Shown here in pieces: positions 1 through 64,000 of a DNA stretch of 64,000 bases. The translations under genes and the position numbers were made by a program. The first letter of the stretch is position 1. Each line of letters opens with the position of its first letter. The notes beneath the pieces were generated by a model. It worked only from the letters and a program-made list of their open reading frames with translations, searched no databases and was not told the origin of the DNA. This stretch comes from Candidatus Hydrogenedentota bacterium (GTDB lineage Bacteria; Hydrogenedentota; Hydrogenedentia; Hydrogenedentales; JAEUWI01). The stretch is taken from NCBI GenBank assembly GCA_034669905.1, contig JAXMOL010000033.1:8690-72689 (forward strand), written 5' to 3'.

Positions 1-1
1 C

Positions 2-223
2 ACGCCCTACACCAAGCTGGAGGCCAACATCGATATCAACGCGTTGAACGAAAAGACGGCCCTGGGTGCGCAGGAATCGCTGGAGATGGATTTCAGTACC
101 TTTGACGAAATGCCCATGGATGAGTTTAACCGCATAATCTGGGCCCTCGCCAAGGGACCGGACAGTGAGATGCCTTTGCCCGTGCACCGTTTTGTCGCCG
201 CGAGTCTGGTGGAGGCAGAATAG
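2..223 (+). CDS. 3' end of a CDS entering from the left, possibly the C-terminus of a YncE-propeller/phosphoesterase-family protein
   Basis: Frame 2 is open from the window edge (TPYTKLEANIDINALNEKT...MDFSTFDEMPMDEFNRIIW...) to TAG at 221-223. The family call rests on this short C-terminal pattern only. Confidence 0.55.
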   Translation, partial: TPYTKLEANIDINALNEKTALGAQESLEMDFSTFDEMPMDEFNRIIWALAKGPDSEMPLPVHRFVAASLVEAE

Positions 224-372
224 GGAATTTAGAATTTAGAATGTGCGTGCAGCGTCAGTCGGAGGCGGAGAGGCATGTTATTCACGATTCAAAATTCTCT
301 ATTCGACCAGGCGGAAACCTTGTCCATGAATTTCCTCGCCACGTGTAAATTCCCAATGTACTACTCCAATTT

Positions 373-1125
373 CTAAATCCCGCCCTCGGCTTCAAGCCGT
401 TCAGGAACGGCATTGCCTTCCACGCGAAATTCCACCGGGATGCCGAGGCATTCGCGAATTGCATTGGCCAGGGGGCGCGCTGTTTCTACGGTGGCGATGT
501 AGTTGCTTTCCGGTGCATAGACTTCGTGGTACACGGTGAGGCGATGTGGCGCGAACTGGCACCAGCCCGTTTCCATCAGGGTCATCGGAGGGGTTACAGA
601 CTGTGCCTGAAGCTGGAGTTCCACGCCCACCACGTCGCGGAAGTGTCTCCGCACGGTATTTCCGTCCTCATCGACGATATCCAGCGAAGTGGACGTTTCC
701 CCCAGTTCATGGTGGAACTGCACCACGAAAGAGACGGGTTCCGTCAGCAGATAGGTCCGCTGCCTCCCGCCACGGGCATGGTGCTCCAGCACCAGCGTAT
801 CGCCATCCCGCCGCCGCAGGATGGCTTCCCGAAAGCCCATGATACCCAGACCTTGCTGAAGCACCGCGAGGCAAAAGAATGTGCCGAGGCCAGTGACCAG
901 AAGGTGAACGCCCCAATGCAAGGTGTAGTCCGTTTGGTAGAGGGCCGCCAGGAGAATGACGTAGAGGCCCAGCGGCAGGAAGGCAAACAGGAGGAGGGCG
1001 AGCAACCAAAGGCCCCGCAAGTCGTACCGGGGAGACCGGACCTCCAATCGAATGCTACGGGAATCAAGCCGTGCGCGATATAGACCTTCGGTGTCGGGTA
1101 GAGGGATTTCGTGCAAATTGTTCAT
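373..1125 (-). CDS. Hypothetical membrane protein (two TM helices)
   Basis: 250-aa ORF with two hydrophobic segments (LWLLALLLFAFLPLGLYVILLAAL; VHLLVTGLGTFFCLAVL). GGAG upstream. Alternative TTG start at 1134. Confidence 0.65.
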   Translation of the reverse strand: MNNLHEIPLPDTEGLYRARLDSRSIRLEVRSPRYDLRGLWLLALLLFAFLPLGLYVILLAALYQTDYTLHWGVHLLVTGLGTFFCLAVLQQGLGIMGFREAILRRRDGDTLVLEHHARGGRQRTYLLTEPVSFVVQFHHELGETSTSLDIVDEDGNTVRRHFRDVVGVELQLQAQSVTPPMTLMETGWCQFAPHRLTVYHEVYAPESNYIATVETARPLANAIRECLGIPVEFRVEGNAVPERLEAEGGI

Positions 1126-1260
1126 GGCGGACAATCTCCGCAGGTGATCCAGCCCCCATCAGCCCCCCTTTAGTTCCAGCATAGACCCTTTCCCGGTGGG
1201 CGTCAAGACCAATGTTGAAAACAAGTCGCCGGGTTCCTATAGAGCGCGGCGAATCCACCC

Positions 1261-2688
1261 TTACGCGAGTACTTTCTCCACCACTTTTCCCGCTACATCC
1301 GTGAGGCGATAGTCCCGGCCCTGATGGCGGTAGGTGAGGCGTTCGTGGTTGATGCCGAGGCAATGGAGTATCGTGGCCTGCAGGTCGTGGACGTGGACGG
1401 GGTCTTCGGTGATGTGGAAGCCGAGCTCGTCGGTGGCGCCGACGACGGTGCCGGGTTTGATGCCGCCACCGGCCATCCACAGGCTGAAGGCAAAGGGATG
1501 GTGGTCCCGTCCTTCCTGACCCGGGGTGTTTCCCCGACGGATTTCATTCATGGGGGTTCGCCCAAATTCTCCGCCCCAGATAACCAACGTTTCGTCGAGG
1601 AGTCCCCGTTGTTTCAAATCCTTAATCAGCGCCGCGCAGGGCAGGTCGGTCATGGCGCAGTTTATCTTCAGGTTTTTGTTCAGCTCCGAGTGGTCGTCCC
1701 ACGTGGAGTGGTAAAGCTGCACAAAGCGCACGCCCCGCTCCACCATGCGCCGGGCCATGAGGCAGTTGGTGCCAAAGGGCGTGGTGATATCCTGGTCGAG
1801 GCCATACATCTTTTTCGTGGCGTCGGTCTCGTCGGAAAAATCCAACAGGCCCGGGACGGACAGCTGCATGTTGAAGGCCATTTCATAGGCCGCGATGCGC
1901 GAGGCGATTTCCTGGTCGCCCGTTTTTTCCAGATGGTGTTGATTGAGATCGGCCAGGGCATCGATGCGGGCCCGCTGGGCATCGTGACTGACGCCTTTCG
2001 GGTTAGAGAGGTAGAGCACAGGGTCGCCACTGCTCCGAAAGGTAACCCCCCGATGGGACGAGGGCAGAAAACCATTGGACCAATTGGAAGAGCCGCCGTC
2101 GATACCCTTGCCCGAGTCGGAGGTGAGGACCACGAATCCGGGCAGGTTGTCGCATTCGCTGCCGAGTCCATAGCTCACCCAGCTTCCCATAGCGGGGTGG
2201 CCAAAGCGGGGCACGCCGCAATTCATCAATAACTGGGCGGGGTGGTGATTGCTCACGTCGGTGTGCATGGAGTGGACCATGCAAAGTTCATCGGCGATGG
2301 ATCCGGTGTGGGGCAGAAAGTCAGAGAACTCCATGCCGCTCTCGCCATAGTGCTGGAAGGTGCGGGGACTGGCAAAGACCTGGGCCGTGCTCTTCATGAG
2401 CTGGTCCTGGAGGCCTTTCATAAAGTGTGCGGGCACCGGGGTGCCGTGCCACTTGGTCATAATGGGTTTGGGGGCGATGAGATCATATTGAGACGGCGCG
2501 CCCGCCATAAAGAGGTAGATGACATTCTTTGCCCGGGGCGCAATGTGGGGGACGAGGGATTCTGCCGCCTGGGCCGCCCGGCCTTCCCGGGAAAGGAGGC
2601 CGTGCAGGGCGATGGTACCGATGCCGCCCGCGCACGAGCGAAAAAAATCCCGTCGGCTCTGGATGCTGCGAAAGCGTTGGGTGTCCAT
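1261..2688 (-). CDS. DUF1501 (sulfatase-like) protein with Tat signal
   Basis: Start MDTQRF; twin-arginine SRRDFF; motifs AKNVIYLFMAGAPSQ, RRMVERGVRFVQL, WGGEFGRTP, GRDHH, VHVHDLQATILHCLG. 4 nt downstream of the PSD1 gene, the usual pairing. Confidence 0.9.
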   Translation of the reverse strand: MDTQRFRSIQSRRDFFRSCAGGIGTIALHGLLSREGRAAQAAESLVPHIAPRAKNVIYLFMAGAPSQYDLIAPKPIMTKWHGTPVPAHFMKGLQDQLMKSTAQVFASPRTFQHYGESGMEFSDFLPHTGSIADELCMVHSMHTDVSNHHPAQLLMNCGVPRFGHPAMGSWVSYGLGSECDNLPGFVVLTSDSGKGIDGGSSNWSNGFLPSSHRGVTFRSSGDPVLYLSNPKGVSHDAQRARIDALADLNQHHLEKTGDQEIASRIAAYEMAFNMQLSVPGLLDFSDETDATKKMYGLDQDITTPFGTNCLMARRMVERGVRFVQLYHSTWDDHSELNKNLKINCAMTDLPCAALIKDLKQRGLLDETLVIWGGEFGRTPMNEIRRGNTPGQEGRDHHPFAFSLWMAGGGIKPGTVVGATDELGFHITEDPVHVHDLQATILHCLGINHERLTYRHQGRDYRLTDVAGKVVEKVLA

Positions 2689-2692
2689 GGGC

Positions 2693-5242
2693 CTATTCCT
2701 TCGTGATGAATTCGTCGAGATTAAGTATGACACTACACACCATGACCCAGGCGGCCGACTCGGGTTCCTCCTGGAGGGGCGCGAAGTCACGCACCATGGC
2801 TGGGATGGAATCCGGTGAAGCGGCGCGGCGGGAATGCTCCTCGTCGAAATAGCGACGTAGCCGTTCGCGCTCGGTGGCATCGGGATAGCGCGCGAGACAA
2901 CGGAGGAAGGCGTCGTCCAGTCGGGCATCCCAATCGGTGATGGGGATGGTCGTTGCCGCGAGATGGCGTGCCGCGTCGACGAAGGTGACATCATTGAGCA
3001 GGTTCAGGGCCTGGAGGGGGGTGTTGGAACGTTCCCGTCGGGTGCAGGCCCGGTTGGTGTCGGGGAAATCGAAGTTGACGGATTGGCCAAAGGGCGACGT
3101 GCGCTGAATAAAGGTGTAAAGTCCCCGGCGATAGCGGTCTGGCCCTTCGTCCGCGACCCAGGTCTGGTCAAAGGCTTCCTTGGTCACACTGTCAGGCTGG
3201 GGTGGCCGCACGCTGGGTCCGCCAATGGCCCGGTGCAGGAGACCACTCGCCGCGAGGGCATTGTCCCGCGTGAGCTCGGCCGAAAGACGGGCGCGGTTCT
3301 GGCGCGCCAGCAAGACGTTCCCGGGATCCTGTTCCTGGCGGTCGGCGCGCGCGTCGGATTGCTGGCGGTAGGTGGACGATAGGACCATGGTCTTGAGGAG
3401 GGCCTTCACGTCCCAGCCACTTTCCACGAAGTGGACGGCGAGCCAATCCAGCAAATCAGGATGGCTTGGGCGGGCACCCCGTACCCCGAAGTCATCAGAC
3501 GTGGCCACGATGCCCCGACCAAAGAGTTCCTGCCAGAAGCGGTTGACGGTCACCCGCGGGGTGAGGGGATTCTCGGGGGCGACGAGCCACTGGGCCAGAT
3601 CGAGTCGGTCCGGTGGGCCATCGGGCGTGAAGGGATGGAGGGCTTCCGGCGTGCCCATGCCGACGGGTTCTTTGGGTGCGCGAAAATCGCCACGGTGCAT
3701 AATGTGGGTTGGGCGCGGGTCGCGACTTGCCCGCATGGCCGGTGCGCGGCTCATGGGGGGAATGGCTTTTTTCAGTTCCGCAATCCGGGCGGCCAGTTCG
3801 CTGATTTTCAGTTCCTTGAAGCGGGCTTCATCCACGAGGCTGCCTCGGGAAAAAAAGTAGTCCTGCAAGCGGAACTGCTCATCCAGCGTACGTTCGGCTA
3901 CGGGTTTCCGGACGATATAGGTGCCTTCCAATTGGCCTTCGCCGAAGTTTTGGCCCCAGATTAACCCCAGGACTTCCCAGGCGCGGTCCCAGTGGTAATT
4001 GCCTTCGCCCGGGTGGTCGGCGGCCCACATCATTTTCTCTTCCCACTGGCCCTGCAATGCGGCCAGCGCGTCGGCCACGGGTTCGAGGAGGGCGATGCGG
4101 GCGGCGGCGTATTCGTTCCACGCCGCTTCATAGGGGGCGGCCTGGCCGGGGAGGGGAGCGTTAATGTTCACCTCATCGGCGTTATTGAAGAAGGCATAGA
4201 ACGCATAGAACTCGCGCTGGGAGATGGGGTCGTACTTGTGATCGTGGCACCGGGCGCACTCCATGGTCTCCGCGAGCCACACGGTGCCCACCGATATGAC
4301 CCGCTCGGTGGCCTGCATGACCCGGTACTCTTCCAGGTCGGCACCGCCCTCCCGATTGGCGAGGGTATTGCGCAAGAAGCCCGTGCCCATCTGTTGATCC
4401 ACCGTGGCCTGGGGCAAGAGGTCGCCCGCGATCTGACGGATCGTGAATTGGTCGAAGGGGAGGTTGGCGTTCAGGGCATCCACCACCCACTGGCGATAGC
4501 GCCAGGCCTGGGGGCGTTGGAAGTCGGAGAGGAAGCCATCGCTGTCCGCGTAGCCCGCGAGGTCGAGCCACCACCGGGCCCACTTTTCACCGAAGTGGGG
4601 GGAGGCCAGCAAGCGATCTACCTGGCGCGCATAGGCGTCGGGTGACGTGTCGGAGAGAAAGGTAAGTAGGTCGTCGGTGCTTGGCGGCAGTCCGATCAGG
4701 TCGAGGTGGAGCCGTCGGAGAAGCGTCCGTTTGTCGGCTTCGGGCGACGGGTGGGTACCGGCTTTTTCCAGTCGGGCGAGGATGAAGGCGTCGATGGCAT
4801 TACGTGGCCAGTCGACATTCGTCACGGCCGGTGGCGCGGGCCGGTTGGGTGGGGTATAGGCCCAGTGTGTTTCCCAGGGCGCGCCGGCATCAATCCACGC
4901 ACCGAGGCGCGCGATCTGGGTTTCGCTCAGGCCGTCGCCCGTCTCCAACGGGGGCATGCGGTCGTCGTCGGTGGCGTTGATGCGCTGAAAGAGGGCGCTC
5001 CCATGTCGGTCCCCCGGTATGACGGCAATGGCCTCTGATTTCAACAGCGCCTTGGCGCCTGCTTCTGTGTCAAGGCGCAGGCCTGCCTCCCGCGCGGCGC
5101 CATCGGCACCGTGGCACTTGAAACAGTGGTCGGCGAGGATAGGGAGGATGTCGCGATTAAAGCGGGGGGCTTCCGCAAATGCGGCGAAAGGCGTTCCCAG
5201 CAGGTGGAGGGACAAGAGGCCGAGTAGTATGGTCCGAATCAC
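2693..5242 (-). CDS. Planctomycete cytochrome c / PSD1 protein (PSCyt1, DUF1549, DUF1553)
   Basis: GTG start with GAGG RBS; signal peptide; FNRDILPIL..CFKCH, second heme motif CARCH, WLDLAGYADS, PSHPDLLDWLA, RSNTPLQAL. Confidence 0.9.
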   Translation of the reverse strand: MIRTILLGLLSLHLLGTPFAAFAEAPRFNRDILPILADHCFKCHGADGAAREAGLRLDTEAGAKALLKSEAIAVIPGDRHGSALFQRINATDDDRMPPLETGDGLSETQIARLGAWIDAGAPWETHWAYTPPNRPAPPAVTNVDWPRNAIDAFILARLEKAGTHPSPEADKRTLLRRLHLDLIGLPPSTDDLLTFLSDTSPDAYARQVDRLLASPHFGEKWARWWLDLAGYADSDGFLSDFQRPQAWRYRQWVVDALNANLPFDQFTIRQIAGDLLPQATVDQQMGTGFLRNTLANREGGADLEEYRVMQATERVISVGTVWLAETMECARCHDHKYDPISQREFYAFYAFFNNADEVNINAPLPGQAAPYEAAWNEYAAARIALLEPVADALAALQGQWEEKMMWAADHPGEGNYHWDRAWEVLGLIWGQNFGEGQLEGTYIVRKPVAERTLDEQFRLQDYFFSRGSLVDEARFKELKISELAARIAELKKAIPPMSRAPAMRASRDPRPTHIMHRGDFRAPKEPVGMGTPEALHPFTPDGPPDRLDLAQWLVAPENPLTPRVTVNRFWQELFGRGIVATSDDFGVRGARPSHPDLLDWLAVHFVESGWDVKALLKTMVLSSTYRQQSDARADRQEQDPGNVLLARQNRARLSAELTRDNALAASGLLHRAIGGPSVRPPQPDSVTKEAFDQTWVADEGPDRYRRGLYTFIQRTSPFGQSVNFDFPDTNRACTRRERSNTPLQALNLLNDVTFVDAARHLAATTIPITDWDARLDDAFLRCLARYPDATERERLRRYFDEEHSRRAASPDSIPAMVRDFAPLQEEPESAAWVMVCSVILNLDEFITKE

Positions 5243-5336
5243 AGAAAATACCTCGTACAATAGAATCTGAGCGCAGCCCCACAATGTCACTATAGATTAC
5301 GGTACTGACTTTCGGCGGGAAAGGCAAGGGGAGCTT

Positions 5337-5420
5337 TGAAGGGTGAAGGGTGAAGGGTGAAGGGTGAAGGGTGAAGGGTGAAGGGTGAAGGGTGAAGGGT
5401 GAAGGGTGAAGGGTGAAGGG
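5337..5420 (+). repeat. Perfect heptanucleotide tandem repeat (TGAAGGG)12
   Basis: 84 bp, 12 exact units, between divergent genes. Confidence 0.97.
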
Positions 5421-5492
5421 CGGCGGTTGGTGCTTGGGCGTGTTGCCGCGTACAATGGCGTCTCTCTATACGTTGGTCACGGAAGGATATTC

Positions 5493-6350
5493 ATGAAGAA
5501 ATGTATCAGTTATTGGACGCTCGGCGGATTCGAGGGCGAAGTTCCTGTAGTGGAGGCGGCACAGGCGGCCCACGATCTGGGTTTTGACGCCATTGAATTG
5601 TGCTATGGCGCGGGAGAGTTGGTGCCGGAAGCCACGCCGGAGACCCTGGCGGAGATTCGTCGGGCGTGTGAAGCCATCGGTATTGCATTGCCGTCGTTGT
5701 GCTCGGGAAACTACTGGAGCATTTCGCTGTGCTCGGAAGACGAAAGCGAGCGGCAGGCTGCCTTAGAATTTAGCAAAGCCTATATCGGGTGCGCAGCAGC
5801 GCTGGGTGCCGACACGGTCTTAGTGCTGCCGGGTACGGTGGAAGTGCCGTGGAATCCGGAGCGTCCTGTTGTGCCGGCGAAACGTGCGTGGGAGCTTGCC
5901 CAGCAATCGCTGACGGAATTGATTCCCGTGGCGGAATCCCACGGCGTGGTCATGGCCCTGGAAAACGTGTGGAGCAAATTCCTCACGGGCCCCTTCGAGT
6001 TTGCGGCCTTCGTCGATGCCTTGTCGTCGCCCTGGGTGAAGTGCTATTTCGACGTGGGCAACGTGGCGATTAACGGTTATCCGGAGCACTGGATCGAGAT
6101 CCTGGGGGACCGCATTGCGCGCGTCCACGTGAAAGGTTTCAAGGGGCACGATGGCGGCGGCACGCTGGCCGACTTCACGGAAAGCCATTTCGACAGCACC
6201 ATTAACTGGACGGCCGTGCTGGCGGCCTTACGTGCGATTGGCTACGACAGCTACCTCACCGCCGAGCTGATTGTCAGTGCGAATGGCCTGCCGGACAAGG
6301 CGCTGGCGGAGAAGGCGGCGAAAGAGTTGAGTGAACTCATCACCATGTAG
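5493..6350 (+). CDS. Sugar phosphate isomerase/epimerase (xylose-isomerase-like TIM barrel)
   Basis: GFDAIEL, ALENVW, YFDVGN, RVHVKGF, LTAEL metal-binding motifs; GGAAGG RBS; TACAAT -10-like hexamer at 5451. Confidence 0.85.
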   Translation: MKKCISYWTLGGFEGEVPVVEAAQAAHDLGFDAIELCYGAGELVPEATPETLAEIRRACEAIGIALPSLCSGNYWSISLCSEDESERQAALEFSKAYIGCAAALGADTVLVLPGTVEVPWNPERPVVPAKRAWELAQQSLTELIPVAESHGVVMALENVWSKFLTGPFEFAAFVDALSSPWVKCYFDVGNVAINGYPEHWIEILGDRIARVHVKGFKGHDGGGTLADFTESHFDSTINWTAVLAALRAIGYDSYLTAELIVSANGLPDKALAEKAAKELSELITM

Positions 6351-6457
6351 TGCGCTTGATCCTTGTGGATTGGTGTTTTCCGGGGCACTCGTTCTAAGGT
6401 TTTGGAAAAGTGGTGGTGTTAAATAACCGGATTTTATGAAGCCGGATAAACTTCGCT

Positions 6458-6630
6458 ACGTGCCGCGCGATCCCCAAAAGGCGAGTATCAACGAGTCCTG
6501 ACGGGTTCGTGCGTGTGTCGTCGTATCGAACACGCAATGAGCAATGGCAAGGGCCAGTTTGTTGCTCCAATCGCACGAACTCTCCTACGGCGAGTCTTCG
6601 ACCCTCGTTCCTCGGGATCGCGCGGCACGT
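6458..6630. other. Structured intergenic element (REPIN/MITE-like or ncRNA)
   Basis: Perfect 17-bp terminal inverted repeat ACGTGCCGCGCGATCCC / GGGATCGCGCGGCACGT; inner IR GTTCGTGCG/CGCACGAAC; internal hairpins. Confidence 0.6.
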
Positions 6631-6686
6631 CCGATATCATTCATAACGAGAAATACTATAGGCTTCCCCACTTTTGCCCTGACGCC

Positions 6687-8927
6687 TCATTTTTCGGTCT
6701 CCATCACGATGCGGAGTCCGAAGCCCACGCCGGGCGCATAGCCATAGCGCGCCGCCGAGCGAATAAAGGCGGCCTTGCTTTTGGACTGGCCGCCCCGCAA
6801 TACCTTAGCCCCGTTTCCGGGCGGCCCCGTTGGGTCGGTCACGGGCTCCGTGCTGTAGCGTCTTCCCACGTTGTCGAGGCAATACTGGGCCTGGTTGCCG
6901 TGCATGTCATAGAGTCCCCAGGGGTTGGGCGGATACTGGGCCACGGACACGTTCTTACCGATGTAGTTGCCCGCCGGATTGAAGCGGGTTGCTTGTTTGC
7001 CGTCAAAGTTCGCCTGGTCCGTGGAGATGGTGTCCCCCGTGTAGAAGGCGGTGGTCGTGCCGGCGCGACAGGCGTACTCCCATTCCGCTTCGGTGGGAAG
7101 GCGGAAGGTGCGCCCGGTTTTCTGGCTCAGCAATTCGCAGAACTCAACGCCCTCAAACCAGGTCACTTCGTGGGCCGGAAAATTTTCCTGCCCTTTCCGG
7201 GTGCGCCGTTCCGTGGGCCCCATGACGGTGACATACTGACGGTTGGTGATGAGGGTCGTGCCCATGAAGAAGGGCCGGCTGATGGTGACGGGCTGTTGGG
7301 GGTGTTCTTCCGGTTCGCCGCCCTCACTCTCCGGGGAGCCCATGAGAAAGGTGCCCGCGGGAATGGGCGCGAGGTCGAGGTGGATCGTGTCGCCAAGCCA
7401 TACGCGCGCGATGCCGTCCTGCGCGTCGATGCGCACGTCCATGGCGGCAAGCTTGGCATCCCGCGCCGCTTTGTGCGCCTCCGCTTCGGCCTTCATGCGC
7501 GCGTCGTAGGCGTTCTTTCCGTCCATGGTCCGCTGTAGGGCCGCCTGCTGTTGCGCGAGGAAGGGAGCCTTTTCCAGCTGCACGTTTTCCTCGGGATGGC
7601 GGGGGTTCGTACCGTTCAGGTATTCCTCGAGGTTGGGGTAGCCATCGCCATCGGGATCGTTGAGGTAGTCCTCCATGGCGACCGTGTCGAGGTCGTGTTC
7701 CAATTCCCAGGCATCCGGCATGCCGTCTCCATCGGTGTCCGCTGGTGGGTCGTCACTCACCAGCTCGGGCCAGCCGCCCACGTCCTTCGGGGAGTCGATG
7801 ATGCGCCCCGTGCCGGTGCGGATTTCTTCCAGGAGCCGTGCGTCGGCGCTATCGCGTCGGGGCAAGGTCGCGCCGGATTCCGCCAGCACCCTTTCGAATG
7901 CTTCTGAAGCGCTCTCCGTGGCAACGGCGACGGTGGGAAAAGGGGCATCCACGGTGACGATGTCTCGTATGGTCTCCGCTTCAAATCCGCGGAGGGGTTT
8001 CAGAAGCAGGTGGTTGTTGGCTGTTTCATCGGATTGCCCTTCCAGCACATTGCCCTCAAGAAAAATGCGGGGTGCATCATCGCCGGGTTCAAAGACATAG
8101 GTGCGCACGGACTTGCGAGTGGACGGTCCCGCCTTGAAGTAGTTGTTGATGTAGTTGATGAAGCCCGGTCCCTGGGTGGTGTAGCCACCGCGATAGCCCC
8201 AGTTGTAGACGATGTTGTTGCGGAAATCGAGGACGATATTGTTGACCCGGGCGTTGCGCGCGGCGTTGTGGGCATAGATGTTGTGGTGGAGCGAGAAGCC
8301 CCCTTTTCCATCGAGGATGGAGCCCTTGCTGTGCTCGCCTTTCGGGTGAAAGGAGCGGGAGAGGCCCTCGGCGATGATGCTCCACTGAACCGTGATATTG
8401 GATGCGCCGAAGGTGCTGAGCACTTCGTCGACGGCCCAGGTCATGGAGCAGTGATCGAGGATGACGTTGTTGCCGCCAAAAATGCCTACGGTCAGTTGTT
8501 CTTCCTGCGGGGCGTCACCCGAGCGCATGCGCAGGTGTCGCAGGATAACATCGTGGGTTGCGACGACGAACATGTGGTCTTTGAGCGCAATGCCATCGCC
8601 GGGTGCGGTCTGTCCGGCGATGGTGACGAAGGGATGGCGCACATAGAGGTCTGTTTTCAGGGCGATGGTGCCACTGACGCGAAACAGAATGTAGCGGGGC
8701 CCTTTGGCATCGATGGCCGCGCGCAGGCTCCCGGCCACAGGGCCTTCCTCGCCGGGCACATAGTCTTCCAGGGTGGTGACGAAGTGTATGGAGCCGCCCC
8801 GGCCCCCCGGCGTGGTGGCGCCGAATCCTTCGGCTTCGGGAAAGGCGCGAAGCAGGTGCTCCTGTGCGGGCACTGCGGTTGCACAGAGAAAGAGTAGGAA
8901 GACAGCGGGCCATCGGTGGTACAGCAT
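6687..8927 (-). CDS. Secreted pectate lyase (PL1-like beta-helix) fused to an FGE-sulfatase-like domain
   Basis: Signal peptide; AFPEAEGFGATTPGGRGG, DHCSMTWAVDE; Ca-binding DTDGDGMPDAWE / DPDGDGYPNLEEY; C-terminal FRLPTEAEWEYACRAG and PNPWGLYDMHGN. Confidence 0.85.
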   Translation of the reverse strand: MLYHRWPAVFLLFLCATAVPAQEHLLRAFPEAEGFGATTPGGRGGSIHFVTTLEDYVPGEEGPVAGSLRAAIDAKGPRYILFRVSGTIALKTDLYVRHPFVTIAGQTAPGDGIALKDHMFVVATHDVILRHLRMRSGDAPQEEQLTVGIFGGNNVILDHCSMTWAVDEVLSTFGASNITVQWSIIAEGLSRSFHPKGEHSKGSILDGKGGFSLHHNIYAHNAARNARVNNIVLDFRNNIVYNWGYRGGYTTQGPGFINYINNYFKAGPSTRKSVRTYVFEPGDDAPRIFLEGNVLEGQSDETANNHLLLKPLRGFEAETIRDIVTVDAPFPTVAVATESASEAFERVLAESGATLPRRDSADARLLEEIRTGTGRIIDSPKDVGGWPELVSDDPPADTDGDGMPDAWELEHDLDTVAMEDYLNDPDGDGYPNLEEYLNGTNPRHPEENVQLEKAPFLAQQQAALQRTMDGKNAYDARMKAEAEAHKAARDAKLAAMDVRIDAQDGIARVWLGDTIHLDLAPIPAGTFLMGSPESEGGEPEEHPQQPVTISRPFFMGTTLITNRQYVTVMGPTERRTRKGQENFPAHEVTWFEGVEFCELLSQKTGRTFRLPTEAEWEYACRAGTTTAFYTGDTISTDQANFDGKQATRFNPAGNYIGKNVSVAQYPPNPWGLYDMHGNQAQYCLDNVGRRYSTEPVTDPTGPPGNGAKVLRGGQSKSKAAFIRSAARYGYAPGVGFGLRIVMETEK

Positions 8928-9079
8928 GGTAGGTAATTCCTGGATTTCTGGTCGTGACAGACGTTTCCCAGCGGGTTTCAGTGCAACCGAGGGATTGGGG
9001 GTCACTATAGGGAATTGGCGCCGGATACTACAATCCGACCAGCGTCAGGAAGGGGATGAGCCGCCTCGTACCCATGGTC

Positions 9080-10069
9080 TCAGTGCGCAACGGTGGCCAG
9101 CGCGATCGAATACAGCACAAAGCCCGCAAGAAAAACCGCGCCTTCCCGCCGCGAAAGGACGCCTCCGGAGCGCACGAAGGGAATCAGGGCGGCGGAGAAA
9201 AGGATCATGACCGGAATCCCGATAAGGCCGGCCTGTGCCGTGATGGGCTGGGGGGCGAAGAGGGCACAGGTCCCCAGGATGCCGAGGATATTGAAGATGT
9301 TGGAGCCGATGAAGTTTCCCACCGCCACATCGGCACTCTTTCGACAGGCCGCTACGATGGAGGTGACAAGTTCGGGGAGGGACGTGCCCACGGCCACAAT
9401 GGTCAGACCGATGATGAATTCGGAGACCCCCCATGCCTGGGCAATCGATGTGGCGGCACCTACGAAGGCCTGGGAGCCGCCAATGAGGAGTGCCAACCCT
9501 GCGACACCCAGCAGGAGGTGCAGCGCAACGTATTTTTCGGGTAGGTCCTGCGGGCTCTGGGGCGTGAGGTGGGCCGCCTCCAGCTCGGCCTGTGCCGTTT
9601 TCTGGGTCTGTTTCATGGCCGCCCGATCGGCGATGTAGGCGGCACTGAGATAAAGGGTCAGGCCCACGAGGGAGAGGAGGCCTACCCATCCGGGAACGGC
9701 ACCAAAGAGGAAATAGGAGCCGAGGGGCAGCAGGCAAACACCCAACGCCACGAACAGGTCCCGTCGCACGGCAGGAAAGGACACGGCAATGGGATGGATG
9801 AGTGCAGTCAAACCGAGTATGAAGCCGATATTGAAAATGTTGGACCCAATGACGTTGCCCATGCTGATACCCGTGTTTCCGGCCAGCGTCGCGGAAAGGC
9901 TCGCCCCCAATTCCGGTGAGGAGGTGCCAAAGCCCACCACGGTCAGGCCCACGAAGAGCGGCGATATGCCGAGACGTAGTGCGAGGAGCGAAGCGCCCCG
10001 TACGAAGAGTTCTGCACCGAGGGTCAATACCGCGATGGCAAGGAGTACGGTCAGGAAATCTATGAGCAT
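9080..10069 (-). CDS. Ca2+/Na+ antiporter (YrbG / CaCA family)
   Basis: Two alpha repeats: GFGTSSPEL...GNVIGSNIFN and AVGTSLPEL...GNFIGSNIFN; about 10 TM helices. Confidence 0.92.
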   Translation of the reverse strand: MLIDFLTVLLAIAVLTLGAELFVRGASLLALRLGISPLFVGLTVVGFGTSSPELGASLSATLAGNTGISMGNVIGSNIFNIGFILGLTALIHPIAVSFPAVRRDLFVALGVCLLPLGSYFLFGAVPGWVGLLSLVGLTLYLSAAYIADRAAMKQTQKTAQAELEAAHLTPQSPQDLPEKYVALHLLLGVAGLALLIGGSQAFVGAATSIAQAWGVSEFIIGLTIVAVGTSLPELVTSIVAACRKSADVAVGNFIGSNIFNILGILGTCALFAPQPITAQAGLIGIPVMILFSAALIPFVRSGGVLSRREGAVFLAGFVLYSIALATVAH

Positions 10070-10382
10070 GGTGGTATGCCTTCTGGGCTGCGGCGGGGGG
10101 GGCGCCGCGCCCGTTCATCAGGGACGCTATAGCACACGAAAAGCCGGTAAGGAGCGTGTGCTCCTCAGCGCGCTACAGGGCGCGCCGCTTCCGTAGCGTA
10201 CCACGGACCACCGTTTTTTGCGTACTCGAATGATTCCATTATAAATATGGGATTAATGTGATTTGTGCCGACGTGTCGCCTTTTTATGGGTAATAAACCG
10301 GGTGAAATCTGGTAGACTTAAGGGTGTGCAATCATCGCAGTCGGAGGGACGTCGTCCCGGTGGTCAGGAAAGAGGAAATCCC

Positions 10383-13300
10383 GTGAACACTTCAGTTTTT
10401 AAGGTAGCCCATACATTCATTTGGACCGTGGCAGGTCTCGGCTTATGGACTTCGACCGCGTTGGCACAGGTGGCTACGGCTCCTGATATTGGCGCCCTGA
10501 AGGGGGGACGGCAGGCCGACACGGGTATCAGCAAGCAAGTCAGCAGTTCGGATCGGCTGCGCCACGAAATCTGGGGCCAGTCCAACTATGGCGATGGCTA
10601 TATCTATGGCCCGACCAACCGCCGCTCCGGCATGACCGTGGTGGATATCGACCTGGACGGGGACAACGACTTCGTATTTCCCAGCAGTATATCGAGCCCC
10701 CAGCTGATGCAGAATCTGGGCTCGAGCAGCGCCTTCTACCCCGGTGGCTCGGTGACCCTTCCGATGGATGATTTGCCGGAGTTTACGCGGTGGGATCTGA
10801 ATATGGATTTCGCGGATCTGACCGGCGATGGCTTGCCCGATTTGGTGGCCGTAGTGAATTTTGAAAACGGATTTGGCACCTTCAACAAGCAAGTGGTCTT
10901 TTACCGCAACGAAGGCCCCCGAACGGAACCCACCTTTTCCTACCAGGGATTGCTGGCGTCCAGCGTTCAGGACTCGGGGGATCAGCGCGCCATGTGGGTG
11001 GCCCTGGGGGATATCAACGGCGACGGCCTGCAGGATCTCTTCATTGCGGAAGCGTGGATCTTTGCGACGGAACGGCAACACCGGGTGTACCTTGGCGTAA
11101 ACGTCGGGACGAGCAGCGCGCCCCTCTTTGCTTCCTTTCAGGAAGTGACGGAACTGAGCAACCTGATGCCGTCGCGCATAGAAACCACGAAAGATGACAA
11201 AGAAGCGCCGGTACGTGCGGAGGCTGCCGTGGAGCAGTTGAAAAGCAGCACGGCGAAGGGCACGAGTTTTTCCTACAACCTGGGCGACATCGCCATCTAT
11301 GACTGGGATTTCGATGGCGTACTCGATTTTATGTTCTACGATCGCACCGAAGGGCTGACCCTTGTGCGCAACGTGGGCACCACAACAGAGCCCGCCTGGA
11401 ATGACGAAATAGGTACGGACTTCGTTACCTACATCTACGATCACAACGCGATCGACGACCTGACCTATGCGGAAGGGACGTTTGCTGTACGGGAAAACCC
11501 CGACTCAGCCTTACCCGGCGTGGATTGGACGCGGGATGTATTGGTCTCCGTTAACAGCCGCCTTAAGAATTACCGTTTCTTCACCAACGAAGGCGAGAAT
11601 GGGGCCTATCGGATTAATCAGCAAAACGCGGTGGCTTTTCCCGCGGGTCAAGGCGACGTCGCCTTTTGGGATGCGGATGGCGACGGGGACCTGGACATGT
11701 TTCGGACGGGCATCAGTTCCTCATCATCTACCAACCTGATCATGTTGCGAAATGAAGGGGCGCCCTATGCGCCGGCGTGGGGTGAGTTCGCCTCTGCCAA
11801 CAGCATTCTCAATGTGCCGTTGGATTCGGGCGATGACAGCAATGAATATCGCAATGACCTCTTCCTCTTTGCCGACCACGACAATGATGGCGTGCAGTCC
11901 CTCTTCATACAGAAGCTCGACGGACACATTGCCTACTACGGAGCGACGCAGGCCGGCAGCGGTCCTCCCACCTTCACGTTGCTGGACAGCGAATTTGTCG
12001 ATTCCGTGGACAGCAGTCACACGGTGTCGACGCCCCGTGGTTTTGCCATGACGGATTTTGACCGCTTTAATGACGGGAATGCGGAGCTGATCACGGCCTA
12101 TTCCTACAGCGGGGATACGACCTTGCGGGTCATCGACACGGGGTTTGGCTTTGTCTATGATTTAAATGAAGGCACGCTCCCGGCCAACTTCATGCCAGAC
12201 CCCGATAACAGTGCCATCTCCATAGATCCGATTAATATTGAATCCATGACGAGCGGTGATCTCAATCTCGATGGTCGGCCCGATCTGATTGTGGCCTATT
12301 CGACGGACGAAGATTTCGAAGATACCGAGCTGCTCTATTACATCAACGAAATCGTGACGGACCACAATAACTTCAGCATCCCCGCCTTCCGCTTCAGCTA
12401 CAACGGGCGCCTGGACTTGCCCTACGATACGGACCACCGTTTTGGCCGCATGCCGAAGATGGCCGATATCGATTCCGATGGCGATATGGACCTGTTTGTC
12501 GGGCATCGGTACCCGGACAATCATGGGAGCAACCTGCGCTCCTACCTGCGTTTTTACCGCAATATTATTGATTCCGGAGTGGACATTTACCGCCAGCGTC
12601 TGGTGACCGAGCAGCTCATCGATCTGACGGTGGGCGGTGTGCAGCCCGAATATAACATCATTCAAAATAACAGCGGTGGTCGCATCGAAGGGGATGCCCT
12701 CTATCGCACCGGTACCACCGCGCCGACCATTGATATTCTCGAGAGTGTGGGGCTCGAGCGGAATGCCCGGGTCTTTCTGGATGTGCTTCCGGAAGTGGGC
12801 GATAACGAGTCCAAGGCCATTATTGTGGTGGGCGACACGGCGGACGATTCGCTCTACGATACATTTGCGACCCTCGCCGACTTTGCCTATTTTGTGTTGC
12901 GTTCGGAAGGGCTACCGGCCGACAACATCCGCTTCTATGCGGATGATGCCTCCCAACTGGATGGCGAAGTTATCGGGAAGCCTACCCTGGCCAGCCTGGA
13001 GGATTCCATCACCAACTGGGCCCAGGGAACGGAGAAACTCCTGGTCTATCTGGTGGACCACGGTCAGCGGGATCGCTTCCGAATGAATGCGACGGAGTAC
13101 CTGGAAGCGGACGATCTGGACGCGTGGTATGACGAACTCCAGAATGTCGACATTTCGGTGCGGCCCATGATTACCACCATGATCGATACCTGCGAGTCCG
13201 GCAGCTTCATCGACAACCTGGCTCTGAGCAAATCCCAGAAAGCCGACGAAGAAAAGGGCACGACGGGTCCCCAGCGCATCTCGATGACGAGTGCGGGACA

Positions 13301-15008
13301 AGGTCCGGTGGAAGGCGTAGCCCTCTTCGATCAGGCCCAGTACATCAGTTTCTCGCTGAACTTCTGGTTTAATATTTTCAATGGCCGGGATTATGGTCAG
13401 GCCTTTGACGAGGCGAAGATCGCCATCGAGGCGGTGAACCCCCTTCAGATTCCCCAGATTGACAGCGACGGGGATGGGGTGGCCAACCAGGGCGGGGATA
13501 GTGCCACTGCCACAGGCCACCGTCCGGGTGCGACCTTTGATATCCAGGTGCCGGGTGTGTTCATCGGTAGTGTTACCTCCGACCAGGCCATCAGCTCCAA
13601 TTCGGCCACCCTTTCGATGGGCAACATCGTGTCACCCTTCCCGGTGGAAGGCGCCGGTGCCCTTATTGTGCCGCCCAACTTCCAGCGGCCTTCGCTGGGC
13701 AACGATGACGAACAGCCCATTTCCGGGCTCGATTTCATCGAGTTTACCTTTAACGACAGTACCCAGCGCTGGGAAGGGGAGTATACCGAGTTCGACGAAG
13801 GGGGGCTGTTCCAGGTCCAATACTTCGTGCGGGCCGGTGGACAATTCCACGCCTCCCCACGTATCGGTTTTGTCGACCGAATCGGAATTGCCGATGCTTG
13901 GGAATCGGATGATACGGGCGAAGAGGCCAACTGGATTCCCATCAACTCGGTACAGGGCCACAATTTCCATGATGACGGCGACGCGGACTGGGTGCAGTTT
14001 TCACCCCTTCCGAACCAGACCGCAACCATCGGTATCATTAACCCGGGACCCAATAACCGGGCCGTGGTAGAGCTGTTCCGGGCGGAGGATATTCTCGCGG
14101 ATGGTTCGGACAACGCCACGCCGGTGCGCACGGTGACCAGTGCCGATTTCGGTGAAGACCTGGTTTTCCAGGAGACCTTCTCCACTTCGGAACAGTACTA
14201 TCTGCGGGTTACCAATGAGGATTCCGGCCTTAGTGGCGAAGGTACGTCCTATCTCTTGCTGGTCGCGGTCGGCACCGGCGGGTCGAACCTGATCCCCACG
14301 ACCTTGATCGTCACGGTTATGGATTCCGATGGCCGTACGCCGATTTCGGGTGCAGACGTCATGTTCGATGGCCGTAATGTGGGTAAGTCTTCCCGCGAAG
14401 GTATCTGTCACATGTCGGTGAGTGCCTATTCGACCTACGTCGTGGAAGCGTCCAAGGCGGGCTTCTCTCCGCGCAGCCGCAGCGTTACGGTGAACAACAT
14501 CATCGAAGAGGCAGAGATTGAAATGTCGGCGGTCGCGGGCGAGGGTGAAGGCGAAGGGGAGGGGGAGGGTGAAGGCGAAGGTGAAGGCGAAGGTGAAGGA
14601 GAGGGCGAAGGCGAGACACCGTTGTCCGAGCTCGCGCAGGACCTCATCGATTCCTTTGATGCGGCCGATGCGGACAATGATGACCGGCTTTCTCTGGCTG
14701 AGGCGACTGGCGCGTCAGGCAGTCTGACGGTGACGCAGTTCAATGCGATGGATACGGATAGCGACGGATTCCTTACGCAGACGGAGCTCAATGCCCAGGT
14801 CGCTGCGGGTGAAGGCGAAGGCGAAGGTGAAGGAGAGGGCGAAGGCGAAGGTGAAACCCCGAAAGAACCGGGTGCCAGTTGCTCGGCTGCCGGTTCCAAG
14901 ACCGGCGTGACGGGAATGACCGGTGATATTCTCGCCGTCCTGTTGAGCCTGGGCCTTCTGTGTTGGCACGCCGGACTCCTGAGCCGTGGTCGTCGAGATG
15001 CGGCTTGA
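10383..15008 (+). CDS. Large surface protein: FG-GAP/VCBS repeats, clan CD (C13-like) peptidase domain, carboxypeptidase-regulatory-like domain, GE linkers, EF-hands, C-terminal TM anchor
   Basis: GTG start after GAGG; signal peptide; repeated DxDGDGxxD motifs; VYLVDHG (His at 13059) and MIDTCESGSF (Cys at 13191); DADNDDRLSLAE and DTDSDGFLTQTE; hydrophobic tail followed by RGRR. Confidence 0.85.
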   Translation: MNTSVFKVAHTFIWTVAGLGLWTSTALAQVATAPDIGALKGGRQADTGISKQVSSSDRLRHEIWGQSNYGDGYIYGPTNRRSGMTVVDIDLDGDNDFVFPSSISSPQLMQNLGSSSAFYPGGSVTLPMDDLPEFTRWDLNMDFADLTGDGLPDLVAVVNFENGFGTFNKQVVFYRNEGPRTEPTFSYQGLLASSVQDSGDQRAMWVALGDINGDGLQDLFIAEAWIFATERQHRVYLGVNVGTSSAPLFASFQEVTELSNLMPSRIETTKDDKEAPVRAEAAVEQLKSSTAKGTSFSYNLGDIAIYDWDFDGVLDFMFYDRTEGLTLVRNVGTTTEPAWNDEIGTDFVTYIYDHNAIDDLTYAEGTFAVRENPDSALPGVDWTRDVLVSVNSRLKNYRFFTNEGENGAYRINQQNAVAFPAGQGDVAFWDADGDGDLDMFRTGISSSSSTNLIMLRNEGAPYAPAWGEFASANSILNVPLDSGDDSNEYRNDLFLFADHDNDGVQSLFIQKLDGHIAYYGATQAGSGPPTFTLLDSEFVDSVDSSHTVSTPRGFAMTDFDRFNDGNAELITAYSYSGDTTLRVIDTGFGFVYDLNEGTLPANFMPDPDNSAISIDPINIESMTSGDLNLDGRPDLIVAYSTDEDFEDTELLYYINEIVTDHNNFSIPAFRFSYNGRLDLPYDTDHRFGRMPKMADIDSDGDMDLFVGHRYPDNHGSNLRSYLRFYRNIIDSGVDIYRQRLVTEQLIDLTVGGVQPEYNIIQNNSGGRIEGDALYRTGTTAPTIDILESVGLERNARVFLDVLPEVGDNESKAIIVVGDTADDSLYDTFATLADFAYFVLRSEGLPADNIRFYADDASQLDGEVIGKPTLASLEDSITNWAQGTEKLLVYLVDHGQRDRFRMNATEYLEADDLDAWYDELQNVDISVRPMITTMIDTCESGSFIDNLALSKSQKADEEKGTTGPQRISMTSAGQGPVEGVALFDQAQYISFSLNFWFNIFNGRDYGQAFDEAKIAIEAVNPLQIPQIDSDGDGVANQGGDSATATGHRPGATFDIQVPGVFIGSVTSDQAISSNSATLSMGNIVSPFPVEGAGALIVPPNFQRPSLGNDDEQPISGLDFIEFTFNDSTQRWEGEYTEFDEGGLFQVQYFVRAGGQFHASPRIGFVDRIGIADAWESDDTGEEANWIPINSVQGHNFHDDGDADWVQFSPLPNQTATIGIINPGPNNRAVVELFRAEDILADGSDNATPVRTVTSADFGEDLVFQETFSTSEQYYLRVTNEDSGLSGEGTSYLLLVAVGTGGSNLIPTTLIVTVMDSDGRTPISGADVMFDGRNVGKSSREGICHMSVSAYSTYVVEASKAGFSPRSRSVTVNNIIEEAEIEMSAVAGEGEGEGEGEGEGEGEGEGEGEGEGETPLSELAQDLIDSFDAADADNDDRLSLAEATGASGSLTVTQFNAMDTDSDGFLTQTELNAQVAAGEGEGEGEGEGEGEGETPKEPGASCSAAGSKTGVTGMTGDILAVLLSLGLLCWHAGLLSRGRRDAA
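14538..14855 (+). repeat. Two coding (Gly-Glu)n tracts: 13 units (14538-14615) and 8 units (14808-14855)
   Basis: GGN-GAR codon repeats flanking the EF-hand module; the tracts share the identical stretch GAAGGCGAAGGTGAAGGAGAGGGCGAAGGCGA. Confidence 0.95.
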
Positions 15009-15110
15009 GTGGCACACCACGATAAACTAAACTGTTAGGGACCTTTACGGGTCATGGGTTCAAGGAACTCATGGCCCGTTTTCTTTATGTACCGATGAGA
15101 GGAACCGGCG

Positions 15111-18100
15111 ATGGTAGCGCGCAGTGTAGTACGTTGGGGTATTCGAAGTGGGATCGCGGGGTGTTGCTTTGCGGCGCTGGTGCTTATTCCCTTGGCCGTC
15201 GTGGCGCAGGGGGAGGCCGGCATCTTTTCGCGCGACAATCTCGTGGCCTGGTGCATTGTGCCCTTTGACAGCAAGAAGCGGGGGCCCGAAGCCCGTGCGG
15301 AAATGATGGCCCGGCTGGGGATTAAGAAATTCGCCTACGATTGGCGGGCCGAGCACATTCCCACCTTTGATGAAGAGTTGCAGGTGCTCCAACGTTACGG
15401 CATCGAACTGACCGCTTTCTGGTTTCCGTCTGCGCTAAACGCGGAGGCCCAGACCATCCTGGCGGCCCTCAAGCGCAATGACGTTAAGACCCAACTCTGG
15501 GTGACCATGGGGGGGGGCGACATCGAATGTACGCCCGAGGAACAGGCGCAGCGCGTGAAGGAGCATGCCGATGCCCTCCGGCCTCTCGTGAAAGCAGCGG
15601 CCGAAATAGGCTGCTCCGTGGGGCTCTATAACCACGGTCACTGGTTTGGCGAGCCGGACAACCAGATTGCCATCATCAAGGCCCTCGATGCGCCCAACGT
15701 GGGTATCGTCTATAACCTGCACCACGGCCATGGACATGTGGACCAGCTCCCCGAACTCTTGCAGCGCATGAAGCCCTACCTCTATGCCTTTAATCTGAAT
15801 GGGATGAATCGGGAGGGCGACAAGAAGGGCCAGAAGATTCTTCCCCTGGCCCAGGGCGAATTGGACCTGCACCTGCTCCAGGTACTGCGCGAGAGTGGCT
15901 ATGACGGGCCGGTCGGTGTCCTCGGACATACCCAGGATGACGCGGAAACGACCCTGCAGGATAACCTCGACGGCCTGGGATGGTTGTTGCCTCAGTTGGA
16001 CGGCGGCGCGGCCCCGGGTCCCAGGCCTGTTCCGCAGCGAGCGAGTCTCCGTCCCAAGTCGGCCTTGGGAAAGCCCTCTCTCTCCGAGGTCTTTGGCAAG
16101 GCATTGGCCGGGGGTATGGTGGTGCCGGGGAAGGACGCATACCGCACGCCGCCCATGACGGTGACGTGCCGCGCCAAACTCGACAGCGCGACGGGCTTTA
16201 ATATTCTCATTGCGAGTGATACGAAGGCCTCCGGTGCCCACTGGGAAATATTCACCCAGTCCGGCAGCGGTGAACTCTCGGTGTACATGCCCGGGAGCGC
16301 GCCGGATCATGGCCGCACGGGCCGCAACATCACCGACGGCCAATGGCATCAGATCGTGTTTCAATACGGCGTCGACGAAATTGCCCTCTATCTTGATGGC
16401 AAAGAAGTGCTGCGCCAGGACATTGAAAATCAAGGCAAGCCCACGGTCCCGGGCGACCTGGCCTTTGGGCAACTTGTGTCGGGGCGGGGCGGCTGCGATG
16501 GGCTGATCGATGATGTTCACCTTCAGCGGGGCATTCAGCCCGTGGGCGCCCCGGCGGAGGGCCCCCACGCGGCGGGCGAACACACGATTGGGCTCTGGTC
16601 TTTCGATGATCTGACGGAGACCCAGGTGGCGAGACTACCCGCCGTGGAAGACCCGGCGGTGCGGGCGGCCTTGCCAGAATACCAGGTTATTCCGGCGGCC
16701 GACGAGGGGCAGCTTACCCCCGCCAATGGCTTTCCCGCCGCGGAGGCCTATAGCACCTGGCACCGTTCCCACGGCGACAGCTCCAACAGCCGCTATTCGT
16801 CGGCGAACCAAATTAATCGGGAGACGGTGAAGGACCTGAAAGTGGCGTGGGAATACCGCTCCGGGGACGGAGAAGGTAACATCCAATGCAACCCCGTGGT
16901 TGTGGGTGATACGCTCTACGTCCCTACGCCGGGGAATCACCTGGTGGCCCTCGATGCCCGCACGGGTGCGGAGAAGTGGCGCTTCAAGGGAGCGGGACGT
17001 CCCGCCCACCGCGGCCTGGTTTATTGGCCCGGTTGGGGCACCCACGGCCCGCGCCTGCTGGTGAGTATTGGGGAAGAACTCTGGGCCATCGACCCGACGA
17101 CGGGTACGCCCATCGCGGCCTTTGGCGATGGGGGCAAGGTACAGACCGGCGTTTCCGTGGTGGCGGGCGCCATCTTTCAAAACGTGCTCGTGCTGCCGGG
17201 TTTTCAACGGGATGTGTGGGGACACGATATCGTTACGGGCGAACGCCTCTGGACCTTTCACACCATGCCCACGGGCGACGCATATGGCGCCGATACCTGG
17301 GAGAATCCGGCCGATGGGGCCAACTGCTGGGGGGGCATGGCCCTGGATGAACAGCGGGGCATCGCCTATATTTCGACGGGCTCACCCAAGCCCAATTTCG
17401 TGGGCGTCCACCACACGGGACAGAATCTCTTTGCCAACAGCGTGATTGCCCTCGATGCCCTTACGGGCGCGCGCCGCTGGCACTTTCAGGAAATTCGCCA
17501 CGACATTTGGGATCTCGACATCCCCGCGCCGCCCAACCTGGTCACGGTAACGCGCCACGGCAAGCAGGTGGATGCCGTCGCCCAGGTGACCAAAATCGGC
17601 AATACCCTCTTGCTTGACCGGCTCACCGGCGAGCCCCTCTACCCCTTTCGGTTGCGCCGGGCGCCCGTTTCGACCTTACCCGGCGAGAAGACCTGGCCCT
17701 ATCAGCCTGATGTGGAACTGCCCGAACCCTTCGCCCGTCAGCACTTCACGCCCGACGACATCACCCAGCGCAACGACGAGGCCACGACGTATGTGCGCAA
17801 CATTGTAAACCTCAGTAACCATGGGTGGTTTGAGCCCTTCTCCGACGGCAAGCCCACCGTGTTTTTCGGACTCCACGGTGGTGCCGAATGGACCGGTGCG
17901 GCGGTGGACCCCAAGCGGGGACGGCTCTATGTGAGTGCCAACGAGATGGCGTGGAATGTGGCCGTCATTAAGGCCGTGGAGATTCGGCGCAAGGCGGGCG
18001 CTTCCCCCAGTCGGGGCCAGGCCGTTTACGAAGAGCGCTGTGTCACCTGCCACGGCAACAACCTCCAGGGAAACAGCCTCGCGCCGCCCCTTATCGGACT

Positions 18101-18698
18101 GGCAGACCGCCTCAGCGACGACGAGGTGCGCGCCCTTATCAAGACGGGCCGCAACCTCATGCCCGCCGCCGAAGGGCTGAGCGCGGAAGACGAAGCGGCG
18201 CTCCTCGACTACATTTTCCTGCGCGAGCCCGACCTCGAAATCATTCGCCCTGAGGATAATGGCGTGCCGCGCTACACCTTCAACGGCTACAACAAGCTCC
18301 TCGATCACGAGGGATATCCCGGCGTGACACCGCCCTGGGGAACGCTCAACTGCATCGATCTGAACACGGGAAAAATCGCCTGGAAAGTGCCCCTGGGCTA
18401 TTACCCCGAACTCGCCTTCTGGGGCGACGACAAGACGGGCGCAGAGAATTTTGGTGGTGCCATGGTGACGGCGGGCGGCCTCGTCTTTTGTGCGGGCACG
18501 CCCGACAACATGATTCGCGCCTTTGATGCCGATACGGGCGAAGAACTGTGGAAACACGAGCTCCCCTTCGGCGGCTACGCGCCTCCCGCGACCTATGAAG
18601 TGGATGGCAAGCAGTATGTGGTGATCGCAGCTACGGGGGCGGGAAAACTGGCCACCGAAGCGGGCGATGCCTGGGTGGCTTTTGCCCTGCCGGGGTGA
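15111..18698 (+). CDS. Multidomain periplasmic protein: TIM barrel + LamG/ConA + PQQ-dependent dehydrogenase propeller with inserted cytochrome c
   Basis: Signal peptide; VGLYNHG and IVYNLHHGH (TIM barrel); DGQWHQIV..ALYLDG..GLIDDV (LamG); GANCWGGMALD, HDIWDLDIPAPP, GGAEWTG (PQQ dehydrogenase); CVTCH at 18039-18053. Confidence 0.85.
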   Translation: MVARSVVRWGIRSGIAGCCFAALVLIPLAVVAQGEAGIFSRDNLVAWCIVPFDSKKRGPEARAEMMARLGIKKFAYDWRAEHIPTFDEELQVLQRYGIELTAFWFPSALNAEAQTILAALKRNDVKTQLWVTMGGGDIECTPEEQAQRVKEHADALRPLVKAAAEIGCSVGLYNHGHWFGEPDNQIAIIKALDAPNVGIVYNLHHGHGHVDQLPELLQRMKPYLYAFNLNGMNREGDKKGQKILPLAQGELDLHLLQVLRESGYDGPVGVLGHTQDDAETTLQDNLDGLGWLLPQLDGGAAPGPRPVPQRASLRPKSALGKPSLSEVFGKALAGGMVVPGKDAYRTPPMTVTCRAKLDSATGFNILIASDTKASGAHWEIFTQSGSGELSVYMPGSAPDHGRTGRNITDGQWHQIVFQYGVDEIALYLDGKEVLRQDIENQGKPTVPGDLAFGQLVSGRGGCDGLIDDVHLQRGIQPVGAPAEGPHAAGEHTIGLWSFDDLTETQVARLPAVEDPAVRAALPEYQVIPAADEGQLTPANGFPAAEAYSTWHRSHGDSSNSRYSSANQINRETVKDLKVAWEYRSGDGEGNIQCNPVVVGDTLYVPTPGNHLVALDARTGAEKWRFKGAGRPAHRGLVYWPGWGTHGPRLLVSIGEELWAIDPTTGTPIAAFGDGGKVQTGVSVVAGAIFQNVLVLPGFQRDVWGHDIVTGERLWTFHTMPTGDAYGADTWENPADGANCWGGMALDEQRGIAYISTGSPKPNFVGVHHTGQNLFANSVIALDALTGARRWHFQEIRHDIWDLDIPAPPNLVTVTRHGKQVDAVAQVTKIGNTLLLDRLTGEPLYPFRLRRAPVSTLPGEKTWPYQPDVELPEPFARQHFTPDDITQRNDEATTYVRNIVNLSNHGWFEPFSDGKPTVFFGLHGGAEWTGAAVDPKRGRLYVSANEMAWNVAVIKAVEIRRKAGASPSRGQAVYEERCVTCHGNNLQGNSLAPPLIGLADRLSDDEVRALIKTGRNLMPAAEGLSAEDEAALLDYIFLREPDLEIIRPEDNGVPRYTFNGYNKLLDHEGYPGVTPPWGTLNCIDLNTGKIAWKVPLGYYPELAFWGDDKTGAENFGGAMVTAGGLVFCAGTPDNMIRAFDADTGEELWKHELPFGGYAPPATYEVDGKQYVVIAATGAGKLATEAGDAWVAFALPG

Positions 18699-18718
18699 CG
18701 GGGTGGCTGCTGAAACGT

Positions 18719-18820
18719 CAGGGATGACAGAGACAACAGGGACAGCAGGGACTAAAACCTGCCGTGGCCCAAGGCGTACGGCGCAGGTGGTCCATTATGT
18801 CGTTTTTGTCCTTTAGGTCC
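18719..18820. repeat. 9-bp-period repeat (CAGGGACNN)x4 with a degenerate inverted arm
   Basis: cagggatga cagagacaa cagggacag cagggacta at 18719-18754; gtc-periodic arm at about 18799-18820. Confidence 0.55.
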
Positions 18821-18924
18821 TATATTTCCCATCTTCCAGTTGATTTTCTCTGGCCTGCGCGCTAAGGTGACCTGCCCTGAGAGCACAGTTGTTTTACCCT
18901 ATGCCGCATGTTGGAGGAGAGCCC

Positions 18925-20532
18925 ATGCAAGCCGTCACGATTTTTACCTTTGTCTTTTTTACGGGCCTGGTGGGCTTTATTACCTGGCGGATGACGCGTA
19001 AGGATGATCACGGCACGACGGATGGCTATTTCCTGGCGGGGCGCAGCCTGACGGGCGGCTTCATTGCGGGCTCCCTCATGTTGACCAATCTCTCCACCGA
19101 GCAATTGGTAGGCCTCAACGGCGCGGCCTACACCGACGGCTTCTCCGTCATGGCGTGGGAGGTCATTGCGGCGGTCTCCCTCGTGGTGATGGGCTTGTTT
19201 TTCCTGCCGCGCTACCTGAAGAGCGGCATTGCCACCATCCCGGAATTCCTGGCGCTGCGCTATGACAAACACACCCAATCGATCACCAATGTGATTTTTA
19301 TCTTTGCCTACACGGCCATCTTGTTGCCCATTATTCTGTATACGGGTGCCACGGGGCTCAATGGCATTCTCGACATGCAGGCCCTCACGGGACTCCCCAC
19401 GGAGTCGGCTACCCTCTGGTTTACCGTGTGGATGGTGGGCATCATCGGGTCCATCTACGCCATCTTCGGCGGGCTGCGCACCGTGGCGGTGTCTGACACG
19501 ATCAATGGACTGGGCTTGCTGGTGGGCGGCGTGTTGATTACGTGGTTCGGTCTGCGTACCCTGGGTGGCGATGGGGGATTCTTTCAGGGCCTCGAAATCG
19601 TGAAGACGGTTCACCCCGAAAAGCTGAACTCCATCGGTGGGGCCGAGCAGTCGGTGCCTTTCTCCACCCTCTTTACCGGTGTGCTCTTGCTCAACCTGTT
19701 TTATTGGTGCACCAACCAGCAGATTATTCAGCGGACCTTCGGTGCGAGCAGCCTGAAGGAAGGCCAGAAGGGGGTTCTGCTTGCGGGATTCTTCAAGGTC
19801 CTGGCGCCGCTGATATTGGTGCTTCCGGGTGTCATCGCCTATCACCTCTACGTCGGTGACGACATCAAGGCGGACCATGCCTATGGTACGTTGGTGAACA
19901 ATGTATTGCCCGCGCCCCTGGTAGGATTCTTCGCGGCGGTGCTGGTAGGGGCCATCCTCAGTTCCTTTAACTCCGCCCTCAACAGCACGTGCACCCTCTT
20001 CAGCCTGGGCGTTTACAAGCACTGGATCAAGCCCGATGCCGACCAGGCCCAACTGATCAAGTCCGGTAAAGTCTTCGGCATCATCATCGCCCTCTCTGCC
20101 ATGTGCATCGCCCCCGCCCTCGCGGGACAGGAGAGTATCTTCGGCTACCTTCAGCAGATGAATGGCCTTTATTTTATCCCCATCTTCGCCGTGGTGGTCG
20201 TGGGTATTGCCAACAAGCGGGTACCCGCCTTCGCCGCGAATGTGGCGCTGCTTCTGGGCTTCGCGGCCATCGCCAGCGGCTATTGGATGCCGGGCTTCAA
20301 GACGTTGGCGGGCAAGATTTACGCCTTCCACTACCTGGGTTTGGTCTTCGCCCTGCTGGTGGTCCTGCAATTGGTCCTGGGTGTGATTCGCCCCCGGGAA
20401 ACGGCGTGGGAACAGGCCGATGCCCAGGCGGTGGACCTCACGCCGTGGAAGTATGCGAAACCCGTGGGGGCATTGCTGGTCTTCGTCGTGTTGGCGATTT
20501 ACGTGATGCTTGCGGACCTGTCTGTCCTGTAG
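18925..20532 (+). CDS. Sodium:solute symporter (SSS, YidK-like sugar transporter)
   Basis: [38 protein letters not shown]; about 13 TM helices; GGAGGAG RBS. Confidence 0.92.
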
Positions 20533-20575
20533 GTGTACTTCCGGCAGGGGAGCAGGTGCGCGCGTCGCGGAAAGC

Positions 20576-20992
20576 TCAGGGCGCCGTGTGGACCTTCCGC
20601 TCGTTCTTTGGATCGACGGCGGGGTTCCCTCCCAGTTTGAGCCCCAGGTAGTAGGCCTTCGCAATGGGTCGGGGCACGCCATCTTTCACGCAAATCTTTT
20701 GGAAGAGGCGGTCGGCCGGATCTTTGTGATCCTTCTTCGTCAGCTTTCGCAAACGGATAAGCTGGTACAGGGCGTCGTGTACCAATGAGGCGCGCATGTT
20801 GCGATCTGTGTCGACGACCGGGCCCGATGGGCCATCCCAGGCGTAGCCTTCGGCGATGTGCAGGGTGCCGTCCAGTGCCAGTTTCACAAAGGGGGTGTCA
20901 ATATCCCTTTTCGGCTTTATCCCGCTGGCGAGGAAGTAGTCATTCGCCAATTGATACTTGTAGCCACTGCGATAGGTAATTTGTTCTGCCAC
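20576..20992 (-). CDS. DUF1353-like protein
   Basis: GYAWDGPS...ASLVHDALYQ...ADRLF pattern; GTG start with GGGAG RBS. Confidence 0.75.
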   Translation of the reverse strand: MAEQITYRSGYKYQLANDYFLASGIKPKRDIDTPFVKLALDGTLHIAEGYAWDGPSGPVVDTDRNMRASLVHDALYQLIRLRKLTKKDHKDPADRLFQKICVKDGVPRPIAKAYYLGLKLGGNPAVDPKNERKVHTAP

Positions 20993-21073
20993 GATTCTTG
21001 CTCCCTACGTAAGTTTTCCGGAATATTTTTCTCACGATACGCGCGCGAGTTCCCGTGTATTGCGAACAAGCTG

Positions 21074-23608
21074 TCACGGGGCCCGCACGGAGAAGTTAAC
21101 CGTCATTTTCAGGCCCGCTGTGAGGTCCCGTACCTGGAGGGTCCACGATCCCGGCAGGTCATTCAAGCCTGCCTCAAAGGGCACGGTGAGCAGGCCGTTG
21201 CGGGCGCAATGGAAACCGCTGTAGGCGTTAAGCGCCCCGTCGGCATCCGTGATGGTCAATTCCAACGGCTGCAGCCCAGCCAGCGGTGCGCCCCGTCCAT
21301 CTTCCACGAAGATATGGAGGGAAGCCCGCTCACCGAGAAAAACCTCCGACGGCGGGACAAAACGAAGGCGTTCCGCTGCTTCCGGATAGAGCGCCAGGAT
21401 GGTGCCACCCAGCTCGTCCAGCCCAACTGGGATGTGCCAGCCCGATGCGTCGCGGGTTGCGGGCAACGCCGTGTGGCGCACCATGTCGTAGGCGACCAGG
21501 GTGTCACCGGGCCAATCGCGCAGGGTCACCGTGGTGTCGATGGGCACGAGCTTATCGAGGACGGCCTTGTATTGCTTGCCCGCCCGCTCGCCGTATTCCC
21601 GGTTGTCGTTTATCAGCACCAGGTAGCGGGTGCCGTCCTTTTCGAGTGCGTTGAGGAGAACCCGTGGCGTGTCGCAATAGACTTCGGGTTCCACCTTGCC
21701 CTTCAGGCCCGCCTTCAATTGGGCCGCGTAGCCCTCCATGATGCGCTGGTCATCCAGGGCCGTCACGCCGACCACTTCCTGTAAGGCCGCGCTGTCGGGT
21801 TGGAGCTGATCGTTCCAGTTGGCGAAGTCGGTATTGTTCGCGATGGCGTTTGCGCTGATTTTCTTCCGGTAGGTGAAGTCGAAATCGAAGTGCAGCACAT
21901 TGGGCAATTCCGGGCCGAGGTATTGGTCGGCAATGACTACCCCGCCACGGGCCTGGAAGGCCTGTACTTCGCGATACACTGACTCGGTTAAGGCATCGCA
22001 CTTGGGCAACACCAGCACGTCGTAGTCCCCCAGGCCATGCCGTTCGATGGTCTCGTCGAGCAGCACATCGGCGTTGAGATGGTTCATGGCGAGGAGGGTA
22101 TAAAAATGGTATATCTGGAGGTTGCGATAGTGGCCCAGCAGGTTGGGCGACGTGCCGTGGATGCCCGATGCCATGGAGCTGAGCACGGCGATTCGACGGG
22201 GTGCGATGTCTGCCTGGGTCAACAAGGGGCCGAGGGGCTTGAAGACCTTTTCGCTCAACTCCCGGATGGCTTCGCTGGTGGCATAGGGCACGTTGACCGT
22301 GTCTTCGCCCTGGGGATTGCAGGCGCTGGAGTAGTAGTAGCCCAGCGCCTTGGGGGCCCGGGACAGGTTGATCCACGTGGTGACCTTGGTCCGCGCGGGG
22401 CCCATGAGCATCCAATCCTCCGTGGGGGCGAGTTGGCCCGGGTAGTTGAGGAGGGTGACCGTGTGCAATGCTTCCGACCTGGTCCGACCACAGGCGGCCC
22501 GCAGGGTCTCGACGAACAGCATGAACTTGGGGTCCGGGTTGGTGTAGGTCCAGGTGCTGACGGCGTCGATGCCGGGGAACATATCCAGGAATCCCGCCTC
22601 GCGGTAGGGGTCATTCACCGTCATGATGTCGGGGCGGTAACGCTTAATCATCTCGGAGGTGCGCTGGTTGGCGAGGACCAGGCCGTTGCCCTGCTGGTAG
22701 TGGAATTTCCAGAATCGATAGAGCGGATCGTCATCGGCCAGGACGCCCTTCGCTACCCAGTGGGGCTCCTTGGCAGGTCGTTCGGTCGTGCCCAGCGCCT
22801 CCTCCATGAGGGCAAGCCCCGCCGCGTTCCGGTTCGTCTCGAGTCCATCGACAATCTCCGTGTTGAAGAAGGCGGTCTTCACCTGGGGAAAATGCTGGAC
22901 GAATTCCATGAGCTTCCGATTGGCGTCATTCTGAATTCGGGCGACCTCAGGATGGAAGGGATTGGCGACGGGCTTTTTCTCATGGGATTCCATGGCCACG
23001 TTGGTGGCGTCGGGATCGTCCAGCGTGGTGGGGTCTACATCGCGCAGGCCGCCGTTGGGGCGAATCCCCACATCACCTCCGGCCACCAGCGCCTGATCCA
23101 GCGCGCGAATCCAGTTATCCGCCGTGTAGTCCGTCTCCCAGCCGGGACCGGAGAGGGTGGTGAAGCCGTGGTCCATGTACCAGGAGGAGCCGCCACCGCC
23201 CCAGAGCCAGATCATCATCCGGTCGGGGTTGGGCGCATGAACGGTCGTCAATACAGTGGGTTCCGAGCGGACTTCCGCCACCGGGTTGCTGTAGTGCCCG
23301 CGAAGTTCATAGGCCCCGGCCTTGAGTTGGGACAAGGGAAGGGCCTGACCCGTGTGATAGGTCGCGCCCGGGGCCACCGTGGGTACGGCGTCACGAAACG
23401 TCTCGACGTCTCCCAATTCCACGACCACTTCGCCCGCCGCGAGAGGGGTGTCCCCCGTGTTTTTAAGTGCAACGCCCACCACCGGTGTTTCGCTACGGTG
23501 GTAGGCGTGGCGATTCAACGGCGTGGTGATGGAAAGCGTGACGGTATCGGCACCGGGTGCCGCGAGGGCACACATCAACATGAGAAGGAAACAAGAGCGT
23601 TTGAGCAT
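21074..23608 (-). CDS. Secreted hypothetical protein, putative glycoside hydrolase with a GH42-trimerisation-like domain
   Basis: Signal peptide MLKRSCFLLMLMCALAA; N-terminal Ig-like part; RIAVL...LGDYDVLVLP..FQARGGVVIAD (class I GATase-like fold); C-terminal NDLPGSWTLQVRD. Confidence 0.65.
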   Translation of the reverse strand: MLKRSCFLLMLMCALAAPGADTVTLSITTPLNRHAYHRSETPVVGVALKNTGDTPLAAGEVVVELGDVETFRDAVPTVAPGATYHTGQALPLSQLKAGAYELRGHYSNPVAEVRSEPTVLTTVHAPNPDRMMIWLWGGGGSSWYMDHGFTTLSGPGWETDYTADNWIRALDQALVAGGDVGIRPNGGLRDVDPTTLDDPDATNVAMESHEKKPVANPFHPEVARIQNDANRKLMEFVQHFPQVKTAFFNTEIVDGLETNRNAAGLALMEEALGTTERPAKEPHWVAKGVLADDDPLYRFWKFHYQQGNGLVLANQRTSEMIKRYRPDIMTVNDPYREAGFLDMFPGIDAVSTWTYTNPDPKFMLFVETLRAACGRTRSEALHTVTLLNYPGQLAPTEDWMLMGPARTKVTTWINLSRAPKALGYYYSSACNPQGEDTVNVPYATSEAIRELSEKVFKPLGPLLTQADIAPRRIAVLSSMASGIHGTSPNLLGHYRNLQIYHFYTLLAMNHLNADVLLDETIERHGLGDYDVLVLPKCDALTESVYREVQAFQARGGVVIADQYLGPELPNVLHFDFDFTYRKKISANAIANNTDFANWNDQLQPDSAALQEVVGVTALDDQRIMEGYAAQLKAGLKGKVEPEVYCDTPRVLLNALEKDGTRYLVLINDNREYGERAGKQYKAVLDKLVPIDTTVTLRDWPGDTLVAYDMVRHTALPATRDASGWHIPVGLDELGGTILALYPEAAERLRFVPPSEVFLGERASLHIFVEDGRGAPLAGLQPLELTITDADGALNAYSGFHCARNGLLTVPFEAGLNDLPGSWTLQVRDLTAGLKMTVNFSVRAP

Positions 23609-23806
23609 TATGAATTTCCTGAGCGTTTGAGTACACTTCACCGGACCAGACGCATGAAATTGAACGGCGTGGGCCGTCCCACTACCATAGGGGATCGATT
23701 GTAGTGTCTGCCTCAACGGGATTCCACCCCCGACTGACGGCGGGCGCTTGAATGCTCGAAGAGACATGGGCGGGGCCGCAGGGTCCCGTTGGAAAGATGA
23801 CCCGCT

Positions 23807-26746
23807 TTGCAAAATAGATCCACTATTCTAACGGTTACTTTGACGTCCCGTCTCCTGGTCTTAGTGGCGTGCCTGGCGGCTTTGTCCGCTCATTCCGACG
23901 ACTGGCCCACGTGGCGTCATGACGCAAGCCGTAGCAACCACACCTTGGAGGCACTTCCATCGGAGCGGCACCTCCAGTGGAAGCGGGTCTTGCCGCCGGT
24001 TAAACCGGCCTTCCACAAGGCGCGCCTTCAGTTTGACGCGGGCTACGAGCCGATTGTCGCGGAGAAATCCGTGTTTGTCGCCTTGCCCGATGTGGATGCC
24101 GTCGTGTCCTACGCCCTGGATACCGGGGCGGAGCAGTGGCGCTTTTACACGGCGGGCCCGGTGCGTCTGGCACCCGTGGCGGGGGAAGGGAAGCTCTACT
24201 TCGGTTCCGATGACGGTCACCTCCATTGTCTCGATGCCACCACGGGCACCTTGCAGTGGAAGTTTCGCGCCGTGCCTTCCACGCGAAAAATCTTTGGCAA
24301 CGGCCGCCTCATTTCCGTGTGGCCCCTGCGCGGTGGGCCGGTCCTGGCAGATGGCACAATCTATTTTGCCGCGGGCGTGTGGCCCCTCGAGGGCGTCTTT
24401 GTTTACGCGCTGGACGCCAAAACGGGCGCGGTGAAGTGGGTGAACGACCGCTGCGGTTCCCTGTTTGGCCAGACGCCCCACGGGGGACAGGCCATAGGCG
24501 GTCTTACGCCCCAGGGCTATCTGCTCGTCAATGGCGATGACCTGGTGGTCCCCTGTGGAACCGCGAAGCCCGCCACCTTGAACCGGCACACCGGCGAGCT
24601 TATCGATTTTAAGCTCCCCGGTGAGGGCCGTGCGCCGGGTGGTTGGTTCATGATGGCCGATACCCAGGAAGCCCGGGATATTCGCCGGGGCAAGATCCAG
24701 TTTGACAGCGAGGTAAACCAGGACCTCCATGAGGACAAGCCCCAGCCGGGGGATGGTGTCCCCGGCATTCGTCGTCAACTTCGCATGGGGGATGAGACCC
24801 TGTCCTACGGCGATGGGATAGACGGCGTGGAGGGCACCATCCACAGCATGGCAATCGCGGGAGGACGGCTCCTCGTGACCACCCTCGAAGGGGCGCTCTA
24901 TTGCTACGGCGCCGAAGCGGTCACGCCACAGACCTACCCGTTGGCCGTGCCTGTACACAAGGAAATTCCACTGAGCGCGCCGGTTGCCACTGCGTTGGAC
25001 GCCCTTCGCGTTCAGGAAGGCTATGCGCTGGTGCTGGGTTCGGACCGCGGAGACGTGGCCCGGCAACTGGCGGCCCATAGTGGGCTGCGCGTGTTGCTTT
25101 CCCTTCCCCAGGCAGAAGCAGGGGAAAAGCTCCGTCGCGAATTGGGGCAAGCGGGATTGCTGAATAATCCCATCTCCGTGTTAGCGGGGGACTTACTCCA
25201 ACTGTCCCTGCCGCCCTACTTCGCCGACCTCATTGTGGTAGACGATGACGGGTTGATGGATTGGAGCGATGCCCGCCTTGTTGCGGTGTATGAATGTCTT
25301 CGTCCCTATGGCGGTGTGGCCTGTCTTCCCCTGTCGCCCGATAGGGAGGTGCAGCTCCGCAGTGCCTTGGATGACGCGGGATACGGCGAGGCGACGATAG
25401 AACGTGAGGGGGAACTGGTTTATCTGCGGCGGGAGGGTGCGCTGCCGGGGTCGGTGGATTACACCAAAGATTGGACCGCCCCCGACGAACGGGTACGCGC
25501 GCCGCTCGGCATGCTGTGGTACGACGATTCGGTGGCCCATTTCAAGCGGGCGCCCCAACCGCACATTATCGGTGGCGTCATGGTTTCCCGGGACAAAGAA
25601 TGGACCGGTGAGCGGGTGACAGCCGGCCCAGTGAATCAATTGCAGGAAGACGGCACCGGTCGCTTTGTCATTGGGGAAGCCCGTTTCACCGATGTCTATA
25701 CCGGGCGCGTCATGACCCGCGAAGAGGCCGAGGCTCGGATGGGCCCCGCACCGGAAGGGCCAGCGGAAGACTTTCGACCACCCTATCAATACCGCCCGCC
25801 CTATGTGGACGCCTACTATGCGGAGCACAAGGCCAAGGGCACCAATCCCGGCGTGTTCCCCTTTCTGGTGAAGCGCGAGAAGGGTGAAATGGTGAATCCC
25901 ATCACGGGTGAGTCTGAAACGCGCCGTTACGTAAAGAGCTATGGCTGTGACGGCGGCAATGACTACGGCCATTTAATTACTATGCGCTCAGCCACCCCGG
26001 CCTTCTACGACAAGCGGATCGAAAGCGGCACCATCAACATCAGTGGTCCCCGTTCCGGCTGTACCAACAGCATCATCCCCGCCAATGGCGTTCTGAATAT
26101 GCCCTACTTTTACGACGGCTGTGTGTGCAGCTATCCCTTGCCCACGGGCGCGTCACTGGTCTCCATGCCCCAGAGCTTCGAGCAGTGGACGGCCTGGGGA
26201 CCGGGTAAGATCGGGCCCATGGCACGCATTGGTATCAACCTCGGTGCGCCGGGCGATCGGATGACCAACGAAGGCACGCTCTTCGTCGATTACCCCAGCG
26301 TGGGCGGGCCCTCGCCCGAGATTGGGGTAGCGACCGTACCCGAGCATCCCGATTTTTTCTATCACCACGCGGTGTTCCATGAAGGGGGAGCCGGGTGGCC
26401 CTGGGTCACCAGTTCCGGGGTGGAAGGGCTTACGTCCTTGCAGGTCACGGGACTCAAGGCGGGTAGTTTTACGGTCCGGCTTTATTTCATTGAGCCCCAG
26501 CACACCGAGAAGGGTGCGCGCATACTCAATGTGGCGATACAGGGCAAAATGGCATTAGAGCACTTCGACATCGTGGCCGAGGCCGGCGGCAGCATGCGCG
26601 GCGTCGTAAAGGAATTTACGGATGTCGCGATTGACGGAAACTGTAAGATTGCCCTCGAATCCGTGAAGGGTGCAACCCTGCTCAGCGGTATCGAACTGGT
26701 GTTCGCCGGTCTGCCCGTCGACCCGATCGTGGTCGCAGCGCGTTAG
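23807..26746 (+). CDS. PQQ-like (BamB-type) beta-propeller + methyltransferase-like domain + malectin domain
   Basis: DWPTWRHDASRS; repeated LDAxTGxxxW blades; YALVLG..LPPYFADLIV..LRPYGG; C-terminal TVRLYFIE..FDIVAEAGG..LLSGIE. Start uncertain (TTG at 23807 or 23840). Confidence 0.8.
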   Translation: MQNRSTILTVTLTSRLLVLVACLAALSAHSDDWPTWRHDASRSNHTLEALPSERHLQWKRVLPPVKPAFHKARLQFDAGYEPIVAEKSVFVALPDVDAVVSYALDTGAEQWRFYTAGPVRLAPVAGEGKLYFGSDDGHLHCLDATTGTLQWKFRAVPSTRKIFGNGRLISVWPLRGGPVLADGTIYFAAGVWPLEGVFVYALDAKTGAVKWVNDRCGSLFGQTPHGGQAIGGLTPQGYLLVNGDDLVVPCGTAKPATLNRHTGELIDFKLPGEGRAPGGWFMMADTQEARDIRRGKIQFDSEVNQDLHEDKPQPGDGVPGIRRQLRMGDETLSYGDGIDGVEGTIHSMAIAGGRLLVTTLEGALYCYGAEAVTPQTYPLAVPVHKEIPLSAPVATALDALRVQEGYALVLGSDRGDVARQLAAHSGLRVLLSLPQAEAGEKLRRELGQAGLLNNPISVLAGDLLQLSLPPYFADLIVVDDDGLMDWSDARLVAVYECLRPYGGVACLPLSPDREVQLRSALDDAGYGEATIEREGELVYLRREGALPGSVDYTKDWTAPDERVRAPLGMLWYDDSVAHFKRAPQPHIIGGVMVSRDKEWTGERVTAGPVNQLQEDGTGRFVIGEARFTDVYTGRVMTREEAEARMGPAPEGPAEDFRPPYQYRPPYVDAYYAEHKAKGTNPGVFPFLVKREKGEMVNPITGESETRRYVKSYGCDGGNDYGHLITMRSATPAFYDKRIESGTINISGPRSGCTNSIIPANGVLNMPYFYDGCVCSYPLPTGASLVSMPQSFEQWTAWGPGKIGPMARIGINLGAPGDRMTNEGTLFVDYPSVGGPSPEIGVATVPEHPDFFYHHAVFHEGGAGWPWVTSSGVEGLTSLQVTGLKAGSFTVRLYFIEPQHTEKGARILNVAIQGKMALEHFDIVAEAGGSMRGVVKEFTDVAIDGNCKIALESVKGATLLSGIELVFAGLPVDPIVVAAR

Positions 26747-26790
26747 TCGCACGGGTGAGTAAAAGAAACACACGAAGAACGCCACCGAAA

Positions 26791-26950
26791 GGAGCGCGGA
26801 CATTCCTGTCCGCGGCAAGGCAGACTCGGATGCGAGAGCCCACGTATGGGCTGGAATGGAAACCGGATAGATTCGGTTTGGGTCCAGAGCTGGGATGCGT
26901 GGCTTTCTACAAGGCGTTGGGCCAGTGTTTCCGCAGACAGGAATGTCCGC
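26791..26950. repeat. REP-like palindrome pair
   Basis: GCGGACATTCCTGTCCGC near 26796 and an inverted GCAGACAGGAATGTCCGC near 26933. Confidence 0.7.
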
Positions 26951-27135
26951 AATCCGAGGGACGTTTTTGTTTCCTATCTTAACGCGGAATGCTACTATGC
27001 ACCCTTCGAAAAATTCCCGTTAATTTGGGCTGTGCGCTTGAAGGAACAAGCGACCATTACGGGCGAATAGGTGGGTTTGTATTTTCCGGGTTGCCCTGTA
27101 ACCAGGTCGCCCTTGACGATTTCAAAGGAGAACTC

Positions 27136-27927
27136 ATGAAGAAGATTATCTGTAACGTGTTGGCGTCGGTCGTCGTTTTGTTCGCAATTGCGGGTTGTCA
27201 GAGCATCGGTGCTGATTCGGGCGACGTCAAGCCTATCAAGGCGCTGCTCATCACGGGGGGATGTTGTCATGACTATGACGCCCAAACGCGGCTTCTCATG
27301 GCGGGCATTGGAAAATATGCCAATGTGGAGTTTGACGTTGTTCAGGAAGGCGAGGGCACGGAGCATGTGCATTCTGTTTTCAAAAAAGAAAACTGGACCC
27401 GGGGTTATGACGTCGTCATTCACAATGAATGTTCTGCCGACGTGGGCGATGACGTGGGCAATGCGGTGGCCAAAGAGCATTTCGAATCCGGCACCGGCGC
27501 CGTTATGATTCACTGCGCCTTCCACACCTTCCGTAAAATGGAAGGGGATGCCTGGCGTGCCACCCTGGGCGCGACGTCCAAGCGGCACACCCACCAGAAG
27601 CCCATCGCCGTTACCTTCGACGAGCCGACCCATCCGATTCTGGTCGGCACAGAAGAATTCGTAACGGGCGACGAGGAACTCTATATCATCGACAAGATTT
27701 TCGAGCATTCTCTCCCCATCGCAACCGGCCACCAGGGAGAAAACGTGTATCCCCTCATGTTCGCCAATGAATACGGGAAGGCCAAAATATTTAGCGTGAC
27801 GGTGGGCCACAACACCGAGACCTTCGAAATTGAGGAATGGATGCATATCGTGGCGAAGGGCCTGTTGTGGTCCTGCGATAAAATAAACGAGGACGGGACG
27901 GCAAAGGCGGGCTACGGCCCTCGGTAG
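27136..27927 (+). CDS. ThuA-domain (class I GATase-like) lipoprotein
   Basis: Lipobox IAGC; ALLITGGCCHDY, YDVVIHNEC, EELY, YGKAKIFSVTVGH; AAGGAG RBS. Confidence 0.85.
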   Translation: MKKIICNVLASVVVLFAIAGCQSIGADSGDVKPIKALLITGGCCHDYDAQTRLLMAGIGKYANVEFDVVQEGEGTEHVHSVFKKENWTRGYDVVIHNECSADVGDDVGNAVAKEHFESGTGAVMIHCAFHTFRKMEGDAWRATLGATSKRHTHQKPIAVTFDEPTHPILVGTEEFVTGDEELYIIDKIFEHSLPIATGHQGENVYPLMFANEYGKAKIFSVTVGHNTETFEIEEWMHIVAKGLLWSCDKINEDGTAKAGYGPR

Positions 27928-28046
27928 TGGATCGCTTCAACGTTAGGGGGATACTTCGTTGGTCCCTTTCATCTGCCCCTCCCGGACAATTCCCCTCTCC
28001 GGAGGGGACCTTCCAAAAAGTAATTTAAATCACTAAATTGGCCTGA

Positions 28047-28209
28047 GTGCCACGGGCAGGCCCGGTAGGGTTTGCCCGTGTAAAAACTCATACAGGCTGT
28101 AGACACTCGTAACACGTAAACCGAAGATGGTGTTCTTAATACAGGGTCTATGGACACTTTTGGATACCAAGACACGTCACGGGCAATCTTGATCGCCTGC
28201 CCGTGGCAC
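28047..28209. repeat. REP-doublet element with 15-bp terminal inverted repeat GTGCCACGGGCAGGC
   Basis: Perfect IR at 28047-28061 / 28195-28209; a related half-copy at about 53898-53931. Confidence 0.75.
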
Positions 28210-28245
28210 CCAAAGTCCCTGCTGCGGAGTATGGCCAGACTTGAA

Positions 28246-28594
28246 CTAGTGGTCTGAACTAAGCAGATGGGCCATTATTGAGCGCCTTTCCGCTGGGCAA
28301 GAATAGATTTGGAAACCGATGTGTGTTGTAGCGATGTTCTATGAGACGGGCTTTCAGCCCTCCGTGGATGAAGCGGGCCGAAAACATGGGGCTTCGCCCC
28401 ATGCTGGTATGTTGCCGGGCCGTTGGCCCTAAAAAAAGAGAAACGGCAACGACGATTTTTTCAGCGCCAAAGGCGCGCCCCATATCAGCCTGGGGCGAAG
28501 CCCCAGGAATAAGAACAAAAAATTATGGACAGGGCTGAAAGCCCGATTCATTTTACGCAAGAAAAAAGCCTTCAACTACAGTTCAGACCACTAG
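28246..28594. mobile_element. MITE-like element with 15-bp TIRs (CTAGTGGTCTGAACT) enclosing REP palindromes
   Basis: CTAGTGGTCTGAACT at 28246-28260 and AGTTCAGACCACTAG at 28580-28594; inside, CGGGCTTTCAGCCCT ... AGGGCTGAAAGCCCG and CCTGGGGCGAAGCCCCAGG. No coding capacity. Confidence 0.65.
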
Positions 28595-28659
28595 AAATTC
28601 ACCGCAACGTAATGACCCATCTGATTGATTCAGACCACCAACACCAGGAAACACCGGCA

Positions 28660-29643
28660 ATGAAGTATTACGCCCTTCTCTGTATTGCAACCACGCTCAC
28701 CCTGACTGGCGCGGCAACCGCCAACGAAAGCGTTCCCAGCGAAAAGCCCCGGGTCATTGTGTCCACCGACATTGGCGGCAGCGATCCCGATGACTTCCAG
28801 TCCATGGTCCATTACCTGGTCTATGCCGACCGTTTCGACACCGAAGGCCTCATCAGTTCACCACCCCACGAAGGGCGCGTGACCCATATTTTGGAGGCGC
28901 TTAGGGCCTATGAGAAAGATTTCCCGAATCTGCGTACGTGGTCATCGGCCTATCCGACGCCCGATGCGTTACGGGCCGTGACCCTTCAGGGCGCCACCGA
29001 AGTGCAAGCGGGCGATCTCCCCGACGGTACCGTGAACGACGGGGCGCGCCATCTCATTGAGCGTGCCCATGCGAAGGATAGCCGCCCCCTCTATGTGCTG
29101 GCCTGGGGCTCGATGACCGACGTGGCCATCGCGGTGCATGCCGACCCCACCATCAAGAAGACGATTCGCATCTATTCCATTGGCTCCTGGAACACGAAAC
29201 AGGACAAGAAATCGCGCGATTACCTGGTTAAACATCACCCCGACTTGTGGTGGATCGAATGCGACACCACCTTTCGGGGCATGTACATGGGCGGCGTTCA
29301 GGACGGTGAATGGGGTAACCTCGGTTTTACCGAGGCAAACGTCACGGGCCATGGTGCCTTGGGTGCGCTCTTCATGGCGCAAAAGGCCGACATCAAAATG
29401 AGCGACACGGCGTGTGTTTACTACCTGCTCCACGGCGACCCCGATACCCCCGAATCGGCACACTGGGGTGGGGCCTTCATTCGTCCCGACCCGGAGAAGC
29501 GTCCGACCTATTGGCACGATAACCCGGACCCCGCGTTGGCCGTGAAAGACAAGTGGGGTGCGGTCACGGTGAACCGTTGGCGGAAGGACTTCCTGGAAGA
29601 CTGGAAACATCGGATGGACCGGGCGCAGCATCCCAAAGAATAG
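28660..29643 (+). CDS. DUF1593 / nucleoside hydrolase-like secreted protein (copy 1)
   Basis: Signal peptide; KPRVIVSTDIGGSDPDDFQSMVHYLVY, RPLYVLAWGS. Confidence 0.85.
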   Translation: MKYYALLCIATTLTLTGAATANESVPSEKPRVIVSTDIGGSDPDDFQSMVHYLVYADRFDTEGLISSPPHEGRVTHILEALRAYEKDFPNLRTWSSAYPTPDALRAVTLQGATEVQAGDLPDGTVNDGARHLIERAHAKDSRPLYVLAWGSMTDVAIAVHADPTIKKTIRIYSIGSWNTKQDKKSRDYLVKHHPDLWWIECDTTFRGMYMGGVQDGEWGNLGFTEANVTGHGALGALFMAQKADIKMSDTACVYYLLHGDPDTPESAHWGGAFIRPDPEKRPTYWHDNPDPALAVKDKWGAVTVNRWRKDFLEDWKHRMDRAQHPKE

Positions 29644-29769
29644 AAAGAGGGGTGCGGCACCCGGGCGAGGAGGCGTTGGAGGCGGTAGATAGTGGCGGGT
29701 ACGGGAACGTATTAGTTCAGAACGGGCGATTCATCGCCCCAAACCATTCCAGCAACAAGGAGTTTCAGG

Positions 29770-30750
29770 TTGATAAAGCATCGTTTCATCTGCGCGTTAG
29801 CCTACCTGGTAGCCAGCTATTTTACGATGGCGGATATCGCGGTAGCCGATCAACTTCCCCGGGTCATCGTGTCCACCGACATTGGCGGTAGTGACCCCGA
29901 CGACTTCCAGTCCATGGTCCACTACCTGATCTATGCCGACCGTTTCGATACGGAGGGGCTCATCAGTTCACCGCCGGACAAAGGACGGGCGGCCCATATT
30001 ATGGAAGCCATCGCGGCCTACGAGGGCGACTATCCGAATCTGCGCAGCTGGTCCGACGCCTACCCCGCGCCCGATGCCCTCCGCGCCGTGGTCCGACAGG
30101 GGGCGACCGAGCGCCAGCCGGAGGATGTTCCCACCGCGATCAGCGAAGGGGCGCGACTCATCGTGGAACGGGCCAACGTCGAAGATGCGCGACCACTCTA
30201 CGTGTTGGTCTGGGGCTCCATTACCGACGTCGCCCAGGCGGTGCATGCGGACCCAGGCATCAAGAAAACCCTCCGTGTGCATTCCATTGGTTCTTGGAAT
30301 ACGTCGATGGACAAGAAGGCCCGGGCCTACTTGTTTAATCACCACCCGGACCTCTGGTGGATTGAGAGCGATACGACCTTTCGGGGCATGTATATGGGCG
30401 GTGAGCAGGGGGGCGAATGGGGTAACCTGGCCTTTCCGGAGGCCCACGTGAAGGGCCATGGCCATCTGGGTGCCCTCTTCATGGCGCAAAAAAAAGACAT
30501 TAAAATGGGCGATACGCCGACCGTGCTCTACATGCTCCACGGCGATCCCAACACCCCCGAGTCCGATCACTGGGGCGGCGCCTTCATCCGCCCCGACCCG
30601 GAAAAGCGGCCTGATTATTGGCACGACAATCCCGATGCCGCACTCGCGGTGAAAGACAAGCGGGGCGCGGTCACGGTGAATCGTTGGCGCAAGGATTTTC
30701 TGAGTGATTGGGCCGCGCGGATGGATCGGGCGCGCGAGAAGATGGAATAG
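29770..30750 (+). CDS. DUF1593 / nucleoside hydrolase-like secreted protein (copy 2)
   Basis: TTG start after AAGGAG; PRVIVSTDIGGSDPDDFQSMVHYLIY, KMGDTP; closely similar to copy 1 throughout. Confidence 0.85.
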   Translation: MIKHRFICALAYLVASYFTMADIAVADQLPRVIVSTDIGGSDPDDFQSMVHYLIYADRFDTEGLISSPPDKGRAAHIMEAIAAYEGDYPNLRSWSDAYPAPDALRAVVRQGATERQPEDVPTAISEGARLIVERANVEDARPLYVLVWGSITDVAQAVHADPGIKKTLRVHSIGSWNTSMDKKARAYLFNHHPDLWWIESDTTFRGMYMGGEQGGEWGNLAFPEAHVKGHGHLGALFMAQKKDIKMGDTPTVLYMLHGDPNTPESDHWGGAFIRPDPEKRPDYWHDNPDAALAVKDKRGAVTVNRWRKDFLSDWAARMDRAREKME

Positions 30751-30764
30751 CTGAACCAGAATAA

Positions 30765-30851
30765 GTGTTCAGAGATGACACCGAAATATTCCTTAAAACC
30801 ATAATCCCCAGCCGCAAAGCGACGCGCCACTATCTGGGAGTATCCGAATGA
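30765..30851 (+). pseudogene. 3' remnant of a BrnT-like toxin gene
   Basis: Reads VFRDDTEIFLKTIIPSRKATRHYLGVSE*. Its TGA overlaps the antitoxin ATG (ATGA at 30848-30851). In-frame TAA directly upstream at 30762. Confidence 0.75.
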
Positions 30852-31132
30852 AACGCCATACGTTGGACAAAGAAGAGCAAGAAACTCTTGACGCTTTCGA
30901 AGGTGGGGAGTTGGAATCCGCGCTCACCCCGGAACGACGAGACCAACTTGCCTCCATCGCCCGGGATACCTTCAAGAAAGACCAGCGCATCAATATCCGT
31001 CTTTCCGCGCATGACCTGGATGGATTGAAGCGGCGCGCCCTGGCCGAGGGCATCCCCTATCAGACGCTGGTGTCGAGCATCCTCCATAAGTACGTCTCCG
31101 GTAGTCTTTACGATGTCAACGCGGGGAAGTAA
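30848..31132 (+). CDS. Antitoxin (BrnA/CopG-like ribbon-helix-helix)
   Basis: LDKEEQETL..KKDQRINIRLS..DLDGLKRRALAEGIPYQTLVSSILHKY. Confidence 0.85.
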   Translation: MKRHTLDKEEQETLDAFEGGELESALTPERRDQLASIARDTFKKDQRINIRLSAHDLDGLKRRALAEGIPYQTLVSSILHKYVSGSLYDVNAGK

Positions 31133-31231
31133 GGGAACTTGTCTCCAGCATATTGCCATTGGGAATCTACCCTGATGCCCCGCCAAATTTCCGCGCCCCC
31201 ATGCCCCCCTGAAATTCACTCGTATTCGCCC

Positions 31232-31639
31232 ATGAGCACACCCCGAAAATCAGCAGTCTATCTCGCCTGTGCCATGGTGGTCCTTATACTTGGCCTGGCA
31301 TCACGGCGCTATGGGACCTACCTGCCCCCATCCGTCGCAACCTATGCGGGGGACACCCTGTGGGCGCTCCTGGTCTTCCTGGGAGGCAGTGCCCTGATGC
31401 CCGGGCTTCGCTTGTCCTATCGGGCGGGAATGGCCGTTGCCTTCGCGTTTTTCATCGAGCTGGGTCAGCTGTATCATGCGCCGTGGATCGACGGGCTGCG
31501 CGACACCACCCTTGGCGGTCTGGTGCTGGGCTTCGGGTTTCTGTGGTCGGATCTGCTCTGCTACCTGGTGGGGATTGGCATGGGGGTCGCGGCGGATTGG
31601 GCCGTGCGGGGACTGCACCGACGCGATGTCGGTAGGTGA
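31232..31639 (+). CDS. DUF2809 membrane protein
   Basis: LGLASRRY..YAGDTLWAL..IELGQLYHAPWID..LGGLVLGFGFLWSDLLCY. Confidence 0.85.
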   Translation: MSTPRKSAVYLACAMVVLILGLASRRYGTYLPPSVATYAGDTLWALLVFLGGSALMPGLRLSYRAGMAVAFAFFIELGQLYHAPWIDGLRDTTLGGLVLGFGFLWSDLLCYLVGIGMGVAADWAVRGLHRRDVGR

Positions 31640-31694
31640 GGCCGGTGTTCGCAGGGGCGAGCGAGGGCGTGTCGTCATGGAGGAAGAAACGGGA

Positions 31695-31872
31695 CGTCGG
31701 GGCTGTCCCCCTCTTAAAGACGACCGCGGCCTTCGACGCTACGCATAGTAGCCCTTCGCGTGTCCTGCACCCATAAGCTCCCCCGCTTCGCTCCTCCGCG
31801 TAAGGGTGGCACCCTTAGAGTCATCTGCTTTGAGAGGAGGCAGCGCTCTTCAAGAGGGGGACAGCCTCGACG
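31695..31872. repeat. Composite palindromic element
   Basis: 26-bp IR (24/26 matches) at 31695-31720 / 31847-31872 enclosing a 48-bp core (31767-31814) that recurs inverted at 53848-53895. Confidence 0.8.
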
Positions 31873-32031
31873 GGCATCGCTTCCGGCCCAGTCCGACACT
31901 TCCTCGTTCGCCAAGTCGCAACTCCTTCGAACACATCGTGCACGCGGTCGAGGCAGTCCCCATAGAAAACGCCCGGTGACCAAGGGCACCGGGCGTTCCA
32001 TTCAATCAAGCTATCTAAACTAAGCGATGGC

Positions 32032-33492
32032 CTAGTAGCGGTAGTGGTCGGGCTTGTAGGGGCCTTCTTTGGGGATGCTCATGTACTTGGACTGGGCGTC
32101 GGTAAGGACGTCGAGACGGGCACCGAGTTTCTCCAGGTGGAGGCGGGCCACTTCTTCGTCGAGCAACTTGGGCAGGGTATAGACCTTGCCGACTTCGTAT
32201 TTTTCGGGCTCGGTGAAGAGGGCAATCTGCGCCAGGGTCTGGTTGGCGAAGGAGTTGGACATGACGAAGGAGGGGTGGCCGGTGGCACAACCCAGGTTTA
32301 CCAGACGGCCTTTGGCAAGGACGATGATGGACTTTCCGTCAGGGAAGGTAAACTTGTCGACCTGGGGTTTGATTTCCAGTTCGACCACGCCGGGCATGTT
32401 CTCCAGTGCGGCAATCTGAATCTCGGAGTCAAAGTGGCCGATGTTGCAGACAATCGAGTTGTCCTTCATGGCCTTCATGTGCTCGAGGGTGATGACGTCG
32501 GCGCAGCCCGTGGTGGTGACGAAGATGTCGCCCTGGGTGGCGGCTTCGGCCATGGGAAGGACTTCGTAGCCTTCCATGCAGGCCTGGAGGGCACAGATGG
32601 GGTCGATTTCCGTGACCATCACGCGGGCTCCGAGGCCCTTCATGGCGTCGGCACAGCCCTTACCCACGTCACCGTAACCGGCGACGACGACGACCTTACC
32701 GGCGATCATCACGTCGGTGGCGCGCTTGATGCCATCGGCGAGGGATTCGCGGCAGCCATAGAGGTTGTCGAACTTGGACTTGGTGACCGAGTCGTTCACG
32801 TTCATGGCGCGGGTGCGGAGTTCGCCTTTTTCCATCATCTGGTAAAGACGGTGCACACCGGTGGTGGTTTCTTCCGAAACGCCAATCCAGTTATCGATGG
32901 TCTTGTGCCAGCGGTTGGGATCTTCCGCGTGGACCTTGTGGAGGAGCGTGTCGACCACTTCGATTTCTTCGTTGTCCGTGCAGATTTCGGGGAGCGTGCC
33001 GTGGGCATTGTAGTGCTTTTCGAAATCGTAGCCACGGTGGATGAGGAGCGTGGCGTCACCACCGTCGTCCACGATCATGTTCAGCGTGCGGCCGCCGGAG
33101 AAGAGCATGGCCTGGTAGGTGCACCACCAGTATTCTTCCAGGGATTCGCCCTTCCAGGCGAAGACGGGCACGCCGGTCTTGGCGATGGCGGCGGCGGCGT
33201 GGTCCTGCGTCGAGAAGATGTTGCAGCTGGCCCAGCGCACTTCGGCACCGAGGGCGACGAGGGTTTCAATCAACACGGCCGTCTGGATGGTCATGTGGAG
33301 GGAGCCCATTATGACGGCACCCTTGAGGGGCTTGTCGGCGGCGTACCGATCGCGGATGGCGACGAGGCCGGGCATTTCGATTTCTGCGATGTCGAGTTCT
33401 TTGCGGCCCCAGTCGGCCAGGCTCATGTCCGCAACCTTGTAAGGCAGGGCGGGGTCGATAGCCGGAATTCGGTCTGTGGTGGCAACAGCCAT
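32032..33492 (-). CDS. ahcY: Adenosylhomocysteinase
   Basis: [71 protein letters not shown]; AAGGAG RBS. Confidence 0.98.
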
Positions 33493-33765
33493 GGTGTATT
33501 CTCCTTGTTTTCTCAATGGGTTTTACGTGAAAAATCGGTATGTAACCGGAGGCCGAGGGCCTCTGAGTGCAGCGCGAGGCCACAGCGGGTTAGCGGGGGT
33601 TAAGAGCGCAGAGTATAGTAGCTGCCTTCAATTTCTATCAAGTTTCGTAATTCTGTTTTTCAGGGGGCTTCCCAGCGCTGCGGTTCCTTTCCCCTCCGGG
33701 GGGCGCTGGCTGGCGGGGTGGGCCCGTCGCAACAGGCGGAAGTTCAAACTGTCTGAATCGTCGCA

Positions 33766-35382
33766 CTAACGGGCCAGTCCGCCCGGCATGGTTACCCGGC
33801 CCCCGTAACGATGGAGCAGTCGGGCCGCACTTTCTTTTCCGAAGAAGAGGGCCTCTTCCATGGGGGTTTTCTGGAACATACGGTCACTGCGGTTTACATC
33901 GGCGCCGTGTAGGAGGAGCTGTTGCACCAAATCATCCCGCCCCCGTACCGAAGCCGCGTGCAAGGGCGTAAAGCCAAAGGAGCCTGCGTTGCGGTCGATG
34001 GCGCGAGGCTGCCGTTCCAGCAACTCAAACAGGGCGGTCTCATTGTTTAAGGCGATGGCGCTGATGGGGTCCAGGGTCGCGCCGCGCTCCAGGAGGTAGT
34101 GACACAGGGTGGTGTGGCCCCGCTCCGCCGCAATCTGAAGGGGGGTAGCGCCAATGCGCAATTTCCGCGAGAGCGCGCCCTCATCGGCATGGAGCAATGA
34201 GTCGGCCAGGCCCACGTGTCCAAGCGCTGCCGCGGTGAAGATATCAAGTCGCAGGCCGGCGTGGCGCACCCGCTCGATCAGGCCCTCGTTGCCATTGCAG
34301 GCCGCGAGGTGGAGCAGGTTTTTGCCATTGTTCATCACCCGACGGGGGTCGCCGCCCCGGGAAAGTAAGCGACTGAGCAAGGCATCGTGACCGAAGTCCA
34401 CCGCCAGGTGCACGCTGGTGCAGCCCCAGTGATCGACGGTATTCGGATTCGCGCCATGGTCAAGCAGTGCGGTTACCAGGGCCTCATGCCCCCCACAGAC
34501 GGCCCAATGAAGGGCGGTGCGGTGCCAGGGGCCCGTCGTATCGACTGGAGTCGCGGGCAGGGCGCGGAGCACGGCGGCGCGATGCCCGAGGGCCGCTGCC
34601 GCAAAGAAATCCGGCTGGGCACCGGCGCTCAAGAGGCTTGTGGTGATTTCATCCCGCTGGCTGTAGTGGGCCGCGTGGGCCGCAAAGAGCAGCAGCGACA
34701 ACCCTTCACTGTTCCGCGCCTGCAGCAGGTCGGGTTGCTCGATCAATAAGGTCTGTACCCGGGCACGGTGTCCATGCCAGGCCGCCATGAAAATCTGGGT
34801 TTCGGCCGAAAACGCCGTGGCTTCTGCCGGGGATGGGTCCACCGTCACCCGCGCGGGTTCCACCAGGCGGGCCAGTTTCTGGCGGGCATTGTAGAGGCGC
34901 TTTTTTACCGTGGTCAGGGGGAGTCCCAGTTTTTCGGCGATAGCTTTCTGGGGGGTGTTCTCCCAATAGACCGCATGCAGGAGCGCGCGCTGTGTATCGG
35001 TAAGCTCCTTAAGGCCTTGCTGCAAAATAGCTTGCGGGACCTGGTCCTTCAGCAGGCCCTCGGGGAGGCGCGGCTCATCCGCCACATCGGCACCATGGAT
35101 GAGTTCCACCGTGGGGAGCGTCTTCTTCCGGGTGACCCGGTCGCATTGTTTTACCAGAATCCGTTTGAACCACGACGAGAAGGCGTGGGGCGATTGGAGC
35201 TGATGAATCTTCAGCGCCGCCTCCAGAAATGCCTCCTGAACCACCTCTTCCGCCCGATGGTGGTCGCCCAGCCATGCGAATGCCCGCTCATGGGCCGTGC
35301 CACCGAAACGGGACACGAGGGCATTGAAGGCCTCCGTATCGCCGTTCTGGGCATCTAAAACGATGGATTTGAGCGGTTTCAT
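33766..35382 (-). CDS. ECF sigma-70 factor fused to ankyrin repeats
   Basis: Sigma2 AEEVVQEAFL..FSSWFKRI; sigma4 IAEKLGLPLTTVKKRLYNARQKL; ankyrin repeats TALHWAV..GANPN, TPLQIAAERGH, TPLHAAS..GADVN. Confidence 0.88.
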   Translation of the reverse strand: MKPLKSIVLDAQNGDTEAFNALVSRFGGTAHERAFAWLGDHHRAEEVVQEAFLEAALKIHQLQSPHAFSSWFKRILVKQCDRVTRKKTLPTVELIHGADVADEPRLPEGLLKDQVPQAILQQGLKELTDTQRALLHAVYWENTPQKAIAEKLGLPLTTVKKRLYNARQKLARLVEPARVTVDPSPAEATAFSAETQIFMAAWHGHRARVQTLLIEQPDLLQARNSEGLSLLLFAAHAAHYSQRDEITTSLLSAGAQPDFFAAAALGHRAAVLRALPATPVDTTGPWHRTALHWAVCGGHEALVTALLDHGANPNTVDHWGCTSVHLAVDFGHDALLSRLLSRGGDPRRVMNNGKNLLHLAACNGNEGLIERVRHAGLRLDIFTAAALGHVGLADSLLHADEGALSRKLRIGATPLQIAAERGHTTLCHYLLERGATLDPISAIALNNETALFELLERQPRAIDRNAGSFGFTPLHAASVRGRDDLVQQLLLHGADVNRSDRMFQKTPMEEALFFGKESAARLLHRYGGRVTMPGGLAR

Positions 35383-35526
35383 AGGGTTCCTGGGGTGGTT
35401 TTTGGACGAGTTACGGGTAGCTTTGGCGAAAAATGGGTCGCTGCGGACTCATTCCCCTCATTATACCGTGAAAGTCCCACTTTGTGCGCTGTGGGATACC
35501 TATGGGAGCAAAATGGGCCTATTCTT

Positions 35527-35606
35527 GTGGACTTTGTGGACGAGGTGGACTGGGTGGACTGGGTGGACGGTGCTGCTGGTCCACCTCGTCCACAGTGTCC
35601 ACAAAG
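35527..35606. repeat. 9-bp-period GTGGACNNN repeats (5 forward, 3 inverted)
   Basis: GTGGAC at 35527, 35536, 35545, 35554, 35563; GTCCAC at 35579, 35588, 35597. Confidence 0.85.
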
Positions 35607-35630
35607 TTTCAAGGCGTCGCTTTCGCGCTC

Positions 35631-35660
35631 TTGACGCATGACCTATATTCGGTCTATATT
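35631..35660 (+). promoter_or_regulatory. Putative TA-operon promoter with overlapping operator
   Basis: TTGACG-18 nt-TATATT, with palindrome GACC-TATATTC-GGTC (35640-35654) between the boxes, as expected for antitoxin autorepression. Confidence 0.55.
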
Positions 35661-35688
35661 AAGTTCGATACGACAGAAAGGATATTCC

Positions 35689-35964
35689 ATGCGACTTTCC
35701 ACCCAAATCAAACCCATCAGCTACCTCAAGGCCCACGCGGCGGAAATCGTCCGCGAGCTCGGCAAGGACGGCGAGCCCCTCGTGATTACCCAGAATGGCG
35801 AGGCCAAGGCCATCATGCAGAGTCTGGCGGAATACGAGCGCACCCAGGAGACGTTGGCGCTGTTAAAAATCCTGGCCTTGGGGCGTAAGGATGTGGAAGA
35901 AGGTAAACTTGTTCCCGCAGACGAATTCTTTACCGAATTCCGTGCGAAACGAAACATAGATTGA
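35689..35964 (+). CDS. Phd/YefM family antitoxin
   Basis: IKPISYLKAHAAEIV..PLVITQNGEAKAI..YERTQETLALLKIL. Confidence 0.92.
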   Translation: MRLSTQIKPISYLKAHAAEIVRELGKDGEPLVITQNGEAKAIMQSLAEYERTQETLALLKILALGRKDVEEGKLVPADEFFTEFRAKRNID

Positions 35965-36290
35965 TGGCGTACGAAGTCTTCCTGACGGAAAAGGCGCAAC
36001 GAGATCTAATTGAGATCTACGACTACATCGCGGACAACGACTCTCCGGAAGCGGCCGACTACGTTTACGAAAGCATCGAGGAGGTCATTCAAAGTCTTCG
36101 TGAGCTTCCTCACCGAGGCGTGTGTCCCAAAGAATTCCTCGAACGCGGGGTGACGGACTTCCGCGAACTTTTTTTCAAGCCCTACCGCATTATTTACGAA
36201 GTAGAGGGCAGCGCGGTCTATGTGTACTTGGTGGCAGATGGTCGACGAAATATGTCGGCCCTTCTTCAACGGCGACTACTGGCCGAATAA
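35964..36290 (+). CDS. RelE/ParE family toxin
   Basis: YEVFLTEKAQRDLIEIYDYIA..PHRG..FRELFFKPYRIIY..DGRR; TGATG overlap with the antitoxin. Confidence 0.92.
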   Translation: MAYEVFLTEKAQRDLIEIYDYIADNDSPEAADYVYESIEEVIQSLRELPHRGVCPKEFLERGVTDFRELFFKPYRIIYEVEGSAVYVYLVADGRRNMSALLQRRLLAE

Positions 36291-36299
36291 AGATTCGGG

Positions 36300-37679
36300 C
36301 TACCGCCGCACCTCGAACAGGATATCGCCCTTCTCCTCCTGTTCCGCTCGCTTCCGAAACGCCACGCCGCCGTCATCGGCCAGGTTTTCGCCGACGCTGT
36401 AGAGCAGGTAGCCCCTTTTCTTCATCACGTAGCGAATCGGCTCACCATCGAAGGGGTCGGCCATATTGAGGGCGGGATTGGATGCGACCAGGGCGGCGAG
36501 GCTAGCGGGCAACGCGCCATGTTGCACCCGATGGCGCTCCAGGGCCAGGGCGGTGCGGGTGAGGTTTAATTTCGCGCGAATTTTGATGACACCAGGAACA
36601 TTTTCGAATGGCCCCATTTCGTAGTCCTCAGAGAACCGATTGCCCGACGCCGATGCTGAGGCTTCACGCTCCCTGATAATTGAGGCGGCTTCGCTCCACG
36701 GTTTCTCGCAACAATGATAAGCCGCCAGTGCGTTTTCCAATACCCGCAATTTGAAGCGCTCATAGTCCCGGCCCGCGAGCCATTTAATCGCTCCGTCGGA
36801 AAGGGGGGATTGGGCGGCATACGTCCAATAGGGATCCAGCAAGAGAAACCATCGCGGTTCGAGGATGTCTCCCGGATCGGTATGTTGCACGAGGGACATA
36901 CGAAACCAGGCAATCGGGTCGAGCGGTTCGAGCAGGGCGGCCATGCCCTCCAGCTCCCGCTCCGAAAAGGGCCGATGGTTCAGCGCCCGTTCGATGACTT
37001 CGCAGGTGACGTGTGCCGTGGCGCTTCGGTAGGAGGCCACATAGTCCTCATAGAGTTTGTACGCCGATGCCTGCCCACCCAGAAGCCGCCATAGCGCCTC
37101 GTCATCACCGGTTGCGAGGGCCAGGTCGAAGGCTACCCGGACGGTATCGCGCATACGTTGTATTTCAACGGCGAACTCGTACCAATCTTCTCTATCTTCC
37201 ATTGGCGTCGGTGCCAGGGAGGTGGTGTCCATATAGGGCTGCTCCACGCCCAGGAGGAAGGCGTCAATCGCCGGCTGGTTCATGTCCACAAAGGCCGTCA
37301 TAGCCGCGATACGCGCTTCGGAGTAGACCTCATAGGGCGCGGGCGCTTCGCCTTGGCCCACATAGGGAAGCAGATCGAAGTGGTCATTTGAGACGCCTCG
37401 CCACAATCTCAGGGCTTCTTTGATAGGGGGGGCGCCTTGGTTATTTTCCGCAAGCAACGGTTGTTGGGCCGCCCAACCGGCCCAGGTGGAAGGGTAGCCC
37501 GTCGCCTCATATGTCTCGCGTACCTGGTCCTGCTCGGCTTGGATGGCGGCAATTGCGCGGGATTGCCACCACAGGCCTGCGCCGGTGATTGTCGCGGCAA
37601 GCAACAGGGGTGCGAGACACAGCAGCACAACGCCGAGAAGACGTTTCCGCGACCAGCCACGCTTTTCATGTTGTTTCAT
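36300..37679 (-). CDS. Hypothetical membrane-anchored helical protein with a GspG-like C-terminal motif
   Basis: N-terminal TM; C-terminal ALALERHR..G.LPASLAALV..DPFDGEPIRY..LYSVGENLADDGG. Confidence 0.7.
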   Translation of the reverse strand: MKQHEKRGWSRKRLLGVVLLCLAPLLLAATITGAGLWWQSRAIAAIQAEQDQVRETYEATGYPSTWAGWAAQQPLLAENNQGAPPIKEALRLWRGVSNDHFDLLPYVGQGEAPAPYEVYSEARIAAMTAFVDMNQPAIDAFLLGVEQPYMDTTSLAPTPMEDREDWYEFAVEIQRMRDTVRVAFDLALATGDDEALWRLLGGQASAYKLYEDYVASYRSATAHVTCEVIERALNHRPFSERELEGMAALLEPLDPIAWFRMSLVQHTDPGDILEPRWFLLLDPYWTYAAQSPLSDGAIKWLAGRDYERFKLRVLENALAAYHCCEKPWSEAASIIREREASASASGNRFSEDYEMGPFENVPGVIKIRAKLNLTRTALALERHRVQHGALPASLAALVASNPALNMADPFDGEPIRYVMKKRGYLLYSVGENLADDGGVAFRKRAEQEEKGDILFEVRR

Positions 37680-37779
37680 CGTAGGGGCCATCCTTTTCGA
37701 ATGAAGTGTCTACTATTGGTCTGTTTCAAAGTTGTGGGAACTTATTTCGCCAGTCCCATTTCAGTTAGTCCCCTGCCAA

Positions 37780-37860
37780 TTCCCCTCCTGGGAGGTGCCA
37801 GGGGTGGGTTAGCGGCGCTTTTTGTGACTTGACCCACCCCCAAACCCTCCGAGGAGGGGA
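37780..37860. repeat. REP-like palindrome pair (TCCCCTCC..GGGGTGGGT / ACCCACCCC..GGAGGGGA)
   Basis: Inverted arms visible; a half-copy at about 27990-28010. Confidence 0.65.
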
Positions 37861-38115
37861 GTACTATCGGATATCGGTCGAGGATTTCGCACTAGATTTA
37901 ATGACCCATCTGCGTGAATCACACCACTATACCTGACGGGGAAAGCTTCTATTTTGATTGACGCGGCCATGGTGCCTCGCAGGGACGATAGGGACAGGAC
38001 AGACCGCGTTGATTGGTGGGGCCGTGGCGCGGTATTCGCTGCCTTGGTTTATTTGTGCGCATAGCGTCGTGCTTACGTATAATCTCCGTTTCCCTGTAGC
38101 TTTCTGGAGTACCTG

Positions 38116-39360
38116 ATGAACGAAATTGCCGAAGACGCAGTCATGCAAGAAATCGAGGCCTCCCAGCCGGTGTCCGCCACCGCTGCGACGACCACCATGA
38201 GTGTGTTGGTCGCCCTGAGTCTGTCTCACATGATGAACGACACGATTCAGGCGGTACTACCTGCCATATACCCCCTCCTCAAGGCGAACTACACCCTCTC
38301 CTTCACCGAAATCGGCCTGATTAGTGTGGCCTTCATGATGTCTTCATCGGTGCTCCAGCCCCTGATAGGGCTCTACACCGACCGCAACCCCAAACCCTAT
38401 TCACTCGCCATGGGCATGGGGATTACCCTGTGTGGCCTGTTGCTCCTGTCGACCGCGGGGACTTATCCCATTGTGCTTGCCTCGGCCGCCATGATAGGTA
38501 GTGGGTCTGCGATATTTCATCCTGAGGCCTCGCGCTTGGCCCATTTGGCCGCGGGGCGTCGCCATGGCTTCGCCCAAAGCCTTTTTCAGGTCGGTGGTAA
38601 CTTCGGGAGTTCTCTCGGGCCCTTGCTCGCGGCGTGGATTATTGTGCCCCGTGGCCAGGGGGCCGTGGTGTGGTTTTCACTCATTGCCTGCGTGGCCATC
38701 TTCGTGTTGACCATGGTGGGCCGTTGGTACGCCGGGCACCTGGACGCACGCCGTCGCAATGCCGGGGCCGTGGCGCCTGCGAAGCCCAAGTACCAGCTGT
38801 CACGCCGGGCGACCATGGTTGCCCTGAGCATTCTCGTGGTGCTGATTATGTCGAAGTTTTTCTACATGATCAGCCTGACGAATTATTACACCTTTTATCT
38901 CATCGATAAGTTTGGTGTCTCCGTGCAGGCGTCCCAGATTTACCTTTTCGTGTTTCTCTTTGCCGTAGCGGCGGGCACGATCGCGGGCGGGCCCCTCGGT
39001 GATCACTTCGGGCGGAAGGCGATAATATGGGTGTCCATACTTGGCGTCGCGCCCTTCTCCCTGGCCTTGCCCCACATGGGCCTGACGGGCACGGTGGTGT
39101 TGAGCATGTTTGCCGGAGCCATTCTGGCGTCGGCCTTTTCGGCGATCCTGGTCTTTGCCCAGGAGTTGGTGCCGGGCCGGGTCGGACTGGTGGCCGGGCT
39201 CTTTTTCGGCTTCGCCTTTGGCATCAGCGGGATTGCTTCGGCCGCCCTGGGCAAGGTGGCGGATTGGACGAGTATCGGCTACGTCTTCCAGGTGTGCGCC
39301 TACCTGCCTTTGCTCGGTATCTTTGCGGCGTTCCTGCCGGGACGGAAGCACCGGGTGTGA
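38116..39360 (+). CDS. fsr: MFS transporter, fosmidomycin-resistance (Fsr) family
   Basis: SHMMNDTIQ, QPLIGLYTD, IFHPEASR, AQSLFQVGGNFG, GGPLGDHFGRK, AQELVPGRVG. Confidence 0.88.
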   Translation: MNEIAEDAVMQEIEASQPVSATAATTTMSVLVALSLSHMMNDTIQAVLPAIYPLLKANYTLSFTEIGLISVAFMMSSSVLQPLIGLYTDRNPKPYSLAMGMGITLCGLLLLSTAGTYPIVLASAAMIGSGSAIFHPEASRLAHLAAGRRHGFAQSLFQVGGNFGSSLGPLLAAWIIVPRGQGAVVWFSLIACVAIFVLTMVGRWYAGHLDARRRNAGAVAPAKPKYQLSRRATMVALSILVVLIMSKFFYMISLTNYYTFYLIDKFGVSVQASQIYLFVFLFAVAAGTIAGGPLGDHFGRKAIIWVSILGVAPFSLALPHMGLTGTVVLSMFAGAILASAFSAILVFAQELVPGRVGLVAGLFFGFAFGISGIASAALGKVADWTSIGYVFQVCAYLPLLGIFAAFLPGRKHRV

Positions 39361-39456
39361 CGAGAGCGCAGGCTGGAGCGGGCTGTGCCCTATCAGGCTG
39401 TGTCGCCCTTTCGTGCCGAAGACCTTTGAGAAGAATCTCCAGGTGCCCGAAGGCGC

Positions 39457-39626
39457 GCCAAAGTGGGTTGGCCTTCCAGGCTGACACAACGCACCCTCGA
39501 CACGGCAGATAGCGCGAGGTCGTAAAACGTTGGCTACGACATTCCAGGGTGCTGCTCATGGCGCGCCGCTCCCTTGGGTGTTTTGAGCGAACGACATGAC
39601 AGGCTGGAAGCCTATCCCACTTTGGC
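39457..39626. repeat. REP-doublet element (GACAGGCTGGAAGCCTATCCCAC type)
   Basis: Imperfect 29-bp IR at 39457-39485 / 39598-39626, between convergent genes. Confidence 0.7.
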
Positions 39627-39665
39627 TAACCGGTTATAGTCGGGGCATCCACACGGATCCCCGAA

Positions 39666-40256
39666 TTATTCCTTCAGCACCATGTCGATGCACATGACGG
39701 CAGCGAGGATGAGTTTCCGGATGGGGCTGCCTGCGGGTACGTCATCGCTGATTTTCAAGACGTAATTGTCGGCCGAGGTGAAGAGTTCTTTGCCGAGTCC
39801 TGCCCACTGTTTGCTGACATGGGCCAGCTCGGTCTCGCCGGCCAGGAAGCGGAAATCCCAGCCGGTCCATTTTCCCTTCAGCGCGCATACCTCATTGTCT
39901 TGGGGATCCAATACCCGGAAGGCACCGCCGAGGCTGAAGAGCTTTTGTTTGAAGCCGCCGATGAGTTGGTTGTTTTCGTCGAAGACCTCTACTTTCGATA
40001 GAAAGATGCTGATACCCCGGCGCACGGTAATGAGAGGCTGGCCGTCGGGCGTGCGGATTTCGACTTCGAAGGGCGTCATGCGTTTGTAGTCGGTGAAGCG
40101 AAGCATCTTGGTGAAGAGGCCCAGGTTGTCTTCCCGGCAATGGAGGATTTCTTCGCTGGTTTCCGGGTTCAGAATATCGAAATTATTGGCGGCTTTGAAC
40201 ATGCCGACATGTTCGCGGACAAAGAAAAGGTTACGATCCAATACAGTGCTACTCAT
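39666..40256 (-). CDS. Phospholipid scramblase / LURP-one-related protein
   Basis: FFVREHVGMFKAANNFDI..KGKWTGWDF..KQWAGLGKELFTSADNY..LAAVMCIDMVLKE. Confidence 0.85.
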   Translation of the reverse strand: MSSTVLDRNLFFVREHVGMFKAANNFDILNPETSEEILHCREDNLGLFTKMLRFTDYKRMTPFEVEIRTPDGQPLITVRRGISIFLSKVEVFDENNQLIGGFKQKLFSLGGAFRVLDPQDNEVCALKGKWTGWDFRFLAGETELAHVSKQWAGLGKELFTSADNYVLKISDDVPAGSPIRKLILAAVMCIDMVLKE

Positions 40257-40399
40257 GGGTTTCTCCCGGAAAAAGAAAACGGGCCAAGCCCCCTGCGGGC
40301 CTGCGTCCTATGGCGCACAACGCTAGCAGATTGATCGCGGAGGATCAACCAGCACCGACGTAGGTGAGCGCTCAAGCTTCGCGAAGGGGCCTTCTACCC

Positions 40400-42766
40400 C
40401 TATGGCGTCGCGGTGGGTAGGGGCCAGACCGATATGGTGGGGGGCTCCTGGTTCCACCGGATGGACCCCACCGCAGGCACACCGGATGGAAGTTTCAGAC
40501 GAAACATGCCCGTATCTGCGTTGACGACTCGAAACTCGTAGGGCTCAGAGCCGCCGGGTCCGGGCCAGAAATCAGACAAGCGCGTGACGGTCTTGTCTTC
40601 GTAGCGATAGGTGTAGAGTTCTTCCCCGAACTCCGGTTCCCGCGCTGTAAAAAAGAGGCGGTCTTCTGCGCCAGCGATGCTGTAGGGATCCGCCGATTCG
40701 GGGCCCACCCAGATATCCGCGACGATCCGGGTCCCCTCGGGCGTGCCATCGGTCATCCATAATTCTTTTCCGTGGGCGGCGTCGGTGGCCCGGAAGAAAA
40801 GAAACTCTCCCCCGTCGACGAATCCGTGGGGCTCGCCGTTTTCGATGCCCGGATTGATGTCACGAAGCAACCGTGTGCCGGATGCCGTGCCATCGGAAAC
40901 CCATAATTCGCTGCCGGTTTCCGGAGATGTCGCGCGGAAGTAGAGCTTCCCCTGCCAGGTAAACAGCTCGTCCGGGCTGGAGGATTCCGGCCCTGCAACC
41001 AAATCGACGAGCAATTGGATGCCCTCACTCCCTTTTCGATGAATCCAGAGTTCCGTGCCGTGGGCCTCGTCACGATGGGCGAGAAGCATCGTGTCTCCCA
41101 TTACACTCATGGTGCTCGCATCGTCAAAGAGTTCGGCGATATCCCGTACGGTATGGGTTTCGCTCTCATACTCGAAAAGGAACTGCGCATGACCCACGCT
41201 CTGCAGTCCCATGAAATACATGGTCTTCGTGCCCCAGGTTACCTTGGGGGTCATCATGGCGGAGCCATTTCTGCCCGGAAAAATATCTTTGACCATGGCC
41301 GTTTGTTGTTCACGGGTATTGGTCATCCAGAGTTCCCGGCCCTCTTGGAGTGTTGTGGCGTAAAAAAGAACGAATCCGTCCAGTTCGCCGAAGCACCACG
41401 GTTCGCTCCCCATGGTGCCGGGGATAATATCGCGGACTATACCTACGTGGAAGACATCGGGAGCGTGCTTTCTGGCAACCCAGAGTTCCTCCCCATGGTC
41501 TGGGGTCTGGGCGGCAAACAAGACGGTGTTCGAATTGGGAATGTGGAACAAACGGCGGGGATGGGAGCCCTTGGGTCCGGGCCAGATGTCCATCACCATA
41601 CCCATTCTACCGGAGACGTCGATGTGCCACAGTTCGGGGCCGTGGATGCCGTCGTCGTAGACGAAGTGGGCCCCATGGGCCGTTGGCGTGAATTCGCGCG
41701 GCTCAGGTCGGGGGGTACTTCCCGCGGCGCTCGTGTCGGGATTGGTGGCGGTTGCAAGCCCGTCTTCCCGTTCCGGGCGGGGGAACATGGCGGCGATGGC
41801 GATGAGGAGCACGAGGGCCAGGGCAAGGCCCAGGAAGGCCACCGCGGCGAAACGCCTCGAACGTTTGTTGCGTACCCCACCGCGCCCCCGGGGTGCCACC
41901 CGTTCCATGGGCAGCGTCTCGGCCAGTTCCTCGTTGTATTCGGGTATGTCTTGAAGGCGCTCGAGCGCCTCCTGGGCTGATGCGGGCCGCCGCGTCTCGT
42001 CGCGATCCATCAGATCCGCAATGAGGGCCGCCAGTTCCAGCGACACGTCGGGCCGTCGTTCGCTGATGGGGGTGGGGTCCGAGAGGAGGACCTGCTTCAT
42101 TACGGCTGCCGGGGTATTGCCGGAAAAGGCGATTTCCGCCGTCAGGGCCTCATACATCACGACGCCGAGGGCATAAAGGTCCCACCGGAAATTCGGTTTG
42201 GCATCTTCCCAGGCTTCCGGCGGGCTGTAGCGGGGCGTACCCCAGAAAGGACCGGTACGGGCGGTCAGCGTGGTCCCCTCCGGCGCACTCAGGTCCAGTG
42301 CGCGGGCGATGCCGAAGTCGGCGAGGTAGACATGCCGGTCGGGCGTCACCAGGAGATTTCCGGGTTTCAGGTCGCAGTGGATTACGCCCTGCTCATGGCA
42401 GGCCACGAGCGCTGTCAGCACCTGCTCCATGTAGCCGAGGACGTGGCCGAGGGGTAATGGCGTGGCGCCAATCATGGAAGAGAGGGGGCTGCCCTCGATG
42501 TATTCCATTTCGATGGCGAGTTCGTCCCCGATGGGCTCCAGGTGATAAACCCGAACCACGTTGGGGTGTTCGATGCGCGCTGCCGCCTTGGCCTCGCGGA
42601 GGAAGCGTCGCTTAATGGACTCGTCGGCAAGGAGGTGACCATGGATCATTTTCAGCGCGACCTTGCGGTCCAGCCGTGTGTCCCAGGCGGCATAGACGAC
42701 GCCCATGCCTCCAGAACCCAGCGTCCCCAGAATGCGGTAGGCACCCCGCTGGTCATGTTGCTTCAT
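40400..42766 (-). CDS. Hanks-type Ser/Thr kinase with TM and extracytoplasmic ELWxxDGT repeats
   Basis: LGSGGMGVVY, VALK, HCDLKPGN, DFG, GTPRYSPPE; TM segment; ELWVSDGT, ELWMTDGT and further GxELW repeats. Confidence 0.9.
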   Translation of the reverse strand: MKQHDQRGAYRILGTLGSGGMGVVYAAWDTRLDRKVALKMIHGHLLADESIKRRFLREAKAAARIEHPNVVRVYHLEPIGDELAIEMEYIEGSPLSSMIGATPLPLGHVLGYMEQVLTALVACHEQGVIHCDLKPGNLLVTPDRHVYLADFGIARALDLSAPEGTTLTARTGPFWGTPRYSPPEAWEDAKPNFRWDLYALGVVMYEALTAEIAFSGNTPAAVMKQVLLSDPTPISERRPDVSLELAALIADLMDRDETRRPASAQEALERLQDIPEYNEELAETLPMERVAPRGRGGVRNKRSRRFAAVAFLGLALALVLLIAIAAMFPRPEREDGLATATNPDTSAAGSTPRPEPREFTPTAHGAHFVYDDGIHGPELWHIDVSGRMGMVMDIWPGPKGSHPRRLFHIPNSNTVLFAAQTPDHGEELWVARKHAPDVFHVGIVRDIIPGTMGSEPWCFGELDGFVLFYATTLQEGRELWMTNTREQQTAMVKDIFPGRNGSAMMTPKVTWGTKTMYFMGLQSVGHAQFLFEYESETHTVRDIAELFDDASTMSVMGDTMLLAHRDEAHGTELWIHRKGSEGIQLLVDLVAGPESSSPDELFTWQGKLYFRATSPETGSELWVSDGTASGTRLLRDINPGIENGEPHGFVDGGEFLFFRATDAAHGKELWMTDGTPEGTRIVADIWVGPESADPYSIAGAEDRLFFTAREPEFGEELYTYRYEDKTVTRLSDFWPGPGGSEPYEFRVVNADTGMFRLKLPSGVPAVGSIRWNQEPPTISVWPLPTATP

Positions 42767-43077
42767 CTCTTGTTCACTGGAATGCAATTGCGCTCAGCTT
42801 TCCGATCGTCCGGGAATGCGTTCGTTCTGAACCCCCCGGGCGCTGTTAACCGATCGAGAATCACCATGGCCACTAGACTAAACGCTTCCGCGCATATTAC
42901 GCAACAACCCACTACGGTGATGACATGGCAGATGGTGCGCTGCTTGTAGGTGATCGCCTCCTCAACCCCGCGTAGGCGAATGGGGTGGACGTTGGGCCTC
43001 GCTGGAGTCCTGCCGTCCTGCCACGACGGATCGGGGTTGCGGCGTCAACCTGCTTCGTGCCCTTCATCCGGACCTGT

Positions 43078-43992
43078 TTAGAGCGGGATCTTGATGACGA
43101 TGGGCTTGCCCCCCCGATTGATTTTCAGGTTGAGCTCTTTCGCGCCCTGCAGCTGCCCCACGAGGCCAAAGAGCTGGGCCTCGTTGGTAAGCTGGATTCC
43201 GTTGATGGATTGGACGATGTCGCCATTCTGGAAGCCCAGCTGGTTGGCACCGGGAATGTTGCCGATATCGCTCGCCGTAAGGCCCAGGGCATTGCCCTGT
43301 TCATCCCGGGCGATGCGGGGCTGGTGTTTGACCACCAGGCCCATGTAATCCTCTGGGATTTCGGGCAGTCCGGCGGGCTTGGGCTTCATGGTGCCCTTCG
43401 CTGCAATGGTCGGGGTCTCACTGGGCACGGGCGCGGGCTCCGCCGCCTCCGGTGCTTTTTGTAGGACGGTGTAGCTGACCGGCGGGAGGCTGTGGCTGAT
43501 GCGGTAGTCCCACGGGGCCAGGGGTGCGGCATTCTTCCAGAGTCCCCGTTTCGCCTGAAGGGCTTCCACCATGAGGTTACTCAGATGCCGGGCGTCGGGC
43601 GCGTTGGGCTCATCCCACCAGGCGAAGCCGTCGCGGACGAGGATTTCGTTGAGGCTGGGGCCCTCCTTCAGGCGAACCCAGGCGACCGGGAGGCCGTCTC
43701 TGTCTTCCGTGAGCACTTCCACGTCGACCGCTTCCCGTTGTTTGTAGCTGGCAATCAGACTTCCGGCGAGGGTGGCGTTGACTTGCCCGGCGACGGGACA
43801 GGCGATACCGTAGAGCCGCACGGGGCGCTCTGCGCCTGCGGTGGTTTTGACACGAACCACATCGGCGGTGGGCTGGGCATGGAGCAGGGTGCCGCTGAAG
43901 GAAGGGGGCGCGCCATTTTCGTTGCCGTGGGTCACCGCGGTGAAAAGAGCGAGCAGGATCGTGAGCAGGGTAGTGCGGGGAATGGTGCGCAT
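43078..43992 (-). CDS. Thermonuclease (SNase)-like domain + C-terminal PDZ (GspC-like)
   Basis: Signal peptide; VRLYGIACP, LNEILVRDGFAWW, KRGLW..PWDYR; LGFQNGDIVQSING..INRGGKP. Confidence 0.8.
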   Translation of the reverse strand: MRTIPRTTLLTILLALFTAVTHGNENGAPPSFSGTLLHAQPTADVVRVKTTAGAERPVRLYGIACPVAGQVNATLAGSLIASYKQREAVDVEVLTEDRDGLPVAWVRLKEGPSLNEILVRDGFAWWDEPNAPDARHLSNLMVEALQAKRGLWKNAAPLAPWDYRISHSLPPVSYTVLQKAPEAAEPAPVPSETPTIAAKGTMKPKPAGLPEIPEDYMGLVVKHQPRIARDEQGNALGLTASDIGNIPGANQLGFQNGDIVQSINGIQLTNEAQLFGLVGQLQGAKELNLKINRGGKPIVIKIPL

Positions 43993-44038
43993 GGGGATTC
44001 TCCACAAATTCGGGTTGTTCAGGGGGTATCGTCCGGTC

Positions 44039-45499
44039 TCAGCATAGCACGTTTGTCGCCCGCCCCTTCTGAGACTTTTTTTGATAGGCATCGAAAAGGA
44101 GCAATGCCCAGACGGGGAGGTACTCTAACCAGACGATTCGGTAGTGAAAGAATTCAACGGCGCCCCGGGCATCGAAGTAAAAACGCAGATAATACAGCGG
44201 CAGGACCAGCGTGAGCAGGAGCAGTCCGCGGTTGGGATAGAGGGTCAGCAAGGGCAGGAGCCAGAGGAAGTACCAGGGGAATTGGGTGGGACTGAGGAGG
44301 AAGAGGGCACCCACGATGGCGAGCAATCCGCCACACAGGCCGTGGGCGGTGTGTTGGCCGGAACCGTGAGATCGATAGGTGTTGCGCGTCGCCCAGGCGA
44401 CCACGCCGAGGGTGAGGAGGGCGACCAGGGCCTTTCCTGCGCGATGGGCCGTGCCGTGAGATAAATCCATCTGGAGCAGATGGGCCGCCCCTTCGGCGAT
44501 CCAGGGGAAGACCATGAAGAGGGCGTCGTTCATTTCCCAGCGGCTGCCGTAGGCGACGAAGCCCGACTCGTCTTCCATGGCGGTGATGCTAAGCAAGGGG
44601 CTGAGCAACACGATGGTAGTGAGTAGAAAAAGCATCAGGGCGAGGGCGACCTTGCGCGGCTGGTGCCGGGCGGTGGCCAGCACCGGCAGGAGCAAGAGCA
44701 CGGGCCAGAGCTTGGTGGCCACGGCGAGGGCGAGGGGGACCATGGCCCAGATGACACGCCCACGGAGTGCCAGCAGCACGGTCCCGAGGAGCAAGGGGAC
44801 AAGGAGGATGTCCATGTGGACGCTGTTATAAATTTCCTTCGCCGCCAGGGGGTTCCACCAGTAGATGAGGGTGAGCAGGGGGGAGCGACCAAGTTGTTGC
44901 AAGAGCAATACGAGCAAGGCAAAGACGACACCGTCTACCGCGTAATAAAGGAGGCGCAGGCCACTCAGTTTCCAGGGCGAAAGGGTGTGGGCCAGGGCGA
45001 AGGCGGCCTGGGCCACGGGAGGGTAGACCGTGCCCAGTTGGGGATGATTGACCCGCTCCAGAACCCTGCCGGCCTCCTTGCCCAGGTCGAGGAGGGGGGC
45101 AGACACATGGGCGTCACGATCCTGCACATCCAGGGGGATGACGCCGTAGGGATTTTCTCCGTGGGCTGTCACGGCACCGTCCCACAGGTAGCGGTAATAG
45201 TCATCTTCGAGCACAGGTTGAGACGTGGCCAGGATGAGTCGCATTAGGGCGCCCACGGCGAAGATGCCATAGGCCAACTGCTTGGTGGGCGTCGTGCGGG
45301 CAGCGAGATAGATGGCGCCAAAGTACACGAGTGACGCACCCATGAGGAGGGCTACGAAGGGCAGGATGGGGCGTGCGCGCATGTCGCTGCCGTAGTCAAA
45401 GTCTTGCGACAGGGCGGCCAGGGCGACCGTGCAGAGCAGCAGGGTTACGCCACATCCCCACCAGGCCCACAGGGGCGTGTTCTTTGGCGCACTAGTCAC
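44039..45499 (-). CDS. GT-C membrane glycosyltransferase (GT87/DUF2029-like)
   Basis: EDDYYRYLWDG..GENPY, NHP..TVYPPVAQ, YWWNPL, HMD, PTQFPWY; GTG start overlapping the asnB stop. Confidence 0.82.
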   Translation of the reverse strand: MTSAPKNTPLWAWWGCGVTLLLCTVALAALSQDFDYGSDMRARPILPFVALLMGASLVYFGAIYLAARTTPTKQLAYGIFAVGALMRLILATSQPVLEDDYYRYLWDGAVTAHGENPYGVIPLDVQDRDAHVSAPLLDLGKEAGRVLERVNHPQLGTVYPPVAQAAFALAHTLSPWKLSGLRLLYYAVDGVVFALLVLLLQQLGRSPLLTLIYWWNPLAAKEIYNSVHMDILLVPLLLGTVLLALRGRVIWAMVPLALAVATKLWPVLLLLPVLATARHQPRKVALALMLFLLTTIVLLSPLLSITAMEDESGFVAYGSRWEMNDALFMVFPWIAEGAAHLLQMDLSHGTAHRAGKALVALLTLGVVAWATRNTYRSHGSGQHTAHGLCGGLLAIVGALFLLSPTQFPWYFLWLLPLLTLYPNRGLLLLTLVLPLYYLRFYFDARGAVEFFHYRIVWLEYLPVWALLLFDAYQKKSQKGRATNVLC

Positions 45500-47432
45500 G
45501 GCGCAGTGCCGCCAGGTGGTTCCGGCATTGCTTCCGTGGATGCTCGAAGCGCCGGCGCCAATGTTCAAACACGTAGACGGAGAAGGCGTGGCGTCCCGCC
45601 GTGCTGTCGCCGCCCTGGAGGCGGGTGAGCATGGTCTGGAGGTACGCCGGATTAAATAGTCTATCGCCGTCGGAGCCCAGGTCACGGACCATGTCGTTTA
45701 ACTCTTCGTTCAGCGAGGCACGAAACCACGCGGTGACGGGCACTTCGAATCCCTGCTTTTTTCGGTAGACAAAATCGTGGGGCATGTGTTTGGCCAGTAG
45801 TTTTTTCAGCAATATCTTAAGGTGTCGGGGGCCCATTTTTTCATGTTTGGGAAGGGATAATCCAAACGCCACGAGCCGGGGGTCGAGGAAGGGGAAGCGC
45901 CCTTCCAGACCCGACGCCATGGCCAGCTTGTCGGCTTTGAGCATGAGGTCGTCGGGCACGAAATTATGTAACTCGCAATACTGGCGTTGCCCCAGGGCGT
46001 CTAAGCCCAGCTGTCGTGCGTCTTGGAAGAGGGCCTCAAAGATCACCCCCGATCGGTGATCGCCCACGGCATCCAGCAGATCGGGGTGGAGGAGCTGATG
46101 TTTCGTTTCGTCGGGCACCATGGTGAACCAGTTCAGATAGCGTCGCGCAGGCGAGAGTCCCGCATACTGGCAGAACTTGTCGCCCCGACGGCCCAGGTTG
46201 CGGGCAGGCTCGGGGAGGCGCTGGAGGGCGCGAAAGGCGGGGGCCAGCAGCCCTTTCCGCAGGGGGGCGGGCACCCGCCCGAATTGGGTGGCCACTTCAT
46301 CCCAGAAGAAACGGGGGTAGCCCCCGAAGGCTTCATCGGCCCCGTCCCCACAATGGACCACCGTCACGTGCTTTGCCGCTTCCCGACAGAGGGTGAAGAG
46401 GGGGAGCATGGCGGCGTCGGAGAGGGGCTCTTCCACGTGCCAGAGCATGTCGGGCAAGTCGGCGACGGACTCCGGGCCACAGTGAAACTCATGGTGTCGG
46501 GCGCCACAGGCCTCCGCCGCCTGGCGCGCGTAATTGGATTCGTCAAAGCCCTTCTGGCCATGGAATCCCATCGCAAAAGTCGATACAGGCTGGTCCGTGA
46601 GCTTGCTGTGGAGGAGGGCGATGAGGGTGGAGTCCACGCCTCCGCTGAGGAAGACCCCGAGGGGGACCTCACTCATGCGCTGCTCATCGACGACGTCGTG
46701 GAGGAGGCTTTCGAGGGCCTCCAGGTGTTCGCCTTCACTGCCGGGCATGGGCTGGGCTACGGCGGGCTGCCAATAGCGCTCAACGTGCACCTGGTCGCCG
46801 CTTACGGTCATCCAGTGGCCCTGGGGTAGTTTCTGGATGACCTGGTACGGGGTGCGGGGGCCGGGCACGAATTTAAACGTGAAGTAATCGTAGATGGCCG
46901 TGAGGTCCAGGGTTTCATCGACGGCGTCGTCGAGAAACAGGGCTTTCATCTCCGAGGCGAAAAGAAAGGCATCGGTGGTCTGGGTGTAGTAGAGGGGCTT
47001 GATACCGAAATGGTCCCGGGCGAGGAAAAGCCGTTGCTTTCGCGCGTCCCAGATGGCGAAGGCAAACATGCCGCGAAGTCTGGCCACACAGTCGGTGCCA
47101 TAGGCCGCGTAGGCATGGAGAATCGTTTCTGTGTCCGTGTGGGTTTTGTAGTGGTAGCCTCTGGCCTCCAGTTCGTGCCGCAGTTCCTGGTGGTTGTAGA
47201 TCTCGCCATTGAACACGATCCAGAGGGATTCGTCGGCATTGGAGATGGGCTGGTGCCCGCCTCCGACATCGATAATGCTGAGACGGCGATGCCCCAGGCC
47301 GACCGGGCCTTCGGTGTGAATGCCCTCGTCATCGGGACCCCGGTGGGTCATGAGGGTGCACATGTCCGCCAGCAACGCCGGGGAGACCGGGCGGCTTGGG
47401 TCAAAATTCAGTTTTCCAGCAATACCACACAT
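45492..47432 (-). CDS. asnB: Asparagine synthase (glutamine-hydrolysing) family amidotransferase
   Basis: MCGIAG, HRGPD, HRRLSIID, FNGEIYN, LSGGVDS, GDGADEAFGGY, RFPFLD, RKKQGF. Confidence 0.95.
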   Translation of the reverse strand: MCGIAGKLNFDPSRPVSPALLADMCTLMTHRGPDDEGIHTEGPVGLGHRRLSIIDVGGGHQPISNADESLWIVFNGEIYNHQELRHELEARGYHYKTHTDTETILHAYAAYGTDCVARLRGMFAFAIWDARKQRLFLARDHFGIKPLYYTQTTDAFLFASEMKALFLDDAVDETLDLTAIYDYFTFKFVPGPRTPYQVIQKLPQGHWMTVSGDQVHVERYWQPAVAQPMPGSEGEHLEALESLLHDVVDEQRMSEVPLGVFLSGGVDSTLIALLHSKLTDQPVSTFAMGFHGQKGFDESNYARQAAEACGARHHEFHCGPESVADLPDMLWHVEEPLSDAAMLPLFTLCREAAKHVTVVHCGDGADEAFGGYPRFFWDEVATQFGRVPAPLRKGLLAPAFRALQRLPEPARNLGRRGDKFCQYAGLSPARRYLNWFTMVPDETKHQLLHPDLLDAVGDHRSGVIFEALFQDARQLGLDALGQRQYCELHNFVPDDLMLKADKLAMASGLEGRFPFLDPRLVAFGLSLPKHEKMGPRHLKILLKKLLAKHMPHDFVYRKKQGFEVPVTAWFRASLNEELNDMVRDLGSDGDRLFNPAYLQTMLTRLQGGDSTAGRHAFSVYVFEHWRRRFEHPRKQCRNHLAALRRD

Positions 47433-47496
47433 GATCAGACAATTGATGGTTGACAGTTAGCAGTTGGGTGTGTGCGCGGTGACGCACTTCGGGGCG

Positions 47497-48594
47497 TTAG
47501 GGTCGCAACACCCGTTTCACGGCCGCAAACACGTCTTCGACTTCATGCACCGTCAGGCACACGGGCTCCTCATACAACGGGCAGGTGTCTTCCAGACAGG
47601 GACTGCATTCGGGATTGTCCCGCAGAACGACATGTTGATCGCCATAGGGATACCAGCGATGGGCGTGGTCCCGGGCAGAAAAAATCGCGACGACGGGGGT
47701 GCCGGTGCAGGCCGCGACGTGCATGGTGCCGGTGTCGTTGGAAACGAAGAGGCGGCAGCGTGCGGCCAGTGCGGCGAGTTCGGGAATGGTGGTTTTGCCC
47801 GCCAGGTTGGTGCAGCCGGGTCCAATGCCTGCGGCAATCGTGTCGAGCAGCGATGCCTCGCCCGCGCTTCCGGTGAGGAGCAATTCGGCCTCGTGTTCGG
47901 CGATGAGCCGCTTGCCCAGGGCGATAAAGCGCTCGGGCATCCAACGGTTGGCAGGCCGTTTGGCACCACATTGCATACCGATGAGCGGACGGTCCCCGTA
48001 TTCGGGCAGCATGGCCGTAACCCGTGCTTCGTCTTTGTCGTCAAAGTGGATCCAGGGGAAGGCTTCCACTTCCGGGCAGCCCAAGGGCTCCAGCAGGGAC
48101 ATGATGCGGGGCACCTGTCCTTGCGAGACCTTGTTGGGTGGCACGACTTCGGCCCCTACGATGCGTCGCACCCCGGCGGCGCTGAGCAGGGCCATCTGCT
48201 TGACCAGACTCTTGGTGGTTGTCCGGTCGTCCGGCAGGAGCACCGCCAGGTCAACGGGTGTTGCGGCCAGTCGTTGCCGCAGGTTCCGCAGAAAGTCGGG
48301 CCGGGAAGATTCGTCTTCGTAGTAGATGATCGTGGCATCGAAGGTCGTGTCTTTAGCGAGGACTTCCTGGGCGCCGGGCGCACCCCGTTTCGTGGGCGAG
48401 GTCAGCAGCGTCATGTGGGCGTTGGGAAAGCGCAGCCGCAGGGCATGAAAGGCCGGCAGGGAAACCACGATGTCCCCCAGGTTGCCCAGTCGATAGACGA
48501 GGATGTGGTGGGGGTTGGGATTGCGCACGCCACCTGGGATACGGGCGTTGAGTCCCGTCAGGCCACGGAGGAGGCGATTGGCCACGCCCGCCAT
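47497..48594 (-). CDS. Glycosyltransferase family 9 (heptosyltransferase-like)
   Basis: ILVYRLGNLGDIV..RFPNAH, RWMPERF, NLAGKT, FVSNDTGTMHVAA..TPVVAIF. Confidence 0.92.
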   Translation of the reverse strand: MAGVANRLLRGLTGLNARIPGGVRNPNPHHILVYRLGNLGDIVVSLPAFHALRLRFPNAHMTLLTSPTKRGAPGAQEVLAKDTTFDATIIYYEDESSRPDFLRNLRQRLAATPVDLAVLLPDDRTTTKSLVKQMALLSAAGVRRIVGAEVVPPNKVSQGQVPRIMSLLEPLGCPEVEAFPWIHFDDKDEARVTAMLPEYGDRPLIGMQCGAKRPANRWMPERFIALGKRLIAEHEAELLLTGSAGEASLLDTIAAGIGPGCTNLAGKTTIPELAALAARCRLFVSNDTGTMHVAACTGTPVVAIFSARDHAHRWYPYGDQHVVLRDNPECSPCLEDTCPLYEEPVCLTVHEVEDVFAAVKRVLRP

Positions 48595-48621
48595 CAGATG
48601 AGGTGCTCTGCAATTGTTGCT

Positions 48622-49124
48622 TCAGCCACGGCGAATACGCTCGATGATAGCCGAGGTGGACTTGGTCACATCGCCCGCGATGAGGGCGATGCACCCGCCC
48701 GAAGCTTCGATGACGTTGCGTTCGCCGTCGTCCAGGCCGCCATGGAGATGGTGAAATCCCTTGGCATAGACATCGGGCTGAAGGGCCTGCAAAAGCTCCG
48801 TACAGTCGGGCTGATCAAATACAGTGATATGGTCGATACACTCCACGGCGGAAAGGACCAGCAGCCGCTCGGCTTCCCGGGTGAGGGGGTGCCCTTCGCC
48901 TTTCACCTTCGTGACCGACGCATCACTGTTAACCCCGACGATGAAAATGTCGGCCAGGCGCGACGCCTTCACCAGAAAATCGATGTGGCCCGCGTGGAGG
49001 ATTTCAAAGCAGCCATTGGTCCAGACGATGGTCTTGCCCTGGTGCCGATAGTGTTGGGCCAACTCGATGAGTTCATCGAGGGAGGCTTCCTTGCGGGAGC
49101 GGGGGATAGGGGGCGGGGCGTTGT

Positions 49125-49128
<4 letters not shown>
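48622..49128 (-). CDS. RfaE2/HldC-like nucleotidyltransferase (heptose-1-phosphate adenylyltransferase family)
   Basis: VWTNGCFEILHAGH, VGVNSDASV, PDVYAKG, STSAIIERI. Confidence 0.88.
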
Positions 49129-51067
<1,939 letters not shown>

Positions 51068-51162
51068 CTAGTGCCGGGGGTCGAACTGCTTCACTCTCGG
51101 GTATTTTACCCACGGCGGGGCATGAATGTACACGGGCACGGTGTTTGGCGGGGAGGGCGTCG

Positions 51163-52110
51163 CTACTGGGCGCGGTACCATTTCACGAAGCGGGCGATGC
51201 CTTCATCCATGGTGAAATGGGGGTTGTAGCCCAGTTTTTCCTTGGCGTGGTCCACGTTCGCGTAGGTCTGTTCCACGTCACCGGCCTGCATGGGCTGCTG
51301 ATCGATCACCGCTTTTTCGCCCGTGTGTTTCTCGATAAGACCGATGAGTTCCTTGAGGCTGGTCGTGTGGCTTTCGCCCAGATTGAAGATCTCATAGTCG
51401 AAGGGCGTATCCACACAACGGACCACGCCGTCGATGATGTCGTCGATATAGGTATAGTCCCGCAAGGTGGAACCGTCGCCAAACATGGGGATGGGTTCGC
51501 CGTTGAGTATCATCTTCACAAACTTGTGAATGGCCATGTCGGGCCGCTGGCGGGGGCCGTAAACCGTGAAGAAGCGGAGCATGGTGGTGCGGACGCCGTA
51601 GACATGTTGGTAGACGTGGGCCTGGAGCTCGTTCATGCGCTTGGTGGCCGCGTAGGGGCTCACGGGGGTCATGACAGGGTCCGTCTCCTGGAAGGGCACG
51701 TCCACACTGCCGCCGTAGACCGAAGAGCTGGAGGCGAAAACCAAGTGAGACGGCTTGTGATGGCGGCAGGCGTCGAGGATGTGCTGGCCGCCAATGACGT
51801 TTACCCGGTGGTAAAGATTGGGGTCCTGCAGGGAAGGACGCACGCCCGCCCGGGCCGCCAGGTGCACCACCACCTCGGGCTGGGTCTCGGCGAAAAGGGC
51901 ATTGACGGCCTCTTCGTCACAGATATCCACTTCGTGGAGGGTGAAGCGGTCCATGCTATCGGCCTGCGCAAGATTGCGGCGTTTGATGGCGGGGTCGTAG
52001 TACGTGTTGAAGTTGTCCACGCCAATAACTTCGTCGCCCCGGGCCAACAGTTCGTCGGTCAGGCTGGACCCGATAAAGCCGGCCGCGCCGGTGATGAGTA
52101 CGCGTTTCAT
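51163..52110 (-). CDS. NAD-dependent epimerase (UDP-glucuronate 4-epimerase-like)
   Basis: ITGAAGFIG, HLAARAGVRPS, ASSSSVYG, PYAATK, RFFTVYGPRQRPDMA, GDV..TYA. Confidence 0.9.
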   Translation of the reverse strand: MKRVLITGAAGFIGSSLTDELLARGDEVIGVDNFNTYYDPAIKRRNLAQADSMDRFTLHEVDICDEEAVNALFAETQPEVVVHLAARAGVRPSLQDPNLYHRVNVIGGQHILDACRHHKPSHLVFASSSSVYGGSVDVPFQETDPVMTPVSPYAATKRMNELQAHVYQHVYGVRTTMLRFFTVYGPRQRPDMAIHKFVKMILNGEPIPMFGDGSTLRDYTYIDDIIDGVVRCVDTPFDYEIFNLGESHTTSLKELIGLIEKHTGEKAVIDQQPMQAGDVEQTYANVDHAKEKLGYNPHFTMDEGIARFVKWYRAQ

Positions 52111-52276
52111 GGAGCAGGTGCACCTCTCTTGGCAAGGTTAAAACGGGAACAACACGGGTGATGAATAGACGTAAAGTATAAGAAAGGGCAAGGGGACAAC
52201 ACAACAAAATCGGGGAAAAGTGGGAAACCTTTGACGCGCTCTCGCCCTTCTCGCGTCTTTGTTATCTCCGCGTCTC

Positions 52277-52362
52277 CGTCATCCCCGCGCAGGCGGGGAT
52301 CCAGACGCGCGCCCGGAGTGGGCGTGGTAACCCACTGGATTCCCGCCTTCGCGGGAATGACG
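52277..52362. repeat. REP-doublet, CGTCATNCCCGC..GCGGGNATCCAG type
   Basis: Two inverted palindromic arms; second copy at 59726-59810. Confidence 0.85.
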
Positions 52363-52384
52363 AACTACGTTGCCTTAATGTAGT

Positions 52385-53749
52385 CTAGCGCGCGCACCAC
52401 GCCGTCAGACTCGCCTCCAATATCCCCAGCGCTTCGTCCATTTCTTCGCGACTGATCGTGAGGGGCGGCACGAGGGTCAAGATATTGCCCATGCTCACCT
52501 TGAAGCTCAGTCCCCGGGAGAGGCAGCCATAGAGCACCTGCTCCGCCGCTTCCGTGGCCCGCGCACCCGTCTTGGGGTCCTTTAATTCCACCCCCATCAA
52601 CAGCCCCAGCCCGCGTACATCGCCGATGATGGGGAAGGTGGCTTGCATTTCGCGGAGCCGCGTCATCGCATAGTCACCCATGGCCGTGGCCTGTTTCAGC
52701 AGGCTTTCCGATTCAATAGTCTCGATGGTGGCCAGGGCGGCGGCGCAGGCCACGGGACTCTTCTCGTGGGTGTAGTGGCCCAGCGCACGGTCGGCCATGG
52801 CGGTGTTGAGTTCTTCCCGGGCGATGAGGGCCGCAAGGGGAAAAATGCCGCCGCCAAGGCCCTTGCCAATGACCACCATGTCGGGCACTACGTCGTAGTG
52901 TTCGTGAACGAAGTAGGCACCCGTCCGCCCGAGGCACGTGGGGATTTCATCTAGTATGAGGAGCGCCCCATGGCGGTCGCAGGCGGCCCGCACTTTTTTC
53001 CAATAGTCGCGGGGCGGAATATAGGGCGAGCTGCGCACCGTCTCTGCGATGACCGCCGCCACATCGCCTTCCTTCTCCAAGACGTACTCGATGTAGTCCG
53101 CACACTGAAGGTTGCACACCGTGCCACAGTTAAAGGGACAGCCTGTGGGGTCGGGCGGGGGGACGTGCTCCGTGCCGGGGAGGAGGGGTCCCATGCCGTT
53201 GCGGAAAATCGCCTCACCGCCAATGGAGATGGCATCCAACGAGGCCCCATGAAAGGAATCCCACAGGGAGATGGTTTTGTGCCGCCCGGTAGCCGCCCGG
53301 GCGAGTTTGAGGGCCATGCCGATGGCCGCCGTTCCGCCCGGTGCAAAGAGGACGCGGTTGAGATCGCCCGGCGCTTTTTCCACCAGTTTCTTCGCCAGCG
53401 CGATAGCGGAGCGGTTGGTGTAGCGCCGGGGACAAAAGGGGAGCTCGGCGAGCTGCTGTTGGATGGCCGCCACGACGCGGGGATGGCCGTAGCCCACCTG
53501 GTGGACCGAGTTGCCGTGAAAATCGAGGATCTTCCGCCCCTCCACATCGTGGAGGTAACTGCCGTCGCACCCATCAAGGGCGTTCAGGCAGGGCGTGGAG
53601 AGGGACTGGTGCAGAAAGTAGCGGGCGTCCTCCGCCAACAGGGCCTCGGTATCTTCGTGCAGATGGGTGGCGGCCCACTCCGACCGGGCAGGCGACAGGT
53701 TGAGGTCACCTTCCGAGCGGAGCTGGTCCAGGGAGTCATGGTCCGTCAT
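52385..53749 (-). CDS. pbfA: Class III PLP enzyme, PbfA-like (R)-1-hydroxy-2-aminoethylphosphonate ammonia-lyase
   Basis: SEGDLNLS, FLHQSLSTPC, DFHGNSVHQVGYGHP, LPFCPRRYTN, SFHGASLDAIS, LDEIP..GRTG, GKGLGGG, LGHYTHEKSP. Confidence 0.75.
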   Translation of the reverse strand: MTDHDSLDQLRSEGDLNLSPARSEWAATHLHEDTEALLAEDARYFLHQSLSTPCLNALDGCDGSYLHDVEGRKILDFHGNSVHQVGYGHPRVVAAIQQQLAELPFCPRRYTNRSAIALAKKLVEKAPGDLNRVLFAPGGTAAIGMALKLARAATGRHKTISLWDSFHGASLDAISIGGEAIFRNGMGPLLPGTEHVPPPDPTGCPFNCGTVCNLQCADYIEYVLEKEGDVAAVIAETVRSSPYIPPRDYWKKVRAACDRHGALLILDEIPTCLGRTGAYFVHEHYDVVPDMVVIGKGLGGGIFPLAALIAREELNTAMADRALGHYTHEKSPVACAAALATIETIESESLLKQATAMGDYAMTRLREMQATFPIIGDVRGLGLLMGVELKDPKTGARATEAAEQVLYGCLSRGLSFKVSMGNILTLVPPLTISREEMDEALGILEASLTAWCAR

Positions 53750-53847
53750 GGCAGGGCGCTTTCGGTTGAAGGATGCAGCATGGCTACAGCGTAATAAACC
53801 GATTGAATAGCAAGTCAAGTTTCTAACGAGTATCAAAGATACGCTGC

Positions 53848-53895
53848 GGGTGCCACCCTTACGCGGAGGAGCGAAGCGGGGGAGCTTATGGGTGC
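53848..53895 (-). repeat. 48-bp element identical (inverted) to 31767-31814
   Basis: Direct base-by-base comparison gives 48/48. Confidence 0.92.
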
Positions 53896-53940
53896 GGGGT
53901 GCCACGGGCAAGCCCCGGAGGGCTCGCCCGTGTCCCAGTC

Positions 53941-55104
53941 CTACACGCGCACCACCGCTTCCGAACCCACCACCTGCTGGACCAAGGCGTCCAGATCATC
54001 ACCATCCACCGCACCCGGCACCGTGTCCGCAAAGCGTACGAAGGCTTCGTAGAGCCGGTCACGGTCACCCTCACCGACCACGTGGCCCCGTTGGCGCGCC
54101 ATATGGACCACGGCGTTGCGGCCCGACCGTGCCGTCAAGACGAAGTCGTGGCCCGCCCGCCCGATGAGCTCCGGGGCGACAAACTGATAGTTTTCCGCGG
54201 CTTTCAAGATGCCGTCCTGATGGATTCCCGAACTGTGGGTGAAGGCATTGCCCCCCACGATGGCACGGTTGGGCTGGATGGGCACCCCGGTGACGGCGGC
54301 CACCTGGGCGCTGATGGCACGGAGCTGGTCCAACTGAATGCCCGAATCCGCCACGTCTTTCAACGCGAGGATCACGGCAATTTCTTCCAGCGCCGTGTTG
54401 CCTGCCCGTTCGCCAATGCCATTGACCGTGCACTCCACCTGGCGCGCACCGGCCTTCACGGCGGCGAGGGCATTGGCCGTCGCGAGGCCCATGTCGTTGT
54501 GGCAGTGGGCCGACACGATAACGTCGGGACCGAGAAATTGGACCATGTCATAAATCATGGGGCCAAACTCATCGGGTGTCATGCAGCCCACCGTGTCTGC
54601 AATGTTGATGCGCGTGGCACCGGCTTCCACCGCCGTGAGGGCGCATTGGCGGAGGAACACCGGGTCGCTCCGCGTGGCATCTTCCAGACTGAACTGGACC
54701 TCGCGGGACCACCGCCGTGCCCGTTGGACGCTTCGCGTGATAATGCCCAACAACGTCGCCCGACTGACCCCCAACTTGTGGGTCATGTGGATGTCGGAGC
54801 TGCCAATCACCAGGTGCATGACCGGGTGGGTGGCTTCCTGCAGGGCTTCGCCGGCCGCATCGATATCCCTGTCGACACAGCGGGACAAGGCGGCCACTTC
54901 CGCACCCTGCACGGCCTGGGCAATGGTACGGACCGCCATACTATCACCGGGGGACGACGCGGGGAAACCCGCTTCAATGGTCGCCACCCCCAGGGCCTCC
55001 AGGGCCACGGCGATGGCACATTTTTCCTGAATGTCTATATGAACTCCGGGCGTCTGTTCGCCATCGCGGAGTGTGGTGTCTAAAACCCGAATTTTCTTTC
55101 GCAT
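53941..55104 (-). CDS. leuA: 2-isopropylmalate synthase, short form lacking the C-terminal regulatory domain
   Basis: DTTLRDGEQ, IEAGFP, HCHNDMGLATAN, GIGERAGN, HSSGIHQDG; only 387 aa; Leu-rich leader upstream. Confidence 0.88.
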   Translation of the reverse strand: MRKKIRVLDTTLRDGEQTPGVHIDIQEKCAIAVALEALGVATIEAGFPASSPGDSMAVRTIAQAVQGAEVAALSRCVDRDIDAAGEALQEATHPVMHLVIGSSDIHMTHKLGVSRATLLGIITRSVQRARRWSREVQFSLEDATRSDPVFLRQCALTAVEAGATRINIADTVGCMTPDEFGPMIYDMVQFLGPDVIVSAHCHNDMGLATANALAAVKAGARQVECTVNGIGERAGNTALEEIAVILALKDVADSGIQLDQLRAISAQVAAVTGVPIQPNRAIVGGNAFTHSSGIHQDGILKAAENYQFVAPELIGRAGHDFVLTARSGRNAVVHMARQRGHVVGEGDRDRLYEAFVRFADTVPGAVDGDDLDALVQQVVGSEAVVRV

Positions 55105-55182
55105 GCTGCACTTTCCATAGTAGTCGGTTAAGGGATACTCAAACGGCGCGTGATGGGGTGCGTAGCAGGCGATGGAATCGGG

Positions 55183-55203
55183 TTACCGCAGTTCCACGTC
55201 CAT
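55183..55203 (-). other. Mini-ORF MDVELR* with perfect Shine-Dalgarno
   Basis: AAAGGAGG (55219-55212), 8-nt spacer, ATG GAC GTG GAA CTG CGG TAA. Confidence 0.45.
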
Positions 55204-55256
55204 ATTACGTCCCTCCTTTCTAACGTTGTGTTTTCGGGGGGCCATCCCCGATAAAC

Positions 55257-55290
55257 AAAAAAAATGGCCACGGGCGTGTAGCCCGTGGCC
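55257..55290 (-). terminator. Attenuator terminator upstream of leuA
   Basis: GGCCACGGGC-TACAC-GCCCGTGGCC followed by A and 8 T on the minus strand. Confidence 0.9.
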
Positions 55291-55314
55291 TCTATACAAA
55301 CCCCAGTGGGGTTG

Positions 55315-55413
55315 CTATCGAATAAGAATTCGAGGCACAACGGAGCTACGCTCCTCCAGCAGCAGGAGGAGTGGGAGACGTAGTTCCAGGCTATGCTTCG
55401 AATTGGTAAACAT
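55315..55413 (-). CDS. Leucine attenuator leader peptide (32 aa)
   Basis: MFTNSKHSLELRLPLLLLLEERSSVVPRILIR*, with AAGGA RBS and five consecutive Leu codons, ending 24 nt before the terminator stem. Confidence 0.8.
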   Translation of the reverse strand: MFTNSKHSLELRLPLLLLLEERSSVVPRILIR

Positions 55414-55783
55414 GGTAAAAAATTCCTTGAGCCATAACTCTACCACAGGTTTTCCGGCATTGCAAACCGATTTCGAATAGTGAATTGAGAATGATGAATT
55501 GAGAATGTGAGGGCGATTCAATCCCCCGGCCTTTCCGAAGGGGACGCCTACTCGTGAAAATTCGTATTCATTCGTGGTTCCCCCCAAAGAAACAGCCCGG
55601 CCCGCCATGGCCTACTTCCAAAAGCTAACGTTGGAATACCCGCGGCGCAAACCCTGAGAAAGCGCCGTCCATCGTGCTACATTTTTTGGACACGAAACGT
55701 GGCGCGGGATTACAATGGAAGCGTCCTGACCGAGCGGCATCCGCACGCCGGCACACCCAAGTTACTGCCCGGAAAGAAGTACC

Positions 55784-58528
55784 ATGGCCCTTAAATTCAC
55801 TGCTCTCCTCTTCGCCTTTCTTATTGGCGCCACCTCCCTTTTTTCAGCCCGTGCGACGGCGCTGGAGACCGCTGATTTGCGGTGTGAATACCGTCCGAAT
55901 CCCCTGGGAATTGATACCGCGATTCCGCGCCTGAGTTGGAAGCTACGCAGCGAGGGTCGGGGCGTGACGCAACGGGCCTATCACATTCTCGTGGCCTCGT
56001 CGCAAGACCTGTTGGACAACAATCAGGGTGACCTCTGGGACAGTGGCAAGGTCGAAAGCGATCAGTCGGTGCACGTCGCGTATGCGGGCACGCCCCTCAC
56101 CTCCCGTCAGTTCTGCTTCTGGAAGGTCCGTATCTGGAATCAGGACGACCAACCCAGCGCATGGAGTGAGGCCGCCCGCTGGACCATGGGCTTGTTGTCG
56201 CCCAATGACTGGTCGGCCGCGTGGATTGGCGTGGACTGGATGGAGGACAACGCGGGCGCCCTGCCCTGGCTACGCACTTCCGTCTCGCTGGAATCCGTCC
56301 CCGAGCGCGCCATGGCCTATGTCTGCGCCCTGGGGTATTACGAGCTCTACATCAATGGCCAGAAGGTGGATGACCACGTGCTTTCGCCGGCCGTGAGTGA
56401 CTACAGCAAGCGGGGGCTCTATTTGACCCATGATATTGCCCCTTACCTGAAGTCCGGCAAAAACAGTATCGCCATCTGGCTCGGCCGGGGCTGGTCGCGC
56501 CTCCTGCTGGAAAAGGCGTCGAAGAAGGCACCCTTCGTGCGCGCCCAATTCGAGCTGGGTACCCACACCGACAAGCCGCTCATCGTCACGACCGACGCGA
56601 ACTGGAAAGTGCACCCAAGCCCCATTACGCCGCTCGGTAAACTGCAGAGCGGGCAGTATGGCGGGGAGCGTTACGACAGCCGCCTGGAAATCTCCGACTG
56701 GGCCGCGACGGATTTTGACGATAGCAACTGGGACCATGCCGTCGTCTACACCCCGCCGACGCCGATCATGGCCGCCCAGATGTCCGAGCCCAACCGGGTC
56801 CTGGGCGAGGTTCCAGCCCAATCGGTAACGCGCCAGGAAGACGGAAGCTACCTGGTAGACATGGGGAAGAACTTTGTGGGCTGGGTGACCTACCACTTCC
56901 CCGAAGGAGGGCCGGCAGGTTCGGAAGTTCACCTGGAATACGGCGACAAATTTCGCGACGATGGATCGCTTCAGTCCTACAGCCAGGTGGATGAATACGT
57001 ATTTCGTGGTCCGGAAGCCCAGACCTTCAAAACCCGCTTCAACTACCATGCCTTCCGCTATATGATTGTGAAGGGTCTGGAGGCGGCGCCGAAGCCCAAG
57101 GACATCACGGGCTATTGGATATCCACCGATTACACCCCGACGTCCACCTTCACCAGCTCCAACCCGTTGCTGAACTGGATTTATGAAACTTCCAACTGGA
57201 CCTACCGCTGCCTGACCCTCGGCAGCTACGTAGTGGACTGTCCCCACCGCGAGCGCCTGGGCTATGGCGGCGACTCGGGCACGTCGATGGAAATGGGCCT
57301 GACCAACTTCAACACCGCGCCCCTCTACAGCAAGTGGCTCGCCGACTGGCGCGATACCCAGGCCCCCGATGGCGACCTGCCCCACACGGCACCCAGCGCC
57401 CAGATAGCGGGCGGCGGCCCCGCCTGGAGCGGCATCTGCATCACCATGCCGTGGCAGGTCTACCGCCAATATGGCGATACGCGCGTGTTGGAAGAGAACT
57501 ACCCCACCATGAAGCGCTGGCTCGCCTTCGTGGAAACCAAGATGAAAGACGGTATCCTCGCGCCCTACTACGGCGTGGGCTACACGAGTTTGGAGTGGTC
57601 TTTCCTGGGCGATTGGGTGTCGCCCAACCGCGGTCAGGGAGCGGGTAGCCGTGTGGACGACAACTCCACGCTCTTCTTTAATAACTGCTACTACGTGCAC
57701 AACCTGCAGCTTGCGGCCCAGACGGCCACGGTGTTGGGCAAGACGGAAGACGCGGCAAACTACACCCGCCAGGCAGAGGCCCTGGCCGCACGCCTTCATG
57801 AACGTTTCCTCAATCCCGATGGCGTGACCTATGCCAACGGCGAACAGCCCTACCTGTCCATGCCCCTGCTCTTCAACATCACCCCGGAAGCCAAGCGTCC
57901 CGATGTAATGGCCGCCTTGCGCGAATCGATTCTGGTGAAAGAAAAAGGCCACCTGAATACCGGTATGCACGGCACCTACTACATGATTCGCTACCTGACC
58001 GACACGGACCAAAATGATCTGGTCTATTCCATCGCGTCGAAGCGGACCTTCCCCAGCTGGGGCTTCATGCGCGAGAACGGCGCCACGACCATCTGGGAAG
58101 AATGGAACGGGGACAACTCCCACATTCACGACACCCTCATCTCCGTGGGTATGTGGTTTGTTCAGGGGCTGGCGGGCATTCTGCCAGACGAAGGGCACCC
58201 GGGTTTCAAACACTTCTTCATCCAACCCGCCCTCGTCGGCGACTTGACCCACGTATCCGGGACGCACGACACGATGTACGGCACCATCGAATCCCATTGG
58301 AAGCGCGAAGGCGACACGGCCACCTACACGGTTGTGGTTCCGCCCAACACCACGGCCACCATGATGATCCCCGGCGATGACCCGGGCGCGATAATGCTGG
58401 ACGGCAAGCCCCTGGCCGAGAGCTCCCTGGTAAGTGCTGTGAACGTGGAGGCAGGGCGCGTACGTGGGACCCTGGCTTCGGGTACCTACGAATTTACGGC
58501 CCCCGCGCCCCCGTTGGCCCAACCCTAG
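55784..58528 (+). CDS. Alpha-L-rhamnosidase, GH78
   Basis: Signal peptide; LRCEY..PLGID..PRLSW, ALGYYELYING, DMGKNFVGW, DCPHRERLGYGGD, GATTIWEEW. Confidence 0.93.
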   Translation: MALKFTALLFAFLIGATSLFSARATALETADLRCEYRPNPLGIDTAIPRLSWKLRSEGRGVTQRAYHILVASSQDLLDNNQGDLWDSGKVESDQSVHVAYAGTPLTSRQFCFWKVRIWNQDDQPSAWSEAARWTMGLLSPNDWSAAWIGVDWMEDNAGALPWLRTSVSLESVPERAMAYVCALGYYELYINGQKVDDHVLSPAVSDYSKRGLYLTHDIAPYLKSGKNSIAIWLGRGWSRLLLEKASKKAPFVRAQFELGTHTDKPLIVTTDANWKVHPSPITPLGKLQSGQYGGERYDSRLEISDWAATDFDDSNWDHAVVYTPPTPIMAAQMSEPNRVLGEVPAQSVTRQEDGSYLVDMGKNFVGWVTYHFPEGGPAGSEVHLEYGDKFRDDGSLQSYSQVDEYVFRGPEAQTFKTRFNYHAFRYMIVKGLEAAPKPKDITGYWISTDYTPTSTFTSSNPLLNWIYETSNWTYRCLTLGSYVVDCPHRERLGYGGDSGTSMEMGLTNFNTAPLYSKWLADWRDTQAPDGDLPHTAPSAQIAGGGPAWSGICITMPWQVYRQYGDTRVLEENYPTMKRWLAFVETKMKDGILAPYYGVGYTSLEWSFLGDWVSPNRGQGAGSRVDDNSTLFFNNCYYVHNLQLAAQTATVLGKTEDAANYTRQAEALAARLHERFLNPDGVTYANGEQPYLSMPLLFNITPEAKRPDVMAALRESILVKEKGHLNTGMHGTYYMIRYLTDTDQNDLVYSIASKRTFPSWGFMRENGATTIWEEWNGDNSHIHDTLISVGMWFVQGLAGILPDEGHPGFKHFFIQPALVGDLTHVSGTHDTMYGTIESHWKREGDTATYTVVVPPNTTATMMIPGDDPGAIMLDGKPLAESSLVSAVNVEAGRVRGTLASGTYEFTAPAPPLAQP

Positions 58529-58539
58529 TCAAGCGTGCG

Positions 58540-58598
58540 TGGCCCCCTCTTCTCGAGTTGCCCTGTCGGGGCTATCGGGGAGAGGGGGCCATTTTTTT
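58540..58598 (+). terminator. Rho-independent terminator after GH78
   Basis: TGGCCCCCTCT...AGAGGGGGCCA stem followed by T7. Confidence 0.75.
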
Positions 58599-58644
58599 GT
58601 GTGTGGGGCAAAAGGAGACAGGGCGAAAACTCCGCTGCGGTGCG

Positions 58645-59424
58645 CTATAGCAGCAAGTCCGCAAAGCCGTCCCACAGGCTACTCTTCGCCAGGCGCATGA
58701 TGAGGGCCCCCGCCAGAACGAGCCCCACATAGCCAATCATTAGCGGTTGACTTAATTTGCGCGTAAGGGCTCCGTGCAGCCCGACGAGAAAGAGGGCGAC
58801 GACCAGCATGCTGAAGAAGGGACCGAAAATGGTCCCGAAAATCGTTTCGGCATAAAGGGATTTGATGGCGTCAATGCGGTCCATGGCGGCGGGCATGGTG
58901 ATCAGGACGGCCAACAGCATCAGGGGACGGTGAAGCTCCGGCTGCCGCCGTTTCCAGACGCCGATGGCCACGAGGGTGCCAAAGAGCGTGATGCTGATGA
59001 GGGGAATGGCCATGAATTGTCGGGGTGTCAGATCCCAAAGCAGCAAGTCGGGGGGATTGACCCGGGCCGACGCAACACCCAACCAGAGTCCGAAAATGAC
59101 GGCCGCTCCGGCGAGGCCCGCGCCGAGTTTTCCCAGCATCATGTGCACGTGACGCCTACCGGAAAGGATCAGCAGGGGCTGAATCGCAAACAACAGCATC
59201 CAGGCGGTCATGCTGATGCCGTGGAGGATAATCAACAGGCGTATGGGCGGGGTGAGTTCCCGGCCGGGGTAGGCCTTGCCGTGGAGATAGAACTGCTGGA
59301 ATCCTAGAATCATCAACAGGAGTAACAAAAGGGCCGCCCCGGAATAAAAGTACCGTGCGAGATCTTGTGACGTATGTCTCTCAGAGTGGGGCGGAGTGAG
59401 CGGTAATGCCTGGCTGGTGTTCAT
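58645..59424 (-). CDS. Hypothetical integral membrane protein (about 7 TM, His residues in TMs)
   Basis: LHG..TAWMLLF.IQP.L...HMMLG..RRQPELHRPLML; AAGGA RBS. Confidence 0.8.
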   Translation of the reverse strand: MNTSQALPLTPPHSERHTSQDLARYFYSGAALLLLLLMILGFQQFYLHGKAYPGRELTPPIRLLIILHGISMTAWMLLFAIQPLLILSGRRHVHMMLGKLGAGLAGAAVIFGLWLGVASARVNPPDLLLWDLTPRQFMAIPLISITLFGTLVAIGVWKRRQPELHRPLMLLAVLITMPAAMDRIDAIKSLYAETIFGTIFGPFFSMLVVALFLVGLHGALTRKLSQPLMIGYVGLVLAGALIMRLAKSSLWDGFADLLL

Positions 59425-59725
59425 GGCGTGATTCCTTTTTTATCAGAATTCAATGCCCTTCTTTCACCCAACAGTTTCACCCGGCACCAGCGAATTCACG
59501 ACGCCCGTCCGGTCGAGGTGAAATGCCGAAACCTGTCCATGCGGCCTGGAGTTAAGATTCCGGCGGCAAATCATATCGCTGCCGAATCCTGCGTGTCAAC
59601 TCGATAGATAGCTGGGGTAGCACTGCTGTGGCAAGCTGATGAATCGGTGGGGCTATTCCTTCGTTATCCCCCGCGCCTTTCCCAAGGCGCCGCACCCCAT
59701 TGGCGGCACCCCGAACGCCAGGCGT

Positions 59726-59810
59726 CGTCATACCCGCGAAGGCGGGAATCCAGTCGGTATGCACGGTTATGTGGCCCCGTTCCTGGATCCCCGCCTTCGC
59801 GGGGATGACG
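59726..59810. repeat. REP-doublet, same family as 52277-52362
   Basis: CGTCATACCCGCGAAGGCGGGAATCCAG ... CTGGATCCCCGCCTTCGCGGGGATGACG. Confidence 0.85.
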
Positions 59811-59906
59811 GTCTTGGAATCTCTACGAAAAGACTAGAAATGGACGGATGCTAATGCGAATAGGAGCTTCGCAACAAGGCGAAGGTCGGTAGCGCGCAGC
59901 CCCCCG

Positions 59907-60660
59907 ACACACCATTCAAAGCCCACCTTTCCCAGGGCGACGCTTTGGAGTGTGGCAGCTTGCTGCCACTTTGCTAAGGGAGCTTGCTCCCGGCACGCGC
60001 ACAGCAGGCTTCGCTCAAACAAATTGTCTGTTGGTACGCGCTCACCAGAACCGCCCCGAAGGGGCCCTACAGCTCCCAGCCCTGGGCACCGCCCAGGGGA
60101 CCAAGCGACCTCCCCTCCATTCGCCCTGAAAGGGCAACATCCCCTCGTGCAGTGCTACAGATCTTCAACCACGAATGGACACGAATTAACACGAATACAT
60201 AGGGGGTCGAAACGCTTTTCAGCTCGAAACGAGCGGTATAGTGTGGTCCAGGCGGGTATCCCCTGCCAGAAGGACAGGCTTCCCAGTCCACCTTCGCGCT
60301 TCGATGACCTGTCATAAAGGACCCGCCCACCAAAACGATGCCCAGCCCGGAACGGGCGACATACCGTAGCCCAGGCGCGAACGTAGTGAGCCCTGGGTCT
60401 GCGTCCCTCAAATCGAAGAGCCCCAGCGGGGCGGTATAGGTGGTGTTCACATGAGGGACGTCGTATTTCGTCTCGCGCCCACACACCATTCAAAACCCAC
60501 CTTTCCCAAGACGCCGCTTTGGAGTGTGGCAGCTTGCTGCCACCTTATTCAGGGAGCTTGCTCCCGGCACGCGCACAGCAGGCCTCGCTCAAACAAATTG
60601 TCTGTTGGTACGCGAACACCATAGTCGCCCCGAAGGGGCCTTACAGCTCCCAGCCTTGGG
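59907..60660 (+). repeat. Two 180-bp imperfect direct repeats (59907-60086 and 60481-60660)
   Basis: Both run ACACACCATTCAAA...GCTTTGGAGTGTGGCAGCTTGCTGCCAC...CGCTCAAACAAATTGTCTGTTGGTACGCG...GCCCCGAAGGGGCC...GGG. Confidence 0.92.
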
Positions 60661-60890
60661 CTGTGGAACTGTGCAGGCCCTTCGGGCCGGAAACGCCGAA
60701 GCCCACGACATCCTGTAGCGCACCAACCTTTCAGCGAATCAGGTTCTGCGCAAAGCAAAGGCATTCCACCATGGCGCTTCTGCTCGTGAAGATATCGGGC
60801 GGGCGACGTGTCAGGCCAGAGGCCTAACCCACTGATGGGCGCTACTCTTCGTCATTTTCTTATTCGTGTAAATTCGTGTCCATTCGTGGT
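60168..60890. repeat. 29-bp inverted repeat built from 10-bp ACACGAAT units
   Basis: ACCACGAATGGACACGAATTAACACGAAT (60168-60196) vs the inverted copy at 60862-60890 (28/29); degenerate copy at 55551-55579. Confidence 0.85.
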
Positions 60891-60901
60891 CGCCCCTCCC
60901 C

Positions 60902-60933
60902 AAAAGAAAAAGCCCGGCGCGTGGCCGGGCTTT
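60902..60933 (-). terminator. Rho-independent terminator of thrS
   Basis: GCCCGGC-N5-GCCGGGC followed by TTTTTCTTTT on the minus strand. Confidence 0.85.
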
Positions 60934-60959
60934 CTCGTGTTCCAATTCTATTGCTGCGC

Positions 60960-62783
60960 CTACCCCTCGAGCGGCAACTCCACATCGTCAAAATTATCCA
61001 TCATCCGCTCGCCGCGTAAGCGCTCGAGCGCCAGGTGCGCGTCGCCGATTGCTACGGTCTTTTGCTGTTTGCTGCAGTAGCGGCGCCAGGTGATGGTGCG
61101 GTTTTCTTTTTCTTTGCCGCCGATGATCCACAGGTTGGGAATCTTGTGGGTGATGGCGTTGCGGATCTTCTTGTTGAAGCTCTCGTTGCTGTAGTCGATT
61201 TCGGCGCGGAAGAGGTTGGTGCGGAGGTCTTCGGCAATCTCTTCGGCGTAGTCGGCCACGTCGTCGTTCACGGGGATGAGCTGGACCTGCAGGGGGGCCA
61301 TCCAGGTGGGGAAGGCACCGCCGTAGAGTTCAATCAAGAAGCTGATCATGCGCTCGTGGGTGCTCAGGGGCGCGCGGTGGATGATGAAAGGCACCTTGCG
61401 CTCGCCGTCGGAGTCCACGTATTCGAGGCCAAAGCGCTCGGCCACCACGAAGTCGAGCTGGCAGGTGGAGACCGTCTCTTCGCGGCCCATGAGGTTTTTC
61501 ACCTGGATGTCGATCTTGGGTCCGTAGAAGGCGGCTTCGCCCTTTTCTTCTTCGTATTCCACGCCCAGGTTATTGAGCACCTCGCGGACGATGGCCTCGG
61601 TCTTGAGCCATTCGTCGGTCTTGCCCACGAATTTTTCGGACTCGGGGTCGTGGAGCGACAGGCGGACGCGGAAGCTGCCCATGCGCAGGTGGTTGTAGTA
61701 GTAGTCATACATGGACATGACCGAGCGGAATTCCTGCTCGACCTGTTCGGGCGTGCAATAGATGTGGGCATCATTCATGCACATGGCGCGGACGCGCAAG
61801 AGTCCCGCGAGGGAGCCGTGCTTTTCATAGCGGTAGGTGTTGCCATATTCCGCGAGGCGGAGGGGCAGCTCGCGGTAGGAGCGGGGCCGTGCGCCGTAGA
61901 TCTTGTGGTGGTGGGGGCAGTTCATGGGCCGCAGGTAATATTCGTCATGGTCATCCACCTGCATGGGGGGATACATGTCCTCCGCATAATAGGGGAGGTG
62001 ACCCGACTTGAGATAGAGCTCCTTGCGCGTGATGGCCGGGGTGCTGACCCGTTTGAAGCCCGCCTTGAACTCTGTTTCCCGGGCCCAGTCTTCCAACTCA
62101 TCACGGACCACCGAGCCGTTGGGCATCCACATGGGCAGGCCCACGCCCACTTCCTGGTCCATGAAGAAGAGGTCGAGCTCTTCGCCCAGTTTGCGGTGGT
62201 CCCGCTCCATGGCGAGTTTGCGGCGCTCTTCAAAGGCTTTCAGCTCGCCTTTACTCTCAAAGGCGAGGCCATAGATGCGGGTGAGCATGGGGTTCTTTTC
62301 ATCCCCGCGCCAATAGCTTCCCGAGATGCGGTCGAGCTTGAAACAGGCCTTGGGCACTTCGCCCGTGTGCTCCAGGTGGGGGCCTTCGCACATGTCGATG
62401 AAGGGTCCGTTGACATAAAAGCCCAGACCTTCATCACCCGCACGGCCCGATTCTACCAGCTCATTGGCATATTCGATTTTGTAGCTCTGGTCCGTCTCAC
62501 TGAGCAGGGCCACGGCCTCGTCGAGGGTCTTATAGGACTGCTCAAAGGGCTGTTTCTGCTTGATGATGCGGCGCATGCCGTTTTCGATTTGTTCCAGATC
62601 GCGCTCGCCGATGGGGGTGTCGCCAAAGTCGAAATCGTAGTAAAAGCCAAATTCCACGGGGGGGCCAAAGGCCATCCGGGCGTCGGGACGGATTTCGAGC
62701 ACGGCCTGGGCCATGATATGGGCCAGGGAGTGACGAATCTTGTAGATACGGCTCTGTTTCGGGTCTTCGTGGTTACTGCACAT
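60960..62783 (-). CDS. thrS: Threonine--tRNA ligase (no N-terminal TGS domain)
   Basis: RHSLAH, DMCEGPH, RDHRKLG, RPMNCPHH, RSYRELPLR, GLLRVR, AFYGPKID, IHRAP. Confidence 0.97.
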   Translation of the reverse strand: MCSNHEDPKQSRIYKIRHSLAHIMAQAVLEIRPDARMAFGPPVEFGFYYDFDFGDTPIGERDLEQIENGMRRIIKQKQPFEQSYKTLDEAVALLSETDQSYKIEYANELVESGRAGDEGLGFYVNGPFIDMCEGPHLEHTGEVPKACFKLDRISGSYWRGDEKNPMLTRIYGLAFESKGELKAFEERRKLAMERDHRKLGEELDLFFMDQEVGVGLPMWMPNGSVVRDELEDWARETEFKAGFKRVSTPAITRKELYLKSGHLPYYAEDMYPPMQVDDHDEYYLRPMNCPHHHKIYGARPRSYRELPLRLAEYGNTYRYEKHGSLAGLLRVRAMCMNDAHIYCTPEQVEQEFRSVMSMYDYYYNHLRMGSFRVRLSLHDPESEKFVGKTDEWLKTEAIVREVLNNLGVEYEEEKGEAAFYGPKIDIQVKNLMGREETVSTCQLDFVVAERFGLEYVDSDGERKVPFIIHRAPLSTHERMISFLIELYGGAFPTWMAPLQVQLIPVNDDVADYAEEIAEDLRTNLFRAEIDYSNESFNKKIRNAITHKIPNLWIIGGKEKENRTITWRRYCSKQQKTVAIGDAHLALERLRGERMMDNFDDVELPLEG

Positions 62784-62999
62784 GGGTCAGCATCCTGTCG
62801 GGTAAATCGTGCACATTGCGGGGGGCGTCCGGCGAGGGGCCGGTCACGGGGCGCACCGCACGCGATAAAAAGGGCGTTTGGAAAGGCCGTAGAATAGCAA
62901 TAATGCCTGTATTATGTCCATCGACTATGCGCAGTTTGAATGGAGAATGGAGAATTTAGAATAGAGAATAGTGATCTTGGCGGAAAGCACATATCTCCA

Positions 63000-63806
63000 T
63001 CACCCCATCGCCTGCCGTCGCGTACTGCGTATCAGGTATGCCCCAAAGACCGTACCCATCAACGCCATCATGCAAGTGACCCGGAGGTCGATGTTGGGTA
63101 CCGTATCACTGGCGCTCCAAAGGGCACGATGGCCGCCGACCCGTCCAATAGCCACGCTGAAATCATAGGCCAGACTCAGAACGGAGGCAATCACGAGAAT
63201 ACCGCCCACATCTCGACTCGGATTAAGTATCAGGCCAAGCGCCTTTCCAACCCCGTAGAAGAACAGCAGAACACATAAGGTGGCCAAGAGTCTGTACGAG
63301 GCGGATGGCGTCAGAAGCGAGTGCGCCGCAGGTATCGATAGTAGTGGCACCAGAAGGACGGTAATCACCGTATAACAAAGTACCGTTCCAATTTGGTAGG
63401 TCAGGCGCGAGGACAGCCCCGTGTCCCGGAAAAATCGGCCGTTTCGCGGAAGGTAAAGCGCCACGCTTCCAAGTACAACAAGGATGCTATCGATCGGAAA
63501 GGTGTTCCAGTGGTCGAACCAGTCCAGCACGATACCTCGCAGTAGGTTAGACACCAGCACACCAACCACGCCGACCCGGGCCCAGGCCTTCCCCTTAAGC
63601 AATGCGACACAGCCGTATACCAGGAGAGTAGAAAGGATGACTTCGAGGCACCAGTTTACGTCGACGGCACCACGGGACGTTCCGTTGTCTGGCATTAGAA
63701 GTGCGTAGAGCTTTTGAGCCAGACGCACGGCCCCTTCTGTCATACCGGCCCAACCCACTATCGAAATCGAAAGGGGCCTGACACGGGGGGGGACCGTCAA
63801 TTTCAT
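63000..63806 (-). CDS. Hypothetical multi-pass membrane protein
   Basis: 268-aa hydrophobic ORF; RPLSISIVGW..GKAWAR..LYLPRNGRFF; GGGGA RBS; lower GC than its neighbours by eye. Confidence 0.6.
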   Translation of the reverse strand: MKLTVPPRVRPLSISIVGWAGMTEGAVRLAQKLYALLMPDNGTSRGAVDVNWCLEVILSTLLVYGCVALLKGKAWARVGVVGVLVSNLLRGIVLDWFDHWNTFPIDSILVVLGSVALYLPRNGRFFRDTGLSSRLTYQIGTVLCYTVITVLLVPLLSIPAAHSLLTPSASYRLLATLCVLLFFYGVGKALGLILNPSRDVGGILVIASVLSLAYDFSVAIGRVGGHRALWSASDTVPNIDLRVTCMMALMGTVFGAYLIRSTRRQAMG

Positions 63807-64000
63807 TCTGTGTTCCCCTGTTCTTCTGCCAAAGGTCCATCGCACCGCGAAGATTGCCAAGCGTTGATACGTCCTATCGACAGAATAGCAGCATTCGCGC
63901 CCGGGACTCCATCGGCCATACGCAGATTGAATTTAGAATCGTGAATTTAGCAATGCTGGATTCGAGTGGAAGCGGTCACCGCGGCATTAAGACGTGGCTT

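Follow-up and report, generated by a model that had tools for sequence, protein, structure and literature searches.

A predicted leucine attenuator ahead of a regulatory-domain-less LeuA paralog in Hydrogenedentota

The leader and the gene behind it

The feature lies on the minus strand of a 64,000-nt stretch of Hydrogenedentota DNA (the window), where a 32-codon leader is followed by an intrinsic terminator and a 387-aa LeuA-type gene (Table 1). An earlier note on this DNA had listed a ribosome-binding site (RBS), a 32-aa Leu-rich peptide, an antiterminator arm and a 10-bp GC terminator with U8, and all of these elements were located. The promoter-like site, with 8/12 matches, falls below the threshold of the promoter scan and hence was not listed by it, and its columns (TTGCnn-N17-TGGTAnAnT) are kept in an alignment of 26 loci. 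A 97-aa ORF at 55315-55608, which contains the leader in frame, was considered as a gene and rejected, because the conserved promoter-like site falls inside it and because the sequence upstream is unrelated in the 97%-identical relative L008.

Table 1. Coordinates of the features at the locus (positions in the window)
Feature	Position	Strand	Description
Promoter-like site	55437..55465	-	TTGCAA (55465-55460), 17-nt spacer ending TGG, TAGAGT (55442-55437); read from sequence
Shine-Dalgarno-like AAGGA	55424..55428	-	10 nt ahead of leader ATG
Leader ORF (uORF1)	55315..55413	-	ATG 55413 to TAG 55317-55315; 32 codons + TAG, 9 Leu
1:2 hairpin (anti-antiterminator)	55327..55404	-	leader coding region self-folded; MFE folds
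Antiterminator 5' arm (region 2)	55332..55349	-	fold of RNA 3' of stalled ribosome
Small hairpin AACCCC-ACU-GGGGUU	55299..55313	-	directly 3' of leader stop codon
Antiterminator 3' arm (region 3)	55278..55292	-	overlaps terminator 5' arm and loop
Intrinsic terminator	55257..55290	-	10-bp stem (9 GC pairs), 5-nt loop, A, U8; terminator scan
Second Shine-Dalgarno (SD2), very strong	55211..55220	-	GAAAGGAGGG; GAAAGGAGGUG in most relatives
Mini-ORF (uORF2)	55183..55203	-	ATG GAC GTG GAA CTG CGG TAA (MDVELR, stop)
Hairpin A	55172..55197	-	MFE folds
Short LeuA-family gene	53941..55104	-	387 aa; HMGL-like barrel + HCS_D2, without LeuA_dimer

The leader peptide encoded by uORF1 is MFTNSKHSLELRLPLLLLLEERSSVVPRILIR, and its Leu codons include five in succession at 55371-55357, preceded by those at 55389-55387, 55383-55381 and 55377-55375. 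These regulatory codons are common ones (CUG makes up ~36% and CUC ~32% of the Leu codons in long open frames), which counts against the attenuator reading. In 44 of 48 distinct leaders, a script read at the aligned start an ORF that spans 26-32 codons and holds 4-12 Leu; in two more (L130, L017) it picked an out-of-frame start, and their peptides were taken from a separate reading, giving a leader ORF in 46/48. The two others are degenerate orphan leaders that carry no ORF. The earlier note had proposed a search for conserved Leu-rich uORFs before orthologues, and the relatives' ORFs hold up to 7 Leu within an 8-codon window. By eye, the alignment also contains a purine-rich AGGA/GAGG 6-12 nt ahead of the aligned leader start in relatives. 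The stop codon of uORF1 lies 12 nt past the region 2 arm GCCUCGAAUU in the window, and ~3-12 nt past it in the part of the alignment rows read by eye, a position that would let a terminating ribosome of commonly accepted footprint size mask region 2.

Folding and covariation of the leader

Three helices can be drawn in the leader. The 1:2 hairpin pairs AAUUCGAAGCA with UGCCUCGAAUU at its base and CUCCUCC with GGAGGAG at its top. The antiterminator pairs the arm CCGTTGTGCCTC with GAGGCCACGG through two single-base bulges, and is extended to GUAGC/GCUAC in folding. The terminator reads GGCCACGGGC-TACAC-GCCCGTGGCC, then A+T8 (55290-55257); the terminator scan's count for the region, 2, is not above that of shuffles (mean 2.4). 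The leader combines a uORF with an RBS, a run of Leu codons, an intrinsic terminator, an antiterminator that excludes it and a 1:2 helix holding the regulatory codons.

As the earlier note had proposed to check, both alternative structures were found by folding. With −76.1 kcal/mol (z = −5.57), the fold of the 196-nt leader has a stability that none of 200 shuffles reaches; the MFE for the 1:2 hairpin plus terminator is −71.4 kcal/mol. The RNA 3' of a stalled ribosome, before the terminator 3' arm is made, adopts the antiterminator at −24.0 to −32.5 kcal/mol, and the terminator alone amounts to −23.9 kcal/mol vs. −32.5 kcal/mol for the antiterminator fold before that arm is present. At equilibrium, however, all MFE folds contain the terminator, including those in which region 1 is masked, so that the switch depends on kinetic assumptions about co-transcriptional folding borrowed from E. 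coli. The pause hairpin GGAGCGTAGCTCC (55354-55342) that the earlier note had included does exist, but it is not a conserved element: its bases sit in the 1:2 helix of the conserved model, and it was rejected as part of that model, appearing only as an alternative local fold once region 1 is masked.

Covariation in the related leaders backs all three helices, i.e., 1:2, the antiterminator 2:3 and the terminator 3:4, in an alignment of 24 leaders (A1) and in one of 48 distinct leaders (A3). In A1, 85.1% of the cells of the terminator state are paired vs. 36–46% when slid, with 24/45 pairs changed on both sides, and 79.8% of those of the antiterminator vs. 25–51% when slid, with 8/15 pairs changed on both sides; 0/500 and 3/500 shuffles, respectively, reach these results, although such controls overstate significance because the related leaders are kin. 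For the individual helices, A1 gives pairing of 86.0% in helix 1 and 76.1% in helix 2; the terminator helix is 98.3% paired with 6/10 pairs changed on both sides, and the 13-pair antiterminator helix is 84.9% paired with 7 such pairs. One terminator column covaries three ways in A1, giving GC:12 / AU:11 with the 3' arm and UA:9 / UG:7 / CG:3 with region 2.

The larger alignment, which was fitted to the model's terminator-state structure and is biased toward it, has 87.7% of cells paired in the terminator state and 77.6% in the antiterminator state, with helices 1 and 2 at 87.2% and 83.6% (both-side changes in 16/22 and 4/7 pairs), the terminator helix at 97.9% (8/10), the 13-pair antiterminator helix at 82.4% (9/13) and the small post-stop hairpin at 74.6% (6/6). 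These results show the elements in the sequence, their energetics and covariation in three ways. Judged by its conservation in relatives, the feature lies far beyond chance. The central claim of the earlier note, a Leu attenuator ahead of the short leuA, is thereby strongly supported, the uORF, Leu codons, stop placement and three mutually exclusive helices being kept with compensatory changes.

We consider it very probable that the leader acts as a transcription attenuator of the trp/leu/his type that senses leucyl-tRNA through the translating ribosome and controls a monocistronic, regulatory-domain-less isopropylmalate synthase (IPMS) paralog. Leucine dependence, the start site and ribosome-polymerase coupling are parts of this reading that we infer, the coupling of transcription and translation in Hydrogenedentota by analogy. 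Transcription would start near 55430, and a ribosome would then translate the 32-codon leader. With plentiful Leu-tRNA, the ribosome at the TAG would cover GCCUC of region 2, so that the terminator 3:4 could form and transcription would stop at U8; were the leader untranslated, the 1:2 hairpin would form and the terminator would win again. With scarce Leu-tRNA, the ribosome would stall at the Leu codons (55389-55357) and mask region 1, leaving region 2 free just beyond its 3' edge. Region 2 could then pair with region 3 before the terminator 3' arm exists, and the polymerase would read through into leuA.

The same switch might instead be thrown by a protein, a tRNA or a small ligand, with the Leu-rich frame a by-product of CUCC/GGAG pairing. 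The Leu codons CUC CCA CUC CUC do form one strand of the helix with GGAGGAG, so that their conservation is partly structural, and the lower stem is nearly invariant, beyond what pairing demands. There is also a precedent in Streptomyces, whose leuA and ilvB leaders with Leu codons are described as non-classical in the available part of the source, where the LEU element is proposed to bind a protein (PMC1262725). However, start codon, frame, length (26-32 codons) and a stop just past region 2 are kept in 46/48 leaders, and Leu codons are enriched even where the sequence of the upper helix differs (LRLRLALLL, LRLRL). In addition, the two leaders that carry no ORF are orphans, and T-box and riboswitch models have no match at the leader (Rfam scan, E ≤ 1). 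We thus regard a trigger other than the ribosome as very unlikely.

The short LeuA and the distribution of its leader

The 387-aa protein contains PF00682 (276.8 bits) and PF22617 (58.3 bits). The C-terminal Leu-binding domain PF08502 (LeuA_dimer) is absent from it, and the only matches in the genome lie on two other contigs (C5, C63); the statement of the earlier note that the enzyme is devoid of a leucine-binding regulatory domain therefore holds. The best family is LeuA (NF002086, 453.4 bits), and the closest proteins of solved structure are catalytic domains of IPMS (3rmj, 5.9e-90). The fourth-best of these, 6e1j, is presumably a plant MAM synthase. Orthologues of 378-407 aa (one of 358 aa) occur in 24 other loci.

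Another member of the family, i.e., a citramalate synthase, a homocitrate synthase or a new 2-oxoacid condensation enzyme, would instead make the leader tie a different pathway to leucine status. The protein does score under every curated LeuA cut-off (453.4 < 532 for NF002086; 434.1 < 598.7 for TIGR00973), a shortfall that arises largely because the C-terminal ~115 model positions are missing, the alignment covering positions 1-381 out of 494 in the LeuA model. A quick tree with SH-aLRT support only and a midpoint root places the short enzymes in a monophyletic group, set off by a long stem (0.8 changes per column) from the full-length bacterial LeuAs sampled and lying outside them. Moreover, the genome already holds LeuA and CimA, and some lineages carry, behind the same leader, a diverged gene of even smaller size (304-336 aa), e.g., L146 with DTTLREGFAG vs. 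DTTLRDGEQ in others. In contrast, the LeuA models score far above those for NifV and CimA (453 vs. 312 and 184 bits), the four best matches among solved structures all bear the deposited name 2-isopropylmalate synthase, and a Leu-specific leader is sensible for an enzyme that raises leucine supply. A different activity is thus unlikely, and the family assignment, the PDB matches and the Leu-specific leader together argue for IPMS activity of the short enzyme.

The earlier note had also suggested that control was shifted from allostery to attenuation. An attenuator does precede the short enzyme, but the suggestion is overstated: the same genome encodes a canonical 507-aa LeuA with LeuA_dimer (727 bits, above the cut-off), and a full-length second match was found in 17 of 18 other sampled genomes with the short form, the exception being the 91% complete G002. 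The short enzyme is therefore an extra, attenuator-controlled paralog and not a replacement for allostery. With regard to the rest of the pathway, the genome contains leuC (762 bits, above the cut-off) and a leuB-like gene (349 bits, just under the cut-off of 353). Most likely, as far as sequence can tell, the short LeuA would add feedback-insensitive isopropylmalate synthase activity during leucine starvation, beside the canonical LeuA.

A covariance model found the leader in 68/133 Hydrogenedentales genomes and 42/64 genera. A comparison of the leader-model table with that of a protein search showed that all 40 genomes with a near-full short LeuA (E ≤ 1e-105) are among these 68, and that in each of them the leader lies 125-748 nt ahead of the gene and shares its contig and strand. 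In its own genome, the leader occurs once, as does the second module described below (nhmmer). No Leu-rich uORF was seen there by eye ahead of the canonical leuA, cimA or leuS, and none was found by script ahead of leuC or leuB.

Some leaders occur as orphans or ahead of unrelated genes (L147, L150, L151, L154, L156), and downstream of the two leaders with no ORF a LeuA-like gene was not found. Metatranscriptome contigs from four runs of one study contain pieces 95–99% alike, from a close relative, that cover parts of 54420-55221, for which DNA carry-over is possible; one contig of 244 nt spans the leuA start and uORF2. None of these contigs covers the leader, and they are uninformative on termination either way.

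The survival of the leader in such orphaned positions, together with the conservation of its peptide at the amino-acid level (NSKH...VPRI), would be expected if it were mainly an independent small-RNA or small-protein gene ending at its own terminator, with the downstream gene expressed from elsewhere. Yet in 40/40 genomes with the short LeuA the leader stands directly upstream on the same strand, and its antiterminator covaries, which would be purposeless in a lone sRNA. The conserved peptide residues coincide with paired stem bases, and the promoter scan called no separate site between terminator and gene. A stand-alone leader is accordingly hardly credible.

The second module and known systems

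The earlier note missed a second conserved module between the terminator and leuA. It is present in 26/26 loci and combines a hairpin with a perfect SD2 and a mini-ORF that starts at an AUG and encodes M-[D/E]-x-[G/E]-L. GGAGG of SD2 is invariant in all 26, with a spacer of 6-8 nt to the AUG. In uORF2, AUGGA, GG and CU are likewise invariant and codon 5 is CUN (Leu), so that the consensus AUG-GA(N)-NNG-G(R)(R)-CUN, which lies inside hairpin A, encodes the conserved peptide start. The length of uORF2 is 6 codons in 12 loci, 11 in one and 55-85 in 13, and the long forms overlap the leuA start.

In relatives, hairpin A pairs the uORF2 start and codons 2-4 with CCCGAAUCC after uORF2, and in the window's own fold the stem begins in codon 3 (55197). 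On the alignment of this module (A2), 75% of the cells of hairpin A are paired vs. 21–46% when slid. Its covariation is weak and not above shuffles (3 pairs, reached by 348/500), and RNAalifold on A2 gives just 4 pairs at −0.74 kcal/mol, the 3' half being poorly aligned. A further hairpin B hiding the leuA RBS, suggested by MFE folds, was rejected, as the paired probability of positions −14 to +3 is 0.59 vs. 0.55 with the intervening RNA shuffled. Single loci stand out in both directions, with L020 and L049 at 1/30 and L019 at 2/30 shuffles, and L010, L018 and L047 at 29/30.

The second module probably adds a translational step, whose direction is not readable from sequence. Five fixed first codons at a length of 6 to 85 codons would be in line with a device that stalls on a short nascent peptide or on Leu codons, and we know of no description of such a device in the leaders of amino-acid biosynthesis genes. 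A two-stage leucine lock, in which uORF2 responds to leucine a second time, or gates in some other way the translation of an enzyme that is insensitive to feedback and would be harmful if it leaked, is a tentative and rather doubtful extension. Translational attenuation by short leader ORFs is known from ermC and cat-86, and uORF2 resembles this type in its strong SD, very short ORF, conserved N-terminal peptide and hairpin that includes its own start region. However, uORF2 has no antibiotic context, ranges from 6 to 85 codons, and shows no pairing with the downstream RBS above that of shuffles.

The leader brings ribosome-mediated attenuation of the classical kind to Hydrogenedentota, an uncultivated candidate phylum, with covariation comparable in strength to that of many curated RNA families. 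The class of attenuator is already known, and the leader family is new: Rfam covariance models gave 0 matches to positions 53000-56500 of the window at E ≤ 1, leucine leader families included, and a literature search found no published description of such an attenuator in the Hydrogenedentota lineage, in agreement with what the earlier note had supposed. An alignment and a model for this family, present in 68/133 genomes of the order, are ready for use. The leader serves as a functional label that ties a divergent, regulatory-domain-less LeuA paralog to leucine supply, and suggests that two isozymes divide the labour, the full-length one presumably being feedback-inhibited and the short one presumably insensitive to feedback and produced only when Leu-tRNA is short. 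For the production of leucine and isopentanol, natural isopropylmalate synthases that resist feedback are of interest.

The enterobacterial leu operon leader, which we take to be Rfam Leu_leader (RF00512), likewise has a short ORF with consecutive Leu codons, 1:2, 2:3 and 3:4 helices, and a terminator before the first leucine gene. Unlike it, however, the Hydrogenedentota leader precedes a single accessory short leuA rather than a leuABCD operon, has a larger number of Leu codons, which extend over 11 positions, and is followed by the second uORF module past the terminator; the two share no homology in sequence or structure (Rfam, E ≤ 1). On the enzyme side, plant MAM synthase, apple citramalate synthase, Leptospira LeuA2 and the Sulfolobales IPMS also keep the barrel and subdomain with the C-terminal Leu-binding domain absent. 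The short-IPMS models for Leptospira LeuA2 (NF042434) and Sulfolobales IPMS (NF041069) match the short LeuA with 243 and 330 bits, respectively, both below cut-off, and thus it belongs to neither family. To our knowledge, none of the four enzymes just named stands behind a Leu attenuator. Plant MAM synthase and apple citramalate synthase escape feedback. For regulatory-domain-less plant enzymes, this escape is also reported in the accessible part of the literature (PMC7826400).

In Corynebacterium glutamicum, a leader peptide predicted immediately ahead of leuA has four Leu codons in a row and was read as a transcription attenuator, according to the excerpt of the report (PMC4046766). That leader precedes, in the same excerpt, the organism's IPMS gene leuA, whereas in the Hydrogenedentota genome a leader of this kind is absent ahead of the canonical LeuA and stands only before the paralog without the regulatory domain. 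The ilv-leu operon of Staphylococcus aureus has a conserved Leu-rich leader peptide with an RBS, a terminator and a predicted antiterminator, and its expression is raised by Leu depletion and by leader mutations, as stated in the portion of the study available (PMC5794164). As presented in that portion, this system is experimentally supported and concerns a nine-gene operon with Ile and Leu codons beside CodY, whereas the Hydrogenedentota leader is predicted and controls one gene.

The Streptomyces leuA leader with Leu codons, as described in part of another source, behaves unlike a classical attenuator (PMC1262725). The actinobacterial LEU element resembles the present leader as a leuA-specific leader with a Leu-codon uORF and a conserved RNA structure near the leuA RBS; in the sections of the source at hand, it forms a pseudoknot and a base stem in which Leu codons are paired to the SD of leuA, and has no terminator (PMC1262725). 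In contrast to the element so described, the Hydrogenedentota leader has a full terminator/antiterminator switch, and its leuA RBS pairing hardly differs from that of shuffles (see above). For a translational layer, the LEU element is the nearest analogue among the systems compared.

The leucine-codon leader of the short leuA gene

The earlier note had described a complete leucine attenuator in front of a gene for a 387-aa LeuA-family protein without a leucine-binding regulatory domain (P0001, or short LeuA), and this leader and enzyme were confirmed, with a 32-codon leucine-rich upstream ORF (uORF) and a terminator with U8. At 196 nt, the leader has a folding energy of −76.1 kcal/mol (z = −5.57; 0/200 shuffles as stable) and no Rfam match at E ≤ 1. 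The MFE structure folds the coding part of the leader back on itself as helix 1:2 (the anti-antiterminator). AAUUCGAAGCA and its partner UGCCUCGAAUU form the base of this helix, the Leu codons CUCCUCC and their partner GGAGGAG its top, and a small hairpin and then the terminator (helix 3:4) follow on the 3′ side.

Features of the short leuA locus (window positions)
Feature	Position	Strand	Basis
Short leuA gene (P0001, 387 aa)	55104-53941	minus	ORF
Leader ORF, 32 codons, peptide MFTNSKHSLELRLPLLLLLEERSSVVPRILIR	ATG 55413 to TAG 55317-55315	minus	ORF reading
SD-like AAGGA	10 nt 5′ of leader ATG	minus	sequence
Helix 1:2	55404-55327	minus	MFE fold
Region 2	55349-55332	minus	fold
Region 3	55292-55278	minus	fold
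Terminator: 10-bp GC stem, 5-nt loop, A, U8	55290-55257	minus	terminator scan
uORF2, 6 codons (MDVELR, then stop)	55203-55183
Hairpin A stem	55197-55172		window's own fold
Next gene, PbfA-like class-III aminotransferase-fold enzyme, 190 nt from short leuA	52385-53749	minus	PbfA model 700 bits, cut-off 525

The stalled-ribosome fold comprised only the RNA 3′ of a ribosome in the Leu run, ending before the 3′ arm of the terminator exists; here region 2 pairs with region 3 (helix 2:3, the antiterminator) at −24.0 to −32.5 kcal/mol, vs. −23.9 kcal/mol for the terminator alone. For the full RNA at equilibrium, the terminator is present in every MFE, from which we infer that the switch would have to be kinetic (i.e., co-transcriptional), as in the textbook cases. 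The leader stop codon lies 12 nt 3′ of region 2, and a ribosome terminating there would, given generally known ribosome footprint sizes, cover GCCUC, the antiterminator core.

Past the U-run and before the second SD there is a candidate GC hairpin (CGGGG-AUGGCC-CCCCG, window 55250-55235, minus strand), and by eye most relatives carry a hairpin of different sequence in the same place. Upstream, the leader frame stays open as far as an ATG at 55608, and gene callers may annotate the resulting ORF of 97 aa (window 55315-55608, minus strand); it was rejected as a gene, since a 97%-identical relative does not conserve it and a promoter-like site that is conserved lies within it.

Covariation and linkage among relatives

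Among the 41 genomes searched, short orthologues were found in 8/8 of the same genus (74-97% identity) and in 10 others of the order (53-61% identity), and a Leu-rich uORF lies within 600 nt upstream in 18 of 19 loci. On an alignment of 24 leaders, 85.1% of cells are paired in the terminator state (36-46% when slid; 24/45 pairs changed on both sides) and 79.8% in the antiterminator (25-51% when slid; 8/15 pairs changed on both sides), the main antiterminator helix reaching 84.9%. One terminator column, G or A, covaries with both partners, forming GC in 12 and AU in 11 cases with its 3′ partner, and UA in 9, UG in 7 and CG in 3 with region 2, the three-way pattern that an attenuator should show. 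When genomes of the order were searched with a covariance model of this alignment, 68 of 133, from 42 of 64 genera, proved to carry the leader, usually as a single copy. Realignment of 52 model matches (48 distinct) gave 87.7% pairing and 34/45 pairs changed on both sides for the terminator state, and 77.6% and 10/15 for the antiterminator. The pair counts of the 24-leader alignment were reached by 0/500 shuffles for the terminator state and 3/500 for the antiterminator. Because the genomes share descent and the realigned set had been modelled on the terminator-state structure, shuffle figures overstate independence. In 46 of the 48 distinct leaders, the aligned start opens a frame of 26-32 codons that contains 4-12 Leu, including two (L130 and L017) counted by separately read peptides, the automated start there being out of frame; the two ORF-less leaders are degenerate orphans.

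When the same 133 genomes were searched with P0001, 40 matched at E ≤ 1e-105, and comparison of the two result tables showed that all 40 have the leader 125-748 nt upstream of the gene, on its own contig and strand. The long gaps are insertions between terminator and gene (582 nt in G003, 382 nt in G032, 748 nt in G092). Together, the three-way covariation, the uORF in 46/48 distinct leaders and the 40/40 linkage support the attenuator interpretation. Insertions of 380-750 nt separate the attenuator from the second module or gene at L015 (G003), L016 (G032) and L045/L152 (G092); the L015 and L016 insertions include small palindromic repeat units, e.g., CATTCCCGCGAAAGCGGGAATCC.

A further 28 genomes carry the leader with no P0001 match at E ≤ 1e-105, and 13 of them were inspected. 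In G100, an internally deleted LeuA-like gene follows the leader and a second leader copy precedes amidohydrolase genes; in G111, the gene is cut by the contig end. Shorter LeuA-like open frames (304-336 aa, 36-43% identical) occur in G101, G123 and G126, only remnants in G023 and G022, and no LeuA-like match was found in the flank fetched for G068, G025, G017, G016 and G067. At L132, L140, L144 and L146, both modules are intact before such 304-336-aa frames, which may be genes in decay or may encode enzymes of altered function; in L146, DTTLREGFAG replaces DTTLRDGEQ. Orphan leaders (L147, L150, L151, L154, L156, L148 and L149) place the first module before unrelated genes or LeuA remnants: DUF2147/DAO genes, amidohydrolases, genes without a family match, and one LeuA remnant followed by TonB/TolB-like genes. 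Two orphan leaders have lost uORF or terminator. These orphans suggest repeated loss of short leuA. In two genomes of one genus, the short LeuA contains one in-frame TGA (G024:C23:3760-4899 and G053:C99:687-1829). The last inspected genome, G088, has a weak model match (E 6e-5; L153, contig C47, locus 3930-4092, minus strand) before a leucyl-tRNA synthetase gene (Pfam), with its own uORF MKPASERGHGFDLLRLLGVRARCASQAGR, a GC hairpin and a U-run, and may be a Leu attenuator of leuS in a different genus.

A conserved second module

Between terminator and gene lies a second module, which is real and conserved: each of the 26 distinct loci examined contains GAAAGGAGG(U)G, a gap of 6-8 nt and AUGGA, followed by NNG, G(R)(R) and CUN. 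It is also kept at L015 and L045, where the attenuator falls outside the 600-nt flank and was located further upstream. Read as a second ORF (uORF2), it starts M-[D/E]-x-[G/E]-L, with all four CUN codons occurring at codon 5. The uORF2 has 6 codons in 12 loci, 11 in one and 55-85 in 13, where it overlaps the first 70-121 nt of leuA, with a frame offset of 2 in 12/13. In relatives, its start region is paired with a downstream CCCGAAUCC (hairpin A); on the module 2 alignment, 75% of cells are paired vs. 21-46% when slid, with weak covariation. The CGAAUCC arm is conserved both where it is coding and where it is not, which points to RNA-level constraint. MFE folds also pointed to a hairpin in which the leuA RBS would be hidden; the paired probability of this RBS was 0.59 vs. 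0.55 in shuffled sequences and some loci showed the opposite, and RBS hiding is therefore not claimed. Both modules are unique in the window's own genome.

The short enzyme and known leader types

P0001 consists of an HMGL-like barrel and an HCS_D2 subdomain with no other domain, matching positions 1-381 of 494 in LeuA models. Its best family is NF002086 (453 bits; NifV 312, CimA 184), every score being under the family's own cut-off, and its best solved relatives are IPMS catalytic domains (top 3rmj, 5.9e-90); IPMS would be its most likely activity. In 24 other loci, the short form is 378-407 aa long, except for a single 358-aa protein. The earlier note was right that the enzyme lacks the regulatory domain, whereas its proposed shift from allostery needs correcting, as the same genome encodes, on contigs C5 and C63, its only proteins with that domain (LeuA_dimer), a canonical 507-aa LeuA (727 bits) and a citramalate synthase (714 bits), both over cut-off. 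Short LeuA is an extra, attenuator-controlled paralog beside canonical LeuA. Elsewhere in the genome lie leuC, over its cut-off at 762 bits, and a leuB-like gene, which at 349 bits is slightly below the cut-off of 353; no Leu leader was seen before the genome's canonical leuA, citramalate synthase, leuC, leuB-like gene or leuS. In a quick tree of the catalytic 385 residues of 57 of 112 extracted proteins (near-duplicates and most archaeal rows omitted), the 21 short proteins group together as a single clade (SH-aLRT 100) with a long stem. The sampled full-length bacterial LeuAs, those of Hydrogenedentales among them, make up a cluster that excludes this clade. This separate placement argues that the short enzyme is an old, separate paralog.

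Downstream neighbours of short leuA vary among orthologue loci. In the window, PbfA, (R)-1-hydroxy-2-aminoethylphosphonate ammonia-lyase, ties the neighbour to phosphonate catabolism, not leucine. Just 3′ of short leuA, a ~48-nt repeat (window 53848-53895) looks like a REP-like dispersed element: blastn-short of window 53831-53945 against the genome gave 59 rows, many of which span 47-51 nt with 86-100% identity and lie on other contigs, and in RNA-library contigs the repeat is joined to many different flanks.

A literature search outside subscription journals found nothing joining Hydrogenedentota with a leader peptide or isopropylmalate, and for Hydrogenedentes and leucine, titles and the openings of abstracts indicated only seemingly unrelated work. 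The core switch works like the enterobacterial leu leader. The core of the Hydrogenedentales leader also resembles the leuA leader of C. glutamicum (PMC4046766) and the ilv-leu attenuator peptide of S. aureus (PMC5794164), whereas the actinobacterial LEU element (PMC1262725) differs in being without a terminator. The core switch is a known type of leader, and most of the remaining novelty lies in the second module.
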